Assembly (NCBI GenBank): GCA_963730185.1
Contig: CAVSQW010000007.1
Coordinates: 224,001 to 288,000, forward strand
Origin: an uncultured Gemmatimonadales bacterium
GTDB lineage: Bacteria; Gemmatimonadota; Gemmatimonadetes; Gemmatimonadales; GWC2-71-9
DNA length: 64,000 nucleotides
Reading direction: 5' to 3'
Shown: positions 1-64,000 of the stretch, piece by piece
Layout of the letters: every line of letters starts with the position of its first letter
Numbering within the stretch: position 1 is the stretch's first letter
Made by a program: the position numbers and the translations under genes
Notes under the pieces: model-generated
The model's database searches: none
Told to the model about the DNA's origin: nothing
What the model saw: only the letters and a program-made list of their open reading frames with translations

Positions 1-144
1 GCTCAGCCCGTTCCACGGGACCGCTGGGTACGACCGTTCCGCCCCGGGCGACCAGCGACTCGTGGGTGGTGGGCGGGGTAGGCACCGTGATCCGGCTCGT
101 CATCGAGAGGGAAGTATCGGCTGGCGCGGCCCGGGTTTGAGCCC

Positions 145-1395
145 GTGGCCGATTCCGAATCCCGACGGCGCGGCCCATATTCTCCCGGTGCCCTCCCCGA
201 CGACTGGATCGAACCGGTGAAGCGTGAGGCGCGGTCCGCCGCGTTTCTCGGCGCGGCCTTCCTCATGGCCACCTCGGCCGTGGGCCCGGGCTTCCTGACC
301 CAGACCACCGTCTTTACCGAGCGGATGGGGGCGAGCTTCGGGTTCGCGATCCTGATCTCGGTGCTGTTCGACCTTGGGGCCCAACTCAACATCTGGCGGG
401 TGGTCATCGGTTCGGGCGCCCCGGCCCAGACCATCGCCAACGACCTCCTGCCGGGGTTGGGGCACGGACTGAGCGTGCTGGTGGCGGCCGGAGGATTGGC
501 GTTCAACATCGGCAACGTGGCCGGCGCCGGGCTCGGGCTCAACGCGCTGCTCGGGGTGCCGATCGGGTGGGGGGCCACCGTGAGCGCGGCGCTCGCGATC
601 GGCCTCTTCCTGGTGCGCGAAGCGGGGCGGGCGATGGATCGGTTCGCCCAGGTGATGGGCGGCGTGATGGTCGTGCTCGCCCTCTACGTGGCGGTGGTCG
701 CCTCGCCGCCGCTGGCCGAGGCGGCGGCCCGAACCTTCGTCCCGGCGACGCTCGACGTCTTCGCGATCGTCACCATCGTCGGCGGAACGGTCGGGGGCTA
801 CATCACCTTCGCCGGGGCGCACCGGCTGCTCGACGCCGGGGTGAGCGGCCCCGACTCGGTGGCCCAAGCCACCCGGGCGGCCGGCCTCGGGATCGGCGTC
901 GCGACCATTCTCCGGGTGGTGCTCTTTCTGGGGGCGCTCGGGATCGTGGCGCGAGGCCAGGCGCTCGATCCGGCCAATCCCCCGGCGGCGGTCTTCCGGC
1001 TGGCGGCGGGGGAGCTCGGGTACCGGGTCTTCGGGATGGTGATGTGGGCCGCGGCCATGACCTCGATCGTCGGCTCAGCCTACACCTCGGTTTCGTTCGT
1101 CCGGACGGTGCGTCCCTCCTGGGAGCGCCTTCGCCGGCCGCTCACCATCGGCTTCATCGTGGTCTCCACGGCTACCTTGCTGGTGGTGGGGCGGCCGGTG
1201 ATGGTTCTGGTGGTGGTCGGCGCGCTCAACGGCTTGATTCTCCCAGTCGCCCTCGGTGCCATGCTGGTGGCCGCCGTGCCAATGCGCCGAGCGGGCGCCC
1301 GGCACCCGCTGCCGCTGCTGGCCGCGGGCTGGGTCGTCACCCTGGCGATGGCCTGGATGGGCGCCCTCTCGCTCTATCGCCTGACTCGGCCCTGA
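145..1395 (+). CDS. NRAMP-like / YcsG-family membrane transporter
   Basis: GAAFLMATSAVGPGFLTQT motif typical of YcsG-like proteins; ~11 hydrophobic segments; exact start uncertain. Confidence 0.8.
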   Translation: MADSESRRRGPYSPGALPDDWIEPVKREARSAAFLGAAFLMATSAVGPGFLTQTTVFTERMGASFGFAILISVLFDLGAQLNIWRVVIGSGAPAQTIANDLLPGLGHGLSVLVAAGGLAFNIGNVAGAGLGLNALLGVPIGWGATVSAALAIGLFLVREAGRAMDRFAQVMGGVMVVLALYVAVVASPPLAEAAARTFVPATLDVFAIVTIVGGTVGGYITFAGAHRLLDAGVSGPDSVAQATRAAGLGIGVATILRVVLFLGALGIVARGQALDPANPPAAVFRLAAGELGYRVFGMVMWAAAMTSIVGSAYTSVSFVRTVRPSWERLRRPLTIGFIVVSTATLLVVGRPVMVLVVVGALNGLILPVALGAMLVAAVPMRRAGARHPLPLLAAGWVVTLAMAWMGALSLYRLTRP

Positions 1396-1438
1396 CCGGT
1401 CCGAGCGGGTTTCCGTTCACCCTCCACCCCCCGGGCTC

Positions 1439-1759
1439 ATGATCTCCCGAATCTGGCACGGCTACACGACCCCGACCAACGCGGACACCTACCAGGCCTT
1501 GCTCGAGCGCGAGATCTTCGCGGGGATCGAGCAGCGGCGGATCGCCGGGTATCGGGGCATCCAGCTGCTCCGCCGCGCGGTGGGCGACGAGGTCGAGTTC
1601 ATCACGGTCATGTGGTTCGACGATCTGGACGCGGTCCGCGCCTTCGCGGGCGAGGACTACGAGGTGTCGGTGGTCCCACCATCGGCTCGCAACGTACTGT
1701 CCCGCTTTGACGATCGCTCCCAGCACTACGAGGTCATCTCTGACCGCCGTCCCTCCTGA
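1439..1759 (+). CDS. Antibiotic biosynthesis monooxygenase (ABM)-like small protein
   Basis: MISRIWHG...EFITVMWFDDLDAVRAFAGEDYE pattern. Confidence 0.75.
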   Translation: MISRIWHGYTTPTNADTYQALLEREIFAGIEQRRIAGYRGIQLLRRAVGDEVEFITVMWFDDLDAVRAFAGEDYEVSVVPPSARNVLSRFDDRSQHYEVISDRRPS

Positions 1760-1814
1760 GGACGGGCGTTCCCGACCGCCGGGGCCGGTCCCGGCCTCCG
1801 CAGAGCGAGGTCTC

Positions 1815-3875
1815 ATGCGCGCTCGTGGTTCCTGCCTCGTGTTTCTCACGGTCGCGGCCTGCGCTGCGCCCCGGCCCCCCCTCGCGGACCAGGTCACCAT
1901 CTACCGGGACACCTACGGCGTGCCGCACGTGGTCGGCGAGACCGACGCCGCGGCGGTGTTCGGCTTTGCCTACGCGCAGGCGGAGGACCATTTCCGACAG
2001 ATCGAGGACGACTTCATCCGGGCGCTGGGCCGCCGGTCCGAAGTCGAAGGCGAGGACGCGCTGGGCGACGATCGCCTGAACCGGGCCCTGGAGATCCCCC
2101 GGCTGGCGCGGGAGGAGTATGGTCGCCTGGACCCCGACATCCGGGCCCTGGTGGATGCCTACGCCGTCGGGGTGAACTACTACCTGGCCGCCAACCCGAA
2201 GGTCACCCCGCGCTTGCTCCGGACCATGGAGCCCTGGTACCCGCTCGCCTTCATCCGCTACAACTACTACCAGGCGGGTTTCGCGGCGGGGGAGCTGGAG
2301 CAGGCCGGCCTCCGGGCGGTGCCGCCTGGCGAAGCGCTGGCCCGGGCGGGGCAGGGCTCCAACGGCTGGGCGATCGGACCATCGCGCACGGCGGGGGGAC
2401 ACGCGCTGCTCTTCATCAACCCGCACCTGCCCTGGTTCGGGCCGGGTCAGGTCTACGAGGGACACCTGATCAGCCAGTCGGGGTGGAACTTTACCGGCTA
2501 CACCCGATTCGGGTTTCCGCTGCCGTACGTGGGTCACAACGAGGCCGCCGGGTGGGTCAGCACCGACAACGCGGCCGACCTGGCCGACCTCTACCTCGAG
2601 ACCTTCGACGATCCCGCCGACTCGCTCGCTTATCGGGTCGGCGGCCAGCACCGGCGGGCCACCGCCTGGACCGACACGATCCGGGTCAAGCTGGCGAGCG
2701 GGGTGGAGGCCCGGGCGTTCCGCTTCCGGAAGACCCACCACGGCCCGATCGTGGGCACGCTCGACGGGCGGCCGGTGGCGCTCCGGCTGGCCAAGCTCGA
2801 GGCCGACGGCTGGCTCCGCGAGTGGTATCGGATGACCCGGGCCCGCACCCTGGCCGAGTTCAAGGCCGCGATGGCGCCGCTGGAGATGCAGTTCGGCAAC
2901 GCGATGTTCGCCGATCGCGACGGCGAGACGTTCTACCTCTACAATGGGGCGGTGCCCCGGCGCGATCCCAGCTTCGACTGGTCGAGGCCGGTCGACGGCA
3001 GCGACCCGCGGACCGAATGGCAGGGCTTCCACTCCATCGACGAGCTCCCCCAGCTGGAGAACCCGGCCAGTGGGTGGATGCAGAACTGTAACGGCACGCC
3101 CTTCTTGCTCACCGATCGTGGGAACCCGGATCGGGCTCGGTTTCCGCGCTACCTGGCGACCGAGCCCGACACCCGCCGCGCGGTGGCCTCGCGCCGGATC
3201 CTCGGAGCCCAGTCGGCTTGGACGCTCGATCTCCTCGCCGACGCCGCGTTCGATACCCGAGTCGTGGTCGCCGACAGCATGATGCCGGGCTGGATCACGG
3301 CCGCGGCAAAGGGCGCGGTGCCGACCCGCCGGATCGAAGCCCTCCAGCTGCTCGACGCCTGGGATCACCGGAGCGACACCGCCTCGGTCGCCATGACGGT
3401 GCTCGCCGGGTGGGCCGGCCGGGTGTTCGGGGGGCTGGCCCCGGCGCCGGCCCTCGATTCGGCCCTGAACGACCTGGAACGGAGCTTCGGCACCTGGCGG
3501 GTGGCCTGGGGGGTGGTGAACCGGACCCAGCGGTGGGACGACTTCGACGACCCGGGGCCCCGAGCCGACCGGCCCAGCCTGGCGCTGGCCGCCGTGGACC
3601 AATCGTTAGGCGCCGTCTTCACCGACTGGCCCAATGCGTTCGACCGCCAGGGCCGACAGTACGGGGTCGGCGGGGGCAGCTACGTGAGCGTGGTGGAGTT
3701 CGGGCCGGAGGTGCGGGCCCTGGCGGTGCACGATTTCGGGGAGAGCGGCAATCCGTCGTCGCCTCACTTCTTCGACCAGGCGCCGCTCTATGCGGCCCGG
3801 ACCTTCCGGCCGGCCTGGTTCACGCTCGCCGAGATCGAGTCCCATCTCGAGCGCGCCTACCGGCCGGGGCGATGA
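1815..3875 (+). CDS. Penicillin acylase family Ntn-hydrolase (probable lipoprotein)
   Basis: IYRDTYGVPHV, YAQAED, beta-subunit N-terminal SNGWAIG, NPHLPW; lipobox-like VAAC; ATG at 1815. Confidence 0.9.
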   Translation: MRARGSCLVFLTVAACAAPRPPLADQVTIYRDTYGVPHVVGETDAAAVFGFAYAQAEDHFRQIEDDFIRALGRRSEVEGEDALGDDRLNRALEIPRLAREEYGRLDPDIRALVDAYAVGVNYYLAANPKVTPRLLRTMEPWYPLAFIRYNYYQAGFAAGELEQAGLRAVPPGEALARAGQGSNGWAIGPSRTAGGHALLFINPHLPWFGPGQVYEGHLISQSGWNFTGYTRFGFPLPYVGHNEAAGWVSTDNAADLADLYLETFDDPADSLAYRVGGQHRRATAWTDTIRVKLASGVEARAFRFRKTHHGPIVGTLDGRPVALRLAKLEADGWLREWYRMTRARTLAEFKAAMAPLEMQFGNAMFADRDGETFYLYNGAVPRRDPSFDWSRPVDGSDPRTEWQGFHSIDELPQLENPASGWMQNCNGTPFLLTDRGNPDRARFPRYLATEPDTRRAVASRRILGAQSAWTLDLLADAAFDTRVVVADSMMPGWITAAAKGAVPTRRIEALQLLDAWDHRSDTASVAMTVLAGWAGRVFGGLAPAPALDSALNDLERSFGTWRVAWGVVNRTQRWDDFDDPGPRADRPSLALAAVDQSLGAVFTDWPNAFDRQGRQYGVGGGSYVSVVEFGPEVRALAVHDFGESGNPSSPHFFDQAPLYAARTFRPAWFTLAEIESHLERAYRPGR

Positions 3876-4294
3876 GGCGGCTGGTCATGGCGCTCGGGTC
3901 GATCGCGGCGGCGGCCTGCGGGCGCTCGCTCGGCGCTCGGGCTGCCGCCGGCGACCTCGAGATCCGAGACGCTTACGCCAAGGAGCCGATCATCAAGGCG
4001 TCGGGCGCGGCGTATTTCTCGGTGGTCAATCACGGGACCGCGCCCGACACCCTGGTCGGGGCATCGAGTCCGGAGGCGGCGGGCGCGATGCTCCACGGGG
4101 CGAACATGGGGCACCTAGACCGGCTGGTCGTCGAGCCCGGGGCGACGGTCACGCTCCGCCCCGGGCAGACCCATCTGATGTTTCAGGATTTCGAGACCAA
4201 GCCGGCGGTGGGCGACTCGCTCACCCTGGTGCTGGACTTCGCCCGAGCGGGACGGGTGACGCTCCGGATTCCGGTCCGCTCCCTCTCCGAGTAG
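3872..4294 (+). CDS. Copper chaperone PCu(A)C-like lipoprotein
   Basis: GAAYFSVVNHG..DTLVGASSP; H-x3-M-x21-H-x-M; ATGA overlap with acylase stop. Confidence 0.8.
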   Translation: MRRLVMALGSIAAAACGRSLGARAAAGDLEIRDAYAKEPIIKASGAAYFSVVNHGTAPDTLVGASSPEAAGAMLHGANMGHLDRLVVEPGATVTLRPGQTHLMFQDFETKPAVGDSLTLVLDFARAGRVTLRIPVRSLSE

Positions 4295-4299
4295 ACCGC

Positions 4300-5682
4300 T
4301 CAGCTCCGGCCGCGAGCGATCCGGAGCGCCTCGGCCACCTCCACCACTTTGCAGCGGGGACGTCCCGCCGCTTTGCCGAGCGCCGCTTCGTGGGCGCCCA
4401 GGGTGAGCCAGTCGGCCCAGGTGAGCGTCTCGGGATGGCGCTCGCGAATCAGGGCGTCGACTGCGTCGGGGGCGTGCCCCGGAGCCGGGAGCCGGCCGGC
4501 CTTCGCGTCGGCCAGGATCGCCTCGGCGGTCTCGCCGGCGTCGGGTTTGTTGGTGCCGATCACCCCGCTCGGGCCCCGCTTGATCCACCCCGCCGCGAAG
4601 ACCCCGGGGATCAGGGCGCCGGTCGCCGGATCGGTAACCCGGCCGCCCTCGTTGGGCACCACGCCCCGCCGCTCGTCGAACGGCACCCCGGGAATCGCCA
4701 CGCCGCGATAACCGACCGAGCGGAAGACCAGGCCCACCGGGATCTCCTCGGTCTGGCCGGTCGCCTGCGCGGCCAGGTAGCCGTTCCGGTCGACCAGCCG
4801 GTTCCGCACCAGGCGAATGGCGCGGACGTTCCCGCCCTCGTCGCCGAGGATCTCGGTGGGAGACACCAGAAAGCGGAGCGTGAGCCGGCGGGGCTTCCCG
4901 GTCGGGTGGCGCTGGCCCAGCTCGCGGATCACCTCGAGCTTCCGGAGAGTGCTGGTGTCGTTCTCCTGGTCGACGGCGGCCTGGCTCAGGGGGTCGAGCG
5001 CCACCTCGTCGGCGTGGGCCACGGTGTCGCAGCCAGCCAGCTCGCCCAGTTCCTTCACCTCGGGCGTCGTGAACGCCGCCTGGGCCGGGCCCCGCCGCCC
5101 GAGCAGCAGCACCTCCTTCACGCGGCTCCGCCGAAGGGCCTCGAGGGCATGATCGGCGATGTCGGTCGTGGCCAGCTCGTCGGGATCGCGACAGAGGATC
5201 CGGGCGACGTCGACCGCGACGTTGCCCACGCCGATTACCGCGACCCGCTCGGCCGACAGATCGAACTCGGCGTCCCGGAACTCGGGGTGTCCGTTGTACC
5301 AGGCCACGAACGCGGTCGCCGGATGACTCCCGGCCAAGTCTTCGCCGGGGATGCCCATCTGGCGGTCGGTCTGAGCGCCGGTCGTGAAGCAGACCGCGTG
5401 ATAGTGATGGCGGAGATCGTCGACGCCGAGACCTGACCCGATGTCGACGTTGCCGAAGAACCGAAAGCCCGCCTTGCCGGCGGCCTTGTCGAAGCTCCGG
5501 GTGACGTTCTTGATCTTTTCGTGGTCGGGCGCCACCCCGAAGCGGACCAGCCCGTACGGCGTCGGCAGCCGCTCGAACAGGTCCACTTGCACGGGAACCT
5601 CGGTCTGACTCAGGAGCTTGTCGACGAGGAAGAAGCCGGCTGGGCCGGCACCGACGACGGCAACGCGGGTGGTGTCAGGCAT
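4300..5682 (-). CDS. NADPH-ferredoxin reductase (adrenodoxin reductase / FprA-like)
   Basis: GAGPAG, PYGLVRFGVAPDH, GVGNVAVDVAR, GWIKRGPSGVIGTN. Confidence 0.92.
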   Translation of the reverse strand: MPDTTRVAVVGAGPAGFFLVDKLLSQTEVPVQVDLFERLPTPYGLVRFGVAPDHEKIKNVTRSFDKAAGKAGFRFFGNVDIGSGLGVDDLRHHYHAVCFTTGAQTDRQMGIPGEDLAGSHPATAFVAWYNGHPEFRDAEFDLSAERVAVIGVGNVAVDVARILCRDPDELATTDIADHALEALRRSRVKEVLLLGRRGPAQAAFTTPEVKELGELAGCDTVAHADEVALDPLSQAAVDQENDTSTLRKLEVIRELGQRHPTGKPRRLTLRFLVSPTEILGDEGGNVRAIRLVRNRLVDRNGYLAAQATGQTEEIPVGLVFRSVGYRGVAIPGVPFDERRGVVPNEGGRVTDPATGALIPGVFAAGWIKRGPSGVIGTNKPDAGETAEAILADAKAGRLPAPGHAPDAVDALIRERHPETLTWADWLTLGAHEAALGKAAGRPRCKVVEVAEALRIARGRS

Positions 5683-5704
5683 GGGGGGAGAAGGTAATTC
5701 CCCC

Positions 5705-8408
5705 TCACTCGGTCCGCAGGGCCTCCATCGGGTCGACCCGCGCCGCCCGACGACCCGGCACCCAGGCCGCCACCGCGCTTACCGCCAGCACGATCACCAT
5801 CGCGGAGCCGAACACCATCGGGTCGGTGCCCCTCGTGTGAAAGAGCAGCCGCTCCAGCCGCGCGCTGGCCAGGAGTGCCAGGCCGGTTCCGAGCACCACG
5901 CCCAGCGCCGCCACCCCGACCCCGCTCACCACGACGCTCCGGAGGAGCCGCCCGGGCGAGGCCCCCAACGCCGCCCGGAGGCCGAGCTCGCGGGTCCGCT
6001 GGGCGACGGCGAACGCGATGACGCCATAGAGTCCGATGGCGGCGATGATCAGGCTCAACACGCCGAAGGTGGTGAAGAGCGTGGCCCCGAGGCTCCAGGG
6101 CCTGGCCTGGGCGGCGAGCAGGTCCCGATACCAGGCGATTCGGACATAGGGCAGGTTGGGCCACTGGGCGGCCAGGGTCCGGCGAATCGTTCCCGCGACC
6201 TCCCGATCACCGGGACGGGTCCGGACGATCAGATGCCCGGGCGTCACGTCCGGCGGACTCTGGGCGATCACCGTGAAGTAGAGCATGAAGGGCGCGGCGG
6301 TCTCGTCCAGCTCCTGGCGGTGGATGTCCCGCACCACGCCCACGATCTGGAGGCAGGGCGCGGTCGAGTCGTCGGAGGGATAGAAGCACTTCCCGATGGC
6401 CGATTGGCCGGGCCAGAGGGTCCGGGCCATGCGCTCCGACACGATGGCGACCGGCAACGAGTTGGCGCGGTCCGTTTCGGCGAAGCTCCGGCCCTCCACG
6501 ATGGTGGCGCCCAGCGCCTCGATCGTGCCGGCGCTGACCGGAAAGAAATAGGGGCCCCCGCCCTCGAGGCGGGGAATGGAGTCGAGCCCGGGGACCCGGA
6601 TCCGACCGCCTTGGTTGCCCATGAACGGCGCGCCGCGGGAGAGCCCGGCGGCCACCACGCCCGGAAGCTGCCGGATCCGGGTCGCCGCCTCGTCGTAGAA
6701 CGCCCGGGTCTCGGCGGGGCTCTGCGCCATGGTCTTGGTGTTGACCGAGACCAGAGCGACTCCGGTGGGGTCCATCCCGAGATCGAGGTGGCGGATGGTG
6801 CTCATGCTCCGGACGAAGAGCCCGGCGACGATCACCAGGGCGGTGCAGAGCGTGGTCTGGACCAGGAGTAGTCCGCCCCTGACCCGGGGAGCGAGCCCAC
6901 CCATAGACCGGCCGGCGCCATGCAGGGTCCGGGCGACGTCGACCCGGCGCGCTTCGAATCAGGGGCCAGAGGCTTGCCAGGAAGGCGGCGGCCACCGCCG
7001 CCCCGGCGGTCGCGAGCAGGACCCGAAGGTTCACCGGATCGGCGTCCCACGCCGTCTGGGCCAGCAGCAGGCGGCGGACCAACTGCCCGCCCCAGCGAGT
7101 GATCGCGAGGCCCACCACCAGCCCGAGCCCCACCACCAGCGCCGTCTCGACCGCGTATTGGCGGAGCAGGCGTCCCCGTGACACGCCCAGCGCCTGGCGC
7201 ACGGCCGTCTCGGTCCGTCGGACCAGACCCCGCGCCAGGACGACGTTGGCAATGTTGGCGCAGGCGATGAGCAGCACCAGGATGGTGACCCCGTAGAGCC
7301 AGCCGGCCACCCGCTCCGGTCCCGCGTCCTCGCTATAGTCCTGGAGGGTTCGAAAGGCGGGAACGGCCTTGGCCTCGAACGGCGCGAAGTCGGCGTTGGC
7401 CAGCTGATAGGCACGGCGGGCGTCGTCGGCCGCCTGCTCGTCGGTGAAGGCGGGCTTGATCCGGACCAGGGCGTTCAGGAACTGCCACCCCCGGCTGGTT
7501 CGCCAGTCGGCCTGATCGTAGACCACCTGACCGGCGGTCAGCAGCGGCATCCAGACGTCGACCGGGTCGAGATTGGCGCCGCTGAAGCGGCGGGCGGCGA
7601 CGCCGACCACCTCGAACGGAATGCCGTTGAGCAGGATCGGGCGGCCGAGGATCGCCGAGTCGGCCCCGAACGCGGTTTCCCAGAAGCTATAGCTCAACAC
7701 CGTGACCCGCTCGCCCCCCGGGGGCTGGTCGTCCGCGTCGGTCAGGAGGCGGCCGATGGCCGGTCGGGTCTCGAGGAGGCCGAAGTACTGGCCGCTGGCG
7801 AAGATCGCCCGGGCCGGGCGGGCCTGGTCGCCAAGGCCGAGCGAGAGCGTGGCGGGGGTGGTGACGGCCACCTGCCGGAAGGCGGTGGTGTGATCGCGAA
7901 GCCCGGCGAACGAGGGATACGAGATCGCGTCCCACGCGGCGCCCAGGTGATCCTGTTCCCAGCGGGCCACCTCGACCCGGCGGACCTCGTCCGGATGGTC
8001 GATTCCCGGCGGCGGGCGGAGCAGGAGGCGGTCGACGACCCCGAACATGGTGGCATTGGCGCCCAGGGCGAGCCCGAGCGTCCCTACGATCACTGCGGCG
8101 TAGCCCGGCGCGCGGCGTAACCCGCGGACGGCGTACCGGAGATCCTGGCCCCACGAGGCGATCCGCTCGGTGAGGGCCCGCCGCCGGCGGACCCCACCGT
8201 CGATGGCGCGGAGCTCTCGCCGGAACCGGTCGAGATCGCCGAACCGGCGCCGCGCCTCGTCGCGCGCGGCCTCGGGCGCAAGGCCTCGGGCCTGGAGCCA
8301 CTCGGCCAACTGGCCCAGATGGCTCGCGATCTCGGCGTCGATGTCCTGGACCACGCTGGGCTCGCGCCCGGCCAGCCGGAACAGCCGGCGGAAAGGATTG
8401 GGGGCCAT
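5705..8408 (-). CDS. Duplicated (ADOP-type, MacB_PCD/FtsX x2) ABC permease; +1 frameshift near 6945
   Basis: ORFs 6207..8408 and 5705..6904 join (IRSA-RVDVARTLHG) if one base is removed; QDLRYAVRGLRRAPG, LIACANIAN, QRTRELGLRAALGA, RAARVDPMEALR. Confidence 0.85.
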
Positions 8409-8411
8409 GAC

Positions 8412-8777
8412 CTACCCCGCCGTCTCGAGCAGCCGAATCGCTTCCCGCTGGGTCTTGAGCACCTGGAACACCGCCACGGCATAGGCGGTCCAATTGGCCG
8501 TGCCCTGGGCCAGCTCCGACCGACCGGCCGGCGTCAGGGTGTAGTACCGCGCCCGCCGGTTGTTCTCGGTGACGCCCCACTCGCCAGTGATGAAGCCCCG
8601 CTTCTCGAGGCGGTGGAGGGCGGTGTACATCGCCCCATCCTCCACCCGGAGCTCGTCGCGGGTCAGCTGCCGGATCCATTGAGTGACCCCGAAGCCGTGC
8701 TGAGGCCCGGCGGCCAGGGCCCGGAGGATCAGCAGGTCGAGCGTGCCGCGGAGGAGGTCGAAATCGGCGCTGGCCAT
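8412..8777 (-). CDS. PadR family transcriptional regulator
   Basis: LLRGTLDLLIL..L..GPQHGF, GAMYTALHRLE, ENNRRARYYTLT. Confidence 0.92.
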   Translation of the reverse strand: MASADFDLLRGTLDLLILRALAAGPQHGFGVTQWIRQLTRDELRVEDGAMYTALHRLEKRGFITGEWGVTENNRRARYYTLTPAGRSELAQGTANWTAYAVAVFQVLKTQREAIRLLETAG

Positions 8778-8795
8778 GAAGAAAACCCTGTTGAT

Positions 8796-8835
8796 ATTAC
8801 CCTGTCATTGTAAGGGTAATGGCGACAGGTGTCAA
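8796..8835 (-). promoter_or_regulatory. Sigma70 promoter TTGACA-N17-TACAAT overlapped by palindrome ATTACCCT-N9-AGGGTAAT (candidate PadR operator)
   Basis: -35 at 8835-8830, -10 at 8812-8807 on minus strand; inverted arms 8796-8803 and 8813-8820. Confidence 0.8.
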
Positions 8836-8847
8836 ATGAATCGCGGG

Positions 8848-10374
8848 CTAGGAGTCGAGTGTCGCCCTGATCGCCGCCGCCAGGTCGTCGATGGCCGCCG
8901 GCTTGGCCACCACGCGGGCCACGCCCGCGTCAATGACCTGCTCGATCGGCACTTCGAGGAAACCGGTGGTCATCACAATTCGAATGTCGCCCCGAACGGC
9001 GCGAATGGCCCGAGCCAGCTCGAGGCCCGTCACCCTCGGCATGAGGTAATCGGTCAGGACCAGGTCGAAGCGGTTCGGGTCGGTTCGGAAGGTCTCGAGC
9101 GCCTCCTCTGGCGAGGTGGCGAGGACGACGTCGTATCCCAGCCACTCGAGCCGGCGCCGGCCGGACATGGCGAGCGACAGTTCGTCGTCGACGAGGAGGA
9201 TCCGCTCCCCGTAGCCCGCCCGGGCTGGCTCCCGTGGGGCGGCGGGCGCCGCGACCGCGTCTTCGATGGCCGGGAAGAAGCAGCGAACCTCGCTCCCGGT
9301 CCCGGGGGTGCTGTCGAGCAACACGGCGCCCCCGTGTTCGCGCATGATGCCATGCACCATGGCGAGTCCCAGCCCGGTGCCGGCTCCAGCGGTCTTGGTC
9401 GTGAAGAACGGCTCGAAGACTCGGCTTTGGATGGCCGGATCGATCCCGGTGCCGTGGTCGCGGACGCTGAGCAGCGCGTACGGTCCTTCCCGAAGGTCGG
9501 GATGGGATCGTGCGACGCTGTCGCGAACGTAGATCTTCTTGACCCCGATTTCGAGGATGCCGCCGTCCGGCATGGCCTGCGCCCCGTTGGTGGCCAGGTT
9601 CATCAGGATCTGGTGGATAGAGGTGGCGTCCGCGCTCACCCGCGGCGTGGTGGGATCGATCACTTCCTGGAGCTCGACCGGCGACCCGATCGTCCGCCGG
9701 AAGAGCTCGACGGCGTCGGTGGTGACCTTCGCCAGGTCGAGGGGGCGGCGCTCGGTTGCCTGCCGCCGGCTGAAGGTGAGGAGCCGTTGGACCAGATCGC
9801 GGCCGCGATCGGCGGCCTGCATGATTTCCCCGAGGTCTTCGGCCGACTGCGTCTGTGGGGCGATCGAGTGCTGCAACAGCTCCACGTAGCCGACGATGCC
9901 GTTCAGGATGTTGTTGAAATCGTGGGCGATCCCGCCGGCGAGGGTTCCGATCGCCTCGAGCTTCTGCGACTGGCGGAGCTGGTCCTCCAGCTCCTGCCGG
10001 TGCCGCTCGGCCTCTTGCCGGGCGGTGATGTCGACCACCGAGCTGATGACGTACAAGCCCTCGGGGGTGGCGACCGGCGTGAGCCCGATCTCGAGGGGGA
10101 CCTCGCTCCCGTCCTTGCGGAGCCCGAAGAGATCCCGTCCCGCCCCCATGGCGCGGACTCTCGGCGCTGACAGGAAGCCTTCTCGATAGGCGGGATGGGC
10201 GCCCTGGAAGCGCGACGGGACCAGCTTCTCGATCGACTGGCCGAGGAGCTCCTCGCGGGGATAGCCAAAGAGGCGTTCGATCTCACGGTTGACCAGGACG
10301 ATCCGGCCCTCGCGGTCGGTCATGAGGAGCCCGCTCGGGGAGGACTCGACCGCTGCACGGAGACGTTGTTCCAA
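8848..10374 (-). CDS. PAS-domain hybrid sensor histidine kinase (PAS-HisKA-HATPase-REC)
   Basis: GIAHDFNNIL, NLATNG, FEPFFTTK, GTGLGL, ILLVDDE; TTG at 10374 preceded by GGAGGT. Confidence 0.9.
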   Translation of the reverse strand: MEQRLRAAVESSPSGLLMTDREGRIVLVNREIERLFGYPREELLGQSIEKLVPSRFQGAHPAYREGFLSAPRVRAMGAGRDLFGLRKDGSEVPLEIGLTPVATPEGLYVISSVVDITARQEAERHRQELEDQLRQSQKLEAIGTLAGGIAHDFNNILNGIVGYVELLQHSIAPQTQSAEDLGEIMQAADRGRDLVQRLLTFSRRQATERRPLDLAKVTTDAVELFRRTIGSPVELQEVIDPTTPRVSADATSIHQILMNLATNGAQAMPDGGILEIGVKKIYVRDSVARSHPDLREGPYALLSVRDHGTGIDPAIQSRVFEPFFTTKTAGAGTGLGLAMVHGIMREHGGAVLLDSTPGTGSEVRCFFPAIEDAVAAPAAPREPARAGYGERILLVDDELSLAMSGRRRLEWLGYDVVLATSPEEALETFRTDPNRFDLVLTDYLMPRVTGLELARAIRAVRGDIRIVMTTGFLEVPIEQVIDAGVARVVAKPAAIDDLAAAIRATLDS

Positions 10375-10663
10375 TGGGGGACCTCCACGCACCCGTTCCC
10401 GCGCCGCCGGCGGGCCCGCCGCGTTCAAGCGTAAAAGCCGATTCTCTCCGGCTCGAAGCGCTGCAAAATTCGTGACCAAACTTGTCGGAATGCCGGCCGC
10501 CGTGCCAGTAGCATTTGGCCCTACCGACGAATTTCGGTCATCGGGCCCAGGCGCCGCCGCCGGCCCCTACGTCTCCTCCGTGTCGGGCGGCCAAGCCGCT
10601 CCGATGAGGCCTGTCCTTTGACCGAAACGCTTTTCAGGACCGTCGTGTCCAAAGGGAGACTCC

Positions 10664-13096
10664 TTGGACCGGCGGTTCGCGATGGGGCGCCTTCTCGGCG
10701 AACTGCGCTTCGCGGCGCGCTCGCTTCGACAGACTCCGATCATCTCGCTCGCGGCGGTGGTCTGCCTCGGGCTGGGGATCGGAGCGACCACGGCGGTCTT
10801 CAGCGCGGTGAGCACGGCGCTCCTGACCCCGTTCCCGTTCCCCGAGCCGGACCGGCTGGTCACGATCTACCGGACGACGCCGTTCTTCGTGTCGGGTCCG
10901 TTCTCGCCGGCCAATTTTCTCGACCTCCGTCGTGAGACCAAATCGTTCGAGTCGATCGCGGCGATCTGGACGGGGCAGACGCTGGTCGAGTGGTCAGGGG
11001 CGTCGTTCCAGTCCACCCGGATCGCCGCGTCCGGTGCGCTCCTGCCGATGCTGGGGGTGCGTCCGGTGCTGGGGCGGCTCGTCACTCCCCGCGACGAGCG
11101 GCCCGAGGCGCCCGACGTAGCGGTCCTGTCGGAGGAGATTTGGCGCGACCGGTTCGGAGCCGATCAGGGCCTGATCGGCCAGGCGGTGCGACTGGACGGA
11201 GTGCCCCATACCGTGGTGGGGATCCTGCCCCGCGGGTTTCGGGTGCCCGAAGGGCCGCGCCGCTATCACGGCGACGTCTGGGTCCCGCTCAAGTTCAGCG
11301 AGGAGCAGGCGGCCCAGCGTCGCAGCAACTTCTTGCGCCTGATGGGTCGGCTCGCGCCGGGAGTGTCGTTGGCGGAAGGCGGCGCCGAGCTGACCCGGCT
11401 CATGGTCGGGCTGGTCGAGGCCTACCCCCGGCTGAAGGGCGAGGGGCTGCGAGTCGTGTCGCTGCCCGCGGCTGCCCGCCAGGCCGTCCGGACGCCGCTG
11501 ATGCTCCTCTTCGGGGCCGTCCTGCTGGTGCTGCTCGTGGCGGCGTCCAACGTCGCCAGCCTGCTGCTGGCGCGGGGCGTGGACCGGCAACGGGAGCTCG
11601 CCATTCGGGCCGCGCTGGGGGCCAGTCCCTCTGATATCGCCCGGCGGGTGCTGGCCGAGAGCCTGATTCTCGTGGGGGTGGGCCTGGTGCTGGCCGTTGG
11701 GCTCGCGTGGGGCGGCGTGCGGGGCATTCGAAGCCTGGCCGTCGAGCGGGTGCCGCAGTTGGCCGGTCTCGGGATCGACTTCCAGGCGCTCGGATTCTCG
11801 CTCCTGCTCGGGGTCGGCGTGGCGGTGCTCTGCGGCATCGTGCCGGCTCTTCGAGGCGCCCGGGTGGATCCCCAGGAGACCATGCGTTCGACCGACGCCC
11901 GGAGTGGTGCTGCCGGCAAGCACCGGTTCCTCCGCGGGCTCGCGGCGTTCCAGGTGGCGCTCTCGGTCCTCCTCTTGCTCGGCGCCGGGTTGGCGATCCG
12001 CGGCTTCGGGCGGGTGATGGGTTCGGATCCGGGCTTCGACCCGGCGCGGATCCTCACCCTGCAGGCGGTCACCGCGGCCGATCGCTTCAGCGGCGGTGCG
12101 GTCGAGGAGCGGTTCCTCGAGCCCGTGTTGGACGCCGTCCGGTCGGTGCCTGGGGTGCGAAACGCCGCCGCCCTCAACCTGATTCCCTACGACAGCTGGG
12201 GATGGAACTTCAACATCCGCTACGAAGGCCAGTCCGGTGACGACCCGGCCCGGCTCCCGCTGGTCGAGCGACGGGTCGCCTCGCCGGCGCTGTTCGAGAC
12301 CCTCGGGATGCGCCTGGTGCAGGGGCGCCTCTTCACCGACGCGGATGGACCGGACGGGCCGCCGGTGGCGGTGGTGAACCAGGCCCTCGTCGCCCGGGAC
12401 TTTCCGGGAGGCGATCCGATCGGCAAGCGCTTCCATCTGGGCGACACGACCTTCGCCACGATCATCGGGGTCGTGGCCGACATCCGGAACGCCGGCCCCT
12501 TCGAGGCGCCCCAGCCCGAGCTCTATTGGAGCGCCCGCCAGGCCGATCGGGAGAACACGGCGTACAACCTGATGGTCGCCACTCGAGGGGCTCCGATGTC
12601 GGTGGCGAAGGCGGTGGCGGCGGCCATCCGGACCGTCGATCCCGCCGCGGCGGTCGAGGCCATTCGACCGATGGACGCCGTGATCGCGCACTCGGTGGGC
12701 GAGCCACGCTTCTACATGCTGCTCCTGGGCGGCTTCGCCGCGGTGGCGGTGGCGCTGGCCCTCGCGGGACTCTATGGGGTCATGAGCTACGTCGTGGCGC
12801 AGCGGCGCCGTGAGATCGGGATCCGGATGGCGTTGGGCAGCCGCCGCCGGGCGGCCGTGGGGCTGGTCTTCGGCCAGGGTGCGCGCCTGATCGGGCTCGG
12901 CCTCGGGCTCGGTCTCGCGAGCGGTGGGTTCGTCACCCGGTTCATGACGAGCTTCCTCTACGGCGTGAGCCCGCTGGATCTCACCACCTGGCTGGCCGTC
13001 GTCGGTCTCCTGACGGTCGCGGGGTCGCTGGCGCTGGTCATCCCGGCGCGGCGGGCGGCTCGGGTGGACCCGTTGGAGGCGATCCGGGCGGACTGA
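10664..13096 (+). CDS. Duplicated (ADOP-type) ABC permease
   Basis: ELRFAARSLRQTP, ASNVASLLLARG, RRREIGIRMALG, PARRAARVDPLEAIR. Confidence 0.9.
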   Translation: MDRRFAMGRLLGELRFAARSLRQTPIISLAAVVCLGLGIGATTAVFSAVSTALLTPFPFPEPDRLVTIYRTTPFFVSGPFSPANFLDLRRETKSFESIAAIWTGQTLVEWSGASFQSTRIAASGALLPMLGVRPVLGRLVTPRDERPEAPDVAVLSEEIWRDRFGADQGLIGQAVRLDGVPHTVVGILPRGFRVPEGPRRYHGDVWVPLKFSEEQAAQRRSNFLRLMGRLAPGVSLAEGGAELTRLMVGLVEAYPRLKGEGLRVVSLPAAARQAVRTPLMLLFGAVLLVLLVAASNVASLLLARGVDRQRELAIRAALGASPSDIARRVLAESLILVGVGLVLAVGLAWGGVRGIRSLAVERVPQLAGLGIDFQALGFSLLLGVGVAVLCGIVPALRGARVDPQETMRSTDARSGAAGKHRFLRGLAAFQVALSVLLLLGAGLAIRGFGRVMGSDPGFDPARILTLQAVTAADRFSGGAVEERFLEPVLDAVRSVPGVRNAAALNLIPYDSWGWNFNIRYEGQSGDDPARLPLVERRVASPALFETLGMRLVQGRLFTDADGPDGPPVAVVNQALVARDFPGGDPIGKRFHLGDTTFATIIGVVADIRNAGPFEAPQPELYWSARQADRENTAYNLMVATRGAPMSVAKAVAAAIRTVDPAAAVEAIRPMDAVIAHSVGEPRFYMLLLGGFAAVAVALALAGLYGVMSYVVAQRRREIGIRMALGSRRRAAVGLVFGQGARLIGLGLGLGLASGGFVTRFMTSFLYGVSPLDLTTWLAVVGLLTVAGSLALVIPARRAARVDPLEAIRAD

Positions 13097-13191
13097 GCGG
13101 ACCGGCGGGGGCCCGCCTCCTTCCCCTTGCCCTGCCCCCCGAGCGGCGCATTATTTGCACTCCTTGTCGGTTATCAGCGCAAATCGGGGAC

Positions 13192-15198
<2,007 letters not shown>

Positions 15199-15199
15199 G

Positions 15200-17425
15200 C
15201 TACCACTCGACCAGGGCGCCGAGGCTGATGACCCGGCCCCGGAGCGGGACCCACGGGGTGGTGGTGATCCGGCCGCCGTCCTCCGGGGTGGTGAGGAACA
15301 CGGGATCGTAGTCCGCCAGCCGGACGTTGAACACGTTCTCCCCGCTCAGATAGAGCCGAGCTCGACCGGTGCGCTGCGAGATCAGCAGATTGAGCAGCGA
15401 GTAGTCCGGGGTGCGGGTCCGCCGGGGATTGTCCCAGACGGCCTGCTCGCCCGCATAGGTGCCCTGGACCGTGATCCGGGTGCCGCGGGCGGGCTCCTCC
15501 CACGACAGGTTCATGCCTAACGACTGCTTCGGGATGAACGCCACCAGGCGGCGGCCGGCGTTGTTGGGACTGACCTCGGTGCCCCGGGCGAACTGGTAGT
15601 AGCCCTCGGCGGAGAAGGGCGGCGCCCGGTACCCCACCGTGAACTGAAGGGTGCCGATCCGGGTCGGCTCGGGCGCGTTCTCGAGGCGGAGTCGGCCTGC
15701 CGTGTCGGTCACCGCCGGCACCAGGCGGATCGGGCGGGTGATCCGGGCGAAGCTGGCCCCGGCCCCCACCTCGAACGGCCCCCGGTGCCAGCGGAGATCG
15801 AGATTGGCCGTCTGGATCCGCTCGGCATTGAAGGCCCGGTAGGTCATGGTGTGGAGCCCGAGGGTCTCGGCTTCGTTCTCCAGCGAGGTTGGGGCGCGGT
15901 ACCCGGCCGCGAGGGTAACCCGGACCGCGAGCCGGTCGGTCGGCCGGGCCAGCAGAGCCAGTCGCGGGCTACAGAAGGTGCCGAAGACGTTGTGGAAGTC
16001 GCACCGGGCGTTGAGGGTGCCGCTGACCCGATCGGTGGCCGTGAACTGGACCTGGCCGAAGATGGCGGGGACGCTGTAGGTGTAGTCGAACTCGGGAAAG
16101 TCCCGCTGGCGGAGGGCGTCGCGCTGATAGGCGGCCCCGACCATCACGGTGCCGGTGCCGAGCGGCCGGTCGTAGGTCACCTCGCCGAAGAGCAGGCTCC
16201 GGCCGTCGCGCTCGCGGAGCTCGTCGAAGCGGTGGTTGGAGTATTGATATCCGGCCGCCACCCGGGCCCGGAGCCGGGCCCGGTCGCCGGCGTTTCGCCA
16301 GGCCCGGACGCCGCCGTCGATCCGGCGGACCCGGAGCTCTTCGCGATAGAGGTCGGTGTTCGTGTTGCTGAGCAGGAAGCCGCCGGTCCGATCCTCGCTC
16401 ATCACCCCGACGGTGCCCACCAGGCCGTCGCCGCTAGAACGGTCCAGGTAGATCCGGGGCCGGAGCGCGAAGCGAATGGTGCGGGGGAACTCGCCCCAGG
16501 TGTCGTCGTCGGCGTCGACCTGCCGTTGCTGGTGGAAATCGGCCGTGACGGTGGCGCCCAGGGTGGGCGAGGCGCGCCGGGCCCCCCAGAGGGTCACGTC
16601 GCCGCCCTTCTCGGACGACTGGTTGACCGTCAGCCGGGCGGCGTCGTGGTCGGGGGTTCGGGCCACCAGATTGAGCACCCCGATCGGTGCGTCCGGGCCG
16701 TAGAGCGCCGCGCCTGCCCCGCTCACCAGCTCCACCCGCTCGAGATCCACCGGCGCCTGTTCCATCAGCCCGTAGGCCCCCGGCGACTGGCCCACGAGGG
16801 GCAAGCCGTCGATCAGGAGGCCGAGATACCGGCCGGGGACACCCTGCCAGCGAAGGGTGGCGGCGTCCAGGGGATCGAACACCGGTTGGACCCGGGCGCC
16901 CGGGATGGTGTTGAGGAGCCCGGCCAGGTCGGCCGGGTGGGCCTGCACCTCGTCGGTTACCCGGGCGCCCTCGGCGATCCCGACCACGGCGGGTTCGCGC
17001 CCGGCGGGAAGCCCGGTCCGGGCCGCCTCGAGCGGTTGGCCTCGTCCGTCGCTCGGCTCGGCGGTCAGCGCGAGGTCCACGCTCTGGGCCGCGTTGGCGA
17101 CGATCGTCATCTCGAAGGTGCGGGACAGAAAGCCGCCCCGTGACACGGTGATCGACTGTAGGGTCGCGGGCAGGTCGATCCGGGCGAGGCCCGACTGGTC
17201 GGTCGCGCCGCCCAGCCGGCCGGAACGGACGAACGCGCCGGCGAGCGGGGTGGAATCCGACGCCCGGCGGACGCGGACGATCAGGGTGCCGGTGGAGTCC
17301 TGCGCCCGCGCGGCGACGGGAACGAGGAGCCCGGCGATCGTCAGCCACACGGCGAGCCCGAGGCCGCCGATCGTCGAGTGCCGGCCGCGGCACTCGACGC
17401 GGCCAACGGGGAGTGGTGTCGGCAC
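15200..17425 (-). CDS. TonB-dependent outer-membrane receptor with N-terminal carboxypeptidase-regulatory-like domain
   Basis: Signal peptide ARA-Q; plug LERVELVSGAGAALYGPDAPIGVLNLV; ENVFN; C-terminal W; GTG start at 17425 inferred. Confidence 0.85.
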   Translation of the reverse strand: MPTPLPVGRVECRGRHSTIGGLGLAVWLTIAGLLVPVAARAQDSTGTLIVRVRRASDSTPLAGAFVRSGRLGGATDQSGLARIDLPATLQSITVSRGGFLSRTFEMTIVANAAQSVDLALTAEPSDGRGQPLEAARTGLPAGREPAVVGIAEGARVTDEVQAHPADLAGLLNTIPGARVQPVFDPLDAATLRWQGVPGRYLGLLIDGLPLVGQSPGAYGLMEQAPVDLERVELVSGAGAALYGPDAPIGVLNLVARTPDHDAARLTVNQSSEKGGDVTLWGARRASPTLGATVTADFHQQRQVDADDDTWGEFPRTIRFALRPRIYLDRSSGDGLVGTVGVMSEDRTGGFLLSNTNTDLYREELRVRRIDGGVRAWRNAGDRARLRARVAAGYQYSNHRFDELRERDGRSLLFGEVTYDRPLGTGTVMVGAAYQRDALRQRDFPEFDYTYSVPAIFGQVQFTATDRVSGTLNARCDFHNVFGTFCSPRLALLARPTDRLAVRVTLAAGYRAPTSLENEAETLGLHTMTYRAFNAERIQTANLDLRWHRGPFEVGAGASFARITRPIRLVPAVTDTAGRLRLENAPEPTRIGTLQFTVGYRAPPFSAEGYYQFARGTEVSPNNAGRRLVAFIPKQSLGMNLSWEEPARGTRITVQGTYAGEQAVWDNPRRTRTPDYSLLNLLISQRTGRARLYLSGENVFNVRLADYDPVFLTTPEDGGRITTTPWVPLRGRVISLGALVEW

Positions 17426-17531
17426 GCAGGAATAGTAAACGCGTCCGGCGTGGGGTCGGACCGGGCGCGAGGCCGGGCGGGCGTCGGCGCGGGGGACCGG
17501 GCCGGCCTCCGCCGTGGGGCCGGCCCCGACC

Positions 17532-17903
17532 TCAGCCGCCCGACGGCGATCGGGTGCGGCGAGCCCGCCCGGGCCGGGCGGTTCGTCCCCGGCGCCGGGC
17601 GTGCCGGGCGGCGGCGTGAGCCACCGCGAGCAGCCGGGCCAGCTCACCATCGGGCAGGACGTCGAGGCGGAACTCGACCCAGCCGTTCCGGCCGATCGCG
17701 CCCATGGAAACCACGGGGCGGGCGGAGCCTTGGCGGAAGGCCGCCGTGACCTCGGCGGCGGGGAGGTGCATCGTCACCCGGGTCCCCGCCAGGGCCGCGA
17801 ACATGATTCCGTCGACGAACCAGGCCTCGCTGCCGAACTCGAGGTGCTCGGTGACGTCGGGGAGGGACAGGACGATGCTCTTCAGCTGTTCCGCCGGCGC
17901 CAT
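17532..17903 (-). CDS. MmcQ/YjbR-like protein
   Basis: LSLPDVTEHLEFG..WFVDGIMFA...GRNGWV. Confidence 0.65.
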   Translation of the reverse strand: MAPAEQLKSIVLSLPDVTEHLEFGSEAWFVDGIMFAALAGTRVTMHLPAAEVTAAFRQGSARPVVSMGAIGRNGWVEFRLDVLPDGELARLLAVAHAAARHARRRGRTARPGRARRTRSPSGG

Positions 17904-18048
17904 GATCGGTTCCCAAGTGAGGATGCCGATTGTACCGCCGGATCGAGGTTCCCGCGAGAGGGTGGGGGCGACGGCGGTTTCGAGCTAGATTCCCGCCCGG
18001 TACCCGGGCGACGGCCCGGCCACCCACATCCAAGCACGAGCCTATGTC

Positions 18049-20320
18049 ATGAGTCGTTTCCAAGCCCGTCGGGCGGCGTCCAGCCGCCCGCGGTGGTGGT
18101 GGGTTCTCTGGTTGGCGCCCCTGGTCGGAGCGCCGGCGCTGGCCGCGCAGGCCAACGGCCCGGCCGGTTCTCCCCGTCTCGCCCGCGCCACGACCGTCAC
18201 CCGGGCGCCGGTGGTCGACGGCCGCCTCGACGAGGCGGTCTGGCGGCAGGCCGAGCCGCTCACCGGTTTCATCCAGCGCGATCCGCACGAAGGGGAGCCT
18301 GCCACCGAGCGGACCGAGGTCCGGATTCTCACCGACGGGCAGGCGCTCTACGTCGGGGCCTGGCTCTACGATCGCGATCCGCGCGGGATCGTGCCCGGCG
18401 AGCGGCTTCGGGACGTGGAGATCACCAACAGCGACTACTTCGCGTTCGTGCTCGACACCTACCACGACCGGCAGAACGGTTTCATGTTCGCCACGACGCC
18501 GGCCGGGATCGAGTACGACGGACAGGTGACCAAGGAGGGCGAGGGCGGCGGAGTGTCCCAGCAGGGCCAGAGCGCGGTCCAGTCGGGCGCGATCGGGCGG
18601 CTTCAACCTCAACTGGGACGCGAGTTGGAAGGTGGCGACCTCGGTCGACAGCCTTGGCTGGTACGCCGAGTTCCGGATCCCGTTTTCGACCCTGCGCTAC
18701 GGTGGCGGCGCGGTCCAGAGCTGGGGATTCAACGCGGCTCGGAACGTCCGCCGGAAGAACGAAGAGTCCTTCTGGGCGCCGATCCCCCGACAGTTCAACA
18801 TCTATCGGCTGTCGCGGGCCGGCACCCTCGAGGGCCTCGCGGTGCCGGCCCGCCGGGTGGCGACGATCACGCCGTACCTGCTGGGATCGGCCAAGCGGGA
18901 CTATCTCACCGCGATCGACGCCGACTATTCCACCGCGGTCGGCGCGGACGCCAAGCTCGGCCTCACGCCGAGTCTGACGCTCGACCTCACCTACAACACG
19001 GACTTCGCGCAGGTCGAAGTCGACGAGCAGCGCACCAACCTCACCCGCTTCCCGCTCTTCTTTCCGGAAAAGCGACCGTTCTTCCTCGAGAACGCCGGGG
19101 TCTTCTCGGCCGGCACGCCGCAGCAGGTGGATCTGTTCTTCACCCGGCGGATCGGGATCGACTCGGTTGGACAGCCGGTGTCGATCACGGGCGGCGGGCG
19201 CCTGACCGGCAAGATCGGCGGCGTGACCGTGGGGGCGCTTCAGATCTTCACCGAGGGGCGCCACGTCGCCGGGCTGGTCGACCAGCCGGCCAACTCCTAC
19301 TCGGTGGGCCGGGTGAGCCGCGAGTTCGGCGCCCGCTCCCGGATCGGCGCCCTTGTCGTCCAGCGCCTCGCGACCGACAGCTCGGCCGATCACAACCGGG
19401 TCTACGCCGTGGACGGGCGGGTCGGATTCAACCAGCGGGTTACGATGGATTGGTGGGCCGCCCGAAGCGAGACGCCCGGGCGCGCCGGCCGGGACGCCGC
19501 CTTCAGCGCGTCGCTCGGGTACAAGACGGCCCAGTGGGACAACAACCTCCGGTTCACCCAGGTCGGCGAGGACTTCAACGCCGAGGTCGGGTTCGTGCCC
19601 CGGACCGGCTACCGCTACTTCGAGGGCAGCCTGTTCCGGACCATCCCCGTCACCAACCGGATCTTCCGCTACTGGATGCCCCACGCCAGCTACCGGGGCT
19701 ACTACGGATTCGACGGGAAGATGCAGACCGATCAGATCCACATCGATCTGGGCGAGTCTCAGATGAACAACGGGGGACGTTTCGGCCCCGAGCTCAACCG
19801 CTACGGCGAGGGGCTCACCGCGCCGTTCGAGATCGCGCCCGGCGTGGTGCTCCCGGCCGGCACCTACCGGTACTGGAGCCTGGGCTGGGACTTCGTGACC
19901 AATCCGAGCGCGCCGGTCTCGATGACCACCCGGCTCGACGTGGGCGGCCTCTACGACGGCCGCCGAATCGGGGGGAGCACCACGCTCACCTATCGGCGGG
20001 GCGCGGCCCTCACCACCTCGCTGCTGGTGGACTACAACGACGTCCACCTCGACGAGGGAGACTTCGTCCGTTCGCTGGTGGGCCTCCGGGTCGGCTATCA
20101 CTTCACGCCCCGGATCTCGATCCAGTCCCTGATGCAGTACAGCAACCAGGCCGACGTCTTCTCGGCCAACGTCCGGTTCGCCTGGCTCAACACCGCGGGG
20201 ACCGGCCTCTTCATCGTCTACAACGAGGCCCAGGAGGCCGACGGCGTCTTCTCCTGGACCCGGCCGCAGGTCCGCTCCTTCGTGGTGAAGTTCACCCGCC
20301 AGTTCGGCACCGGCGGGTGA
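18049..20320 (+). CDS. CBM9-like N-terminal domain plus DUF5916 outer-membrane protein; +1 frameshift near 18597
   Basis: PVVDGRLDEAVW, TEVRILTD; joins as AIGGFNLNWDASW; NTDFAQVEVD, FPLFFPEKRPFFLE. Confidence 0.85.
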
Positions 20321-20322
20321 CG

Positions 20323-20360
20323 CCGAAGCCCCGCCGGCGAGACTCCCGGCGGGGCTTCGG
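20323..20360. terminator. 15-bp perfect hairpin between convergent genes
   Basis: CCGAAGCCCCGCCGG-N8-CCGGCGGGGCTTCGG; no clear U-tail. Confidence 0.65.
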
Positions 20361-20377
20361 TGGGCTGGCGGGGCGGG

Positions 20378-21298
20378 TCAGTCGCCGACCCGCACTCCGC
20401 CCCGGATCAGCCGCCCGGTCGGCGGGGCCGCATCCGGCGCCCCGGGCTGGGTGTCGAAGATCACCTGTCCCTCCCGCCAGATCTTGATCCTGACCCGGTC
20501 GCGCTCGCAGCCCGGGCGCCGCCCGTCGCTCGCCACGACCAGGAACGAGTAGCCGCCCCGACCGTGGATCCGGCCGCTGCCGCGGAGCTCGGCCACACAC
20601 CCCGTGACCGTCAGGCTCTCGTATTCCGACGAGACGAAGAGCTGCCCGGTGGGGTTGAGTCGGACCGCCGTCCGGCCCCGTAGCTGGTGGGTTTCCCGGA
20701 GCACCCGGGCGTTGACCGCCAGGGACACGAAGCCGCTCAGCCGGTGCGATTCGGGGAAACTTCCCCGCTCGAGCCGGATCCAGCCGGCCGCGTCGACCGA
20801 GCCGTTGTTGGCCGGCGGCGGGGTCGAGGGCGGGGGCGGGGGCGGAGGAGGTGGAGCGGTGGGCGCGGCGACGACGTCGATGGTCACCGCGTCGGTCGCG
20901 GTGCCGCCCAGGTTGTCGATGATGCCGACCGTGATCGTGTAGGTCCCGATCCCAAGGCTCAGGGCCGCGGTACAGGTGCCCGAACCGCCGCTCTCCGTGA
21001 CCGTTCCGGCGGTCATGCCGGTCCCGAAGTCGACCGAGCAGGTGTGGGTGTCGCCGACGTCGGGGTCGCTGAGGTCGGCGCTCACGGCCACCGCGGCCAT
21101 CCCGCTGGCGTCCACCGCCACCGAGTCACCGTCCGCCGGCGCGGTGACCGAGACGGTGGGCGGGCTGTTGTTGGAGGGCGGGGGTGGGCCCGCGAGCGGC
21201 CCCGAGCTCGGCTCGACGGGGGCCAGCGGGCCGGGATCGGTGGCGCAGCCGGCCAGCAGGCCGAGTGCGGTGAGCAGCAGAGCAGAACGACGGATCAT
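20378..21298 (-). CDS. Lipoprotein with PKD/Ig-like domain, poly-Pro linker and beta-rich C-terminal domain
   Basis: Lipobox LAGC; SDPDVGDTHTCSVDFG..GTYTITV; poly-Pro linker. Confidence 0.7.
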   Translation of the reverse strand: MIRRSALLLTALGLLAGCATDPGPLAPVEPSSGPLAGPPPPSNNSPPTVSVTAPADGDSVAVDASGMAAVAVSADLSDPDVGDTHTCSVDFGTGMTAGTVTESGGSGTCTAALSLGIGTYTITVGIIDNLGGTATDAVTIDVVAAPTAPPPPPPPPPSTPPPANNGSVDAAGWIRLERGSFPESHRLSGFVSLAVNARVLRETHQLRGRTAVRLNPTGQLFVSSEYESLTVTGCVAELRGSGRIHGRGGYSFLVVASDGRRPGCERDRVRIKIWREGQVIFDTQPGAPDAAPPTGRLIRGGVRVGD

Positions 21299-21396
21299 AG
21301 TGCGTCCCTGGGGGTCCGGGTTGCCTAACACTCGGGCCCGGACGGGGGGTGGCGCAATCCGCAAGAATCAGCCGCGTGTCCGGAAAGATGGCAGGG

Positions 21397-21426
21397 AAAA
21401 ACCCGCCGTCCAGAAACGGACGGGGG
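21397..21426 (-). terminator. Possible intrinsic terminator downstream of proline dehydrogenase
   Basis: Minus strand CCGTCC-gtttct-GGACGG-CGGG followed by TTTTT. Confidence 0.45.
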
Positions 21427-21572
21427 TGGTGCAGGGGCATGCATCGGCCGGCCGGCGGGCCGGGGCCGACCTGCAGCCGGCTGCCGGGGTGGAGACGAAG
21501 AGTTGCGCGGTTGGCCACCCCGGGGGGCCGGCCGCCACCCGTTCGTTCATCAATGGACGTGCCAGACCGGCC

Positions 21573-22502
21573 TCATCCGAGCATGCTCCGGATCACGAAC
21601 CAGACGTTGGCCGGGCGCTCCGCCAGCCGCCGCATGTACCACTTGAACCACGCGTGCCCGTAGCTGATCAGGGTGCGGACCACCCGGCCGTGCCGGACCA
21701 GGGCCTGCTGGTGGTCGGTCCCGATGCCGTACAGCATGTGGATCTCGTAGCCGCCGTCGGGCACGCCCAGCTCGCGCGCGGCTTCGACCAACCGCTCGAC
21801 CAGCACCATGTCGTGGGTCCCGAAGACCGGCTTGGCTTGCCCCTTGGCGGCGGCCTCCAGGAGCCGGCGGCCGAGGGCGTAGTAGGCGAGGTCGGTTTCC
21901 CGCTTGGCTGCGAAGGCCAGCGAGGGGGGCTCGGCATAGGCGCCCTTGACCAGCCGGATGGTGGGCTTGAGCGGCAGCAGCGCCTCGAGGTCCGCCGGGG
22001 TGCGGCGGAGGTAGGCCTGGATGGCGAGGCCGCCTCCAGGGTGGCGTTCGAGCAGCGCGCGGTAGAGGTCGAGCGTCCGGTCGACGTAGCTCGAATCCTC
22101 CATGTCGATCCAGAGCGTCGTTCCGGTGGCCTCGGCCCGTTCGGCCAGGGCCAGGACATGGGCCCGGCAGTCGGCCTGGGAGAGGTCGAGGCCGAGCTGC
22201 GTGGGCTTGACCGAGACGGCGGTGGGGAGCCTGCGGGCCTGGATCCGGGCCAACCCGTCGAGATAGTGGTCCCGGACGGCGACGGCCTCCTCGGGCCGGG
22301 TCAGGTTTTCGCCCAGCTGGGTCACCAGCGTTCCCAGCTTCTGGGCCGCGAGGGCTTCGGCGGCGGCGAGCGCGTCGTCGAGCGCTTCGCCGGGCATGAA
22401 CCGCCGCACCGCGCGGCGGGCGAAGGCCCGCTGGGACATCTGACGGGCGAGCCAGGGGCTGTTGGCCGCCTGGAGCAGGAGCGAACGGGCGATCGAAGCC
22501 AT
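21573..22502 (-). CDS. Monofunctional proline dehydrogenase
   Basis: LGEN, SVKPTQLG, IDMEDS, IQAYLRRT, IRLVKGAY, THD, YMRRLAERPAN. Confidence 0.92.
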   Translation of the reverse strand: MASIARSLLLQAANSPWLARQMSQRAFARRAVRRFMPGEALDDALAAAEALAAQKLGTLVTQLGENLTRPEEAVAVRDHYLDGLARIQARRLPTAVSVKPTQLGLDLSQADCRAHVLALAERAEATGTTLWIDMEDSSYVDRTLDLYRALLERHPGGGLAIQAYLRRTPADLEALLPLKPTIRLVKGAYAEPPSLAFAAKRETDLAYYALGRRLLEAAAKGQAKPVFGTHDMVLVERLVEAARELGVPDGGYEIHMLYGIGTDHQQALVRHGRVVRTLISYGHAWFKWYMRRLAERPANVWFVIRSMLG

Positions 22503-22622
22503 GGGCAGCGTTGGGGCTGGAGGGAGCTTGGAGGCTAGGGCCAGGGGTGGGGGCCGGGCAAGGGGTGGCTGGGGCCTCACGCCGTCTAGCTTCACGGCGC
22601 CGGAGCCTCGTACCTTACTCCC

Positions 22623-23363
22623 ATGTTCCCGTACAAGGACGACAACCCCACCCTCGCGACGCCGGTCGTCACGTTTCTCCTGATCGGGGCCAACGTCGCC
22701 GTCTGGCTCCTGGTTCAGGGTATGGGAACCGAGCCGCGCCTCTCGGCCTCCGTGTGCCAATTGGGGCTCGTTCCGGGCGAGGTCCTGGGCCGGCTGCCAC
22801 CCGGTACCCTGGTGCCGACCGGGACCGGCCTGGCGTGCCAGACCGGCTCGCCCTTTGCCTGGCTCACCCCGCTCACCTCGATGTTCCTGCACGGTGGCTG
22901 GCTCCACCTGATCATGAACATGTGGTTCCTCTGGGTCTTCGGGAACAACGTCGAGGACTCCATGGGCCGGCTTCGCTTCGTCGCCTTCTACCTGACCACC
23001 GGCCTGGTCGCCGCCGCGACTCAGGCGGTGCTCAATCCGACCAGCGCCATTCCGATGGTCGGGGCGTCGGGGGCGATCAGCGGGGTGATGGGGGCCTACA
23101 TCGTCCTCTATCCCCGGGTGAAGGTGCACATGATCATCTTCCTCGGCATCTTCATCACCCGGATCGCGGTGCCCGCCTTCCTGATGCTGGGCTACTGGTT
23201 CCTGCTCCAGCTCCTGGGCGGTATCCCGACCATCGCCCGGGAATCGGGCGGGGTGGCCTTCTGGGCCCACACCGGCGGGTTCGCGTCCGGGATGCTGCTC
23301 GTGTTCCTGTTCCGCGATCCGAGGCTGATCGCCCGGCGGATCGCCTACCACCTGCCGGCCTGA
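22623..23363 (+). CDS. Rhomboid family intramembrane serine protease
   Basis: SMFLHGGWLHL..NM, GASGAI, VAFWAHTGG. Confidence 0.92.
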   Translation: MFPYKDDNPTLATPVVTFLLIGANVAVWLLVQGMGTEPRLSASVCQLGLVPGEVLGRLPPGTLVPTGTGLACQTGSPFAWLTPLTSMFLHGGWLHLIMNMWFLWVFGNNVEDSMGRLRFVAFYLTTGLVAAATQAVLNPTSAIPMVGASGAISGVMGAYIVLYPRVKVHMIIFLGIFITRIAVPAFLMLGYWFLLQLLGGIPTIARESGGVAFWAHTGGFASGMLLVFLFRDPRLIARRIAYHLPA

Positions 23364-23384
23364 CGCCATGAGGAGTTGGTCGAG

Positions 23385-24419
23385 GTGACCCACGCGAAGT
23401 CTAGCGCTCGCTATCGTGCGCCGGCCGCTCCGGTGTCGGCGCCCTCGCCCCCGGCCGCCCCGGACCAGCGGGTCGAGCGGAACCCCGGGATGCCGCTCGA
23501 GCTGGATTGGGTCCGGGAGGCCCGGGTCAACCGGAGCGCGGTCGAGCGTCGGGCCGCCACGCTGCCGACCCGCCGCACCGTCAAGAAGGAGTGGCAGATC
23601 GGCTGGCTGCTCCGGGCGGTGAGCCTGATCGATCTGACGACCTTGCAGGGCGACGACACCGCGGCCCGGGTCAGGCGGCTTTGCGCCAAGGCCCGCCATC
23701 CGGTCCGGCGCGACGTGCTCGAGGCGGCCGGCCTGGGCGATCGGGGCCTCACGGTCGGGGCGGTCTGCGTCTATCACGCTTTCGTCGAGGCGGCCGTCGC
23801 AGCTCTGGGGGAGAGCGGCATCCCGGTGGCGGCGGTGTCGACCGGGTTCCCGGCGGGTCTGACCCCGTTCGCCGGGCGGGTGCGGGAGATCGAGGCGTCG
23901 GTCGCGGCCGGCGCCCGGGAGATCGACATCGTCATTACTCGGGCACCCGTCCTGGGCGGCGAATGGCGGACGCTCTACGACGAGATCCGGGCCTTCCGCG
24001 ACGCCGCGGGACCGGCCCACCTCAAGACCATCCTCGCCACCGGCGAGCTCGGCACCTTGCGCGACGTCTACCGGGCCAGCTTGGTGGCGATGATGGCCGG
24101 AGCGGACTTCATCAAGACGTCCACCGGCAAGGAGAGCGTCAACGCCACCTTGCCGGTGGGTCTGGTGATGGCCCGCGCCATCCGTGCCTATCGCGAGCGG
24201 ACCGGGTACCTGGTGGGGCTCAAGCCGGCCGGCGGGATCCGGAAGGCGAAGGAGGCGCTCGACTGGCTGGCGCTGATCAAGGAGGAGCTGGGCGACCGGT
24301 GGCTCCGGCCCGATCTCTTCCGTTTCGGCGCCAGCTCGCTCCTGACCGACATCGAGCGGCAGCTGGAGTTCCATCTGACCGGCCGCTATTCGGCCGCGCA
24401 CCGCCATCCGATGGCCTGA
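23385..24419 (+). CDS. deoC: Deoxyribose-phosphate aldolase
   Basis: IDLTTL, EIDIVI, ADFIKTSTGK, KPAGGI, RFGASSLL; GAGGAG RBS before GTG. Confidence 0.93.
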   Translation: MTHAKSSARYRAPAAPVSAPSPPAAPDQRVERNPGMPLELDWVREARVNRSAVERRAATLPTRRTVKKEWQIGWLLRAVSLIDLTTLQGDDTAARVRRLCAKARHPVRRDVLEAAGLGDRGLTVGAVCVYHAFVEAAVAALGESGIPVAAVSTGFPAGLTPFAGRVREIEASVAAGAREIDIVITRAPVLGGEWRTLYDEIRAFRDAAGPAHLKTILATGELGTLRDVYRASLVAMMAGADFIKTSTGKESVNATLPVGLVMARAIRAYRERTGYLVGLKPAGGIRKAKEALDWLALIKEELGDRWLRPDLFRFGASSLLTDIERQLEFHLTGRYSAAHRHPMA

Positions 24420-24432
24420 GGGGGCGAGGATC

Positions 24433-26853
24433 ATGACGACCATCCGTGACGCCTTCGATTCCATGTCCTGGGGCCCGGCGCCCGAGTCGCCGGCGGAGGC
24501 GCTGGCCTGGCTGGAACGCCATGGCGGCTGCTTGGACCATTTCATCGACGGCGGCTTCGTGGCCCCGGCGGAGGGCGAGCGGTTCGCGACCATTAACCCG
24601 GCCAACGGCCGGCCGCTGGCCCAGGTCGCGCAGGGTTCGGCCGCCGACGTGGCCCGGGCGGTGGCCGCGGCCCGGACGGCGCAGCCCGGCTGGTGGGGCC
24701 TCGGCGGGCACGGCCGGGCCCGGCATCTCTACGCCCTGGCCCGCCATCTCCAGAAGCAGCGCCGGCTCCTCGCGGTGCTGGAGAGCCTCGACAACGGGAA
24801 GCCGATCCGGGAATCGCGGGACCTCGACGTCCCGCTGGTGGCCCGGCACTTTTACCATCACGCCGGCTGGGCCGAGCTGATGGCGCGGGAGCTGCCGGGA
24901 TACGGACCGGTCGGGGTGGTCGGCCAGATCATTCCCTGGAATTTCCCGCTCCTGATGCTGGCCTGGAAGATTGCGCCCGCCCTGGCGATGGGGAACACGG
25001 TGGTCTTGAAGCCGGCCGAGTACACCCCGCTCACGGCCCTTCTCTTCGCGACCATCGCGGCCGAGGCCGGCCTGCCGCCTGGGGTGGTGAACGTGGTGAC
25101 CGGCGACGGCCGCACCGGCGAGGCCCTGGTGGCCCACCCCGACGTCGACAAGATCGCCTTCACCGGCTCGACCGAGGTGGGGCGGCTCATCCGGGTGGCC
25201 ACGGCGGGGAGCGGCAAGCGCCTCTCCCTCGAGCTGGGTGGCAAGTCGCCCTTCGTGGTGTTCGACGACGCCGATCTCGACAGCGTGGTCGAAGGCGTGG
25301 TCGACGCGATCTGGTTCAACCAGGGTCAGGTCTGCTGCGCCGGGTCGCGGATCCTGGTGCAGGAGCCGGTGGCCGAGCCGCTCTACGACAAGCTCCGGGC
25401 CAGGATGGAGACGCTCCGGGTGGGCGACCCGCTCGACAAGGCGATCGACATCGGAGCGATCGTCGCGCCGATCCAGCTGGAGCGGATCACCGCCCTGGTC
25501 CGGCAAGGGGTCGAGGAGGGCGGGCGGCTCTGGCAGCCGAGCTGGAGCTGCCCCACCGAGGGGTTGTTCTATCCGCCGACCCTGTTCACCGACGTCGCCC
25601 CCTCGGCCGTGGTGGCGCAGGAGGAGATCTTCGGTCCGGTGGTGGTGGCCATGACCTTCCGGACGCCCGACGAGGCCGTGGAGCTGGCCAACAACACCCG
25701 CTACGGCCTGGCCGCCAGCGTCTGGACCGAGAACCTGAACACGGCCCTCGACCTGGCGCCCCGGATCAAGGCGGGGACGGTCTGGATCAACTGCACCAAC
25801 GTCTTCGACGCAGCCTCGGGCTTCGGCGGCTATCGGGAGAGCGGGTTCGGCCGGGAAGGCGGGAAGGAAGGGCTTTGGGAGTACGTGAGGCGGGCGCGGG
25901 GGGCGGGGAGGGATGGGGAGGGACGGGGAGAGTCGGACCAGGCGCCCACGGTGTCCTCTCCGCCCCTCCCCTCTCCCCCGATCACCCCGCCTCCCTCCCA
26001 GCTCGTTCCGATCGACCGGACCTACAAGCTCTACGTCGGCGGCAAGCAGACCCGTCCCGATTCAGGGTACGCCCTGCCGGTCTACGCGGCCGACGGGCGG
26101 CTGGTGGCGGAGGTGGGGCTCGGGAACCGGAAAGACGTCCGGAACGCGGTCGAGGCGGCCCATCGGGCCTCCGGCTGGGCCCGCCAGACCGCCCACCTTC
26201 GGGCCCAGATCCTCTACTATCTCGGCGAGAATCTGTCCCAGCGGTCGGCCGAGCTGGTGGCCGGCATCGCCGACCTGACCGGGGCCGGCGAGGACGCGGC
26301 CCGGCGCGAGGTCGAGACCGCGGTGCGGCGCTGCTTTGTCTGGGCCGCCTGGGCCGACAAGTACGACGGCCGGGTTCATGCCACGCCGTTCCGGAACGTC
26401 ACCATCGCCATGAACGAGCCGATCGGGGTGCTGGGGATCGTGGCGCCCGAGGCGCCCTCGCTGGTCGGGTTTCTCTCGACGGTGCTGCCGGCGGTCGCGA
26501 TCGGTAACACGGTGGTCGCGGTCCCGTCGGAGCGCTGGCCGCTCCCGGCCCTCGACTGTTATCAGCTGTTCGATACCTCGGATCTGCCGGGTGGGGTGAT
26601 CAACCTCGTCAGCGGGAAGCGCGACGAGCTGGCGGCGGTCCTGGCCGCGCACGACGACGTCGACGGGATCTGGTACTTCGGCTCGGCCGAGGGCGGCGGC
26701 GCGGTCGAGAAGCTCTCCGCCGGCAACATGAAGCGCACCTGGGTCGACCGGGGCCTCACCCGCGACTGGCTCGACGACGCCGAGGGCGCCGACGACGAGC
26801 TGCTCCGGGAGGCCACCCAGGTGAAGAACATCTGGGTGCCCTACGGGGCCTGA
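24433..26853 (+). CDS. Two-domain (ALDH16-like) aldehyde dehydrogenase
   Basis: PWNFP, FTGSTEVG, LELGGK, QVCCAG, EEIFGP; second truncated ALDH domain ending KNIWVPYGA. Confidence 0.9.
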   Translation: MTTIRDAFDSMSWGPAPESPAEALAWLERHGGCLDHFIDGGFVAPAEGERFATINPANGRPLAQVAQGSAADVARAVAAARTAQPGWWGLGGHGRARHLYALARHLQKQRRLLAVLESLDNGKPIRESRDLDVPLVARHFYHHAGWAELMARELPGYGPVGVVGQIIPWNFPLLMLAWKIAPALAMGNTVVLKPAEYTPLTALLFATIAAEAGLPPGVVNVVTGDGRTGEALVAHPDVDKIAFTGSTEVGRLIRVATAGSGKRLSLELGGKSPFVVFDDADLDSVVEGVVDAIWFNQGQVCCAGSRILVQEPVAEPLYDKLRARMETLRVGDPLDKAIDIGAIVAPIQLERITALVRQGVEEGGRLWQPSWSCPTEGLFYPPTLFTDVAPSAVVAQEEIFGPVVVAMTFRTPDEAVELANNTRYGLAASVWTENLNTALDLAPRIKAGTVWINCTNVFDAASGFGGYRESGFGREGGKEGLWEYVRRARGAGRDGEGRGESDQAPTVSSPPLPSPPITPPPSQLVPIDRTYKLYVGGKQTRPDSGYALPVYAADGRLVAEVGLGNRKDVRNAVEAAHRASGWARQTAHLRAQILYYLGENLSQRSAELVAGIADLTGAGEDAARREVETAVRRCFVWAAWADKYDGRVHATPFRNVTIAMNEPIGVLGIVAPEAPSLVGFLSTVLPAVAIGNTVVAVPSERWPLPALDCYQLFDTSDLPGGVINLVSGKRDELAAVLAAHDDVDGIWYFGSAEGGGAVEKLSAGNMKRTWVDRGLTRDWLDDAEGADDELLREATQVKNIWVPYGA
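25905..25999. repeat. Decamer repeat (GGGGAGGGAY) purine arm plus pyrimidine arm, in frame inside ALDH linker
   Basis: GGGGAGGGAT GGGGAGGGAC GGGGAGAG ... CCTCTCCGCCCCTCCCCTCTCCCCC. Confidence 0.75.
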
Positions 26854-26864
26854 GGACGCCAGCC

Positions 26865-27524
26865 ATGCCGGACTTCGAGCCGACCCCGCTGACCCGGGTC
26901 AAGCGGCTGCCCGAGCGGGGCCGCTACGACCGGGAGACGGTCCACGCCATTCTCGATGCGGGCTTCATCTGCCACCTCGGGTACGTGGTGGACGGTCGGC
27001 CGGTGGTCACCCCGACCTCCTACTGGCGGGAAGGCGACCACGTCTACGTCCACGGATCGGCCGCCAGCCGGATGCTCCGGACGCTAGGCGGCGCCGGACT
27101 GCCGTGCTGCCTGACGGTGACCCACACCGACGGGCTGGTCCTGGCCCGCTCGGCTTTCCACCACTCGATCAACTATCGCTCGGTGATGCTGTTCGGGACG
27201 GCGGAGCGGGTCGACGACGAGGCGGCCAAGCGGGCCGCGCTCGAGGCGTTCGTGGAGCGGCTCTATCCCGGGCGGTGGGCCACCCTCCGGCCGATGACCG
27301 ACCAGGAGCTCAAGGGCACTACGGTCCTCCGCCTCGCCCTGGAGGAGGTGTCGGCCAAGGTCCGGACCGGGCCACCCCAGGACGACGACGAAGACTACGC
27401 CCTCCCGATCTGGGCCGGCGTGGTCCCGCTGGTCACCCGGCCGGGTCCGATCGAGCCCGACCCGCGGCTCCTGCCCGGGGTGCCGCTGCCGGACCATGTC
27501 CGCCGAGCCGGGGGGGCGGCTTAG
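26865..27524 (+). CDS. Pyridoxamine 5'-phosphate oxidase-like flavin-binding protein
   Basis: RLPERGRYD, YVHGS, DGLVLARSAFHHSINYRSV, IWAGVVP. Confidence 0.88.
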   Translation: MPDFEPTPLTRVKRLPERGRYDRETVHAILDAGFICHLGYVVDGRPVVTPTSYWREGDHVYVHGSAASRMLRTLGGAGLPCCLTVTHTDGLVLARSAFHHSINYRSVMLFGTAERVDDEAAKRAALEAFVERLYPGRWATLRPMTDQELKGTTVLRLALEEVSAKVRTGPPQDDDEDYALPIWAGVVPLVTRPGPIEPDPRLLPGVPLPDHVRRAGGAA

Positions 27525-29092
27525 GTCGACGCGATTCCGATCGTCACCCGCCGACGCATCACCTTCTCCAGCACGTCGGCCTTGCGGGCGGCGCCCCAGA
27601 CCTCGAGCGAGAGATCGGCGCGGTGCATTCGGGGCGAGACCCGGATGGAGAGGAGGTCCCTCGTGATTCGGGTCGTCAGCCGGTCCACCAGTGCCGCGTG
27701 CCCGCGGTCGAGCCCGTCGGCCACCCGGAGAATGCCCGCCAGGCGCCGGACGATCGCCTGATCTTCGGCGTCGAGGCGGGCGAACTCCTCGTGCTTCTTG
27801 CTGGGTCCCTTCTTGCGGTGGTAGCGGCTGATCAGCGCGACCAGGTTCCGGTCGCGGGCGTTCAGGCTCAGCCGGTCGGCGTGGATGATCAGCTGGTAGC
27901 TGTGCTTGTGATGGCGGCGGTAGCTCACCACCTGGCCGACGTCGTGGAGGAGGCTTGCCGCTTCGAGCAGGGGGCGCTCCGACGGATCGGCGCCGATCGA
28001 GTCCTTGAGCCGGTCGAACAGCGTCAGCGCGAGGGTCCGGACCTGCTCCACGTGGCGGCGATCGCACTGGCAGCGGTCCACGAACTCGCGCATGGCGCGG
28101 AGCGGGTCGGCGGCCAGGGCGGCGGTATCGCCCACCATCTCGAGCAGCAGCCCTTCGCGGAGCCCGTAGGCGCTCACCGCCACGTTCCGAGCGGCCACGG
28201 CGTCGAGCAGCTCGGCCGTGACCGCCAGGCCGGCCAGGATGATGTCGGCCCGCTGGGGGTTGAGCCCGGCCACCTGGGCTCGCTCGGCGCTGGACTTGGT
28301 CGAGAGCCACTCGAGGAGCTGCTCCACCTCCGCGGTGGTCACGACCTCGCCGTGGACCTCGCCGACCTCGAAGCCCCGACGGGCCCGCGCCATCCGGCCG
28401 AGATTGGTGAAGGTGCCGCCCGAGCCCACCACCCGGGATCCGCGCCAGTCGCGGTGCTCGAAGGCCCGCTTGAGCCGGCGGCGGACCCAGGCGCGAAGGG
28501 CGGCGACCTCTTTCGGGGTGGACCGGCGGCCGGGGAGCATCAGCTCGGTGAGCCGGACGGCGCCGAGCGGGAGCGACGTCGTCAGCTCCACCAGGCCGTT
28601 CACCGCGCCCACGAGCTCGAGACTTCCGCCGCCGATGTCGGCGACGAGGGCCCGGGTATCACTCAACGAGAAGTGGTGGGCGACCGAGCGGTAGGAGAGG
28701 CTCGCCTCGGCGGTCTCGTCGATGATCTCCAGCTTGAGCCCGGTTTCCCGGCGGACCCGGGTCAGGAACTCCTGCCCGTTGGCCGCCTCGCGGACGGCGG
28801 AGGTCGCCACGACCCGGAGGCGGCTGACCTCGCGGCGCTCCGCCACGCCCTGCATCCGGGAGAGCGCTTCGATCGCGCGGTCCATCGCCGCGTCGTCGAG
28901 TCGGCCGGTGACCGCGATCCCGGTGGCCAGGCGGGGCTGGTCCTTCACCTCGTCGACGATCCGGAGACCCTTTTCCGGGTCGTATTCGGCCACCGAGAGC
29001 CGGATGGAGTTGGACCCGACGTCGATGGCGGCGATCCGCTCCGGACCGGTGCTGGAGCGGGACGGGCGGGAGGCGGTGCGGGGTGCGGTCAA
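27521..29092 (-). CDS. ppx: Ppx/GppA exopolyphosphatase with HD domain
   Basis: AIDVGSNSIR, ATSAVREA, DIGGGSLE, GLREG, LLHDVG. Confidence 0.9.
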   Translation of the reverse strand: MTAPRTASRPSRSSTGPERIAAIDVGSNSIRLSVAEYDPEKGLRIVDEVKDQPRLATGIAVTGRLDDAAMDRAIEALSRMQGVAERREVSRLRVVATSAVREAANGQEFLTRVRRETGLKLEIIDETAEASLSYRSVAHHFSLSDTRALVADIGGGSLELVGAVNGLVELTTSLPLGAVRLTELMLPGRRSTPKEVAALRAWVRRRLKRAFEHRDWRGSRVVGSGGTFTNLGRMARARRGFEVGEVHGEVVTTAEVEQLLEWLSTKSSAERAQVAGLNPQRADIILAGLAVTAELLDAVAARNVAVSAYGLREGLLLEMVGDTAALAADPLRAMREFVDRCQCDRRHVEQVRTLALTLFDRLKDSIGADPSERPLLEAASLLHDVGQVVSYRRHHKHSYQLIIHADRLSLNARDRNLVALISRYHRKKGPSKKHEEFARLDAEDQAIVRRLAGILRVADGLDRGHAALVDRLTTRITRDLLSIRVSPRMHRADLSLEVWGAARKADVLEKVMRRRVTIGIAST

Positions 29093-29772
29093 GAGTCCCG
29101 GAAATCCTCGGCGTGGTGTTTGATGGACTTGCCCTCGACCAGGAAGACTACGTCCTCCCCGATGTTCGTCGCCAGGTCGGCGATCCGCTCGAGGTTGCGG
29201 GAGACCAGGAGGAGCTCCATCCCGGCGCCGATCGAGTGGGGGTCCTCCATCATGTGGGTGAGGAGGATCCGGAACATCGATCGGTTCAGGGCATCGACCT
29301 TGTCATCCCGGAGGCAGACCGCCCGGGCGGCCGCGCCATCGCCTCGGACGAAGGCCTCGAGCGCGTCGGCCAGCATCTCCCGCGCGATCCGGGCCATCTC
29401 GACGATCTCCGGCTCCGGCGTGATCGGCCGGTTGGCGGCGATCCGCTCGGCGCTCTGGGCGATGTTGACCGCGTGGTCGCCGACCCGCTCCAGGTCGTTG
29501 GCGATCTTGATCACGCTCATCAGCATCCGGAGGTCCTTGGCCATCGGTTGATGGAGGGCGAGGAGGTTGACACAGTGCTCCTCGAGCTCCACCTCCATGC
29601 CGTCGATCACCCGGTCGCCCTGGATGGTCCGGCGGGCCTTCTCGGGGTCGCGCTCGAGCAGGGCCTCGACCGCGAGCCGGACGGCGGCTTCGGCCTCCGA
29701 CGACATGGTGAGGAGCCGCACCTTGACCTGTCCCAGCTCCTCGTGGAAATGGCGGTGCTGTTCCTGGGTCAT
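29089..29772 (-). CDS. phoU: Phosphate signalling protein PhoU
   Basis: [32 protein letters not shown]. Confidence 0.95.
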
Positions 29773-30563
29773 CCGAATCTCCCGGTGATATAGGCCTCCG
29801 TCCGCTCCCGCGTCGGGGCGGTGAAGATCTGCTTGGTCGCCCCGTACTCCACCAGCTCGCCTTGGTCGAAGAACGCCGTCATCGACGACACCCGAGCGGC
29901 CTGCTGCATGTTGTGGGTGACGATCACGATCGTGTATTCCGCTTTGAGCTCGACGATCAGCTCTTCGATCTTCTGGGTGGCGATCGGGTCCAGGGCCGAG
30001 CAGGGCTCGTCCATCAGGAGGACCTCGGGCCGGTTCCCGAGGGCCCGGGCGATGCAGAGCCGCTGCTGCTGGCCGCCGGAGAGTCCGGTCGCGGGGGTGT
30101 CCAACCGATCCTTGACCTCGTCCCAGAGCGCCGCGCGATGGAGACACTCCTCGACCAGGTCGGGGAGCTCGCGTCTCGACACCAGCGCGTTCAGGCGGGG
30201 GCCGTAGGCCACGTTGTCGAAGATCGACTTCGGGAACGGGTTCGGCCGTTGGAACACCATCCCCACCCGCCGGCGGAGGGTGACCAGATCGGTGCCCGGG
30301 GCGAGGACCGAGGCTCCCTCGACCAGGATGTCGCCGTCGTACGACGCCCCCGAGATCACGTCGTTCATCCGGTTGATCGACCGGAGAAAGGTCGACTTGC
30401 CGCACCCCGACGGTCCGATGATGGCGGTGACCGCCCGGCGGCGGATGGCCAGGCTGATGTCGTTGAGCGCCCGCCGCTTCCCGTAGAAGAAGGAGAAGCC
30501 TCGGGCCTCGATCGAGGCCGTGTCGACCGGAACGCTCGGAGCGCGCGGCGCCGACGCGGTCAT
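29769..30563 (-). CDS. pstB: Phosphate ABC transporter ATPase (copy 2)
   Basis: [37 protein letters not shown]. Confidence 0.95.
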
Positions 30564-31330
30564 CCGAACCGTCCGGTGATGTAGGCTTCGGTGCGTTCCT
30601 CGCTCGGGGCGGTGAACATCTGCCGAGTCGGACCAGTCTCCACCATCGTTCCAAGATAGAAGAACGAGGTGGTATCGCTCACCCGGGCGGCCTGCTGCAT
30701 GTTGTGGGTGACGATCACGATGGTGTAGTCGCGCTTGAGGTCGATCAGCAGCTCCTCGATCCGCTGGGTGCCCTGCGGGTCGAGCGAGGCGGTCGGTTCG
30801 TCGAGCAGGACCACTTCCGGCGCCGGCGCGATGGTCCGGGCGAGGCAGAGCCGCTGCTGCTGGCCGCCGGAGAGGGCCATGGCACTGGCCCGAAGCCGGT
30901 CTTTCACCTCGTCCCAGAGCGCCGCCTGCCGGAGCGCCCGCTCGACCGTGTCGTCCACCGCACCGCGGCGCAGCCGGGGACCGGCTTTCAATCCGGCCGC
31001 GACATTGTGGTAGATCGACATGGTCGGGAACGGCGTCGGCTTCTGGAATACCATCCCGATCCGGCGGCGGAGCTCGGTCGTGCTCACCCGGGGTCCGTAG
31101 ACGTCGACCTCGTCGAGCAGCACCCGGCCTCGAATCCGGCCGCCCACCACCTCGTGCATCCGGTTCAGGGTTCGGAGGAAGGTCGACTTGCCGCACCCGG
31201 ACGGGCCGATCAGCGCGTGCACCCGGTTCGGCACGAAGCCCACCGTCACGTCCTTGACCGCTTCCAAGCTGCCGTAGAGCGCGGTCAGGGACTCGGTTCG
31301 GATCCGAGGACGGACCTCAGGCGCGGGCAT
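30560..31330 (-). CDS. pstB: Phosphate ABC transporter ATPase (copy 1)
   Basis: [34 protein letters not shown]. Confidence 0.93.
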
Positions 31331-32162
31331 CGAATCGTTGGCGGGTCGCAAGCCGGGCGGCGACGCTCAGCACCAGGACGACCAGAATGAGCACCAGCGC
31401 CGCCGCCCAGGCGATCCGATGCCAGTCGTCGTACGGGCCGGTGGCGTAGGTGTAGACCGTCAGGGGCAGGGCGCCCATCGGCTGGGAGAGATTGGTGCTC
31501 ATGAACTGACTGCCCAGCGCGGTAAACAGCAGCGGCGCCGTCTCACCCGCCACCCGCGCGATCGCCAGCAGGCTCCCGGTCACGATCCCGGGCAGGCAGG
31601 TTCGCACCACGACGCCCAGACTGGTTCGCCAGCGGGAGTAGCCCAACGCCAAGGCCGCTTCCCGGAGCGAATGGGGCACCAGCTTGATCATCTCCTCGGT
31701 GGTGCGCATCACCATCGGGATCATCAAGATGGCCAGGGCGACGCTGCCGGCCAGACCGGAGAAGTGCTTCTGGCGGGCCACGATCAGGGTCCAGGCGAAC
31801 ACGCCCACCACGATCGACGGCGTCCCGTTCATCACGTCGGCGACGAAGCGGCTCACCGTCGCCAGACGGGACCGCGGAAACTCGGCCGTGAAGATGCCCG
31901 CCCCGACCCCGATCGGGAGACCCAACAGGCAGGCCGTGCCCACCATCAACAGGGTGCCCACGATCGCCTGGGCCACGCCGCCGCCGGTCTCACCGGCGGG
32001 GACCGGGGTGTGGGTGAAGAAGGCGAGGTTGAGGCTGCCGGCCCCTTTGACGATCAGGGTGCCCAAGATGAGCAGCAGGGGGAGGACGGCGATCACGACG
32101 GCGGCCACCATGGTGGCGACCATGAACCGGCTCTTGAAGCGCCGCCAGGCCAGCCGGTTCAT
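31317..32162 (-). CDS. pstA: Phosphate ABC transporter permease PstA
   Basis: PSIVVG, LREAALALG, ARVAGETAPLLFT. Confidence 0.95.
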   Translation of the reverse strand: MNRLAWRRFKSRFMVATMVAAVVIAVLPLLLILGTLIVKGAGSLNLAFFTHTPVPAGETGGGVAQAIVGTLLMVGTACLLGLPIGVGAGIFTAEFPRSRLATVSRFVADVMNGTPSIVVGVFAWTLIVARQKHFSGLAGSVALAILMIPMVMRTTEEMIKLVPHSLREAALALGYSRWRTSLGVVVRTCLPGIVTGSLLAIARVAGETAPLLFTALGSQFMSTNLSQPMGALPLTVYTYATGPYDDWHRIAWAAALVLILVVLVLSVAARLATRQRFDARA

Positions 32163-33145
32163 ACGCCCTGGCCCCCGCTGGGCGAGCCGCGGGAGACCCG
32201 CCAGATCAGGAGCCGGGCGGCCGCGTTCACCAGCACGGTCACCAGAAAGAGCGTGAAGGCCACGTACGCGAGGGCCGCGAAGTGGAGATCGGTCACCGCC
32301 TCGCTGAACTCGTTGGCGATCGCCGCGGCCATGGTGTAGCCCGGGGCGAAGAGCGACGCGGCGATCTCGTGCCGGTTCCCGATCACCATGGTCACGGCCA
32401 TGGTCTCGCCGAACGCCCGGCCCAGACCCAGAATCACCGCGCCGACGATGCCGGACCGGGCGTAGGGGACCACCGCGGTCCAGGCGGCTTCCCACCGGGT
32501 GGCGCCCAGGCCCAGCGCGGCCTCCCGCTGGCTGGCCGGCACCGCCAGCAACACTTCGCGGGTCACCGACATGATGTAGGGCATCACCATGATCGCCAGG
32601 ATGATTCCCGCGGCGAGCATCGAGTTGCCGTAGATCGGGCCCTGGAAGATCGGCAGGAAGCCGAACGCATCCTGGAGCCATTGGAACACGGTGGTCCGCA
32701 TGAACGGCACCATCACGAAGATGCCCCAGAGCCCGTAGACCACGCTCGGAATCGCCGCCAGCAGCTCGATCACGAACGCCACCGGCTGGCGGATCGCCTT
32801 GGGCGCGAACTCCGTGATGTAGATGGCGACGCCGAGGGAGAGCGGGACCGCGATCACCAAGGCGAGGGCCGACGAGGCCAGGGTGCCGAAGATGAGCGGG
32901 GCCGCGCCGAACTTCTCGGCGACCGGATCCCAGTCCGACGAGGTGACGAACGAGGCCCCGAAGCGGTGAATGGCCAACTGGGCCCCGCTGTAAAGCTCCG
33001 AGACCAGGAAGGCGAGCAGCGCCGGGACCGCCAGGGCGGCCACGGTCAGCGCCACCCGAAACACCACGTCGCCGAGGTGGCGCCCCTCCAGTGACTGGGG
33101 CTCCACCTCGGCGACGGCCGGCCGGGGCGCCGACGGCTCGGTCAT
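32159..33145 (-). CDS. pstC: Phosphate ABC transporter permease PstC
   Basis: LAAIPSVVYGLWG, GRAFGETMAVTMVIGN. Confidence 0.95.
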   Translation of the reverse strand: MTEPSAPRPAVAEVEPQSLEGRHLGDVVFRVALTVAALAVPALLAFLVSELYSGAQLAIHRFGASFVTSSDWDPVAEKFGAAPLIFGTLASSALALVIAVPLSLGVAIYITEFAPKAIRQPVAFVIELLAAIPSVVYGLWGIFVMVPFMRTTVFQWLQDAFGFLPIFQGPIYGNSMLAAGIILAIMVMPYIMSVTREVLLAVPASQREAALGLGATRWEAAWTAVVPYARSGIVGAVILGLGRAFGETMAVTMVIGNRHEIAASLFAPGYTMAAAIANEFSEAVTDLHFAALAYVAFTLFLVTVLVNAAARLLIWRVSRGSPSGGQGV

Positions 33146-34176
33146 TCGATGGGCTTACCCCCGGCCTTGAGCGTGCCGAGGCGCTCCTTGACCAGGGTCG
33201 CCACGTCGTCGGGGAGCGGCGCGTAGCCGAGGTCCTTGGTCATGCCCTGCGCTTCGGGGCTCACCATCCAGGTCAGGAAATCCTTGATCGCCTTGGCCTT
33301 CCCGGCGTTCGGGTTGTCGGGGTGGATCAGGAGCCAGGTGAACGACGAGATCGGATAGACGTCCGGTCCGTCGGCGTTGGTGATCGAGACCCTGAAATCA
33401 GTGTCCGGCGTCAGGTGGGCGCCGGCCGCCGCCTTGCTCACCGCGTCGAGGGTGGCGTCGACGTACGCCCCCGAGGCGTTCTTGAGCTCCGCGTAGGGGA
33501 GCTTGTTGGCCAGCGCGTAGATGAGCTCCACGTACCCGATCGTCCCTTCCAACTGCTTGACCTGCTGGGTCACGCCCTCGTTGCCCTTGCCGCCGAGCCC
33601 GGTGGGCCAGCTGACCGAGGTGGCCTTGCCGACCTTGGTCTGCCACTCGTCCGAAACCTTGGAAAGGTAATCCGTGAAAACGTAACTGGTCCCGGACCCG
33701 TCCGACCGATGGACCACCAGCAGGTCCCGGGCGGGAAGCTTCACCCCCGGGTTGAGCGCCGCAAGCCGGGAGTCGTTCCACTTGGTGATCTTGCCCAGAT
33801 AGATGTCGGCCACCGTGGCGGCGTCCAGCTTGATCCGGGTGTCGCCCAGGCTGGGCAGGTTGTAGGTCAGCACCACCGCGCCGAGCACCGTCGGGACGTG
33901 CAGTACGCCCCCCGGGATCGCCGCGATCTGCTCGTCGGTCATCGGGCCGTCGCTGGCCCCGAAATCGATCGTGCCCTCGGTAAACTGGCGGATCCCGCCG
34001 CCCGAGCCAATCGACTGGTAGTTGATGTTGATGCCGGCCTGCTTGGCGTAGGTGTCGAACCACTTCCCGTAGATCGGATTGGGGAAGGTGGCGCCGGCGG
34101 CGTTGAGGCTGGTCACGTTGTCGGCGGCTTTGCCGCAGCCGGCCACGACCAGCGCGGTCAGGAGCAGATATCGCAT
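33142..34176 (-). CDS. pstS: Phosphate-binding lipoprotein PstS
   Basis: Lipobox VAGC; AGATFP, YQSIGSGGG, RSDGSGT, GKGNEGV. Confidence 0.95.
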   Translation of the reverse strand: MRYLLLTALVVAGCGKAADNVTSLNAAGATFPNPIYGKWFDTYAKQAGININYQSIGSGGGIRQFTEGTIDFGASDGPMTDEQIAAIPGGVLHVPTVLGAVVLTYNLPSLGDTRIKLDAATVADIYLGKITKWNDSRLAALNPGVKLPARDLLVVHRSDGSGTSYVFTDYLSKVSDEWQTKVGKATSVSWPTGLGGKGNEGVTQQVKQLEGTIGYVELIYALANKLPYAELKNASGAYVDATLDAVSKAAAGAHLTPDTDFRVSITNADGPDVYPISSFTWLLIHPDNPNAGKAKAIKDFLTWMVSPEAQGMTKDLGYAPLPDDVATLVKERLGTLKAGGKPIE

Positions 34177-34194
34177 CGTTACCGTCCCGTGCGG

Positions 34195-35235
34195 TTAAAA
34201 GACCATCTGAATCTGGAACAGCGCCTGAGAGCGGACGCGATCGATCGCGGCCGCCGGGGTGGTCTGGTACGAGGTGTGGTCCACGTCGCCCAGGAGCCGG
34301 AGGTGGGAGCTCAGCTGGTAGGAGACCCCGGCGATGAACCGGGTGAGCCCGTCGTCCGGGGTGCTGGTATCGGGGTCGTGCGAGTCGACCCGCCCGATCA
34401 GCGCGAACTTGCTGTCCGGGATCCGATAGACGCCGATAGCGCTCAGGATCCGGCCGTGGGTGGTCGGCGGGAGCAGCGGGTCGGCGTCGAGGCGGTCACC
34501 GGTGGCCAGGAGGGTCCCGGCCAGCGTCACGGCCTTGGAGCGAAAGCTCACCTGGCCCAGGAACCGGTTCCGGACCCCGCCCCCGGTCGGCTGGCCGACC
34601 AGCGCGAAGCCGGTGAGCCGGAGGCCGCCGAACTTCCCGCCGTCGTCGCTCTTGGCCACCCGGACGGAGAGCCGGGCTTCGACGTCCTTGTGCTGATCGC
34701 CGGGGGCCTTGCTGTAGAACTCGCCGTTGAACACGCCGGCGCTCATCGTCACGGCATTGCCGTCCCAGGATCCCTCGGCCCCGATCCCGAAATCGGAGGA
34801 GCTGAGGTACCCGGCCCGGTCGGCCGCGATCGGCCCCTGCATCCGGTAGTCCCAGAGTCCCTCGGCATAGCTCACGTAGGGGGTCTCCCAGAGACCGAAC
34901 TTGTAGGTCAGGGCGCTTCCCTTGGGCTGCCAGGCCACGAAGCCGTACTTGAGCCGGTAGGTCAGCGATCCGTCGCTGGTGCGGTGGATGTCGGCGGTCA
35001 CCCGGCTGCTCACTCCGCCGGAGAACTTGCCGAGCACGTTGAGGTAGGTGCGGGTCACGTCGAAGTTGTTGACGTGGCCGGACCCGTCCGGATCCCGGAG
35101 GCCGTACATGTATTGCGCGTACATGACGCCCGAAAGGGTCACGGAGTCGGGTTTGGATTGAGCCATCAGAAACGAGGGCCGAGAGACCAGGACAAGCAGC
35201 GCAAGCGCCAGGGTCGAGCGGACTGGGCGAACCAT
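34195..35235 (-). CDS. Outer-membrane beta-barrel protein, putative phosphate porin
   Basis: Signal peptide, alternating beta strands, C-terminal F; lies between phoR and pstS. Confidence 0.7.
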   Translation of the reverse strand: MVRPVRSTLALALLVLVSRPSFLMAQSKPDSVTLSGVMYAQYMYGLRDPDGSGHVNNFDVTRTYLNVLGKFSGGVSSRVTADIHRTSDGSLTYRLKYGFVAWQPKGSALTYKFGLWETPYVSYAEGLWDYRMQGPIAADRAGYLSSSDFGIGAEGSWDGNAVTMSAGVFNGEFYSKAPGDQHKDVEARLSVRVAKSDDGGKFGGLRLTGFALVGQPTGGGVRNRFLGQVSFRSKAVTLAGTLLATGDRLDADPLLPPTTHGRILSAIGVYRIPDSKFALIGRVDSHDPDTSTPDDGLTRFIAGVSYQLSSHLRLLGDVDHTSYQTTPAAAIDRVRSQALFQIQMVF

Positions 35236-35313
35236 CGGAGCTCCCGCATGGGGTGGATGAAAGCCGCCGTGGGTCACGGGTCGGCAAACGCGACGTAACG
35301 GTCTCGCCGGGCG

Positions 35314-35351
35314 GTCACCCCAAAGTCAAGGAATGGTAACGTTCAGGTAAC
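35314..35351. promoter_or_regulatory. Pho-box-like array: four pentamers at 11-bp period
   Basis: GTCAC(35314) GTCAA(35325) GTAAC(35336) GTAAC(35347) upstream of porin-pstS. Confidence 0.7.
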
Positions 35352-35361
35352 GGCGGCAGGG

Positions 35362-37065
35362 TCAGGCCGGAAACCAGCAATGGATCGTGGTTCCCCGGCC
35401 CAAGTCGCTCTCGGCCGAGACGTTGCCGCCGTGGGCCTCGACCAGATGCTTGACGATCGCCAAGCCGAGGCCGGTCCCGCCCTGGTCCCGTGACCGGCTG
35501 GGATCGACCCGATAGAAGCGCTCGAAGATCCGGGGCAGGTGCTCGCCCGGGATCCCGCCCCCGGTGTCACTGACGCTCACCCGGGTGCCTCCCCCGTCCG
35601 GGATCGCCCGCACCCGGATCGACCCGTCGGGCGGGGTGTGCCGGACCGCGTTCTCGAGCAGGTTTCGGAGCACCTGCCGGACCCCGTCCGGATCGGCCCG
35701 CAGGGTCTCGGCGCCGGGCTCGATCGCGACCTCGAAGCGGGCGGCCAGGGCGCCCTTCGGCTGGACCAGCGACCAGGCCTCGCGGCAGGCCTTCTCCAGC
35801 GGAAACGGCTCGGGGCGGGGGCTCCAGTGGCCGGACTCGATCCGGGAGAGATCCAGCTGGTCGTCCACCAGGCGCTGCATCCGCCGGGCGTTGGCCAGGA
35901 TGGTCTCGACGAACCGGCGGGTCATCTCCCGCTCGACGTCGTCGCTGAGCAGGGTTTCGGCATACCCTGAGATCGCGGTCAGCGGGGTCTTGAGCTCATG
36001 CGACACGTTGGCGACGAAGTCCCGCCGGATCGCCTCCAGGCGCCGGAGCCGGGTCAGATCGTGCAGCACCACCACGGCCCCACCGGCCGGAAGCGCCCGG
36101 GCGTTGAGGAGACAGACCCGGTCGCCGATCTCGATCTCCCGCTCGCCCACGGGCGAGCCCTGGAGGGCGCCGGTCACGACCTCGCGGGCGTCGCGGGCCC
36201 GGAAGAGGAGCGGAAGGTCGGGGAGCTGGTCGGTGGGGGCGTAGCCCAGGAGACGCCGGGCCGCTGGATTGGCGGTGACGATCCGGCCCTTCTGGTCCGA
36301 CGAGAGCACCCCCTCCACCATCGCCTCGACGATCGCAGCGGTCTCGTTCTGGCGCTGGCGGAGGTCGTCGAACCGCTCGGTGAGCTGCCGGTGCATCTCC
36401 CGGAGGTCGGCGGTGAGCCGATCCACGTCGGGCATGCCAGACCAGGGGAAGTGCGGCGGCGACCCCCGGGCGATCGCCCGGGCGGCCTCGGAGACCTGCA
36501 CCAGGGGCCGGGTGAATTGCCGTCCGGCCCACCAGGCCATGCTCAGCCCCAGGGCCAGGGCCAGGAGCGCGGCCAGGAACACCGGCCCGAGCGATCGCCG
36601 GACCGAGGCCGAGATCCGATCGAGCGGGGCGGCCACCCGGATCACCCCCGGCCCGCCCGGGACCGCCACGTACATCAGCTCGGTGCCGACCGTGGCGCTG
36701 AGCCGTTTGGCGGTCCCGGGGCGCCCGGCGGCGAGGGCCTCCCGGACCTCGGGGCGGCCGGCGTGGTTCTCGATCCGGGGCAGATCGGCGTCCTCGGCCT
36801 CGGATTCGGCCCGAACCCGGCCGTCGGTGCCGATCAGGGTGACCCGGATCCCGGCCTCGCGGGCGAGGGTCTTGGCGGTGGCCTGCCACTGGGTGGAATC
36901 GGTGGGGAGGGCGGCTCGGACGAGGGCGACTTCGCGCTCGAGACTGGCCCGAGTGTCGGCCTCGAGGTCACGACGGAGCGAGCGTTCGACCCCGACCACC
37001 AAGGCGGTCACGGTGACGAGCAGAACGGCCACCGCGCCGAGAACCAGACGGCCGGTGTAGCTCAC
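35362..37065 (-). CDS. phoR: Phosphate regulon sensor kinase PhoR
   Basis: RRDFVANVSHELKTPLT, RIFERFYRVD, GGTGLGLAIVKH; GTGA overlap with phoB. Confidence 0.92.
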   Translation of the reverse strand: MSYTGRLVLGAVAVLLVTVTALVVGVERSLRRDLEADTRASLEREVALVRAALPTDSTQWQATAKTLAREAGIRVTLIGTDGRVRAESEAEDADLPRIENHAGRPEVREALAAGRPGTAKRLSATVGTELMYVAVPGGPGVIRVAAPLDRISASVRRSLGPVFLAALLALALGLSMAWWAGRQFTRPLVQVSEAARAIARGSPPHFPWSGMPDVDRLTADLREMHRQLTERFDDLRQRQNETAAIVEAMVEGVLSSDQKGRIVTANPAARRLLGYAPTDQLPDLPLLFRARDAREVVTGALQGSPVGEREIEIGDRVCLLNARALPAGGAVVVLHDLTRLRRLEAIRRDFVANVSHELKTPLTAISGYAETLLSDDVEREMTRRFVETILANARRMQRLVDDQLDLSRIESGHWSPRPEPFPLEKACREAWSLVQPKGALAARFEVAIEPGAETLRADPDGVRQVLRNLLENAVRHTPPDGSIRVRAIPDGGGTRVSVSDTGGGIPGEHLPRIFERFYRVDPSRSRDQGGTGLGLAIVKHLVEAHGGNVSAESDLGRGTTIHCWFPA

Positions 37066-37769
37066 CGGACCCGCGCGACCTTCTCTTGTCCCCGGAAACG
37101 GTAGCCGAAGCCGCGAACCGTCTCGATCATGTCGCCGGCGGGGCCGAGCTTGGTCCGGAGCCGCTGAACGTGCATGTCGACCGTCCGGGTCTGGATGTCG
37201 GGCTGGGCGTCCCAGACCGTCTCCAGCAGCTGAGGCCGGGTCTGGACCCGCCCCCGGCGCTCCACCAGCGTCGCGAGCAGCTTGTACTCCGTCGCCGTGA
37301 GCGAGAGCTCCTCGCCCTCGATCAGCACTCGGTGGGCCGAGCGGTCGATGGTGATCGAGCCGGCGACCAGCTGAGAGCCCGCCGCGACCGATGGGGCCGC
37401 CAGCCGGCGGAGAATCGCCGCCACCCGGAGGGTGAGTTCCTGCGGCGAGAACGGCTTGGTCAGATAGTCGTCGGCCCCGAGGGAAAGCCCCCGGATCCGG
37501 TCCACCTCTTCTCGCCGAGCCGTGAGCAGGATCACCCCCACGTCCCGAGTCTCGGCCTGCTTGCGAAGGGCCTGGAGCACGTCCAGGCCCGAGAGCCCCG
37601 GGAGCATCAGGTCGAGCACGATGACGTCGGGCCGCTGATCGGCCGCGGTCCTGAGGGCCTCGCTTCCGTTCGAGGCGGTGGACACCCGATAGCCGGCCTT
37701 GGCGAGGTGGTAGGCCACCAAGGCCGTGATATCGGGCTCGTCGTCGACCACCAGCACGCGATAGGTCAT
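37062..37769 (-). CDS. phoB: OmpR/PhoB family response regulator
   Basis: VVDDEP, LDLMLP, GADDYLTKPF, RTVDMHVQRLRTKL, TVRGFGY. Confidence 0.9.
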   Translation of the reverse strand: MTYRVLVVDDEPDITALVAYHLAKAGYRVSTASNGSEALRTAADQRPDVIVLDLMLPGLSGLDVLQALRKQAETRDVGVILLTARREEVDRIRGLSLGADDYLTKPFSPQELTLRVAAILRRLAAPSVAAGSQLVAGSITIDRSAHRVLIEGEELSLTATEYKLLATLVERRGRVQTRPQLLETVWDAQPDIQTRTVDMHVQRLRTKLGPAGDMIETVRGFGYRFRGQEKVARVR

Positions 37770-38143
37770 GCCTTGAGCGCTCCTTCACCCGTCGTCGCCA
37801 CCGGCCGGCCCCGAGTGCGGCTTCGGTCCTGCGCCTTGCCCCGCTCCCGGCGGAGCGAGGGCTCGCCGGCGAGGGCGTCGAGAATGGCCGAGAGTAGCCG
37901 TCCCTGGGAGCCGGGCTCACGGGCCAGGCGGTATAGAACGTATTGCGCCACATGGGTATCGCGCACCAACTCGGCGCGCTTCAGCACGTTGAGGTGCCGG
38001 GATACCGTGGGCTGCGGGAGGTCGAGGACCTCCTGGAGGTCGGACACGAAGAGGGGCGCGACGGCGAGACAGTTGAGAATACGGAGCCGGGTTGGCTCCG
38101 CCACCGTCACCAGGAGTTCGACCGCGGTCTCAGGAGTGCTCAT
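37766..38143 (-). CDS. ArsR/SmtB family regulator
   Basis: EPTRLRIL, QPTVSRHLNVLK; ATGA overlap with phoB. Confidence 0.88.
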   Translation of the reverse strand: MSTPETAVELLVTVAEPTRLRILNCLAVAPLFVSDLQEVLDLPQPTVSRHLNVLKRAELVRDTHVAQYVLYRLAREPGSQGRLLSAILDALAGEPSLRRERGKAQDRSRTRGRPVATTGEGALKA

Positions 38144-38205
38144 ATTCGCCGAGACGAATATGACAGGCCCAGGAAATGGGTCAAGCCGCGTGACTCAAGT
38201 GTTAC
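38141..38205 (-). promoter_or_regulatory. Candidate ArsR operator CATATTCG-N6-CGAATATG, TTGACC..CATATT promoter and GTAAC-N6-GTCAC Pho-like dyad
   Basis: Perfect 8-6-8 palindrome 38141-38162; pentamers at 38190 and 38201. Confidence 0.65.
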
Positions 38206-38215
38206 TGGACAGACA

Positions 38216-38391
38216 TAGGGAGTGGGGAGTCGTGAATAGGGAGTAGGGAGGGAGTTGTGAATAGGGAGTAGGAGGGAGGGAGTTGGGAGGGGGGCGTGAG
38301 CAGGCGGTAGAGGGCCACTATTCCCTACTCCCTCGTACTCCCTACTCACAACTCCCTCCCTATTCCCCTATTCACGACTCCCCACTCCCTA
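38216..38391. repeat. Heptamer-based (TAGGGAG/TGGGGAG/TYGTGAR) inverted repeat element, copy 1
   Basis: 26-bp perfect terminal inverted repeat TAGGGAGTGGGGAGTCGTGAATAGGG at 38216-38241 / 38366-38391. Confidence 0.88.
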
Positions 38392-38440
38392 CCCCGTAAG
38401 GCGTTGTCTTCAAGCCACCTAGCCCGTACCTTCCCCCCTC

Positions 38441-39937
38441 ATGCTCGCGTCCCTCCTGGCGGGCCTCACCCTCCTGGCCCCCGCCGATTCGGTCGTCCTC
38501 CGGGTCTTGGCCATCACCGACTTTCATGGGGCGCTCGCGCCCCGCGTCTACCGGTGGTCCGATCACCGGCCGGTCGGGGGGATCGCCGCTCTCAAGAGTT
38601 ACCTGGACAGCCTGGCGGCCGACTGTGCCTGCCCGGCGCTCCGGGTGGACGCCGGCGACGAGATGCAGGGCACCCTCGAGTCCAATCTCGTCTACGGCCG
38701 CTCGTCCATCGACGCCATGAATCTCCTCGGCCTCGACGGCGCGGCGGTGGGGAATCACGATCTCGACTGGACGGTCGACTCCCTTCGAGCCCGGATGCGG
38801 CAGGCCCGCTACCCCTGGCTGGTCGCGAACCTCTTCGACTCCGCCACGGGCCGACGCCCCGATTGGGTCGAGCCGTACCGAATCGTCCGGGCCGGGCGGT
38901 TCCGGATCGGGCTGATCGGGTACCTCACGCCGACCACCAAGCAGATCGTGATGGCCGACGACGTGGCCGGTCTGGCCTTCGGCCGGGGGCGGAAAGCCAT
39001 CCAGGACGTGTTGGACCGGGTTCAGGCCCAGGGGGTGGATCTCACCATTCTGCTGGCGCACGAGGGCGCCTTCTGCGATTCCGCCTGCCACGGTCCGATC
39101 GTCGACCTGGCCCGGGAGCTCGATTCGAACACCGTGCAGCTGATCGTCGGCGGTCACACCCACTCGCTGGTGAACACCCGGGTCAACGGGATCCCGATCG
39201 TCGTGGCCCAGGCCTACGGGACGGCGGTCGGCATCGCAGATCTTGCGGTCGACCCGGAGGGAGGCCGCCGGTGGACCGTCCGGGTGGACACCGCCTATGC
39301 CGACGCGGTCCACCCCGACTCCGCCGGGGTGGCCCTGCTGGCCCGCTACCGCCCCCGGACCGACTCCGTGAGTCATCAGGTGATCGCGACGATCGGCGAC
39401 TCGCTGATCAACGGAAGGGGGGAGTTCCCGCTGGGTGACCTGATCGCCGATGCCCAGCGGGCCGCCGCCCAGGCTGACTTCGGGATGATGAACAATGGCG
39501 GGATCCGCCGGGACCTCATGCCCGGGCCGGTGACCTACGGCGATCTCTTCGAGCTCCAGCCCTTCGGGAACCTGGTCGAGTCGGTCCCGGTCACCGGCGC
39601 TCAGCTCAAGGACATCGTGGAGCATGCCCTGGTCCGGGGCAGGCCGTGGGCCCACTTCTCGGGTCTGGTGGCCCGCTACGACCCTCGTGCCCCCGTGGGT
39701 CACCGGGTGCTCTCGCTCGAGCGGCCCGACGGGCGGCCCATCCGGCCCGCCGGCCGGTACCGGCTTGCCGTGACCGACTTCATCGCCTCGGGCGGTGATG
39801 CTTACCCTCACCTTCCTTCGCTTCCGGCCCGCCGGATCGGCATGACCGATCTCCAGGCGTTGATCGCGTGGCTCCGGAGCCGGCCGCAACCGGTCCGGGG
39901 CCCGCCCGGGGAGCGGATGATCGCCGTCGCCCCGTGA
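38441..39937 (+). CDS. Exported 5'-nucleotidase / UDP-sugar hydrolase
   Basis: TDFHG, DAGDEMQG, GNHDLD, GGHTH, NNGGIR, QPFGN. Confidence 0.92.
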   Translation: MLASLLAGLTLLAPADSVVLRVLAITDFHGALAPRVYRWSDHRPVGGIAALKSYLDSLAADCACPALRVDAGDEMQGTLESNLVYGRSSIDAMNLLGLDGAAVGNHDLDWTVDSLRARMRQARYPWLVANLFDSATGRRPDWVEPYRIVRAGRFRIGLIGYLTPTTKQIVMADDVAGLAFGRGRKAIQDVLDRVQAQGVDLTILLAHEGAFCDSACHGPIVDLARELDSNTVQLIVGGHTHSLVNTRVNGIPIVVAQAYGTAVGIADLAVDPEGGRRWTVRVDTAYADAVHPDSAGVALLARYRPRTDSVSHQVIATIGDSLINGRGEFPLGDLIADAQRAAAQADFGMMNNGGIRRDLMPGPVTYGDLFELQPFGNLVESVPVTGAQLKDIVEHALVRGRPWAHFSGLVARYDPRAPVGHRVLSLERPDGRPIRPAGRYRLAVTDFIASGGDAYPHLPSLPARRIGMTDLQALIAWLRSRPQPVRGPPGERMIAVAP

Positions 39938-40179
39938 CCGATTCCATCGCCGTCTTCGTGAACGACCGCCGGGTGGCCGTCGCGCCCGGAACCGCCGCCG
40001 CCGCCGCCGTAACCCGGGCCGACGTCGAGCTGGGCCGGGCCCTGGCCGGCGGCCACGCCTACCTCACTGACGGCCGGGGCATCCGGCTGGCGGCCGACGC
40101 GCCCCTCGCCGCCGGGGCGATCGTCCGGGTGATCCGTTCGAGCCGGGCCCGGAAGGAGGCCGCCGATGGTGACGCGTGA
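39934..40179 (+). CDS. Small hypothetical protein, possible beta-grasp (ThiS/MoaD-like) fold
   Basis: GTGA coupling to nucleotidase, overlaps add start; IAVFVNDRRVAVAPG...PLAAGAIVRVI. Confidence 0.6.
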   Translation: MTDSIAVFVNDRRVAVAPGTAAAAAVTRADVELGRALAGGHAYLTDGRGIRLAADAPLAAGAIVRVIRSSRARKEAADGDA

Positions 40180-41188
40180 GCTCCTGGCTCGGCTCCCCAA
40201 GGCCGAGCTCCACGTCCACCTCGACGGGTCGCTCCGACCCGAGACGATGGTCGAGCTGGCCGACCGAGTCCACGTGGAGCTGCCCACCCGCGACCCGGAC
40301 CGGCTCCGCCGGTTCATGCTGGTCGATACCGCCCGGAACCTCGAGGACTATCTCCAGCGCTTCGACGTGACCATCGCGCTGCTCCAGACCCCGGAGGCGA
40401 TCGAGCGGGTGGCCTACGAGATGGTGGAAGACGCCGCCCGCGACAACGTCCGCTACCTCGAGGTCCGCTACTGCCCCACCCTCAGCACCCGGGGCGGGCT
40501 CTCGCTGGAGGACGCCGTCCGGGCCGAGTGGCGCGGGCTCGCCCGGGGCGAGGCCGATTTCGGGGTCGTGGCCCGGATCATCAACTGCTCGCTCCGGCAC
40601 TACCAGCCGGCGGTCTCGCTCGAGATCGCCCGGGCCAGCGTGGGACTGCGTGACGCGGGGGTGGTGGGCTTCGACCTGGCGGGCGGCGAGGCGGGGCGGC
40701 CCCCGGGGGCCCATGCCGAGGCGTTCGACCTGGCCCAGGCGGGTTATCTCGGCATCACGGTGCACGCCGGCGAAGCCGCCGGGGCGGACTCGGTGGCCGA
40801 GGCCGTGTTCCGCTGTCATGCCAACCGGCTCGGCCACGGGACCCGGCTCTACGAGAACCCCGAGCTCGAGGCCTACGTTCGCGATCGCCGGATCGTGATC
40901 GAGACCAACATCACCAGCAACCTCCAGACCCGCGCGGTGACGCACGCCGCCGATCATCCGGTGCGCGGGTATTTCGATCACGGCCTCGCCGTGACGCTCT
41001 CGACCGACAGCTGGCTCATGAGCGGGGTGAGCCTCACCGACGAATACTGGCTCGCCCACCGCGAGCTGGAGTTCGACCGGGCGGAGATCGACCAGTTGAT
41101 CCTCAACGCCTTCGAGGGCGCCTTTCTTCCCTGGCCTGAACGGCACGACCTGGTAACCCGGGTGCGGGCCGAGCTCGAGGACCATTGA
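40166..41188 (+). CDS. add: Adenosine deaminase
   Basis: PKAELHVHLDGS, GFDLAGGE, TVHAGEA, RLGHG, STD. Confidence 0.93.
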   Translation: MVTRELLARLPKAELHVHLDGSLRPETMVELADRVHVELPTRDPDRLRRFMLVDTARNLEDYLQRFDVTIALLQTPEAIERVAYEMVEDAARDNVRYLEVRYCPTLSTRGGLSLEDAVRAEWRGLARGEADFGVVARIINCSLRHYQPAVSLEIARASVGLRDAGVVGFDLAGGEAGRPPGAHAEAFDLAQAGYLGITVHAGEAAGADSVAEAVFRCHANRLGHGTRLYENPELEAYVRDRRIVIETNITSNLQTRAVTHAADHPVRGYFDHGLAVTLSTDSWLMSGVSLTDEYWLAHRELEFDRAEIDQLILNAFEGAFLPWPERHDLVTRVRAELEDH

Positions 41189-41190
41189 CC

Positions 41191-42561
41191 ATGCTCTTCC
41201 TCGTCCAGACCGCCGCCCAACGGCTCGAAGCCGCGCGGTCCGGTCTCGATACCCCCCTCCCCGAGCGACTGATCGGCCTGCTCGGCATCGCGGTGATGGT
41301 CGGCATCGCGGTGCTGATGAGCTACGACCGGAAGAAGATCAACTGGCGGCTGGTGGCGACCGGCCTCGGCCTCCAGGCCCTGTTCGGCGTGGTGGTCCTC
41401 AAGACCTCGGTGGGCCGGGTGGTGTTCGCGGGACTCGGCCGCGCGGTCACCGGCCTGCTCGGCTTCCAGGAGCAGGGCGCGCGGTTCGTGTTCGGCAATC
41501 TGGTCCAGAACACGGTGCCGGTCGGCGTTCCCGGAGCGGGCGGCGGGATCGACGCGACCGCCGGCATGGTGGCGAACACGGGCTCCTATTTCGCCTTCAA
41601 CGTGCTTCCCACCATCATCTTCTTCTCCTCCCTGATGTCGGTCCTCTACTACTTGGGCGTGATGCAGCTGGTGGTGAAGGGGATCGCCTGGGGCATGCAG
41701 AAGACGCTGGGGACGTCGGGCGCCGAGACCCTCTCCGCCTCCGGCAACATCTTTCTGGGCCAGACCGAGGCGCCCCTTCTGATCAAGCCTTTCGTGAGTC
41801 GGATGACCCAGTCCGAGCTCCTCACCGTGATGGTGGGCGGGTTCGCGACCGTGGCGGGCGGGGTGCTGGCCGCCTACGTCGGGATGCTCTCGGGCGAGTT
41901 CCCCGGGATTGCGTCGCACCTCCTGGCGGCCAGCGTGATGAACGCGCCCGCCGGGCTGGTGCTCTCGAAGATCATCCGGCCCGAGGTCGAGACGCCGGTC
42001 ACGGCGGGCACCCTCGAGATGCAAATCGAGAAGACCGACAAGAGCGTCATCGAAGCGGCCGCGAGCGGCGCCGGGCAGGGGCTGCAGCTCGCCCTGAACG
42101 TGGGCGCGATGCTGATGGCCTTCATCGCGCTGGTCGCGTTGCTCAACTTCCTCCTGGGGTGGGCCGGTGGCCTGGTCGGCCTCGACGGCCTCTCGCTCCA
42201 GAGCATCCTGGGCACCCTTCTCCGTCCCCTCGCTTGGGTGATGGGCGTGCCTTGGCACGACACCAGCTACGTCGGCTCGCTGATCGGCCTCAAGACCACC
42301 CTCAACGAGTTCGTCGCCTACGCCCAGTTCGCGAGCGACCTGGGCGGTACCGCCCTGACCATCTCTCCCCGGAGCGCCGTGATCCTCACCTACGCGCTGC
42401 TTGGCTTCGCGAACTTCTCGTCGATCGCCATCCAGATCGGCGGGATCGGGGGGCTCGCGCCGGAGCGGAAGAGCGAGATCGCCGGGTTCGGCCTCCGGGC
42501 CATGATCGCCGGGAACCTGGCGGCCTTTACCTCGGCGGCCCTGGCGGGGATGCTGACATGA
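41191..42561 (+). CDS. nupC: Concentrative nucleoside transporter (CNT/NupC)
   Basis: NIFLGQTEAPL, GGFATVAGG, LNEFVAY, GFANFSSIAIQIGG. Confidence 0.93.
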   Translation: MLFLVQTAAQRLEAARSGLDTPLPERLIGLLGIAVMVGIAVLMSYDRKKINWRLVATGLGLQALFGVVVLKTSVGRVVFAGLGRAVTGLLGFQEQGARFVFGNLVQNTVPVGVPGAGGGIDATAGMVANTGSYFAFNVLPTIIFFSSLMSVLYYLGVMQLVVKGIAWGMQKTLGTSGAETLSASGNIFLGQTEAPLLIKPFVSRMTQSELLTVMVGGFATVAGGVLAAYVGMLSGEFPGIASHLLAASVMNAPAGLVLSKIIRPEVETPVTAGTLEMQIEKTDKSVIEAAASGAGQGLQLALNVGAMLMAFIALVALLNFLLGWAGGLVGLDGLSLQSILGTLLRPLAWVMGVPWHDTSYVGSLIGLKTTLNEFVAYAQFASDLGGTALTISPRSAVILTYALLGFANFSSIAIQIGGIGGLAPERKSEIAGFGLRAMIAGNLAAFTSAALAGMLT

Positions 42562-43373
42562 GCGCCGACGTGCGACGGGCCGCCGAGGCGGTCGGGGCCC
42601 GGCTCCAGGGCCGGAAGCCGGAGGTGGCGATCGTGCTCGGCTCCGGCCTGGGCGCCCTCGCCGAACAGGTGGCCGACCCGATCCGGATCGGCTACGGCGA
42701 GATTCCCGGTTTCCACCTGCCCGGCGTCGAGGGCCACCGGGGCGAGCTCGTCTCCGGAACGTTAGGCGGCCGGCCGGTGATCGTGCAGGCCGGCCGGTTT
42801 CACATGTACGAGGGCCACTCGGCCGACGTCGCCGCCCTGCCGATCCGGGTCTTCGCCGCCTTGGGCGCCACGACGCTGGTGGTCACCAACGCCGCCGGCG
42901 GAGTCCGGACCGGGTTCGACGCCGGCACCATCATGCTGATCTCGGATCATCTGAACCTGACCGGGCGGACCCCGCTGGAGGGCCCGGTCCGGGACGGCGA
43001 GCAACGCTTCCCCGACCTGACCGAAGCCTACGACGCCGAGCTCCGGGCCCGGGCCCGGGCGATGGCGGCCCGCGAGGGCATCGCGCTCGAGGAGGGCGTC
43101 TACGCCGGCCTGCTGGGGCCGAGCTACGAGACCCCGGCCGAAATCCGGATGCTGGCCACCCTGGGCGCCGATGCCGTCGGCATGTCGACCGTGGCCGAGG
43201 TGATCGCCGCCCGCGCGCTGGGGCTCCGGGTGCTGGGCTTCTCGATCGTGACCAACGCCGCCGCCGGCCTGGGCGGCGCGATGCTCTCGCATGCCGAGGT
43301 GATGGAGGCCGCCGGGAGGACGGGCGCCGCGGTGGGGCGCCTGGTCGGGGCGGTAGTGAGTTGGGATTCGTGA
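42558..43373 (+). CDS. punA: Trimeric-type purine nucleoside phosphorylase
   Basis: VLGSGLG, GRFHMYEG, TNAAGG, GPSYETPAE, VGMST. Confidence 0.92.
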   Translation: MSADVRRAAEAVGARLQGRKPEVAIVLGSGLGALAEQVADPIRIGYGEIPGFHLPGVEGHRGELVSGTLGGRPVIVQAGRFHMYEGHSADVAALPIRVFAALGATTLVVTNAAGGVRTGFDAGTIMLISDHLNLTGRTPLEGPVRDGEQRFPDLTEAYDAELRARARAMAAREGIALEEGVYAGLLGPSYETPAEIRMLATLGADAVGMSTVAEVIAARALGLRVLGFSIVTNAAAGLGGAMLSHAEVMEAAGRTGAAVGRLVGAVVSWDS

Positions 43374-43495
43374 GTGGGGAATAGGGAGGGAGTAGTGGAT
43401 GGGGAGTAGGGGAGTGAGTAGGGCGAGGGTGGCGCCCCTACTCCCGACTCCCTACTCCCTACTCCCTCTCCCTATTCACGAGTCACGAGTCACAA
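43354..43495. repeat. Heptamer inverted repeat element, copy 2 (punA/thiD convergent junction)
   Basis: TAGGGAG-type arm then CTCCCTA-type arm and CCCTATTCACGA. Confidence 0.82.
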
Positions 43496-43496
43496 T

Positions 43497-44297
43497 TCAG
43501 TAGCCTATCGGTCCCCGTCCCTGGCCCAGGCCCGGGGCCGTCGCGATGGCGCGATGCACGAAATCGAGCGCGGTGCCCACGATCGACTCCAGCGGCGCCT
43601 CGATGCCGTGGTTCAGGGCGTGCCACCGGGCCAGGCCGGCGGCGATCGCGGCCGACAGGGTGCAGCCGGTGCCGTGCGTCGAGAGCGTCTGGATCCGGGA
43701 GTGAGAGAACCGGACCGCTTGCTCCCGGGTCACCAGGACGTCGACCAACTCGTCGCTGGCCAGGTGGCCGCCCTTGACCAGCGCGGCTCGGGCACCCGCC
43801 TCGACCAGAGCCCGGCCGGCCCGCTCCATGGCGTCGGGGTCGTTGACCGAAAATCCGACCAGGACCGAGGCTTCGTCCAGGTTCGGGGTGACCAGGGCGG
43901 CCAGCGGGACCAGACGGTCCCGAACCTGCATCTCGGCGTCGGGTTCGAGCAGGCGGTCGCCCGAGGTGGCGACCATGACCGGATCGAGCACGTAAGCGCG
44001 CCAGTGGTACCTGGCGATGGCGTCCGCGACCTGGCGGACCAGGGGGGCCGTCGCCAACATCCCGGTCTTGACCGCGTGGGGTGGCAGGTCGTCGGCGACG
44101 GCCGCGATCTGCGCCTCGACGACCTCGGCCGGGATCGGATGGACGGCCCGGACCCCGCGGGTGTTCTGGGCGGTGACGGCCACCACGGCCGAGGTGCCGT
44201 AGACCCCGAATTGGTGAAACGTCTTGAGGTCGGCCTGGATACCGGCTCCGCCGCCGGAATCCGAGCCGGCAATCGTGAGCGCGATCGGAACCATCAT
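43497..44297 (-). CDS. thiD: Hydroxymethylpyrimidine/phosphomethylpyrimidine kinase
   Basis: [41 protein letters not shown]. Confidence 0.95.
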
Positions 44298-45060
44298 GGG
44301 CGACTCCCTCCACACGCTGATTCGGGACCTGCACCGCCGTCGCGGTCGGGAGCGGCGCGGGCTGGCGCTCGCCGAGGGCGTGCGGCTGCTCGAGGAGGCC
44401 GTCGCGGCGCGGGTGCCGTTCGAGGCCGCGGTCGTGAGCCCCGCGCTGGAAGGTACGCCGCGCGGTCGCGCCCTCAAGGCGGCGCTGGCCGAGCGGGGAG
44501 TCCGGATCGCGGAGACCACGGACCACGAGCTGGTCGACCTGGCCGCCACCGAGCACCCTCAAGGAGTGGTCGCGGTGCTCCGGCTCGAGCCGCACGAGCT
44601 CAAGGCCATCCGGATCGGTCCCCGCTCGGTCGTGCTGGTGCTCGACGCCGTGCAGGACCCCGGGAACGTGGGCACCATCGTCCGGACCGCGTTCGCGCTC
44701 GGGGCCGCCGGCGTGGTGACCCTGCCGGGCACGGCGGACCTCACCAACCCCAAGACCCTCCGGGCCACCATGGGGGCCCTGTTTCGCTTGCCGGTGGTGC
44801 CCAGTCACGACGAGGCGCTCGCGGCCTGGCTCGCGGAGCACCGGCTAACCCTGGTCGTCACCGGGGCCGGCGGCGAGCCCTTCGTCCCTGCCGCGTTGCC
44901 TCGGCCCCTGGCTATGGTGTTGGGCAACGAGGGCGCCGGCGTCCGGCCCGCCCTGGCCGGCTCCCACCGGACCGTCAGCATTCCGTTGGCGGCCGGGGCG
45001 GAGTCGTTGAACGTGGCGGTCACCGCCGGGATCCTCCTCTACGGAGTCACGCGTGAGTGA
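44296..45060 (+). CDS. TrmH/SpoU family RNA methyltransferase
   Basis: [28 protein letters not shown]. Confidence 0.92.
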
Positions 45061-45826
45061 ATCGGCGACGCTGGCGCTGGTGGCGGGCCTCTTCGGGGCC
45101 GTGATCGGGAGCTTCCTCAACGTCTGCATCGTCCGGCTGCCGGCCGAGCAGTCGGTGGTGCGGCCCCGCTCCCGCTGTCCCAAGTGCGGGTCCCAGCTGG
45201 CCTGGTACGACAACGTGCCCGTCCTCTCCTGGCTGGTGCTCCGCGGCAAGTGCCGCTCCTGCGGGACGCCGATCGCGATCCTCTACCCGTTGATCGAGCT
45301 GGCCACCGCGCTCATCTGGGCCTGGATGGCCTGGCGCTTCGGGCTCACCGCCGAGGCGCTGAAGGCCGCGTTCTTCATGACGATCCTCCTCGGGATCGCG
45401 ATGACCGACGCCCGCGAGTACCTCATCCCGGACGAGTTCACCATCGGCGGCCTGGTGCTCGGCCTCTTCTTCGCCGCCTTCGCCGGCACCAGCGGGCTGC
45501 TCCACGCCGTGATCGGCGCCGCCGTGGGCTTCGGGCTGCTCTGGATCGTGGGGCAGGGCGGGACCTGGCTCTTCAAGGAAGAGGCGATGGGTGGTGGCGA
45601 CATCAAGATGATGGCCATGGTGGGGGCCTTCGTCGGCTGGCAGGGTGTGCTGCTCACCGTCTTTCTCGGCGCCCTCGCCGGGACCCTCATCTTCCTGCCC
45701 CTCACCCTGCTCGGCCGGAAGAAGCTGGTGCCGTTCGGCGTGTTTCTGTCGGCCGGCGCCGCGATCACCTTTCTCCTCGGTCCGTCGATCATGTCGTGGT
45801 ACCAGAGCTTTCTCGGGGGGGCCTGA
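45053..45826 (+). CDS. pilD: Prepilin peptidase A24
   Basis: [31 protein letters not shown]. Confidence 0.92.
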
Positions 45827-47019
45827 TGGGGCGCCGCCTGCTCATCGGCCTGCTGGCCCTCGTCGCCTCGGCCTGCCGGGGCGAGGAGCCCGGCCACGCT
45901 TCCGACGCGGCGCTTCAGGCCGTGGTCGACAGCCTCGTTCCCCAGGTAGAGAAGGCCTCCGGGATGACCTTCGCCAAGCCGCCCCGGTTCGCGGTGCGGA
46001 CCAAAGCGCAGGTGAGCGCCTACCTCAAAGCCAAGCTCGATCAGGAGTTCCCGGCTCAGAAGGTGGAGGGCGTCGAGGCGGCGTACCGGCTCCTCGACCT
46101 CCTGCCCGACACCCTCGACGTCCGCTCCGTCCTGCTCGGCCTCTACGCCGAACAGGTGGCGGGGTTCTACGACCCCGATTCCGTAACCCTCTACGCCGTC
46201 GAGGGCGCCGAGGGGAACCAGCTCCGGCTGGTGCTGGCCCACGAGCTCGTCCACGCGCTCCAGGACGAGCACCTGCCGCTCGCGAAGATGCTCAAGGACG
46301 TCACCAACGCCGACCGGCTGGCCGCCTCCCAAGCGGTGCTCGAGGGCGACGCGACGATCGTCATGCTCCGGGTGATCATGCCCGATCCGTCGGCGCTGCG
46401 CGATCCCAACTTCTGGCAGCTCTACCGCGACCAGATCAAGACGGCTCAGAGCTCGATGCCGGTCTTCAAGAGCGCGCCGCTGATCCTCCGGGAAGGCCTG
46501 ATCTTCCCGTACCTGGCGGGCGCCGAGTTCATGCGGTGGTGGGAAGGGCAGGGCAAGGGACCGCTGCCCACGCCGGAGGAGTTGCCTCGCTCCAGCGAGC
46601 AGATCCTCCATCCCGACCGCTACGCGGCGGGTGACGAGCCGGTGCCGGTCGCCTTCACGGACTCGGGCGGCAGCGTGCTCTACGAGGACACGATGGGCGA
46701 GCTGGAGCTCCAGGTCTGGAGCACGGCGATGCGGGGCGGCGGTGAGGTGGTGTCCACCCTCGCGAACGGTTGGGGCGGCGACCGCTTCCGGGTGTACCGC
46801 ACCCCCGACGGACCGGCCCTGGTGCTCTACACGGTCTGGGACGACTCGACCGCCGCCCGCCGCTTCGCCGGCGGCCCGGCCCAGCGCTTCCTGGACCGGC
46901 CCCGCGCGAAATACCGCACCACGGTCGACACCCTTACCCTCGACGGGCACCCCGGCGTCCGGGTGGTCCGAGCCCCGGATGGGTGGGCCCGATGGATGAG
47001 CCTCCCGACGGCGAGGTAG
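45826..47019 (+). CDS. Lipoprotein with zincin HEXXH motif
   Basis: Lipobox ASAC; VAGFYDP, LAHELVHALQD, LEGDAT, FPYLAG, SSEQILHP. Confidence 0.78.
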   Translation: MGRRLLIGLLALVASACRGEEPGHASDAALQAVVDSLVPQVEKASGMTFAKPPRFAVRTKAQVSAYLKAKLDQEFPAQKVEGVEAAYRLLDLLPDTLDVRSVLLGLYAEQVAGFYDPDSVTLYAVEGAEGNQLRLVLAHELVHALQDEHLPLAKMLKDVTNADRLAASQAVLEGDATIVMLRVIMPDPSALRDPNFWQLYRDQIKTAQSSMPVFKSAPLILREGLIFPYLAGAEFMRWWEGQGKGPLPTPEELPRSSEQILHPDRYAAGDEPVPVAFTDSGGSVLYEDTMGELELQVWSTAMRGGGEVVSTLANGWGGDRFRVYRTPDGPALVLYTVWDDSTAARRFAGGPAQRFLDRPRAKYRTTVDTLTLDGHPGVRVVRAPDGWARWMSLPTAR

Positions 47020-47198
47020 GGACTAGGGAGTAGTGAGTCGGGACTAGGGAGTGACTGGTGATTCGGGAGTAGGTTGTGAGTAGGGGGTGAGTAGGGGACA
47101 GGCCCCTACTCACGACCGCCTATTCCCTCCCTGCTCACAACTCCCAACTCCCTCCCTACTCACAACTCCCCACTCCCCACTCACAAATCACCAGTCAC
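47017..47198. repeat. Heptamer inverted repeat element, copy 3 (convergent junction)
   Basis: GTGACTGGTGATT (47051) / AATCACCAGTCAC (47186); TAGGGAG and CTCACAA units. Confidence 0.82.
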
Positions 47199-48760
47199 AA
47201 CCTCTCGATCAGCTGGCTGATCGTCCAGGTCAGGACCCCCACGAACGCGCCCAGGACCCAGCCCAGCTGCACGATCAGGTGGAGCTCGCGCTCGATCACC
47301 CGCTTGATGATGTCCTCCATCACCGAGGTGGGGAAGCCGAGGATCTTCTGCTCCACCATCTCCTGGACCTCGAGCCGGGCCACCACCGAGGGTACCTGAC
47401 CCTGGACCCAGCCCCAGGCTTGATGGCTCATCGCGTCGGTGAGCCGCGCCGCGTTCTCGTCGCCGAGCCAGCCGGCCGGCCGGCCGATCGGCCGGTCCAG
47501 GAGCTTGGTCGCCCCGCTCCGGACCGCGTTCGCGATCCAGGCCTGCCCCCGCTCGCCCGCGATCGCTTCCCGAAGGAGCGCCGCCGCCTGCTCCGGCGGG
47601 AGCGCGCTCAGGAGCTTGTCCCAGGTCAGCTCGCCGGCGGCGTCGAGCAGCCGAGCCAGGCCCTCGCGGAGGGCGGTCCGGGTGGCGTCGCTCCGGGCGG
47701 CCGACACCAGCCAGTCGCCCACCGTGCCCTCCAGCTGGGCCCGCCGCTCGGCCGAGAGCCGGCGGATTCGGGAGCCTAACGAATCGCGAAGGAGCCCGTT
47801 CAGGCCATCCCGCACCGCGCCCTCGACCCGGAGCTGCATCTCGGGGGCGCTCACGGTCGCTACCAGCCGGTCGAATCCCTCGCCCTCGAAGCCGTCCACC
47901 AGTCGGGCCAGTGCCTTGTCCGTCACCACCAGCTTGGCCAGGAGCCGCTCGTGGAAGAGCAAATCGCGGCCCGCGGTGTCGAACGCCTCGCGGAGGGCCC
48001 GCCGGATCGCCGACTTCACCACCGGGTCGGCCAGCATGTCGCCCAGCCGGTCCAGGGCGGTCGGGAGCGCGTCGGTGATCGCCTGCTCGACCGGCGCCAG
48101 CAGCCCGCTCGGGAGCCGCTCCGCCAGCGGCCGCTCGTCGGCCTCGAAGGCCCGGAGCTGTTCCGCCAGCCACCCGCGCAGGGTACGCTCGATGCCCTCG
48201 CCCTCGGTGATCGCCCGGGCCCACTCGTCCACCTGCTCGGCGATCATCGTTCGGCGGGCCGGGGTGAGCATGGCGCCCACCGGCTTGCCGGCCAGCTCGG
48301 TCTTGAGCCGGGCCGACCAGCCGGCCACCAGGGTGTCGAACTCGGGTGAGGCGGTGTACTCGACGATCCGCCGTGCCACCCGCGGGCCGAGGGAGTCGAC
48401 CGCGCCCTCGATGCTGGCCACCGCGTCCGGCCCGAGCTGGTTCCGGAGGCTCCCGTGCTCCCGGTCGAGGAGGCCCGTCATCGCCCGGCGCATGGCGTCG
48501 TCGAAGGCCTCCCGGATGGCCGGGGCGCTCAGCCGCTCGGCGATGTCGGTCGAGGTGAGGAGCTTCTCACCGACCGTCTTGCCGACGCTCTTGGCCAGCC
48601 GGGCCTTGTTCTTGGGGATCGCGCCCTGGAGCTGGAACCGGCCGATTCCCTTGGGCTCGTGAGGCCGGAACAGCATCCAGATGGCGACGATGTTGGTGAT
48701 TCCACCGGCGACGGCGCCGCCGATGATGGTGGCGACCAACGAGATCAGGGTGGTCGACAT
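47195..48760 (-). CDS. DUF445 family protein
   Basis: GGITNIVAIWMLFRP, GAIPK, C-terminal EL.LIVQLGWVLGAFVG. Confidence 0.85.
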   Translation of the reverse strand: MSTTLISLVATIIGGAVAGGITNIVAIWMLFRPHEPKGIGRFQLQGAIPKNKARLAKSVGKTVGEKLLTSTDIAERLSAPAIREAFDDAMRRAMTGLLDREHGSLRNQLGPDAVASIEGAVDSLGPRVARRIVEYTASPEFDTLVAGWSARLKTELAGKPVGAMLTPARRTMIAEQVDEWARAITEGEGIERTLRGWLAEQLRAFEADERPLAERLPSGLLAPVEQAITDALPTALDRLGDMLADPVVKSAIRRALREAFDTAGRDLLFHERLLAKLVVTDKALARLVDGFEGEGFDRLVATVSAPEMQLRVEGAVRDGLNGLLRDSLGSRIRRLSAERRAQLEGTVGDWLVSAARSDATRTALREGLARLLDAAGELTWDKLLSALPPEQAAALLREAIAGERGQAWIANAVRSGATKLLDRPIGRPAGWLGDENAARLTDAMSHQAWGWVQGQVPSVVARLEVQEMVEQKILGFPTSVMEDIIKRVIERELHLIVQLGWVLGAFVGVLTWTISQLIERL

Positions 48761-48954
48761 GGGGCACGGAACTTAGGGGACCGGAAGCCCGCGGGGGAAG
48801 CCCGGCGCGCCGGGGCGCTCGCCCCGGCCGGCCACCGCTCGCCCCGCCGGTCGCCGGCCCGGCGTGAGCGACCCTGGCTCGTCCTGGAGGGGCGGGGTAT
48901 CGTCCCAGCCATCGTACCCGAGACCCAGGGAGTCTCCGCCGTGCCCGTTCGCCG

Positions 48955-50046
48955 ATGACCTCGACCACCCCCGGATCGACCGCCCGAGCGCCGGGCCCCT
49001 GGAAGATCGCGACCATCGCCGCGCTCGGCTGGACCACGATCGGCCTCCTCGCCTCCGCCGCCGCGTACGCCAGCTGGGTGCGGGAGGAGTTGGGCGTGTC
49101 CTTCCCGGTCGCGGTGCTGCTCAATCTCCCGACCTGGCTTTTCTGGGCGGCGGTGACCCCGGCGATCGTCTGGCTGGGTCGCCGGTGGCCGCCCCGCTGG
49201 CGACTCGGCGCCATGCTTCCGCACCTGCTCGCCGTGGTGGTGCTCGCGGTCGCGCTCTCGGCCCTGGTCGCCTTCGTGAACGCCTCGGTCAATCCGTTCC
49301 GCGAGCCGGTGCGCTTCGGCCCGACCTTCATCGGGTACCTCACCAACCGCTGGCAGTACGCCCTCCTGATCTATGCCGGCACCCTGGGGACCTGGACCGC
49401 CTGGGACGCCTGGCAGCGGTTGGCTGAGCGCGAGCTCCACGCCGCCCAGCTCGAAGCCCAGCTGGCGGGCGCCCGGCTCGACGCGCTCCGCCGGCAGCTC
49501 GATCCCCACTTTCTGTTCAACACCCTCCAGACCGTCTCCGCCCTGGTCTCCGAGGATCCCCGCGCCGCCCAGCGGACCCTCGCCCTCCTCGGCGACCTGC
49601 TCCGGACCGTGCTGGAGGGCGGCGGCCGGCAGGAGATCCCCCTCGACCAGGAGCTGAGCTTCCTGGACCGCTACCTCGAGATCGAGCGGACCCGCTTTCC
49701 CGACCGCCTCCGGGTCCGCCTCGCGATTGACGACCGGGCCCGCGCGCTCCTGGTGCCGCCCTTCCTGCTCCAGCCGCTGGTCGAGAACGCCGTTCGCTAC
49801 GCGGTCGCGCCCCGGTCGGAGGAGGCGCACGTCGAAGTGGAGGTGGTGGTCGATCGGGATCGGCTCCGGCTGGCCGTCCGCGACGACGGCCCCGGGCCGG
49901 CCCCCGATGCCACCGAGGGCGTGGGCCTCCGCGCCACCCGGGCCCGGCTCGACACGCTGTACGGCGCCGACCACCGCTTCGTCCTGCGCCGCCGACCGGA
50001 GGGTGGGGCCGAGGCCCTGATCGAGCTTCCGGCGAAGGCCCCATGA
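48955..50046 (+). CDS. LytS/YehU-type sensor histidine kinase
   Basis: PHFLFNTL, YLEIERTRF, LQPLVENAVRY, GVGL; TM N-terminus. Confidence 0.9.
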   Translation: MTSTTPGSTARAPGPWKIATIAALGWTTIGLLASAAAYASWVREELGVSFPVAVLLNLPTWLFWAAVTPAIVWLGRRWPPRWRLGAMLPHLLAVVVLAVALSALVAFVNASVNPFREPVRFGPTFIGYLTNRWQYALLIYAGTLGTWTAWDAWQRLAERELHAAQLEAQLAGARLDALRRQLDPHFLFNTLQTVSALVSEDPRAAQRTLALLGDLLRTVLEGGGRQEIPLDQELSFLDRYLEIERTRFPDRLRVRLAIDDRARALLVPPFLLQPLVENAVRYAVAPRSEEAHVEVEVVVDRDRLRLAVRDDGPGPAPDATEGVGLRATRARLDTLYGADHRFVLRRRPEGGAEALIELPAKAP

Positions 50047-50807
50047 CCGGCGACCTGACCGTCCTGCTCGTTGACGACGAGCCCGTGATCCGCCGGGGAC
50101 TCCGCCGGTTGCTCGACCAGGAAGCCGGGGTGAGCGTGGTCGGCGAAGCCCGGAACGGACGCGAGGCGCTGGAGCTGGTCGATGCCCTCGATCCCGATCT
50201 TCTCTTTCTCGACGTCAGGATGCCCGAGGTGGACGGTCTCGAGGTGGCCCGGGCCCTCAGCACCGGGGGGCGGCCCGGGATCGTGTTCGTGACGGCCTAC
50301 GACCGCTACGCCGTCGCCGCGTTCGAACACCACGCCATCGATTACCTCCTCAAGCCGTTCGACGACGTCCGGGTCAGGACCGCCCTGACCCGGGCCCGCG
50401 ACCGCCTGGCCCGGCCCGGCGCGGCCGCCCTGGGAGCCCGGATGCGGAGCCTGCTCGAACAGTTGAGCGGCCCCGAACAGCGATTCGTGGTCCGGGTGGG
50501 ACGGAAGGTCCGGCTGATCGATCCCGACGACGTGGATTGGATCGAGGCGGCCGACAACTACGTCCGCCTGCATGCGGGCGAGGGGCGACACGTGGTCCGG
50601 GAGACGCTCCGGGACCTGGAGCGCCGGCTGGGCGGCGGCCGCTTCGTCCGGATCCACCGGTCGGCCATGGTCAACGTGTCACGGGTCAAGGAGCTGGTGG
50701 CCCAGCCCGGCGGCGACTACACCGTCCTCCTGACCACCGGCGATCGGCTCCGGCTGAGCCGCCGGTACCGGGAGCGGTTCGAGGCGCTGATCGGCCGGGC
50801 GCTCTGA
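50043..50807 (+). CDS. LytTR family response regulator
   Basis: LVDDE, FLDVRMP, DYLLKPF, FVRIHRS. Confidence 0.92.
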   Translation: MTGDLTVLLVDDEPVIRRGLRRLLDQEAGVSVVGEARNGREALELVDALDPDLLFLDVRMPEVDGLEVARALSTGGRPGIVFVTAYDRYAVAAFEHHAIDYLLKPFDDVRVRTALTRARDRLARPGAAALGARMRSLLEQLSGPEQRFVVRVGRKVRLIDPDDVDWIEAADNYVRLHAGEGRHVVRETLRDLERRLGGGRFVRIHRSAMVNVSRVKELVAQPGGDYTVLLTTGDRLRLSRRYRERFEALIGRAL

Positions 50808-50817
50808 CCCGGCCGGG

Positions 50818-52039
50818 TCAGGGCGCGACCAGGACCCCGACCTCCCCGCCGAAGCCGTCGTCGGCGCGGGGCAGGCCGGGCGGCACGGACCAGGCGCCGC
50901 CGTTCAGGCGCAGGTTGACCTGGTGGACCCCGGCTGGGATGGCGGTGCTCAGCGACCAGACGTCGCCCAAGGTCCGCGTCATCGGCACGGGGCGCCAATC
51001 CGTGAAGTCGCCCATGACCTCGATCGAGCTGGCCGCCGCGTTCCGGATGGTGAGCGTGGCGCGGGGACCGTTCTGCCGGGCGAGGGTGAGGGCGCCGGCC
51101 GGTGAGCCCGCCGGCTCGGTCGGCCCGGCCGCGGGACGGCGGTTCACGAGCTCGAGGCCCAGGGCCAGATAGTGGCGGTTCGGAAGGAAGAGCGCGTCGC
51201 CGGCGGGGAGGAACCCGGCGTCGAGGCGCACCACCACCCCGTCGGCCGCGGGCAGCCGGGCCCCGACCGACCAGCCCATCCCGGTCGCCGTGCCCACCGC
51301 GAAGCGACGCGCCAGCCGGGCCTCGAGCCGGAGGCTCGGACCGCTCCACCGGACCCCCAGGCTGGCGACCGTCGGCGTCACCGAGACCGAGCCGTTGCCC
51401 CCGCTGTCGGTGACGGCCGTGTCGGCAATCGGGATCAGACCCGGGCCCCCGAGGGTCGCGAGGCTGAGTGTGTCTTGGCCGGGGAGCACTGGGTTCGAGA
51501 CGGAGGCCGCGCCGGAGCGGGTCGAGACCCGGGCCGCCGAGCGTCCCAGCCGTCCCGAGATGGTGAGGGCCCCGAGCCGGAGGTCGGCCGCGGCCAGGCC
51601 GCCGAGGGCCCAGGCGAACTCGCTCCCGATGGGGCGGGCGGCCGAGAGCCCGGCCCGGAGGGTCAGCCGTCCGTCCGGCCCGCTCGATCAGGGCCCGGCC
51701 GGTGAGCTCGCCGCGGCGGAGTCCATAGCCCGGTACGTCCCAGGCCCCCGCGAGCTCCGCCACCGGCCGCCACCCGATCCGGTGCCCGCCCAGGCGGAGG
51801 TCCACGGTGCCATCCGAGCCCCAGCGGTCGCCCGGTTGGCCGAATACCGACGCGGCGCCCGAGGCGGCCAGCCCCGGTCGCGACCACCGGAGGGCGGACC
51901 CGAACGCCATGCCGCCGGGGGTCGCCGTGCCCGGATCGCCAAGGCGCGCCCCCAGGGTGAAGGTCGGTCGAACCTGGGCCGGGAGGGCCGAGGCCAGCGC
52001 GGCCAGCAGGCCGATCCCGCCCAGAGTGGCGCGCCTCAC
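50818..52039 (-). CDS. Exported beta-rich (putative outer-membrane) protein with C-terminal CBM48/AMPK-type glycogen-binding-like domain; +1 frameshift near 51678
   Basis: Signal peptide LPA-Q; frames 52039 and 51489 join as ERPDGRLTLRAG; C-terminal IEVMGDFTDW..W...GVHQ..NGGAW..DDGFGG. Confidence 0.75.
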
Positions 52040-52632
52040 GGCTCACCCCCCGGCGGGGCCAGCCGGGAGAGCTCGCCCTGGAGGGCGCCGCCGGCGGGGT
52101 CGCCGTCCAGCACCGCGCGCGCCACCCGGTCCCGGACCTGGAGCAGGTCGGCGTCGGGGAGCCCGGTGCCGAGCAGCCGGTCCAGGCCGCCCACGGCATC
52201 GGCCGGGCTCACCCCCCGCTCCACCAAGTCGGTCATCACGGTGATCGCCACGGCCACCGAGCGTCGGCCCGCTCGCTGCTTGAGCCGGGTCAGCGCGTCC
52301 GGCGGGCCGCCGGCTCGGAGCCAGAGCGCACCGACCACGATCTCCTGGTCGTCGGCGGGCGCTCCGATGGCCGACCGGGCCCGCCCCATCGCGGCGTGGA
52401 GCGACGACACGGCGGCCATGATCCGGTCCGGGGCGGCTCCCTTGGCGGCGCCCTCGAGGGCCTTCTGGACCAGCGGCTCCGTCGGCAGCCCCTCGGCGGC
52501 GGCCGAGTTCACCACGGTGGTCACCCGCCTGGCCAAATCGGGGGCGAGTCGTTCCTGGAGTCGGGCGTCCTGGGCGGAGGCCTGGCCCACGGCCAGGGTC
52601 GCCAGCAGCGCCACCAGGCAAAGTCGGATCAC
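52036..52632 (-). CDS. Exported helical hypothetical protein
   Basis: Signal peptide ASA-Q; GLPTEPLVQKALEGAAKG; GTGA overlaps at both ends. Confidence 0.75.
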   Translation of the reverse strand: MIRLCLVALLATLAVGQASAQDARLQERLAPDLARRVTTVVNSAAAEGLPTEPLVQKALEGAAKGAAPDRIMAAVSSLHAAMGRARSAIGAPADDQEIVVGALWLRAGGPPDALTRLKQRAGRRSVAVAITVMTDLVERGVSPADAVGGLDRLLGTGLPDADLLQVRDRVARAVLDGDPAGGALQGELSRLAPPGGEP

Positions 52633-53126
52633 GAGGCCGGCGCTCCGATCGCCACGACCGACGTGGGGGTGTCGAAGTCGGGATCCCGGATCTCGGGGCG
52701 GGCCGGGTCGGCGATCCAGCTGGTACCGTTGACCAGGAAGGCGTAGCGGTACACGCCGTGAGGGAGGTCGAGGGTGGCAGTCCAGCGGCCGTCGGTGCCG
52801 GCATGGAGCAGGGCGCTGTGGCTCCGGTCCCAGTCGTTGAAGTCGCCCACCAAGGCCACCGACCGGGCCTCGGGCAAGCTCAGCTCGAAGCGGACCGGCA
52901 CCGTCGTCGACTCGGAGCCGGCGGGCGCGAGGAACCGGGCGCCGAGCACCGCGAGCACCGCCGCCGCGGCCAGGCCCACCGAGGCCCAGACCAGCGTCCG
53001 GCCGCCCCGGCCCCGGGCCGCCACGGCCCTCAGCACCCGCCGGTCGAATCCCGGGGTCGGGTCCACCGGCGCCCGGCAGGTGGCGATGATCCGGTCCAGG
53101 ATCGGGTCGGTCGGCTCGAGGGTCAT
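52629..53126 (-). CDS. Single-pass membrane protein with CBM48-like domain; putative anti-sigma factor
   Basis: Short N-terminus, TM LVWASVGLAAAAVLAVLGA, then SVALVGDFNDW..W...GVYRYAFLVNG.SW.ADP. Confidence 0.8.
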   Translation of the reverse strand: MTLEPTDPILDRIIATCRAPVDPTPGFDRRVLRAVAARGRGGRTLVWASVGLAAAAVLAVLGARFLAPAGSESTTVPVRFELSLPEARSVALVGDFNDWDRSHSALLHAGTDGRWTATLDLPHGVYRYAFLVNGTSWIADPARPEIRDPDFDTPTSVVAIGAPAS

Positions 53127-53665
53127 GATTCGGCTCCGTCCAGCAGGTCTCGCAACCGCTCGCAGGCCCGGCTCACCCGCATCTTGAGGGCCGGCACGCT
53201 CGCGCCGGTGAGGTCGCGCATCTCCGCATAGCTCAGGTCGTCCCCGTGCTTGAGCAGGAACGCCTCCCGTTGCTCCGCCGGCAGCGCCGTCAGCGCCCGG
53301 TCCAGCTCCTCGCGCCAGCCAACCGCCGGCATCGTCCGATCCTCGGTCGCGACGTGGGTCTCCGCCGCGTCGTCCCACTGGGCGAACATCCGCCGGCGTC
53401 GCTCCCGCCGGCGGAAGGCCGTGCGGCAGCGGTTGACGAGGATGCGGAATACCCAGGCCGGAAACCGCTCGGGATCCGACCCGTCGAGGCCCCGGTAGGC
53501 ACGCACGAACGCATCCTGCACGGCCTCTTCGGCGTCTTCGATCGACCCCAGCATGTTGCGCGCGTACCGGAGGTAGCGTCCCTGATATCGGGCCACCAGC
53601 TGGGCGAACGCCTCGAGATCTCCGGCCCGGGTCCGCTCCACCAGGGTCGCGTCGGAAGGCTCCAC
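53123..53665 (-). CDS. ECF sigma factor (sigma70 group 4)
   Basis: DAEEAVQDAFVRAY, F.AWVFRILVNRC, LPAEQREAFLL, LSYAE; GTG start at 53665 preferred over 53692. Confidence 0.92.
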   Translation of the reverse strand: MEPSDATLVERTRAGDLEAFAQLVARYQGRYLRYARNMLGSIEDAEEAVQDAFVRAYRGLDGSDPERFPAWVFRILVNRCRTAFRRRERRRRMFAQWDDAAETHVATEDRTMPAVGWREELDRALTALPAEQREAFLLKHGDDLSYAEMRDLTGASVPALKMRVSRACERLRDLLDGAES

Positions 53666-53672
53666 TTTGAGT

Positions 53673-53700
53673 AAGACCCCGACAGATGGCACGTGGTCAC
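53673..53700 (-). promoter_or_regulatory. Candidate ECF autoregulatory promoter GTGACC-N16-GGTCTT
   Basis: -35 at 53700-53695, -10 at 53678-53673, 7 nt before GTG. Confidence 0.5.
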
Positions 53701-53729
53701 ATTGCGATTGGAGGACCGCCTGATTGACC

Positions 53730-54314
53730 CTACGACCATGGTTCGGACCTCGTTTCGGCGGTGCGACCCCGCCCCCCAGCCCCCTCGGCCAGCAGCCTTC
53801 GCACCGCCGGCTCGAACGATGCCATCGCGAGCGGTCCCAGTGCGCGGTAGCGAATCTTCCCGGTGCGATCCAGGAGCAGGCTGGTCGGATACCCCGTGAT
53901 CGGCCCCAGCGTCGGAGGCGGCGCCCCGGCCTCCAACTGCGCCACCGGGTAAGTGATCCCCCGTTTCCGGAGAAAGGCGCGGACCGAATCGGGCGAGTCG
54001 GTGTCGACCGAAAGGCCCACGACCACGAACCCCTGGGCCCGGTGCCGCTCGTACATCGACTGGAGCAGGGGCATCTCCACCTTGCAGGGCGGGCACCAGG
54101 TAGCCCAGACGTTCACCAGGACGACCCGGCCCCGGAGCGAATCGGTCGAGATGACCCCCCGGTCGAGGGCCGGGTAGACGAAATGGGGGGTGAGCTGGTC
54201 GCCCGACTCGATTCCCACCACGGCCGCCAGGTGGGGCGCCAGGCGGACGAGGAGGAAGACCCAGACGGCCGCGAGAATTAGGTTGGGCAGGCTGAGGAAT
54301 CGGCGGCGAGGCAT
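53730..54314 (-). CDS. TlpA/ResA-like membrane-anchored thioredoxin
   Basis: VNVWATWCPPCKVEMP, GYPTS. Confidence 0.9.
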   Translation of the reverse strand: MPRRRFLSLPNLILAAVWVFLLVRLAPHLAAVVGIESGDQLTPHFVYPALDRGVISTDSLRGRVVLVNVWATWCPPCKVEMPLLQSMYERHRAQGFVVVGLSVDTDSPDSVRAFLRKRGITYPVAQLEAGAPPPTLGPITGYPTSLLLDRTGKIRYRALGPLAMASFEPAVRRLLAEGAGGRGRTAETRSEPWS

Positions 54315-54328
54315 GGGGGGAAGGTAGG

Positions 54329-54530
54329 TGGGGAGGGAGGGGGAGGGATGGGGGGAGATGGGGGGAGATGGGGGGAGATGAGGGGAGACGGGGAGAGACG
54401 GGGTGGAGGGACGTGGGAGGGTGTAGCGGGACGACTCGGCGCAGGGTCCCTGTCCCGGTTCCTCCCCCATCCCTCCCCATCCCTCCCCATCCCTCCCCGT
54501 CCCTCCCCATCCCTCCCTCCCCATCCCCTT
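54329..54530. repeat. Decamer purine/pyrimidine inverted repeat array between tlpA and ffh
   Basis: GGGGGAGATG tandem units, then CCCTCCCCRT x4. Confidence 0.88.
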
Positions 54531-54566
54531 CCAAGCCTCCCCTAAGTCCGCTATCTTGCAAGGCTT

Positions 54567-55889
54567 ATGTTTGACGACCTTTCCTCGAAGCTCACCGCCG
54601 CGCTCGGGAAGCTGACCGGGCGCGGCGTCCTGACCGAGGACGCCGTCAAGGAGGGTCTCCGGGAGATCCGCCGGGTGCTGCTCGAAGCCGACGTGAGCTT
54701 CGACCTCACCCGTCAGTTCCTCGAGCGGGTGCAGGAAAAGGCGGTCGGTGTCGCCCGGCTCAAGGGTGTGAACCCGGGCCAGCAGCTCGTGAAGGTGGTG
54801 TACGACGAGCTGGTCGCGATGCTGGGCGAGAAGCAGGCGCCGCTGGTCTTTGCGTCGGTGCCGCCCACGGTGATGCTCGTCGTCGGGCTCCAGGGCTCCG
54901 GCAAGACGACCACCACGGGCAAGCTGGCCAAGCGGCTCAAGCAGGAGCAGAAGGCGCCGTTCCTGGTCGCGGCCGACGTCTACCGGCCGGCCGCCGCCGA
55001 GCAGCTCCAGACGCTCGCCCGGCAGGTGGACGTCGAATGCTACGCCGAGCCGGGCGCCACGGACGTGGTCAAGCTGGTGAAGCATGGGCTCGAGGCGGCC
55101 GCCAAGGCGCGCGCCCGGACCGTGCTGGTGGATACCGCCGGCCGGTTGCAGATCGACGAAGGGATGATGGCGGAGCTCCAGGCCCTGAAGGCCGCCGTGA
55201 GCCCCACCGAGATCCTCCTCGTCGCCGACGGGATGACGGGACAGGACGCCGTCCGGATCGCCAAGGGGTTCCACGACGCCCTCGGGATCACCGGCGTGGT
55301 GCTGACCAAGATGGACGGCGACGCCCGGGGCGGCGCGGCCCTCTCGGTCTACGGGGTGACCGGCGCGCCGATCAAGTACGTCGGCGTGGGCGAGCAGATC
55401 GACGCGCTCGAGCCCTTCCGGCCGGACCGGATGGCGGGGCGGATTCTCCAGCAGGGAGACGTGCTCTCGCTGGTGGAGAAGGCCCAGGGCGCGATCGACG
55501 AGAAAGAGGCGGCCAAGCTCGCCAAGAAGGCCACCTCGAAGAAGGGCCTCGATCTGCAGGACTTTCTGAGCGCGATGCGCCAGATGCAGAAGCTCGGGCC
55601 CCTCAAGAACGTGCTGGGCATGCTGCCGGGCGTGAATCCGGCGATGCTCAAGTCGGCCAACGTCGACGACAACCGCCTCAAGCACCTCGAGGCGATCGTC
55701 CTCTCGATGACGCCGAAGGAGCGGGCCAATCCCGACGTGATGAACGGCTCGCGCCGCCTCCGGGTGGCCAAGGGGTCGGGACGAACGGTGCAGGAGGTCA
55801 ACCAGCTCCTGAACCAGTTCAAGCAGATGGCGAAGTTCATGAAGTCGGCGGGCAAGCCGGGTGGCATGCGCCTGCCGTTCGGCCGGTAA
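54567..55889 (+). CDS. ffh: Signal recognition particle protein
   Basis: GLQGSGKTTT, DTAGR, TKMDGDARGG, SMTPKER. Confidence 0.97.
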   Translation: MFDDLSSKLTAALGKLTGRGVLTEDAVKEGLREIRRVLLEADVSFDLTRQFLERVQEKAVGVARLKGVNPGQQLVKVVYDELVAMLGEKQAPLVFASVPPTVMLVVGLQGSGKTTTTGKLAKRLKQEQKAPFLVAADVYRPAAAEQLQTLARQVDVECYAEPGATDVVKLVKHGLEAAAKARARTVLVDTAGRLQIDEGMMAELQALKAAVSPTEILLVADGMTGQDAVRIAKGFHDALGITGVVLTKMDGDARGGAALSVYGVTGAPIKYVGVGEQIDALEPFRPDRMAGRILQQGDVLSLVEKAQGAIDEKEAAKLAKKATSKKGLDLQDFLSAMRQMQKLGPLKNVLGMLPGVNPAMLKSANVDDNRLKHLEAIVLSMTPKERANPDVMNGSRRLRVAKGSGRTVQEVNQLLNQFKQMAKFMKSAGKPGGMRLPFGR

Positions 55890-55913
55890 GCAGACTCGAA
55901 GAGGACTGACAGC

Positions 55914-56163
55914 ATGGCAACTCGTATCCGTCTCCGCCGCGTCGGGCGCAAGAAAGTGCCGCTCTACCGGATCGTCGTCGCCGAAGGCACCGCGCCTCGC
56001 GACGGGCGTTTCATCGAGGTGCTCGGCACCTACGACCCACGCGCCCAGGACGACAAGCAGGTCACCGCTCGACGCCGACAAGGCCAAGTCGTGGCTCGCC
56101 AAGGGGGCGACCCCGAGCGACACGGTCGGTGCCCTGCTCAAGAAGGCGGGCGTCGGGGCGTGA
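55914..56163 (+). CDS. rpsP: 30S ribosomal protein S16; +1 frameshift near 56066
   Basis: [16 protein letters not shown]...RDGRFIE.LGTYDP, continuing in next frame [12 protein letters not shown]. Confidence 0.92.
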
Positions 56164-56684
56164 GCGAGGAGCGGCCCCGCCACCTGGTGGTCGGGCGGCT
56201 CCGAAAACCGCACGGGCTGAAGGGCGACTGTACGGTTTTTCCCCTGACCGACGATCCCGAGCTGGCGTTCGCGTCGGGGCAGTCGGTCTGGGTGATGAAT
56301 CTGGGAGGTGAGGAGATCGCCGGCCCGCTCGAGATCGTGCGGAGCCGGGGCTATCACCGGCAGTGGCTGGTGTCGTTTCGGGGGCTCGACTCGCGGGACG
56401 ACGTGGCATCGTGGTGCGACACCCTGCTCGCCGCGCCGGCCGAGACGCTCCGGCCACCCGCGGACGACGAGGTCTACCTCCACGAGCTCGAAGGCTTCGG
56501 CGTGCACGACGAGGCCGGTGAGCCTCTCGGCGTGGTGAGCAAGGTGCTCGAGCTGCCCCAGGGCGTGATGCTCGAGATCCAGGGACCGAAGCGCGAGTTC
56601 CTGCTGCCGTTCCGGAAGGTGTTCGTGAAAGCGATGGACCGGGAGGCGCGGCGGCTGGTGGTCGACCTGCCGGAAGGACTGTAG
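56160..56684 (+). CDS. rimM: Ribosome maturation factor RimM
   Basis: [32 protein letters not shown]. Confidence 0.92.
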
Positions 56685-56690
56685 GGGGCG

Positions 56691-56750
56691 AGTGGGCGGA
56701 GACGGGGGGAGACGGGGAGGGACGCGGGGGGACGCGGAAGGACGCGGAGC
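56691..56750 (+). repeat. Decamer tandem repeat, purine arm only
   Basis: GAC at 56701, 56711, 56721, 56731, 56741. Confidence 0.78.
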
Positions 56751-56756
56751 GGACCC

Positions 56757-57452
56757 CTGACGACGATCAACGTCGTCACCCTGTTTCCCGAGGTGATGGC
56801 GCCGTTTCTCGGGGCGAGCATCCCGGGGCGGGCGGGGGCGGCGGGGTTGGTGGAGTACCGGCTGGTCCAGCTCCGGGACTTCGCCACCGATCGCCACCTG
56901 ACCGTCGACGACTACCCCTACGGGGGTGGAGCGGGGATGGTCCTCAAGCCCGAGCCGATGTTCCGGGCGGTGGAGTCGCTGCCGGAGCGGGGCAGGGTGG
57001 TGTTGATGTCGGCGCGGGGCGCGCCGTTCACGCACCGGATGGCGGTCCGGCTCTCGCTGGAGCCGATCCTCACCATCCTCTGCGGGCACTACAAGGACGT
57101 CGACCAGCGGGTGGCCGACGGCCTCGAGGCGGAGGAAGTCTCGCTCGGCGATTTCGTGCTGAGCGGGGGCGAGCCGGCGGCGCTGGCGGTGATCGACGCG
57201 GTGGTCCGGCTGCTGCCGGGCGCCCTGGGCGATCACGAGTCGGCCAGCTCCGACTCGCACTTCGACGGGCTCCTGAGCCCGCCGAGCTATACCAGGCCCC
57301 CCGAGTTCCGGGGGATGACGGTGCCGGAGGTGCTGCTGTCCGGCAACCACGCGGCGATCGCGGCCTGGCGGCAGGAACAGGCGGAGAAGTTGACGGCCGA
57401 ACGCCGGCCGGACCTATGGCGGCGATTCGCCGAGGACCATAACGTTGAGTGA
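56757..57452 (+). CDS. trmD: tRNA (guanine37-N1)-methyltransferase
   Basis: [39 protein letters not shown]; start codon uncertain (CTG). Confidence 0.92.
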
Positions 57453-57458
57453 GCACGG

Positions 57459-57490
57459 CCCGTCAGCCCGTCAGCCCGTCTGACCGTCTG
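57459..57490 (+). repeat. Octamer tandem repeat (MCCGTCWG) x4
   Basis: CCCGTCAG CCCGTCAG CCCGTCTG ACCGTCTG. Confidence 0.75.
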
Positions 57491-57514
57491 CTGGCCCCGG
57501 AGAAGGAGAAACCA

Positions 57515-57874
57515 ATGGACCATCTGGCCACCGTGACCCGAGAGGGTCTCAAGACTGACCTCCCGACCTTCGCGCCGGGAGACACGATCAAAGTCATGGT
57601 CCGGGTCCGGGAGGGCGAGAAGGAGCGGCTCCAGGCCTTCGAGGGCGTCTGCGTCGCCCGCCGGGGCGGCGGGATCGACGAGACCTTCACCGTCCGGAAA
57701 GTGTCGGCCAGCATCGGGGTCGAGCGGATCTTCCCGCTCCACAGCCCGACGGTGGCCTCGATCGAGATGGTCCGCCGCGGCCGGGTCCGCCGGGCCAAGC
57801 TCTACTATCTCCGGAAGCTCTCGGGCAAGAGCGCCCGGATCCGCGAGAAGCGGGAGCCGGTTCAGGGTCAGTAG
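57515..57874 (+). CDS. rplS: 50S ribosomal protein L19
   Basis: [50 protein letters not shown]. Confidence 0.97.
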
Positions 57875-57889
57875 GCCGGGCCCGGGGCG

Positions 57890-58565
57890 GTGGCGCGGAA
57901 GCAGCCCGGCCTCGAGCGCGAAAAGCTCGCCTGGACCACCGGCGAGCTCCTGATCGGTGTCGACGAAGCAGGCCGCGGCCCGCTGGCCGGTCCAGTGGTG
58001 GCCGCGGCCGTCGTCTTTCCGCCCCAGTCCCGCCGCCGGGGCGGGGTCCGCGACAGCAAGACCCTGAGCGAGCTCCAGCGCGACAAGGCCGCCCTGGCCA
58101 TCCGGAAGGCGGCCCTCGCGATCGGGGTGGGCGCCGCCTCGGTCCGGGAGATCGATCGGATCAACATCCGCCGGGCTACCGCCCTCGCGATGCGCCGCGC
58201 CATCGACCGGGTTCTCCGCACCCTCCCCGCCTCTCCCCGTCCCTCCCCATCCCCCCCCCGTCCCGGCCCGTCCCTTCATCGTCATCCTCGACGGCCTGGC
58301 CATGCCCGAGCTCGGCCTCGATCACGAGGCCCTGGTCGACGGCGACGCGCTCTGCTTTTCGATCTCCGCCGCCGGGATCATCGCCAAGACGGTGCGTGAC
58401 CGACTGATGGCGAGACTCGATCCGCGCTATCCGGGTTACGACTGGTACAGCAATCGCGGCTACGGCACGGAGCACCACCGGCACGCGATCGACCAACTGG
58501 GGCCCACGCCACATCACCGGCGGAGCTTCGCGCCGGTGGCGCAGTTGGGGCTCTTTGGGGGGTAG
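57890..58565 (+). CDS. rnhB: Ribonuclease HII with internal repeat insert; +1 frameshift in C9 run
   Basis: GVDEAGRGPLAGPV, DSK, then DG..SISAAGIIAKTVRD, GYGT, HHRRSF. Confidence 0.9.
58221..58275. repeat. Decamer repeat pyrimidine arm inside rnhB
   Basis: CCCTCCCCGC CTCTCCCCGT CCCTCCCCAT C9GT. Confidence 0.8.
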
Positions 58566-58690
58566 GCGGGACGGGGAGGGACGGGGGGAGACGGGGCGGG
58601 ATGCGGCGAGATGGGGAGTGACGTGGGGGGGACACGAAGGACGAGGTCGCCCCTCCCCGCCCCTCCCCACCCCTCCCCGTCCCCCCTTAC
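58566..58690. repeat. Decamer purine/pyrimidine inverted repeat array between rnhB and the OYE gene
   Basis: ACGGGGAGGG ACGGGGGGAG ... CCCTCCCCGC CCCTCCCCAC CCCTCCCCGT. Confidence 0.82.
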
Positions 58691-58699
58691 CCTTCCCCC

Positions 58700-59799
58700 A
58701 TGCCCAGCCTCTTCGATCCCGTCGCTTTTCGCGGCGTTCAGCTCCGGAATCGCATCGTCGTCTCGCCGATGTGCGAGTACTCCTCCACCGACGGCTTCGC
58801 CAACGAGTGGCACGTCGTGCACCTCGGGAGCCGGGCCATCGGCGGGGCGGCGCTCGTGTTCACCGAAGCGACCGCGGTGCTTCCCGAGGGCGGATCAGCC
58901 CGGTCGATCTCGGCCTCTGGAAGGACGCGCACGTCGATGTACTCGGGCGGATCGTGGCGTTCGCGGCGGAGCACGGCGCGGCGTGCGGCGTTCAGCTGGC
59001 TCACGCCGGACGGAAGGCCAGCACCCGGCCCCCGTGGGAGGGCCCCGGCAAGGTCGCCGAAGATGCCGGCGGCTGGCGGACGGTCGCGCCGAGCGCGGTG
59101 CCGTACAACGACGACTACCCGATGCCGGACGCGCTCGACGAGGCCGGGATCGCGCGGGTGGTCACCGGTTTCCGGGAGGCCGCGGGCCGGGCTCTCGAGG
59201 CCGGCTTCCGGGTCATCGAAATCCATGCCGCCCACGGATACCTCCTGCACGAGTTCCTCTCGCCCTGGAGCAACCGGCGCACCGACCGCTGGGGCGGGAG
59301 CTTCGAGAACCGGATCCGGCTGCTGAAGGACGTGGTGGAGGCGGTCCGGTCGGTCTGGCCCGAGCGTCACGCGCTCTTCGTCCGGATCTCGGCGACCGAT
59401 TGGAAAGAGGGCGCCTGGGACCTCGACCAGTCGGTGGCGCTGGCCCGCGAGCTCAAGGGGCTTGGCGTCGACCTGGTCGACTGCTCCAGCGGCGGCAACG
59501 TGCACGGGGTGAAGATCCCGATCGGCCCAGGGTATCAGACCCGGCTGGCCGAGCGGGTCCGGCGCGAGGCGGGGATCCCGACCGGCGCGGTGGGGCTCAT
59601 CACCGAGCCGGTCCAAGCTGATCACATCGTCCGGACCGGCCAGGCCGACCTCGTGATCCTGGCCAGGGAGCTGCTCCGCGACCCGTACTGGCCGCTCCGG
59701 GCCGCCCGGGAGCTCGGGCGGCCGGCCAGCTGGCCGGTGCAATATCTCCGGGCCGCGCCGGCGGACTCGCCCCGGCGGGAACCGATCGGGCCGATCTAG
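58700..59799 (+). CDS. NADH:flavin oxidoreductase (Old Yellow Enzyme, YqjM/NamA-like); -1 frameshift near 58890
   Basis: [57 protein letters not shown]. Confidence 0.9.
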
Positions 59800-59904
59800 C
59801 CCTCGGTCGGCCGGCGCGGAGTGGCCGGGGGCCGGCGGGCGGGGCTCGACGGTTTGGGCGGCCGGCCGTAACGTGAAGGCAACTCCTACCTCGCGGAGGC
59901 GCCG

Positions 59905-60537
59905 GTGACGTCCGGTTCGCCCTCATCCCAGCGTCGCAAACGGGGTCGGCACGGTTGGCCCTTGCTGCTCTTGATCTTCCTGGCCGTCGGCGTCGTCTAC
60001 GTCGCCCTCACGCCCTGGGCCCTCCATATCGGCGATCGTCCCACCCCCTGGCTCACCTGGGAAGGCTTCGGCCCGGTCGAGGCCAGCAACGGCGGTCACT
60101 ACGTGCTCTTCGCCCATCTGGAAGGCGGCATGCCCAGCAGCGGCCGCCGGAGCGTCTCGTGCGGCGGGGGCGGGTGCGACACCCTCCACGGCACCGCGCG
60201 CCTCTGCACCCGGAGCGGGCAGACCTACGCGTTCCAGCTCCGGGGCAAGGTGCACGCCTGGTGGAGCACCGACGGCGCGCGGACCGGGATCCAGCTCACG
60301 GCGGCGAAGGGGACGCCGCTGCAGCAGGGATGGGTGGTGGCCTTCGCGGGCGCCTGGCACGGTCCCGCGCTCGAGCTGACCAGTCCGGACAACTCGTTCA
60401 CCAAAGAGTTCACGCCGGCGGGAGCCATTCGCCAGGTCACCTCCACGGCCGACGCCGGCACGGCGAAGGTGACCCTTCACTTCGGGACCAGTGACGAGTT
60501 CGAGCAGGCCTGCCGGGCGCTGGCGGCCCACGCCTAA
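59905..60537 (+). CDS. Hypothetical membrane-anchored protein with four Cys
   Basis: N-terminal TM segment; GC3-rich codon usage; no recognised family. Confidence 0.65.
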   Translation: MTSGSPSSQRRKRGRHGWPLLLLIFLAVGVVYVALTPWALHIGDRPTPWLTWEGFGPVEASNGGHYVLFAHLEGGMPSSGRRSVSCGGGGCDTLHGTARLCTRSGQTYAFQLRGKVHAWWSTDGARTGIQLTAAKGTPLQQGWVVAFAGAWHGPALELTSPDNSFTKEFTPAGAIRQVTSTADAGTAKVTLHFGTSDEFEQACRALAAHA

Positions 60538-60549
60538 ACCGGCGGGCCC

Positions 60550-60711
60550 TCAGGGCGACTCCCGGGTCCAGAGCAGCGCCACGCCGCAGGCCGAGTTGGT
60601 GATCTGATAGCGGATCGGGGTCTCGGCCGGGCCGCGGTAGATCTCGATCCCCTCGAGCACGCGGTACTTCTCGTCGAGGAGCGAGCCGAGCAGGGCGCTG
60701 GGTTCGGTCAT
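60550..60711 (-). pseudogene. 53-aa ORF, probable chimeric gene remnant
   Basis: MTEPSALLGSLLDEKYRVLEGIEIYRGPAETPIRYQITNSACGVALLWTRESP; below ORF-track cutoff. Confidence 0.5.
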
Positions 60712-60996
60712 GAGAGATTAGACGCCAGGGGCCGGCGAAGTGTTGCGCGGCGTGGCACTTGCCGCCCGACCGTGAGGGGCGGCCCGGCAGCGCGGGAGAT
60801 AATCCTCCACGGGGTGGATAGGGCCGTGTGGCCCTGTCGTCATTTTCACCGCAATGCCCTATTGTGAAGGGTTATTCCTACAGTGGTGGTAGGGAACCAG
60901 ATCCAGGCGTGGCAGTGGACCGCTCGTCCCGCTGAAGAGGAGACCGGTCGAGGTCGGCTCACTGGCGACGATCCGGCCACGCCGTCGAGGTGAGGA

Positions 60997-62748
60997 ATGT
61001 CGCTTCGCGGCCGTCTGACGGTCTTCGTGTCCCTCACCCTCCTGGCCGCCGTCGCGGTTCAGGGCGCCTTTGCCTACCAGGCCGCCCGGCGGGTCACGAT
61101 CGTGGCCTCGCAGACCCGGCTTCAGAGCGTTGCCTCCCGCCTGGCCGACCTTTCGGCGCCGTCCACTCGCGGGCGCTTGGTGGAGCTGGGGCAGCTGGCG
61201 GCGGCCCCGGCGGTGCTCCGGGCGCTCGCGGATTCCGGGGCCCGATCGGCGGTCCGTCCTCTGCTGCGGCGGTTCGGACCCGACACGGGGCTGGTGGCGG
61301 CGGTCGAGCTCCTGGACCGAGAGGGGCGGCCCGTCGCCTTTCTCGAGCACACGGCGTCGCCTGAGCCGGGGCTGACCCGGGCGAGCGGCGACAGCGCCTA
61401 CGTGAGCCGGCTCTATCAGCGGGGCGACAGCGTGTTCATCGACATGGTCGCGCCGGTGACGCAAGACGGGACGGTGCGGGGCTATCTGGTCCAGGTGCGC
61501 CGGATCGTGGCGTCGGCGGCCTCCGTCCAGACGCTGACCAACCTCATCGGTCCCGAGGCCGGTCTCCTCCTCGGCAACCGGGACGGCTCCCTCTGGACGG
61601 ACCTGACCCGGATCGTCGAGCGGCCGGCGCCGACCCTTCAGGGGTCGACGTACACCCGCGACGGGCGGGGCCGGATCGCCAGGTCGGCGGCGATTGCCGG
61701 CACCCCGCTGGTCTTCGCCGTGGAGATGCCGCGGGATCTGGTGCTGTCGGCGGTGTCCCCTCTCTTCCGCACCGACCTGGCGATCGCCGCGCTGGTGGTG
61801 CTCCTCGGCACGCTGGCGTCCTGGTGGGTGGCGCGGACCGTGACCCAGCCCCTCAGCTGGCTGACCGACGCGACCGAGGTGGTGGCGTCGGGGCACGATC
61901 TTCCGGTTAGGCTTCCCATCGATCGCGGGGACGAGGTCGGCCGCCTGGCCCGTTCCTTCACGAGCATGGCCGGCGCGGTGCGCGAGAGCCGGGCGACGCT
62001 GGAGCATCGGGTGGCCGACCGGACGGCCGAGCTGGCCGCGGCGCTGGAGCAGCTCAGGGCGGCGCAGAGCGAGCTGGTCCAGAAGGAGCGGCTCGCGATC
62101 CTGGGAGAGCTGTCGAGCAGCGTCGGGCACGAGCTCCGCAATCCGCTCGGGGTGATGACCAACGCGGTCTACTACCTGACCGCCACCCAGCCCGACGCCA
62201 AGCCCAAGGTCAAGGAGTATCTGGGCATCATCCGGGGCCAGATCCAGACGGCCGAGAAGATCGTGGCCGACCTGCTCGACTTCGCCCGGGTCAAGCCGCC
62301 CCAGCGGGCGCCGACCGCGGTTCCGGCGTTCGTGGAGGAACAGCTGTCCCGGGTGACCATGCCTCCCACGGTGAGCGTGGTGCGCGAGCTGGCGCCCGAC
62401 CTGCCTTGGCTCGACGTCGATCCGATCCAGGTGGGGCAGGTGGTCCTCAATCTGATGACCAACGCGGTGCAGGCGATGGAGGAGACCGGCGGAACTCTGA
62501 CCATCCGGGCCGCGGCCGAAGGTCCCACCGTGCGGCTGGAGTTCGAGGACACCGGGCCCGGGGTGGCCGACGAGCATCTCGGGCGGATCTTCGAGCCCCT
62601 TTTCACCACCAAGGCCCGGGGGATCGGGCTCGGGCTTTCCGTCTCCCGGAGCCTGGCCCACGCCAACGACGGCGACCTGACCGTCCGGAACGCCCCCGAC
62701 CGGGGCGCGATCTTCTCGCTCGTCCTCCCGGCCGTGGAGACCGCATGA
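60997..62748 (+). CDS. Membrane sensor histidine kinase (periplasmic domain, HAMP)
   Basis: Two TMs, DEVGRLARSF, GHELRNPL, FEPLFTTK, GIGLGL. Confidence 0.92.
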   Translation: MSLRGRLTVFVSLTLLAAVAVQGAFAYQAARRVTIVASQTRLQSVASRLADLSAPSTRGRLVELGQLAAAPAVLRALADSGARSAVRPLLRRFGPDTGLVAAVELLDREGRPVAFLEHTASPEPGLTRASGDSAYVSRLYQRGDSVFIDMVAPVTQDGTVRGYLVQVRRIVASAASVQTLTNLIGPEAGLLLGNRDGSLWTDLTRIVERPAPTLQGSTYTRDGRGRIARSAAIAGTPLVFAVEMPRDLVLSAVSPLFRTDLAIAALVVLLGTLASWWVARTVTQPLSWLTDATEVVASGHDLPVRLPIDRGDEVGRLARSFTSMAGAVRESRATLEHRVADRTAELAAALEQLRAAQSELVQKERLAILGELSSSVGHELRNPLGVMTNAVYYLTATQPDAKPKVKEYLGIIRGQIQTAEKIVADLLDFARVKPPQRAPTAVPAFVEEQLSRVTMPPTVSVVRELAPDLPWLDVDPIQVGQVVLNLMTNAVQAMEETGGTLTIRAAAEGPTVRLEFEDTGPGVADEHLGRIFEPLFTTKARGIGLGLSVSRSLAHANDGDLTVRNAPDRGAIFSLVLPAVETA

Positions 62749-63473
62749 CCAAACGGATCCTGATCGTCGATGACGATCGCGGCATGGTTACCACCCTGAG
62801 CGATATTCTGGAGCTCCGGGGCTGGGAGACCATCAACGCCTTCGACGGTGAGGCCGCCATCGCGCTGGCCGAGACCCACGACGTGGACGTGGTGCTGATG
62901 GACGTTCGGATGCCCAAGGTCGACGGGGTCGAGGCCCTGCGGGCCATCAAGGCCCGCCGGCCCGACACCCGGGTGGTGCTGATGACGGCGTTCGCCGCTC
63001 AGGAGCTCCTGGCCGAGGCCGAGCGGGCCGGGGCGGTGAGCATCATGAGGAAGCCGGTGGAGCTGCCCGAGCTGTTCGGCCTGCTGGAGGAGGCCACCCG
63101 ACGGCACCGGCGCTCGGTCCTGGTGGTCGACGACGACCCGGCCTTTCTCGAGACCCTCTGTGACGTACTGAGGGATCGGGGGCTCGACACCGTCGAGGCC
63201 CACACCCTGGGCGAGGCCCTCGACCGAATGGAAAAGGACGTTCCGTCGGCGGTGCTGCTGGACCTCCGGCTCGATCACCTCGACCCAACCACCAACCTGT
63301 TGGCGATCCGGGAGCTCAGTCCGTCGATCCTGCTGATCCTCTACAGTGGGCATCCCACCTCGCTGAGCGAGACCGTCGACCGGGCCCCGCCCGGGATCGT
63401 GGACGCCGCGTTCACGAAGCCGCTTCCTCTGGATCAACTGCTGGAGCTAATCGATGGCGATCACGGTCGCTGA
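62745..63473 (+). CDS. Response regulator with two tandem receiver domains and no output domain
   Basis: LIVDDD..MDVRMP..RKP and VVDDD..LLDLRL..TKP. Confidence 0.88.
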   Translation: MTKRILIVDDDRGMVTTLSDILELRGWETINAFDGEAAIALAETHDVDVVLMDVRMPKVDGVEALRAIKARRPDTRVVLMTAFAAQELLAEAERAGAVSIMRKPVELPELFGLLEEATRRHRRSVLVVDDDPAFLETLCDVLRDRGLDTVEAHTLGEALDRMEKDVPSAVLLDLRLDHLDPTTNLLAIRELSPSILLILYSGHPTSLSETVDRAPPGIVDAAFTKPLPLDQLLELIDGDHGR

Positions 63474-64000
63474 GAACCTCCCCGTCCTGGTCGTCGACGA
63501 CGACGCGGCGCTCACCCAGACGCTGGCGGACATTCTCCCCCTCCACGGGTTCGAGCCGCACACCGCGCCCAGCGGGAGGACGGCGTTGAACATCGCCCAG
63601 CGGATGGTGCCGATCCCGGCCCTGGCCCTGGTCGACCTCCGTTTGCCGGACATGGACGGTCTCGATCTCGCCTCCGAGCTGCACGCGCAGTCGAGCTCCC
63701 TCCAGGTGGTCATCCTCACCGGTAACGCTACCCTCGAGACCGCGATCCGGGCGCTCCGCGATCAGAACACGGACTACCTGCTCAAGCCGGTGGATCCCGA
63801 TCTGCTGATCCGCACCCTCCGGACGGCGGAGGGGCGGTGGCGCCTTCGCCAGGCCGAAGACGAGCTCCGGCGGACCCAGGACCTGCTGAGCGCCGTGTTC
63901 GAGGCCTCGCCGCTGCCGATCGTGGTGCTGACTCCCGATCTCATGGTTCGGTTCTGGAACCGTTCGGCCGAGCGCACCTTCGGGCTGCCCTCGCACGAGG
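63454..64000 (+). CDS. REC-PAS signalling protein, truncated by window end
   Basis: ATG 63454: VLVVDDD, VDLRLPDMDG, DYLLKP, then FEASPLPIVVL..WNRSAERTFG. Confidence 0.88.
   Translation, partial: MAITVAENLPVLVVDDDAALTQTLADILPLHGFEPHTAPSGRTALNIAQRMVPIPALALVDLRLPDMDGLDLASELHAQSSSLQVVILTGNATLETAIRALRDQNTDYLLKPVDPDLLIRTLRTAEGRWRLRQAEDELRRTQDLLSAVFEASPLPIVVLTPDLMVRFWNRSAERTFGLPSHE

Follow-up and report, generated by a model that had tools for sequence, protein, structure and literature searches.

A conserved four-gene ECF sigma cassette with two CBM48-type domains in Gemmatimonadota, a candidate envelope-state monitor

Analysis of a 64,000-nucleotide stretch of DNA from an uncultured Gemmatimonadales bacterium (the window) reveals a four-gene cassette in which the gene for an ECF sigma factor is followed by those for a predicted anti-sigma, a helical protein that is secreted, and what is predicted to be an outer-membrane barrel. 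We put the chance at about even that this cassette is an envelope-state monitor resembling a split form of the Bacteroides Dma1/Das1 system, a reading drawn by analogy that appears likelier than alpha-glucan sensing; the “envelope” label itself is drawn from that analogy. In such a monitor, the membrane anti-sigma would hold the sigma factor, the secreted helical protein would likely link the anti-sigma to the barrel, and the aromatic clamps of the CBM48 domains would grip the helical protein or an altered ligand, not alpha-glucan. Disturbance of this bridge would free the sigma factor, probably via proteolysis, by which release proceeds in single-pass anti-sigmas elsewhere, and the freed sigma factor would switch on its own operon along with a few Ig-fold lipoproteins that may reach the cell surface.

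Examination of the locus confirmed four minus-strand genes, consecutive ones being coupled by 4-bp overlaps (ATGA 53126-53123, GTGA 52632-52629, and GTGA 52039-52036, by sequence check), as well as the statement in the original prediction that no glycoside hydrolase is attached to them. The first gene (53123..53665, about 180 aa) bears out its proposed ECF identity, with Sigma70_r2 and r4_2 above the Pfam cut-offs, a TIGR02937 match, and ECF sigma-70 models as its best 25 NCBIfam matches; a homologue search gave matches at the Gemmatimonadota level only, the named close ones being Gemmatimonadaceae. Position 53700, earlier taken as the start of this gene, is actually the first G of the -35 element GTGAC, and the likely start is the GTG at 53665. 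The predicted autoregulated promoter (53674..53701, minus strand) consists of -35 TGTGAC (53701-53696), a 17-bp spacer, and -10 GGTCT (53678-53674), and the mRNA is likely leaderless because the likely start codon lies only 8 nt past the -10 element. With a matrix trained without it, this site scores highest genome-wide (23.1). The motif occurs at the sigma-upstream position in 54 of 68 relatives (shuffled mean 0.7, maximum 3) and in 53 of 56 metagenome loci, with the consensus TGTGAC-N17/18-GGT(C/A)T ahead of the sigma gene, GGGTATA being found in many relatives and GGTCTTA in the window. Among held-out loci, it was found in 31 of 57, the remaining 26 falling below threshold, and many order-level relatives have it only in weak form or not at all. 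The genome-wide matrix scan gave 178 sites vs 231-267 in shuffles and is thus not enriched, so that only the top intergenic sites carry weight. This promoter-based prediction suggests that the sigma factor likely drives its own operon.

The conservation of gene order, which had been named as a check on the cassette, was examined in 130 loci mapped from the approximately 150 of 308 gene-3 matches that were listed; the loci are related, and their counts are therefore not independent. Among the matches listed, 110 of the 130 loci carry the complete set of four, 101 of them in this same order, and in none of the 130 are the anti-sigma and barrel encoded by a single gene. In 15 of these listed loci, gene 4 is missing while gene 3 still lies beside the anti-sigma, and the barrel gene is therefore not always local. 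Seeding with the anti-sigma instead, 80 metagenome loci contained, wherever there was room, the sigma gene (54/54), gene 3 (63/63), and the barrel-CBM gene (42/44). A second phylum carries the sigma factor, a CBM48 anti-sigma, and a gene-3-like protein, two of the four loci there also encoding a barrel-like protein that lacks CBM48. A plasmid search returned a single match, an unrelated glgB, and the correlated distance matrices of the three envelope proteins (r 0.58-0.80) were attributed to shared descent and not used as evidence. For a phylum with almost no genetics, the cassette offers a widespread, well-delimited candidate unit of envelope signalling whose promoter and regulon can be predicted.

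The composition of this regulon was approached through a divergent-facing copy of the motif, which was found in 35 of 68 sigma upstream regions (null mean 1.9). Leaving out 6 of the 130 loci without a sigma gene or upstream room, the copy was present in 57 of 77 loci with a divergent upstream gene vs 3 of 47 otherwise, and 36 of these 57 divergent genes encode a lipobox vs 340 of 4675 genes genome-wide. Pfam scanning of 52 of the 57 (five cut by locus ends were left out) assigned 21 to DUF4382, 6 to DUF4397, 6 to carboxypeptidase-regulatory-like families only, and 3 to others, with 16 lacking a family; glycoside hydrolases and sugar transporters were absent from the 52. In the window's own genome, of the four top-scoring intergenic sites besides the sigma promoter, three precede lipoproteins. 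Moreover, a strict form of the motif gave nine matches in five cassette genomes, seven of them intergenic and gene-facing (two sigma genes, four lipoproteins, and one SusC), vs none of five in five genomes without the cassette. These promoter predictions indicate that the regulon is likely a small set of Ig-fold lipoproteins (DUF4382, DUF4397), and they make these lipoproteins, the orphan helical family, and the published glycogen guess for ECF278 directly testable.

The second gene (52629..53126, 165 aa) encodes the expected single-pass membrane protein with an extracytoplasmic CBM48-type domain: one hydrophobic segment (residues 45-63) preceded by a cytoplasmic part of about 44 aa, and a periplasmic CBM48/AMPK-type domain at about 76-160 that passes both AMPK1_CBM (PF16561; 36 bits, cut-off 26.8) and CBM_48 (35.6 bits, cut-off 22.4) in Pfam. 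From position +1 and this topology, we infer an anti-sigma role. The domains of the cassette resemble AMPK beta CBM48 (PDB 1z0n, 4yef, 6b2e) in fold (rmsd 1.3-1.6 Å) and in two stacking tryptophans, but differ in their periplasmic location and in that Lys126 is always, and Asn150 mostly, replaced. The anti-sigma in the window has equivalents of Trp100 and Trp133, with Ala in place of Lys126 and Thr in place of Asn150. In an alignment of 89 four-part loci with complete open trios, drawn from the mapped loci among the gene-3 matches listed, Trp100 was present in 89/89 anti-sigmas and 89/89 barrel tails and Trp133 in 75/89 and 84/89, respectively, while Lys126, described in PMC9788615 as donating a hydrogen bond to the sugar in AMPK, was present in 0/89 and 0/89, and Asn150 in 35/89 and 1/89. 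The stacking residues of an AMPK-type alpha-glucan site (Trp100/Trp133) are thus in place, and the hydrogen-bonding ones are lost (Lys126) or mostly replaced (Asn150). The replacements at position 126 also differ between the two domains, being Ala in the anti-sigma and Asn in the barrel tail together with a new Arg two residues past the lost Lys (80/89), and Phe/Tyr occupies the Leu146 position; given the kept tryptophans, this Phe/Tyr, and the tail Arg, a sugar site may persist. In the second phylum, Lys126 is missing from sigma-adjacent CBM48s (4/4) and kept in amylase-locus domains (7/7) and in the GGDEF-CBM48 family (6/6).

These residues bear directly on the alpha-glucan sensor originally proposed, in which the barrel would admit maltodextrin or cyclodextrin, both CBM48s would bind it, and the sigma factor would be released. 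Its trans-envelope anatomy, an inner-membrane CBM48 anti-sigma, a periplasmic helical partner, and an outer-membrane CBM48 barrel, stands as predicted, but we now consider the glucan part unlikely, weakened by the loss of Lys126 from all 178 domains, by lipoprotein targets with no sugar gene among the 52, and by cassette genomes without a GH13 match (26/99 among the matches listed), which include a single-contig genome also without glycogen synthase. Against these points stand the AMPK-type fold with both tryptophans, the Asn150 retained in 35 of the 89 anti-sigmas, the GH13 and glycogen synthase genes of the window's own genome, and SusC genes bearing the motif, one apiece in two genomes; however, the SusC site is not conserved (2/30, both being the seeds), and no upstream site above 11.2 precedes own-genome genes near the GH13/glycogen synthase loci. 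Less likely again, in our judgment, is that the ligand of the CBM48s is an endogenous envelope glycan (a glycosylated lipoprotein or a peptidoglycan or LPS intermediate), the sigma factor answering its periplasmic build-up. That would agree with an aromatic clamp kept while the alpha-glucan polar contacts are altered position-specifically, and with a cassette independent of GH13 content, yet no glycan-synthesis gene appears as a conserved neighbour of the cassette or among the 52 scanned targets, MdoG was not found in any of the five genomes searched, and the near-obligate helical partner is left unexplained. If the CBM48 folds bind protein and not glucan, as may happen in the monitor favoured here, a starch-binding module would have been repurposed for signalling.

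The partner in question, gene 3 (52036..52632, minus strand, 198 aa), was described as an exported helical protein of unrecognised type, and this is upheld by a signal-like N-terminus, a structure model of helices only (pLDDT 94.8), and no family in Pfam. Relatives were found in 190 of 301 genomes of the phylum, a cut-off of E up to 0.001 gave 2324 representatives of the helical family, and the ESM Atlas matches are unnamed Gemmatimonadota clusters. Profile comparison detected no internal repeat, and fold searches gave only designed repeats and generic helical repeats or bundles (best Z 8.2). Five database proteins are fusions of gene 3 to the barrel-CBM48, without a visible second signal peptide. 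Gene 3 is likely a periplasmic partner of both the barrel and the anti-sigma; a complex prediction for the barrel, helical protein, and anti-sigma CBM48 (orthologues, 89-row alignments) scored 0.01 and weighs on neither side.

Gene 4 (50818..52039, minus strand, about 380 aa) is predicted from an orthologue model and its fold matches to be a roughly 14-stranded outer-membrane barrel that carries a CBM48 fold at its C-terminus, in keeping with the exported, beta-rich protein carrying a second such domain that had been proposed. The model, made from an intact same-genus orthologue, has a pLDDT of 68.8 with a weak first barrel half, and its best fold matches, OmpG and CymA, are tied (Z 14.8). Since CymA is a cyclodextrin porin, the tie counts in favour of alpha-glucan sensing. 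The tail (about 50821-51090) matches the AMPK CBM fold (Z 11.9, rmsd 1.6), AMPK1_CBM and CBM_48 both remaining below the Pfam cut-off (19.6, 14.4), and is predicted to be periplasmic because an even strand number puts both barrel ends inside. A different role for genes 3 and 4 would be output, as a split Slam-like translocon through which co-regulated lipoproteins would be exported, while the anti-sigma would sense by itself or monitor pore load. Slam, of type XI secretion, combines a TPR domain with a DUF560 barrel, and the fusions likewise put the helical domain N-terminal to the roughly 14-strand barrel; the lipoprotein regulon and the second-phylum loci, with their gene-3-like protein and CBM48-less barrel in two of four, also fit. 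We nevertheless find this doubtful and rank it below both glycan readings: scanned barrel orthologues and gene 3 gave no DUF560 or TPR match in Pfam, and the persistence of gene 3 with the anti-sigma in the 15 barrel-less loci better fits signalling. As to a shared Slam fold, gene 3 matched only generic helical repeats and the barrel model is of middling quality, a comparison that weighs on neither side. An equally speculative extension is that the helical protein and barrel form a new surface-lipoprotein export pore of Gemmatimonadota, whose CBM48 protein clamps would couple pore state to the anti-sigma and cargo transcription in a trans-envelope relay of three proteins, without TonB or sugar.

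The cassette is not a new regulator class, as its core is a class-I-type sigma/anti-sigma pair that has already been predicted. In the accessible text of Casas-Pastor et al. 2021 (PMC7826278), ECF278s1 of Desulfovibrio and Syntrophobacter, a prediction only, with glycogen sensing guessed, has the promoter GTGAC (-35) and GTATA (-10) and a single-pass +1 anti-sigma with a periplasmic AMPK glycogen-recognition domain. The two-gene core and promoter found here, with one membrane helix and a PF16561 domain at 36 bits, make the cassette a candidate member of ECF278s1, which they match in anti-sigma architecture and promoter; the same text mentions neither members from Gemmatimonadota nor a helical partner, a barrel, or target genes, and the -10 here is GGTCT/GGTAT. 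The layout had been put forward as uncharacterised, with membership in an already described ECF group of this architecture to count against it; that objection applies in part, to the anti-sigma architecture, promoter, and glycogen guess already in that publication but not to genes 3 and 4. A pattern scan aimed at Desulfovibrio ECF278 loci gave one chance match inside a giant gene in the entry genome of the second phylum. In the literature searched, which lacked most subscription papers, no paper on this cassette turned up, nor any account of its barrel, its helical partner, or a lipoprotein regulon.

As for the wider chain, Dma1/Das1 is the best working analogue. PMC10927553 describes it as reaching across both membranes and governing three genes, among which are two for NigD lipoproteins, and both it and Reo/EcfO (ECF21, Bacteroidota) share with the cassette as predicted here an ECF sigma, an inner-membrane anti-sigma tied to an outer-membrane barrel, and a small regulon of uncharacterised lipoproteins. 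Dma1 differs in that a single polypeptide comprises the anti-sigma domain, membrane helix, disordered tether, and 8-strand barrel, where the link here would be made of three proteins with CBM48 folds and about 14 strands, and ECF21 has the promoter GCAACC/CGTCT and NigD targets, whereas the cassette's promoter and lipoprotein families are others. Should the CBM48 folds bind protein, the cassette would represent a third outer-membrane-to-sigma wiring beside FecIRA and Dma. FecI/FecR/FecA joins an outer-membrane barrel, which is a TonB-dependent transducer with plug and signalling domain, an inner-membrane anti-sigma, and an ECF sigma in one chain; the cassette differs in its targets, which are not uptake genes, in its extra helical protein, and in a gene 4 without a TonB-receptor/plug domain, eight orthologues giving no TonB-receptor match in Pfam and fold matches being small barrels. 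Clostridial SigI/RsgI likewise places a carbohydrate-binding-type module on the anti-sigma outside the cytoplasm, but it does so in a monoderm host with the module facing the medium and a glycoside hydrolase regulon, and with another sigma family; the cassette module is periplasmic and Lys-less, its targets are lipoproteins, and the Pfam search of cassette proteins gave no RsgI match.

Gene 4 contains a single frame change in this assembly, as had been noted, at an extra base (51671..51671). The base is absent from both site-covering contigs, one each from runs X1 and X2 (relatives about 95% identical), and the reading frame is intact in 89 relatives; the frameshift is probably an assembly error. 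As a separate observation, three more genes within 9 kb are split: rpsP/rimM, rnhB, and a flavin oxidoreductase.

The four-gene order and three 4-bp overlaps claimed for the cassette (minus strand, 50818..53665) were borne out. Family models place both regions 2 and 4 in the sigma factor, while gene 2 carries a single membrane helix (residues 45-63) and a CBM48-type domain that passes the Pfam cut-offs of AMPK1_CBM and CBM_48. The second such domain, predicted for the gene 4 tail, matches the same two families but falls below the Pfam cut-off; genome-wide, AMPK1_CBM matches were confined to gene 2 and this tail, and gene 3 has no Pfam family. Gene 4 contains a single frame change in the window's assembly, which is likely an assembly indel, since the base at 51671 is absent from the contigs of ~95% identical relatives (two runs), gene 4 is open in 89 relatives, and three further split genes lie within 9 kb of it. 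These are rpsP (55914-56684), which passes into rimM in a different frame, along with rnhB (57890-58565) and a flavin oxidoreductase gene (58700-59799), each split over two frames; they point to an indel-prone assembly, so split genes in this genome call for caution.

The names borne by close homologues mark the host as a member of Gemmatimonadota. Gene 3 was matched in 190 of 301 phylum genomes, with 1-5 copies each (a tally that takes in the unpublished genome G156), and 130 loci were fetched around these matches. Gene order proved to be conserved, with all four parts present in 110 of the 130 loci and in the window's order in 101, the remaining orders placing the barrel gene before sigma or before gene 3; gene 4 was missing from 15 loci and another 5 were cut or partial. 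A second scan took the anti-sigma domain as its seed and retained 80 of 436 metagenome loci; wherever the contig left room, sigma lay upstream (54/54), gene 3 downstream (63/63) and a barrel-CBM gene was present (42/44), although the loci compared are kin and these counts are not independent. The genes flanking the cassette differ between loci. A LytS-type kinase and LytTR response regulator pair (48955-50807) converges on gene 4 in the window, with stop codons 10 bp apart, and no conserved adjacency of this pair to the cassette was seen among the loci compared. Six loci (L036, L047, L080, L090, L117 and L152) carry a second, divergent gene 3 paralogue after the barrel gene, which in L036 directly precedes a DUF4382 lipoprotein gene.

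The predicted structure of an intact gene 4 orthologue (pLDDT 68.8 overall, the first half being weak) comprises a barrel of ~14 strands, with OmpG and CymA as best fold matches (Z 14.8), and a well-modelled C-terminal domain that superposes on the AMPK CBM (Z 11.9, rmsd 1.6). Because the strand count is even, this CBM48 tail would be periplasmic. The gene 3 model is all-helical (pLDDT 94.8), and a fold search with it returned no specific match. In five database proteins (P0121, P0122, P0148, P0244 and P0247) the gene 3 part, the barrel and the CBM48 form a single polypeptide without a visible second signal peptide; a sixth fusion, at locus L084, still has a signal-like stretch inside the chain and could be artefactual. 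Natural fusions thus tie gene 3 to the barrel, and synteny ties it to the anti-sigma.

A predicted promoter, TGTGAC-N17-GGTCT, lies upstream of sigma, 8 nt before the GTG at 53665. The motif was set after inspecting the first 29 sigma upstreams. Of 68 unique upstreams, 54 carry it on the sigma strand, against a mean of 0.7 and a maximum of 3 after shuffling, and 35 carry it on the opposite strand, where shuffling gave a mean of 1.9 and a maximum of 6. The opposite-strand copy was found in 57 of 77 cases with a divergent neighbour versus 3 of 47 otherwise. Of the held-out genome loci, 31 of 57 reached a matrix score of at least 13, as did 53 of 56 metagenome loci, and the window's own site ranked first genome-wide with a matrix trained without it; total genome-wide matches showed no excess over shuffles. 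In a strict-pattern scan run with a positive control, five cassette genomes gave 9 matches, 7 of which lie between genes and face one (2 sigma, 4 lipoproteins, 1 SusC), versus 5 matches and 0 such sites in five genomes lacking the cassette.

The divergent genes are predominantly lipoproteins, a strict lipobox expression matching 36 of 57 versus 340 of 4675 genes in the window's genome. Among the 52 put through Pfam were 21 DUF4382, 6 DUF4397, 6 with carboxypeptidase-regulatory-like domains only, one each of HtrA, BsuPI and pilin-like, and 16 without a family; glycoside hydrolases, sugar transporters and CBMs numbered 0. The window's cassette has no divergent neighbour, and the best other intergenic sites of its genome precede a DUF4397 lipoprotein (22.2), a lipoprotein of unknown kind (20.9), a permease-like gene (17.7) and an Ig-domain lipoprotein (17.5). 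The second-best site (G000:C14:79389-81178, locus L091) precedes a DUF4397 lipoprotein gene convergent with a DUF4382 lipoprotein gene that has no promoter site of its own. Another recurrent divergent target is a secreted family of ~500 aa (L054:4447-5940, L059, L063, L067, L099, L102 and L116) with no Pfam or NCBIfam match.

We give about even odds to the four-gene unit acting as a modular trans-envelope switch. The anti-sigma would hold sigma and, through its CBM48 fold, would build a bridge with the helical protein and the periplasmic parts of the barrel; disturbing this bridge would free sigma, which would then amplify its own leaderless operon and induce Ig-fold lipoproteins. In this scheme gene order, domains, promoter, target class and residue loss are observed, and every contact, the signal and the release of sigma are inferred. 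That genes 3 and 4 instead form a lipoprotein export pore would suit the target class and the fusions, but synteny also links gene 3 to the anti-sigma, and we consider it the least probable of the alternatives. The nearest working analogue is Dma1/Das1 (PMC10927553). ECF278s1, as presented in PMC7826278, has the same anti-sigma architecture and a predicted GTGAC/GTATA promoter sharing GTGAC with the cassette motif, which makes the cassette a candidate member by architecture and promoter; glycogen sensing was already guessed for it there. Gemmatimonadetes have many class I anti-sigmas, according to PMC7406223. No paper on the four-gene unit was found in the literature searched. The cassette is real, phylum-wide and uncharacterised, and its two-gene core is already predicted in print.

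The alpha-glucan sensing proposed in the original prediction emerges as a less likely reading, and we consider it improbable. The AMPK beta domain contacts glucose by stacking of Trp100 and Trp133 and by hydrogen bonds from Lys126 and Asn150 (PMC9788615). In aligned register, Trp100 is kept in 89/89 anti-sigma and 89/89 barrel-tail domains and Trp133 in 75/89 and 84/89, with Phe or Tyr at the Leu146 position in both. The Lys126 equivalent is present in 0 of 178 domains, and Asn150 in 35/89 anti-sigmas and 1/89 barrel tails. Among the 99 genomes in which a four-part locus was verified, 26 have no GH13 match, one of them a single-contig genome also without glycogen synthase; in the window's genome, no gene near the GH13 or glycogen synthase loci has a promoter score above 11.2. 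On the other side, the invariant aromatic clamp and a conserved barrel-tail arginine leave room for a sugar site. An endogenous envelope glycan as ligand seems to us slightly more doubtful than alpha-glucan.

The control set comprised 17 loci of a second phylum, entered via a record titled Elusimicrobiota. There, an amylase locus keeps Lys at the Lys126 position in 7/7 of its CBM48 domains and a GGDEF-CBM48 family does so in 6/6 (with one member scanned), while four sigma-adjacent anti-sigmas have Met or Val at this position, three of them with an HxxxCxxC motif; of the membrane proteins of unassigned kind, two have Leu, two have Lys and two could not be parsed. All four sigma operons encode a secreted protein weakly resembling gene 3 (profile E 1.5e-4, probability 51%, 132 columns), two a barrel-like protein without CBM48, and no GTGAC promoter was found before these four sigmas. 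The GGDEF diguanylate cyclases ending in a Lys-intact CBM48 (L309:4905-6032, L222, L310-L313) sit among housekeeping genes and possibly tie c-di-GMP signalling to glycogen. Locus L315 (2708-8666 and 11452-17767) is an alpha-glucan locus: it has two enzymes that combine CBM48 with GH13, a secreted protein with three CBM48 domains and a small lipoprotein-like gene with a CBM48, together with secreted proteins of barrel-like type. Elsewhere in the window, 13192-15198 encodes a Ser/Thr protein kinase that has a zinc ribbon at its N-terminus and Sel1 repeats at its C-terminus and adjoins a TonB-dependent receptor.
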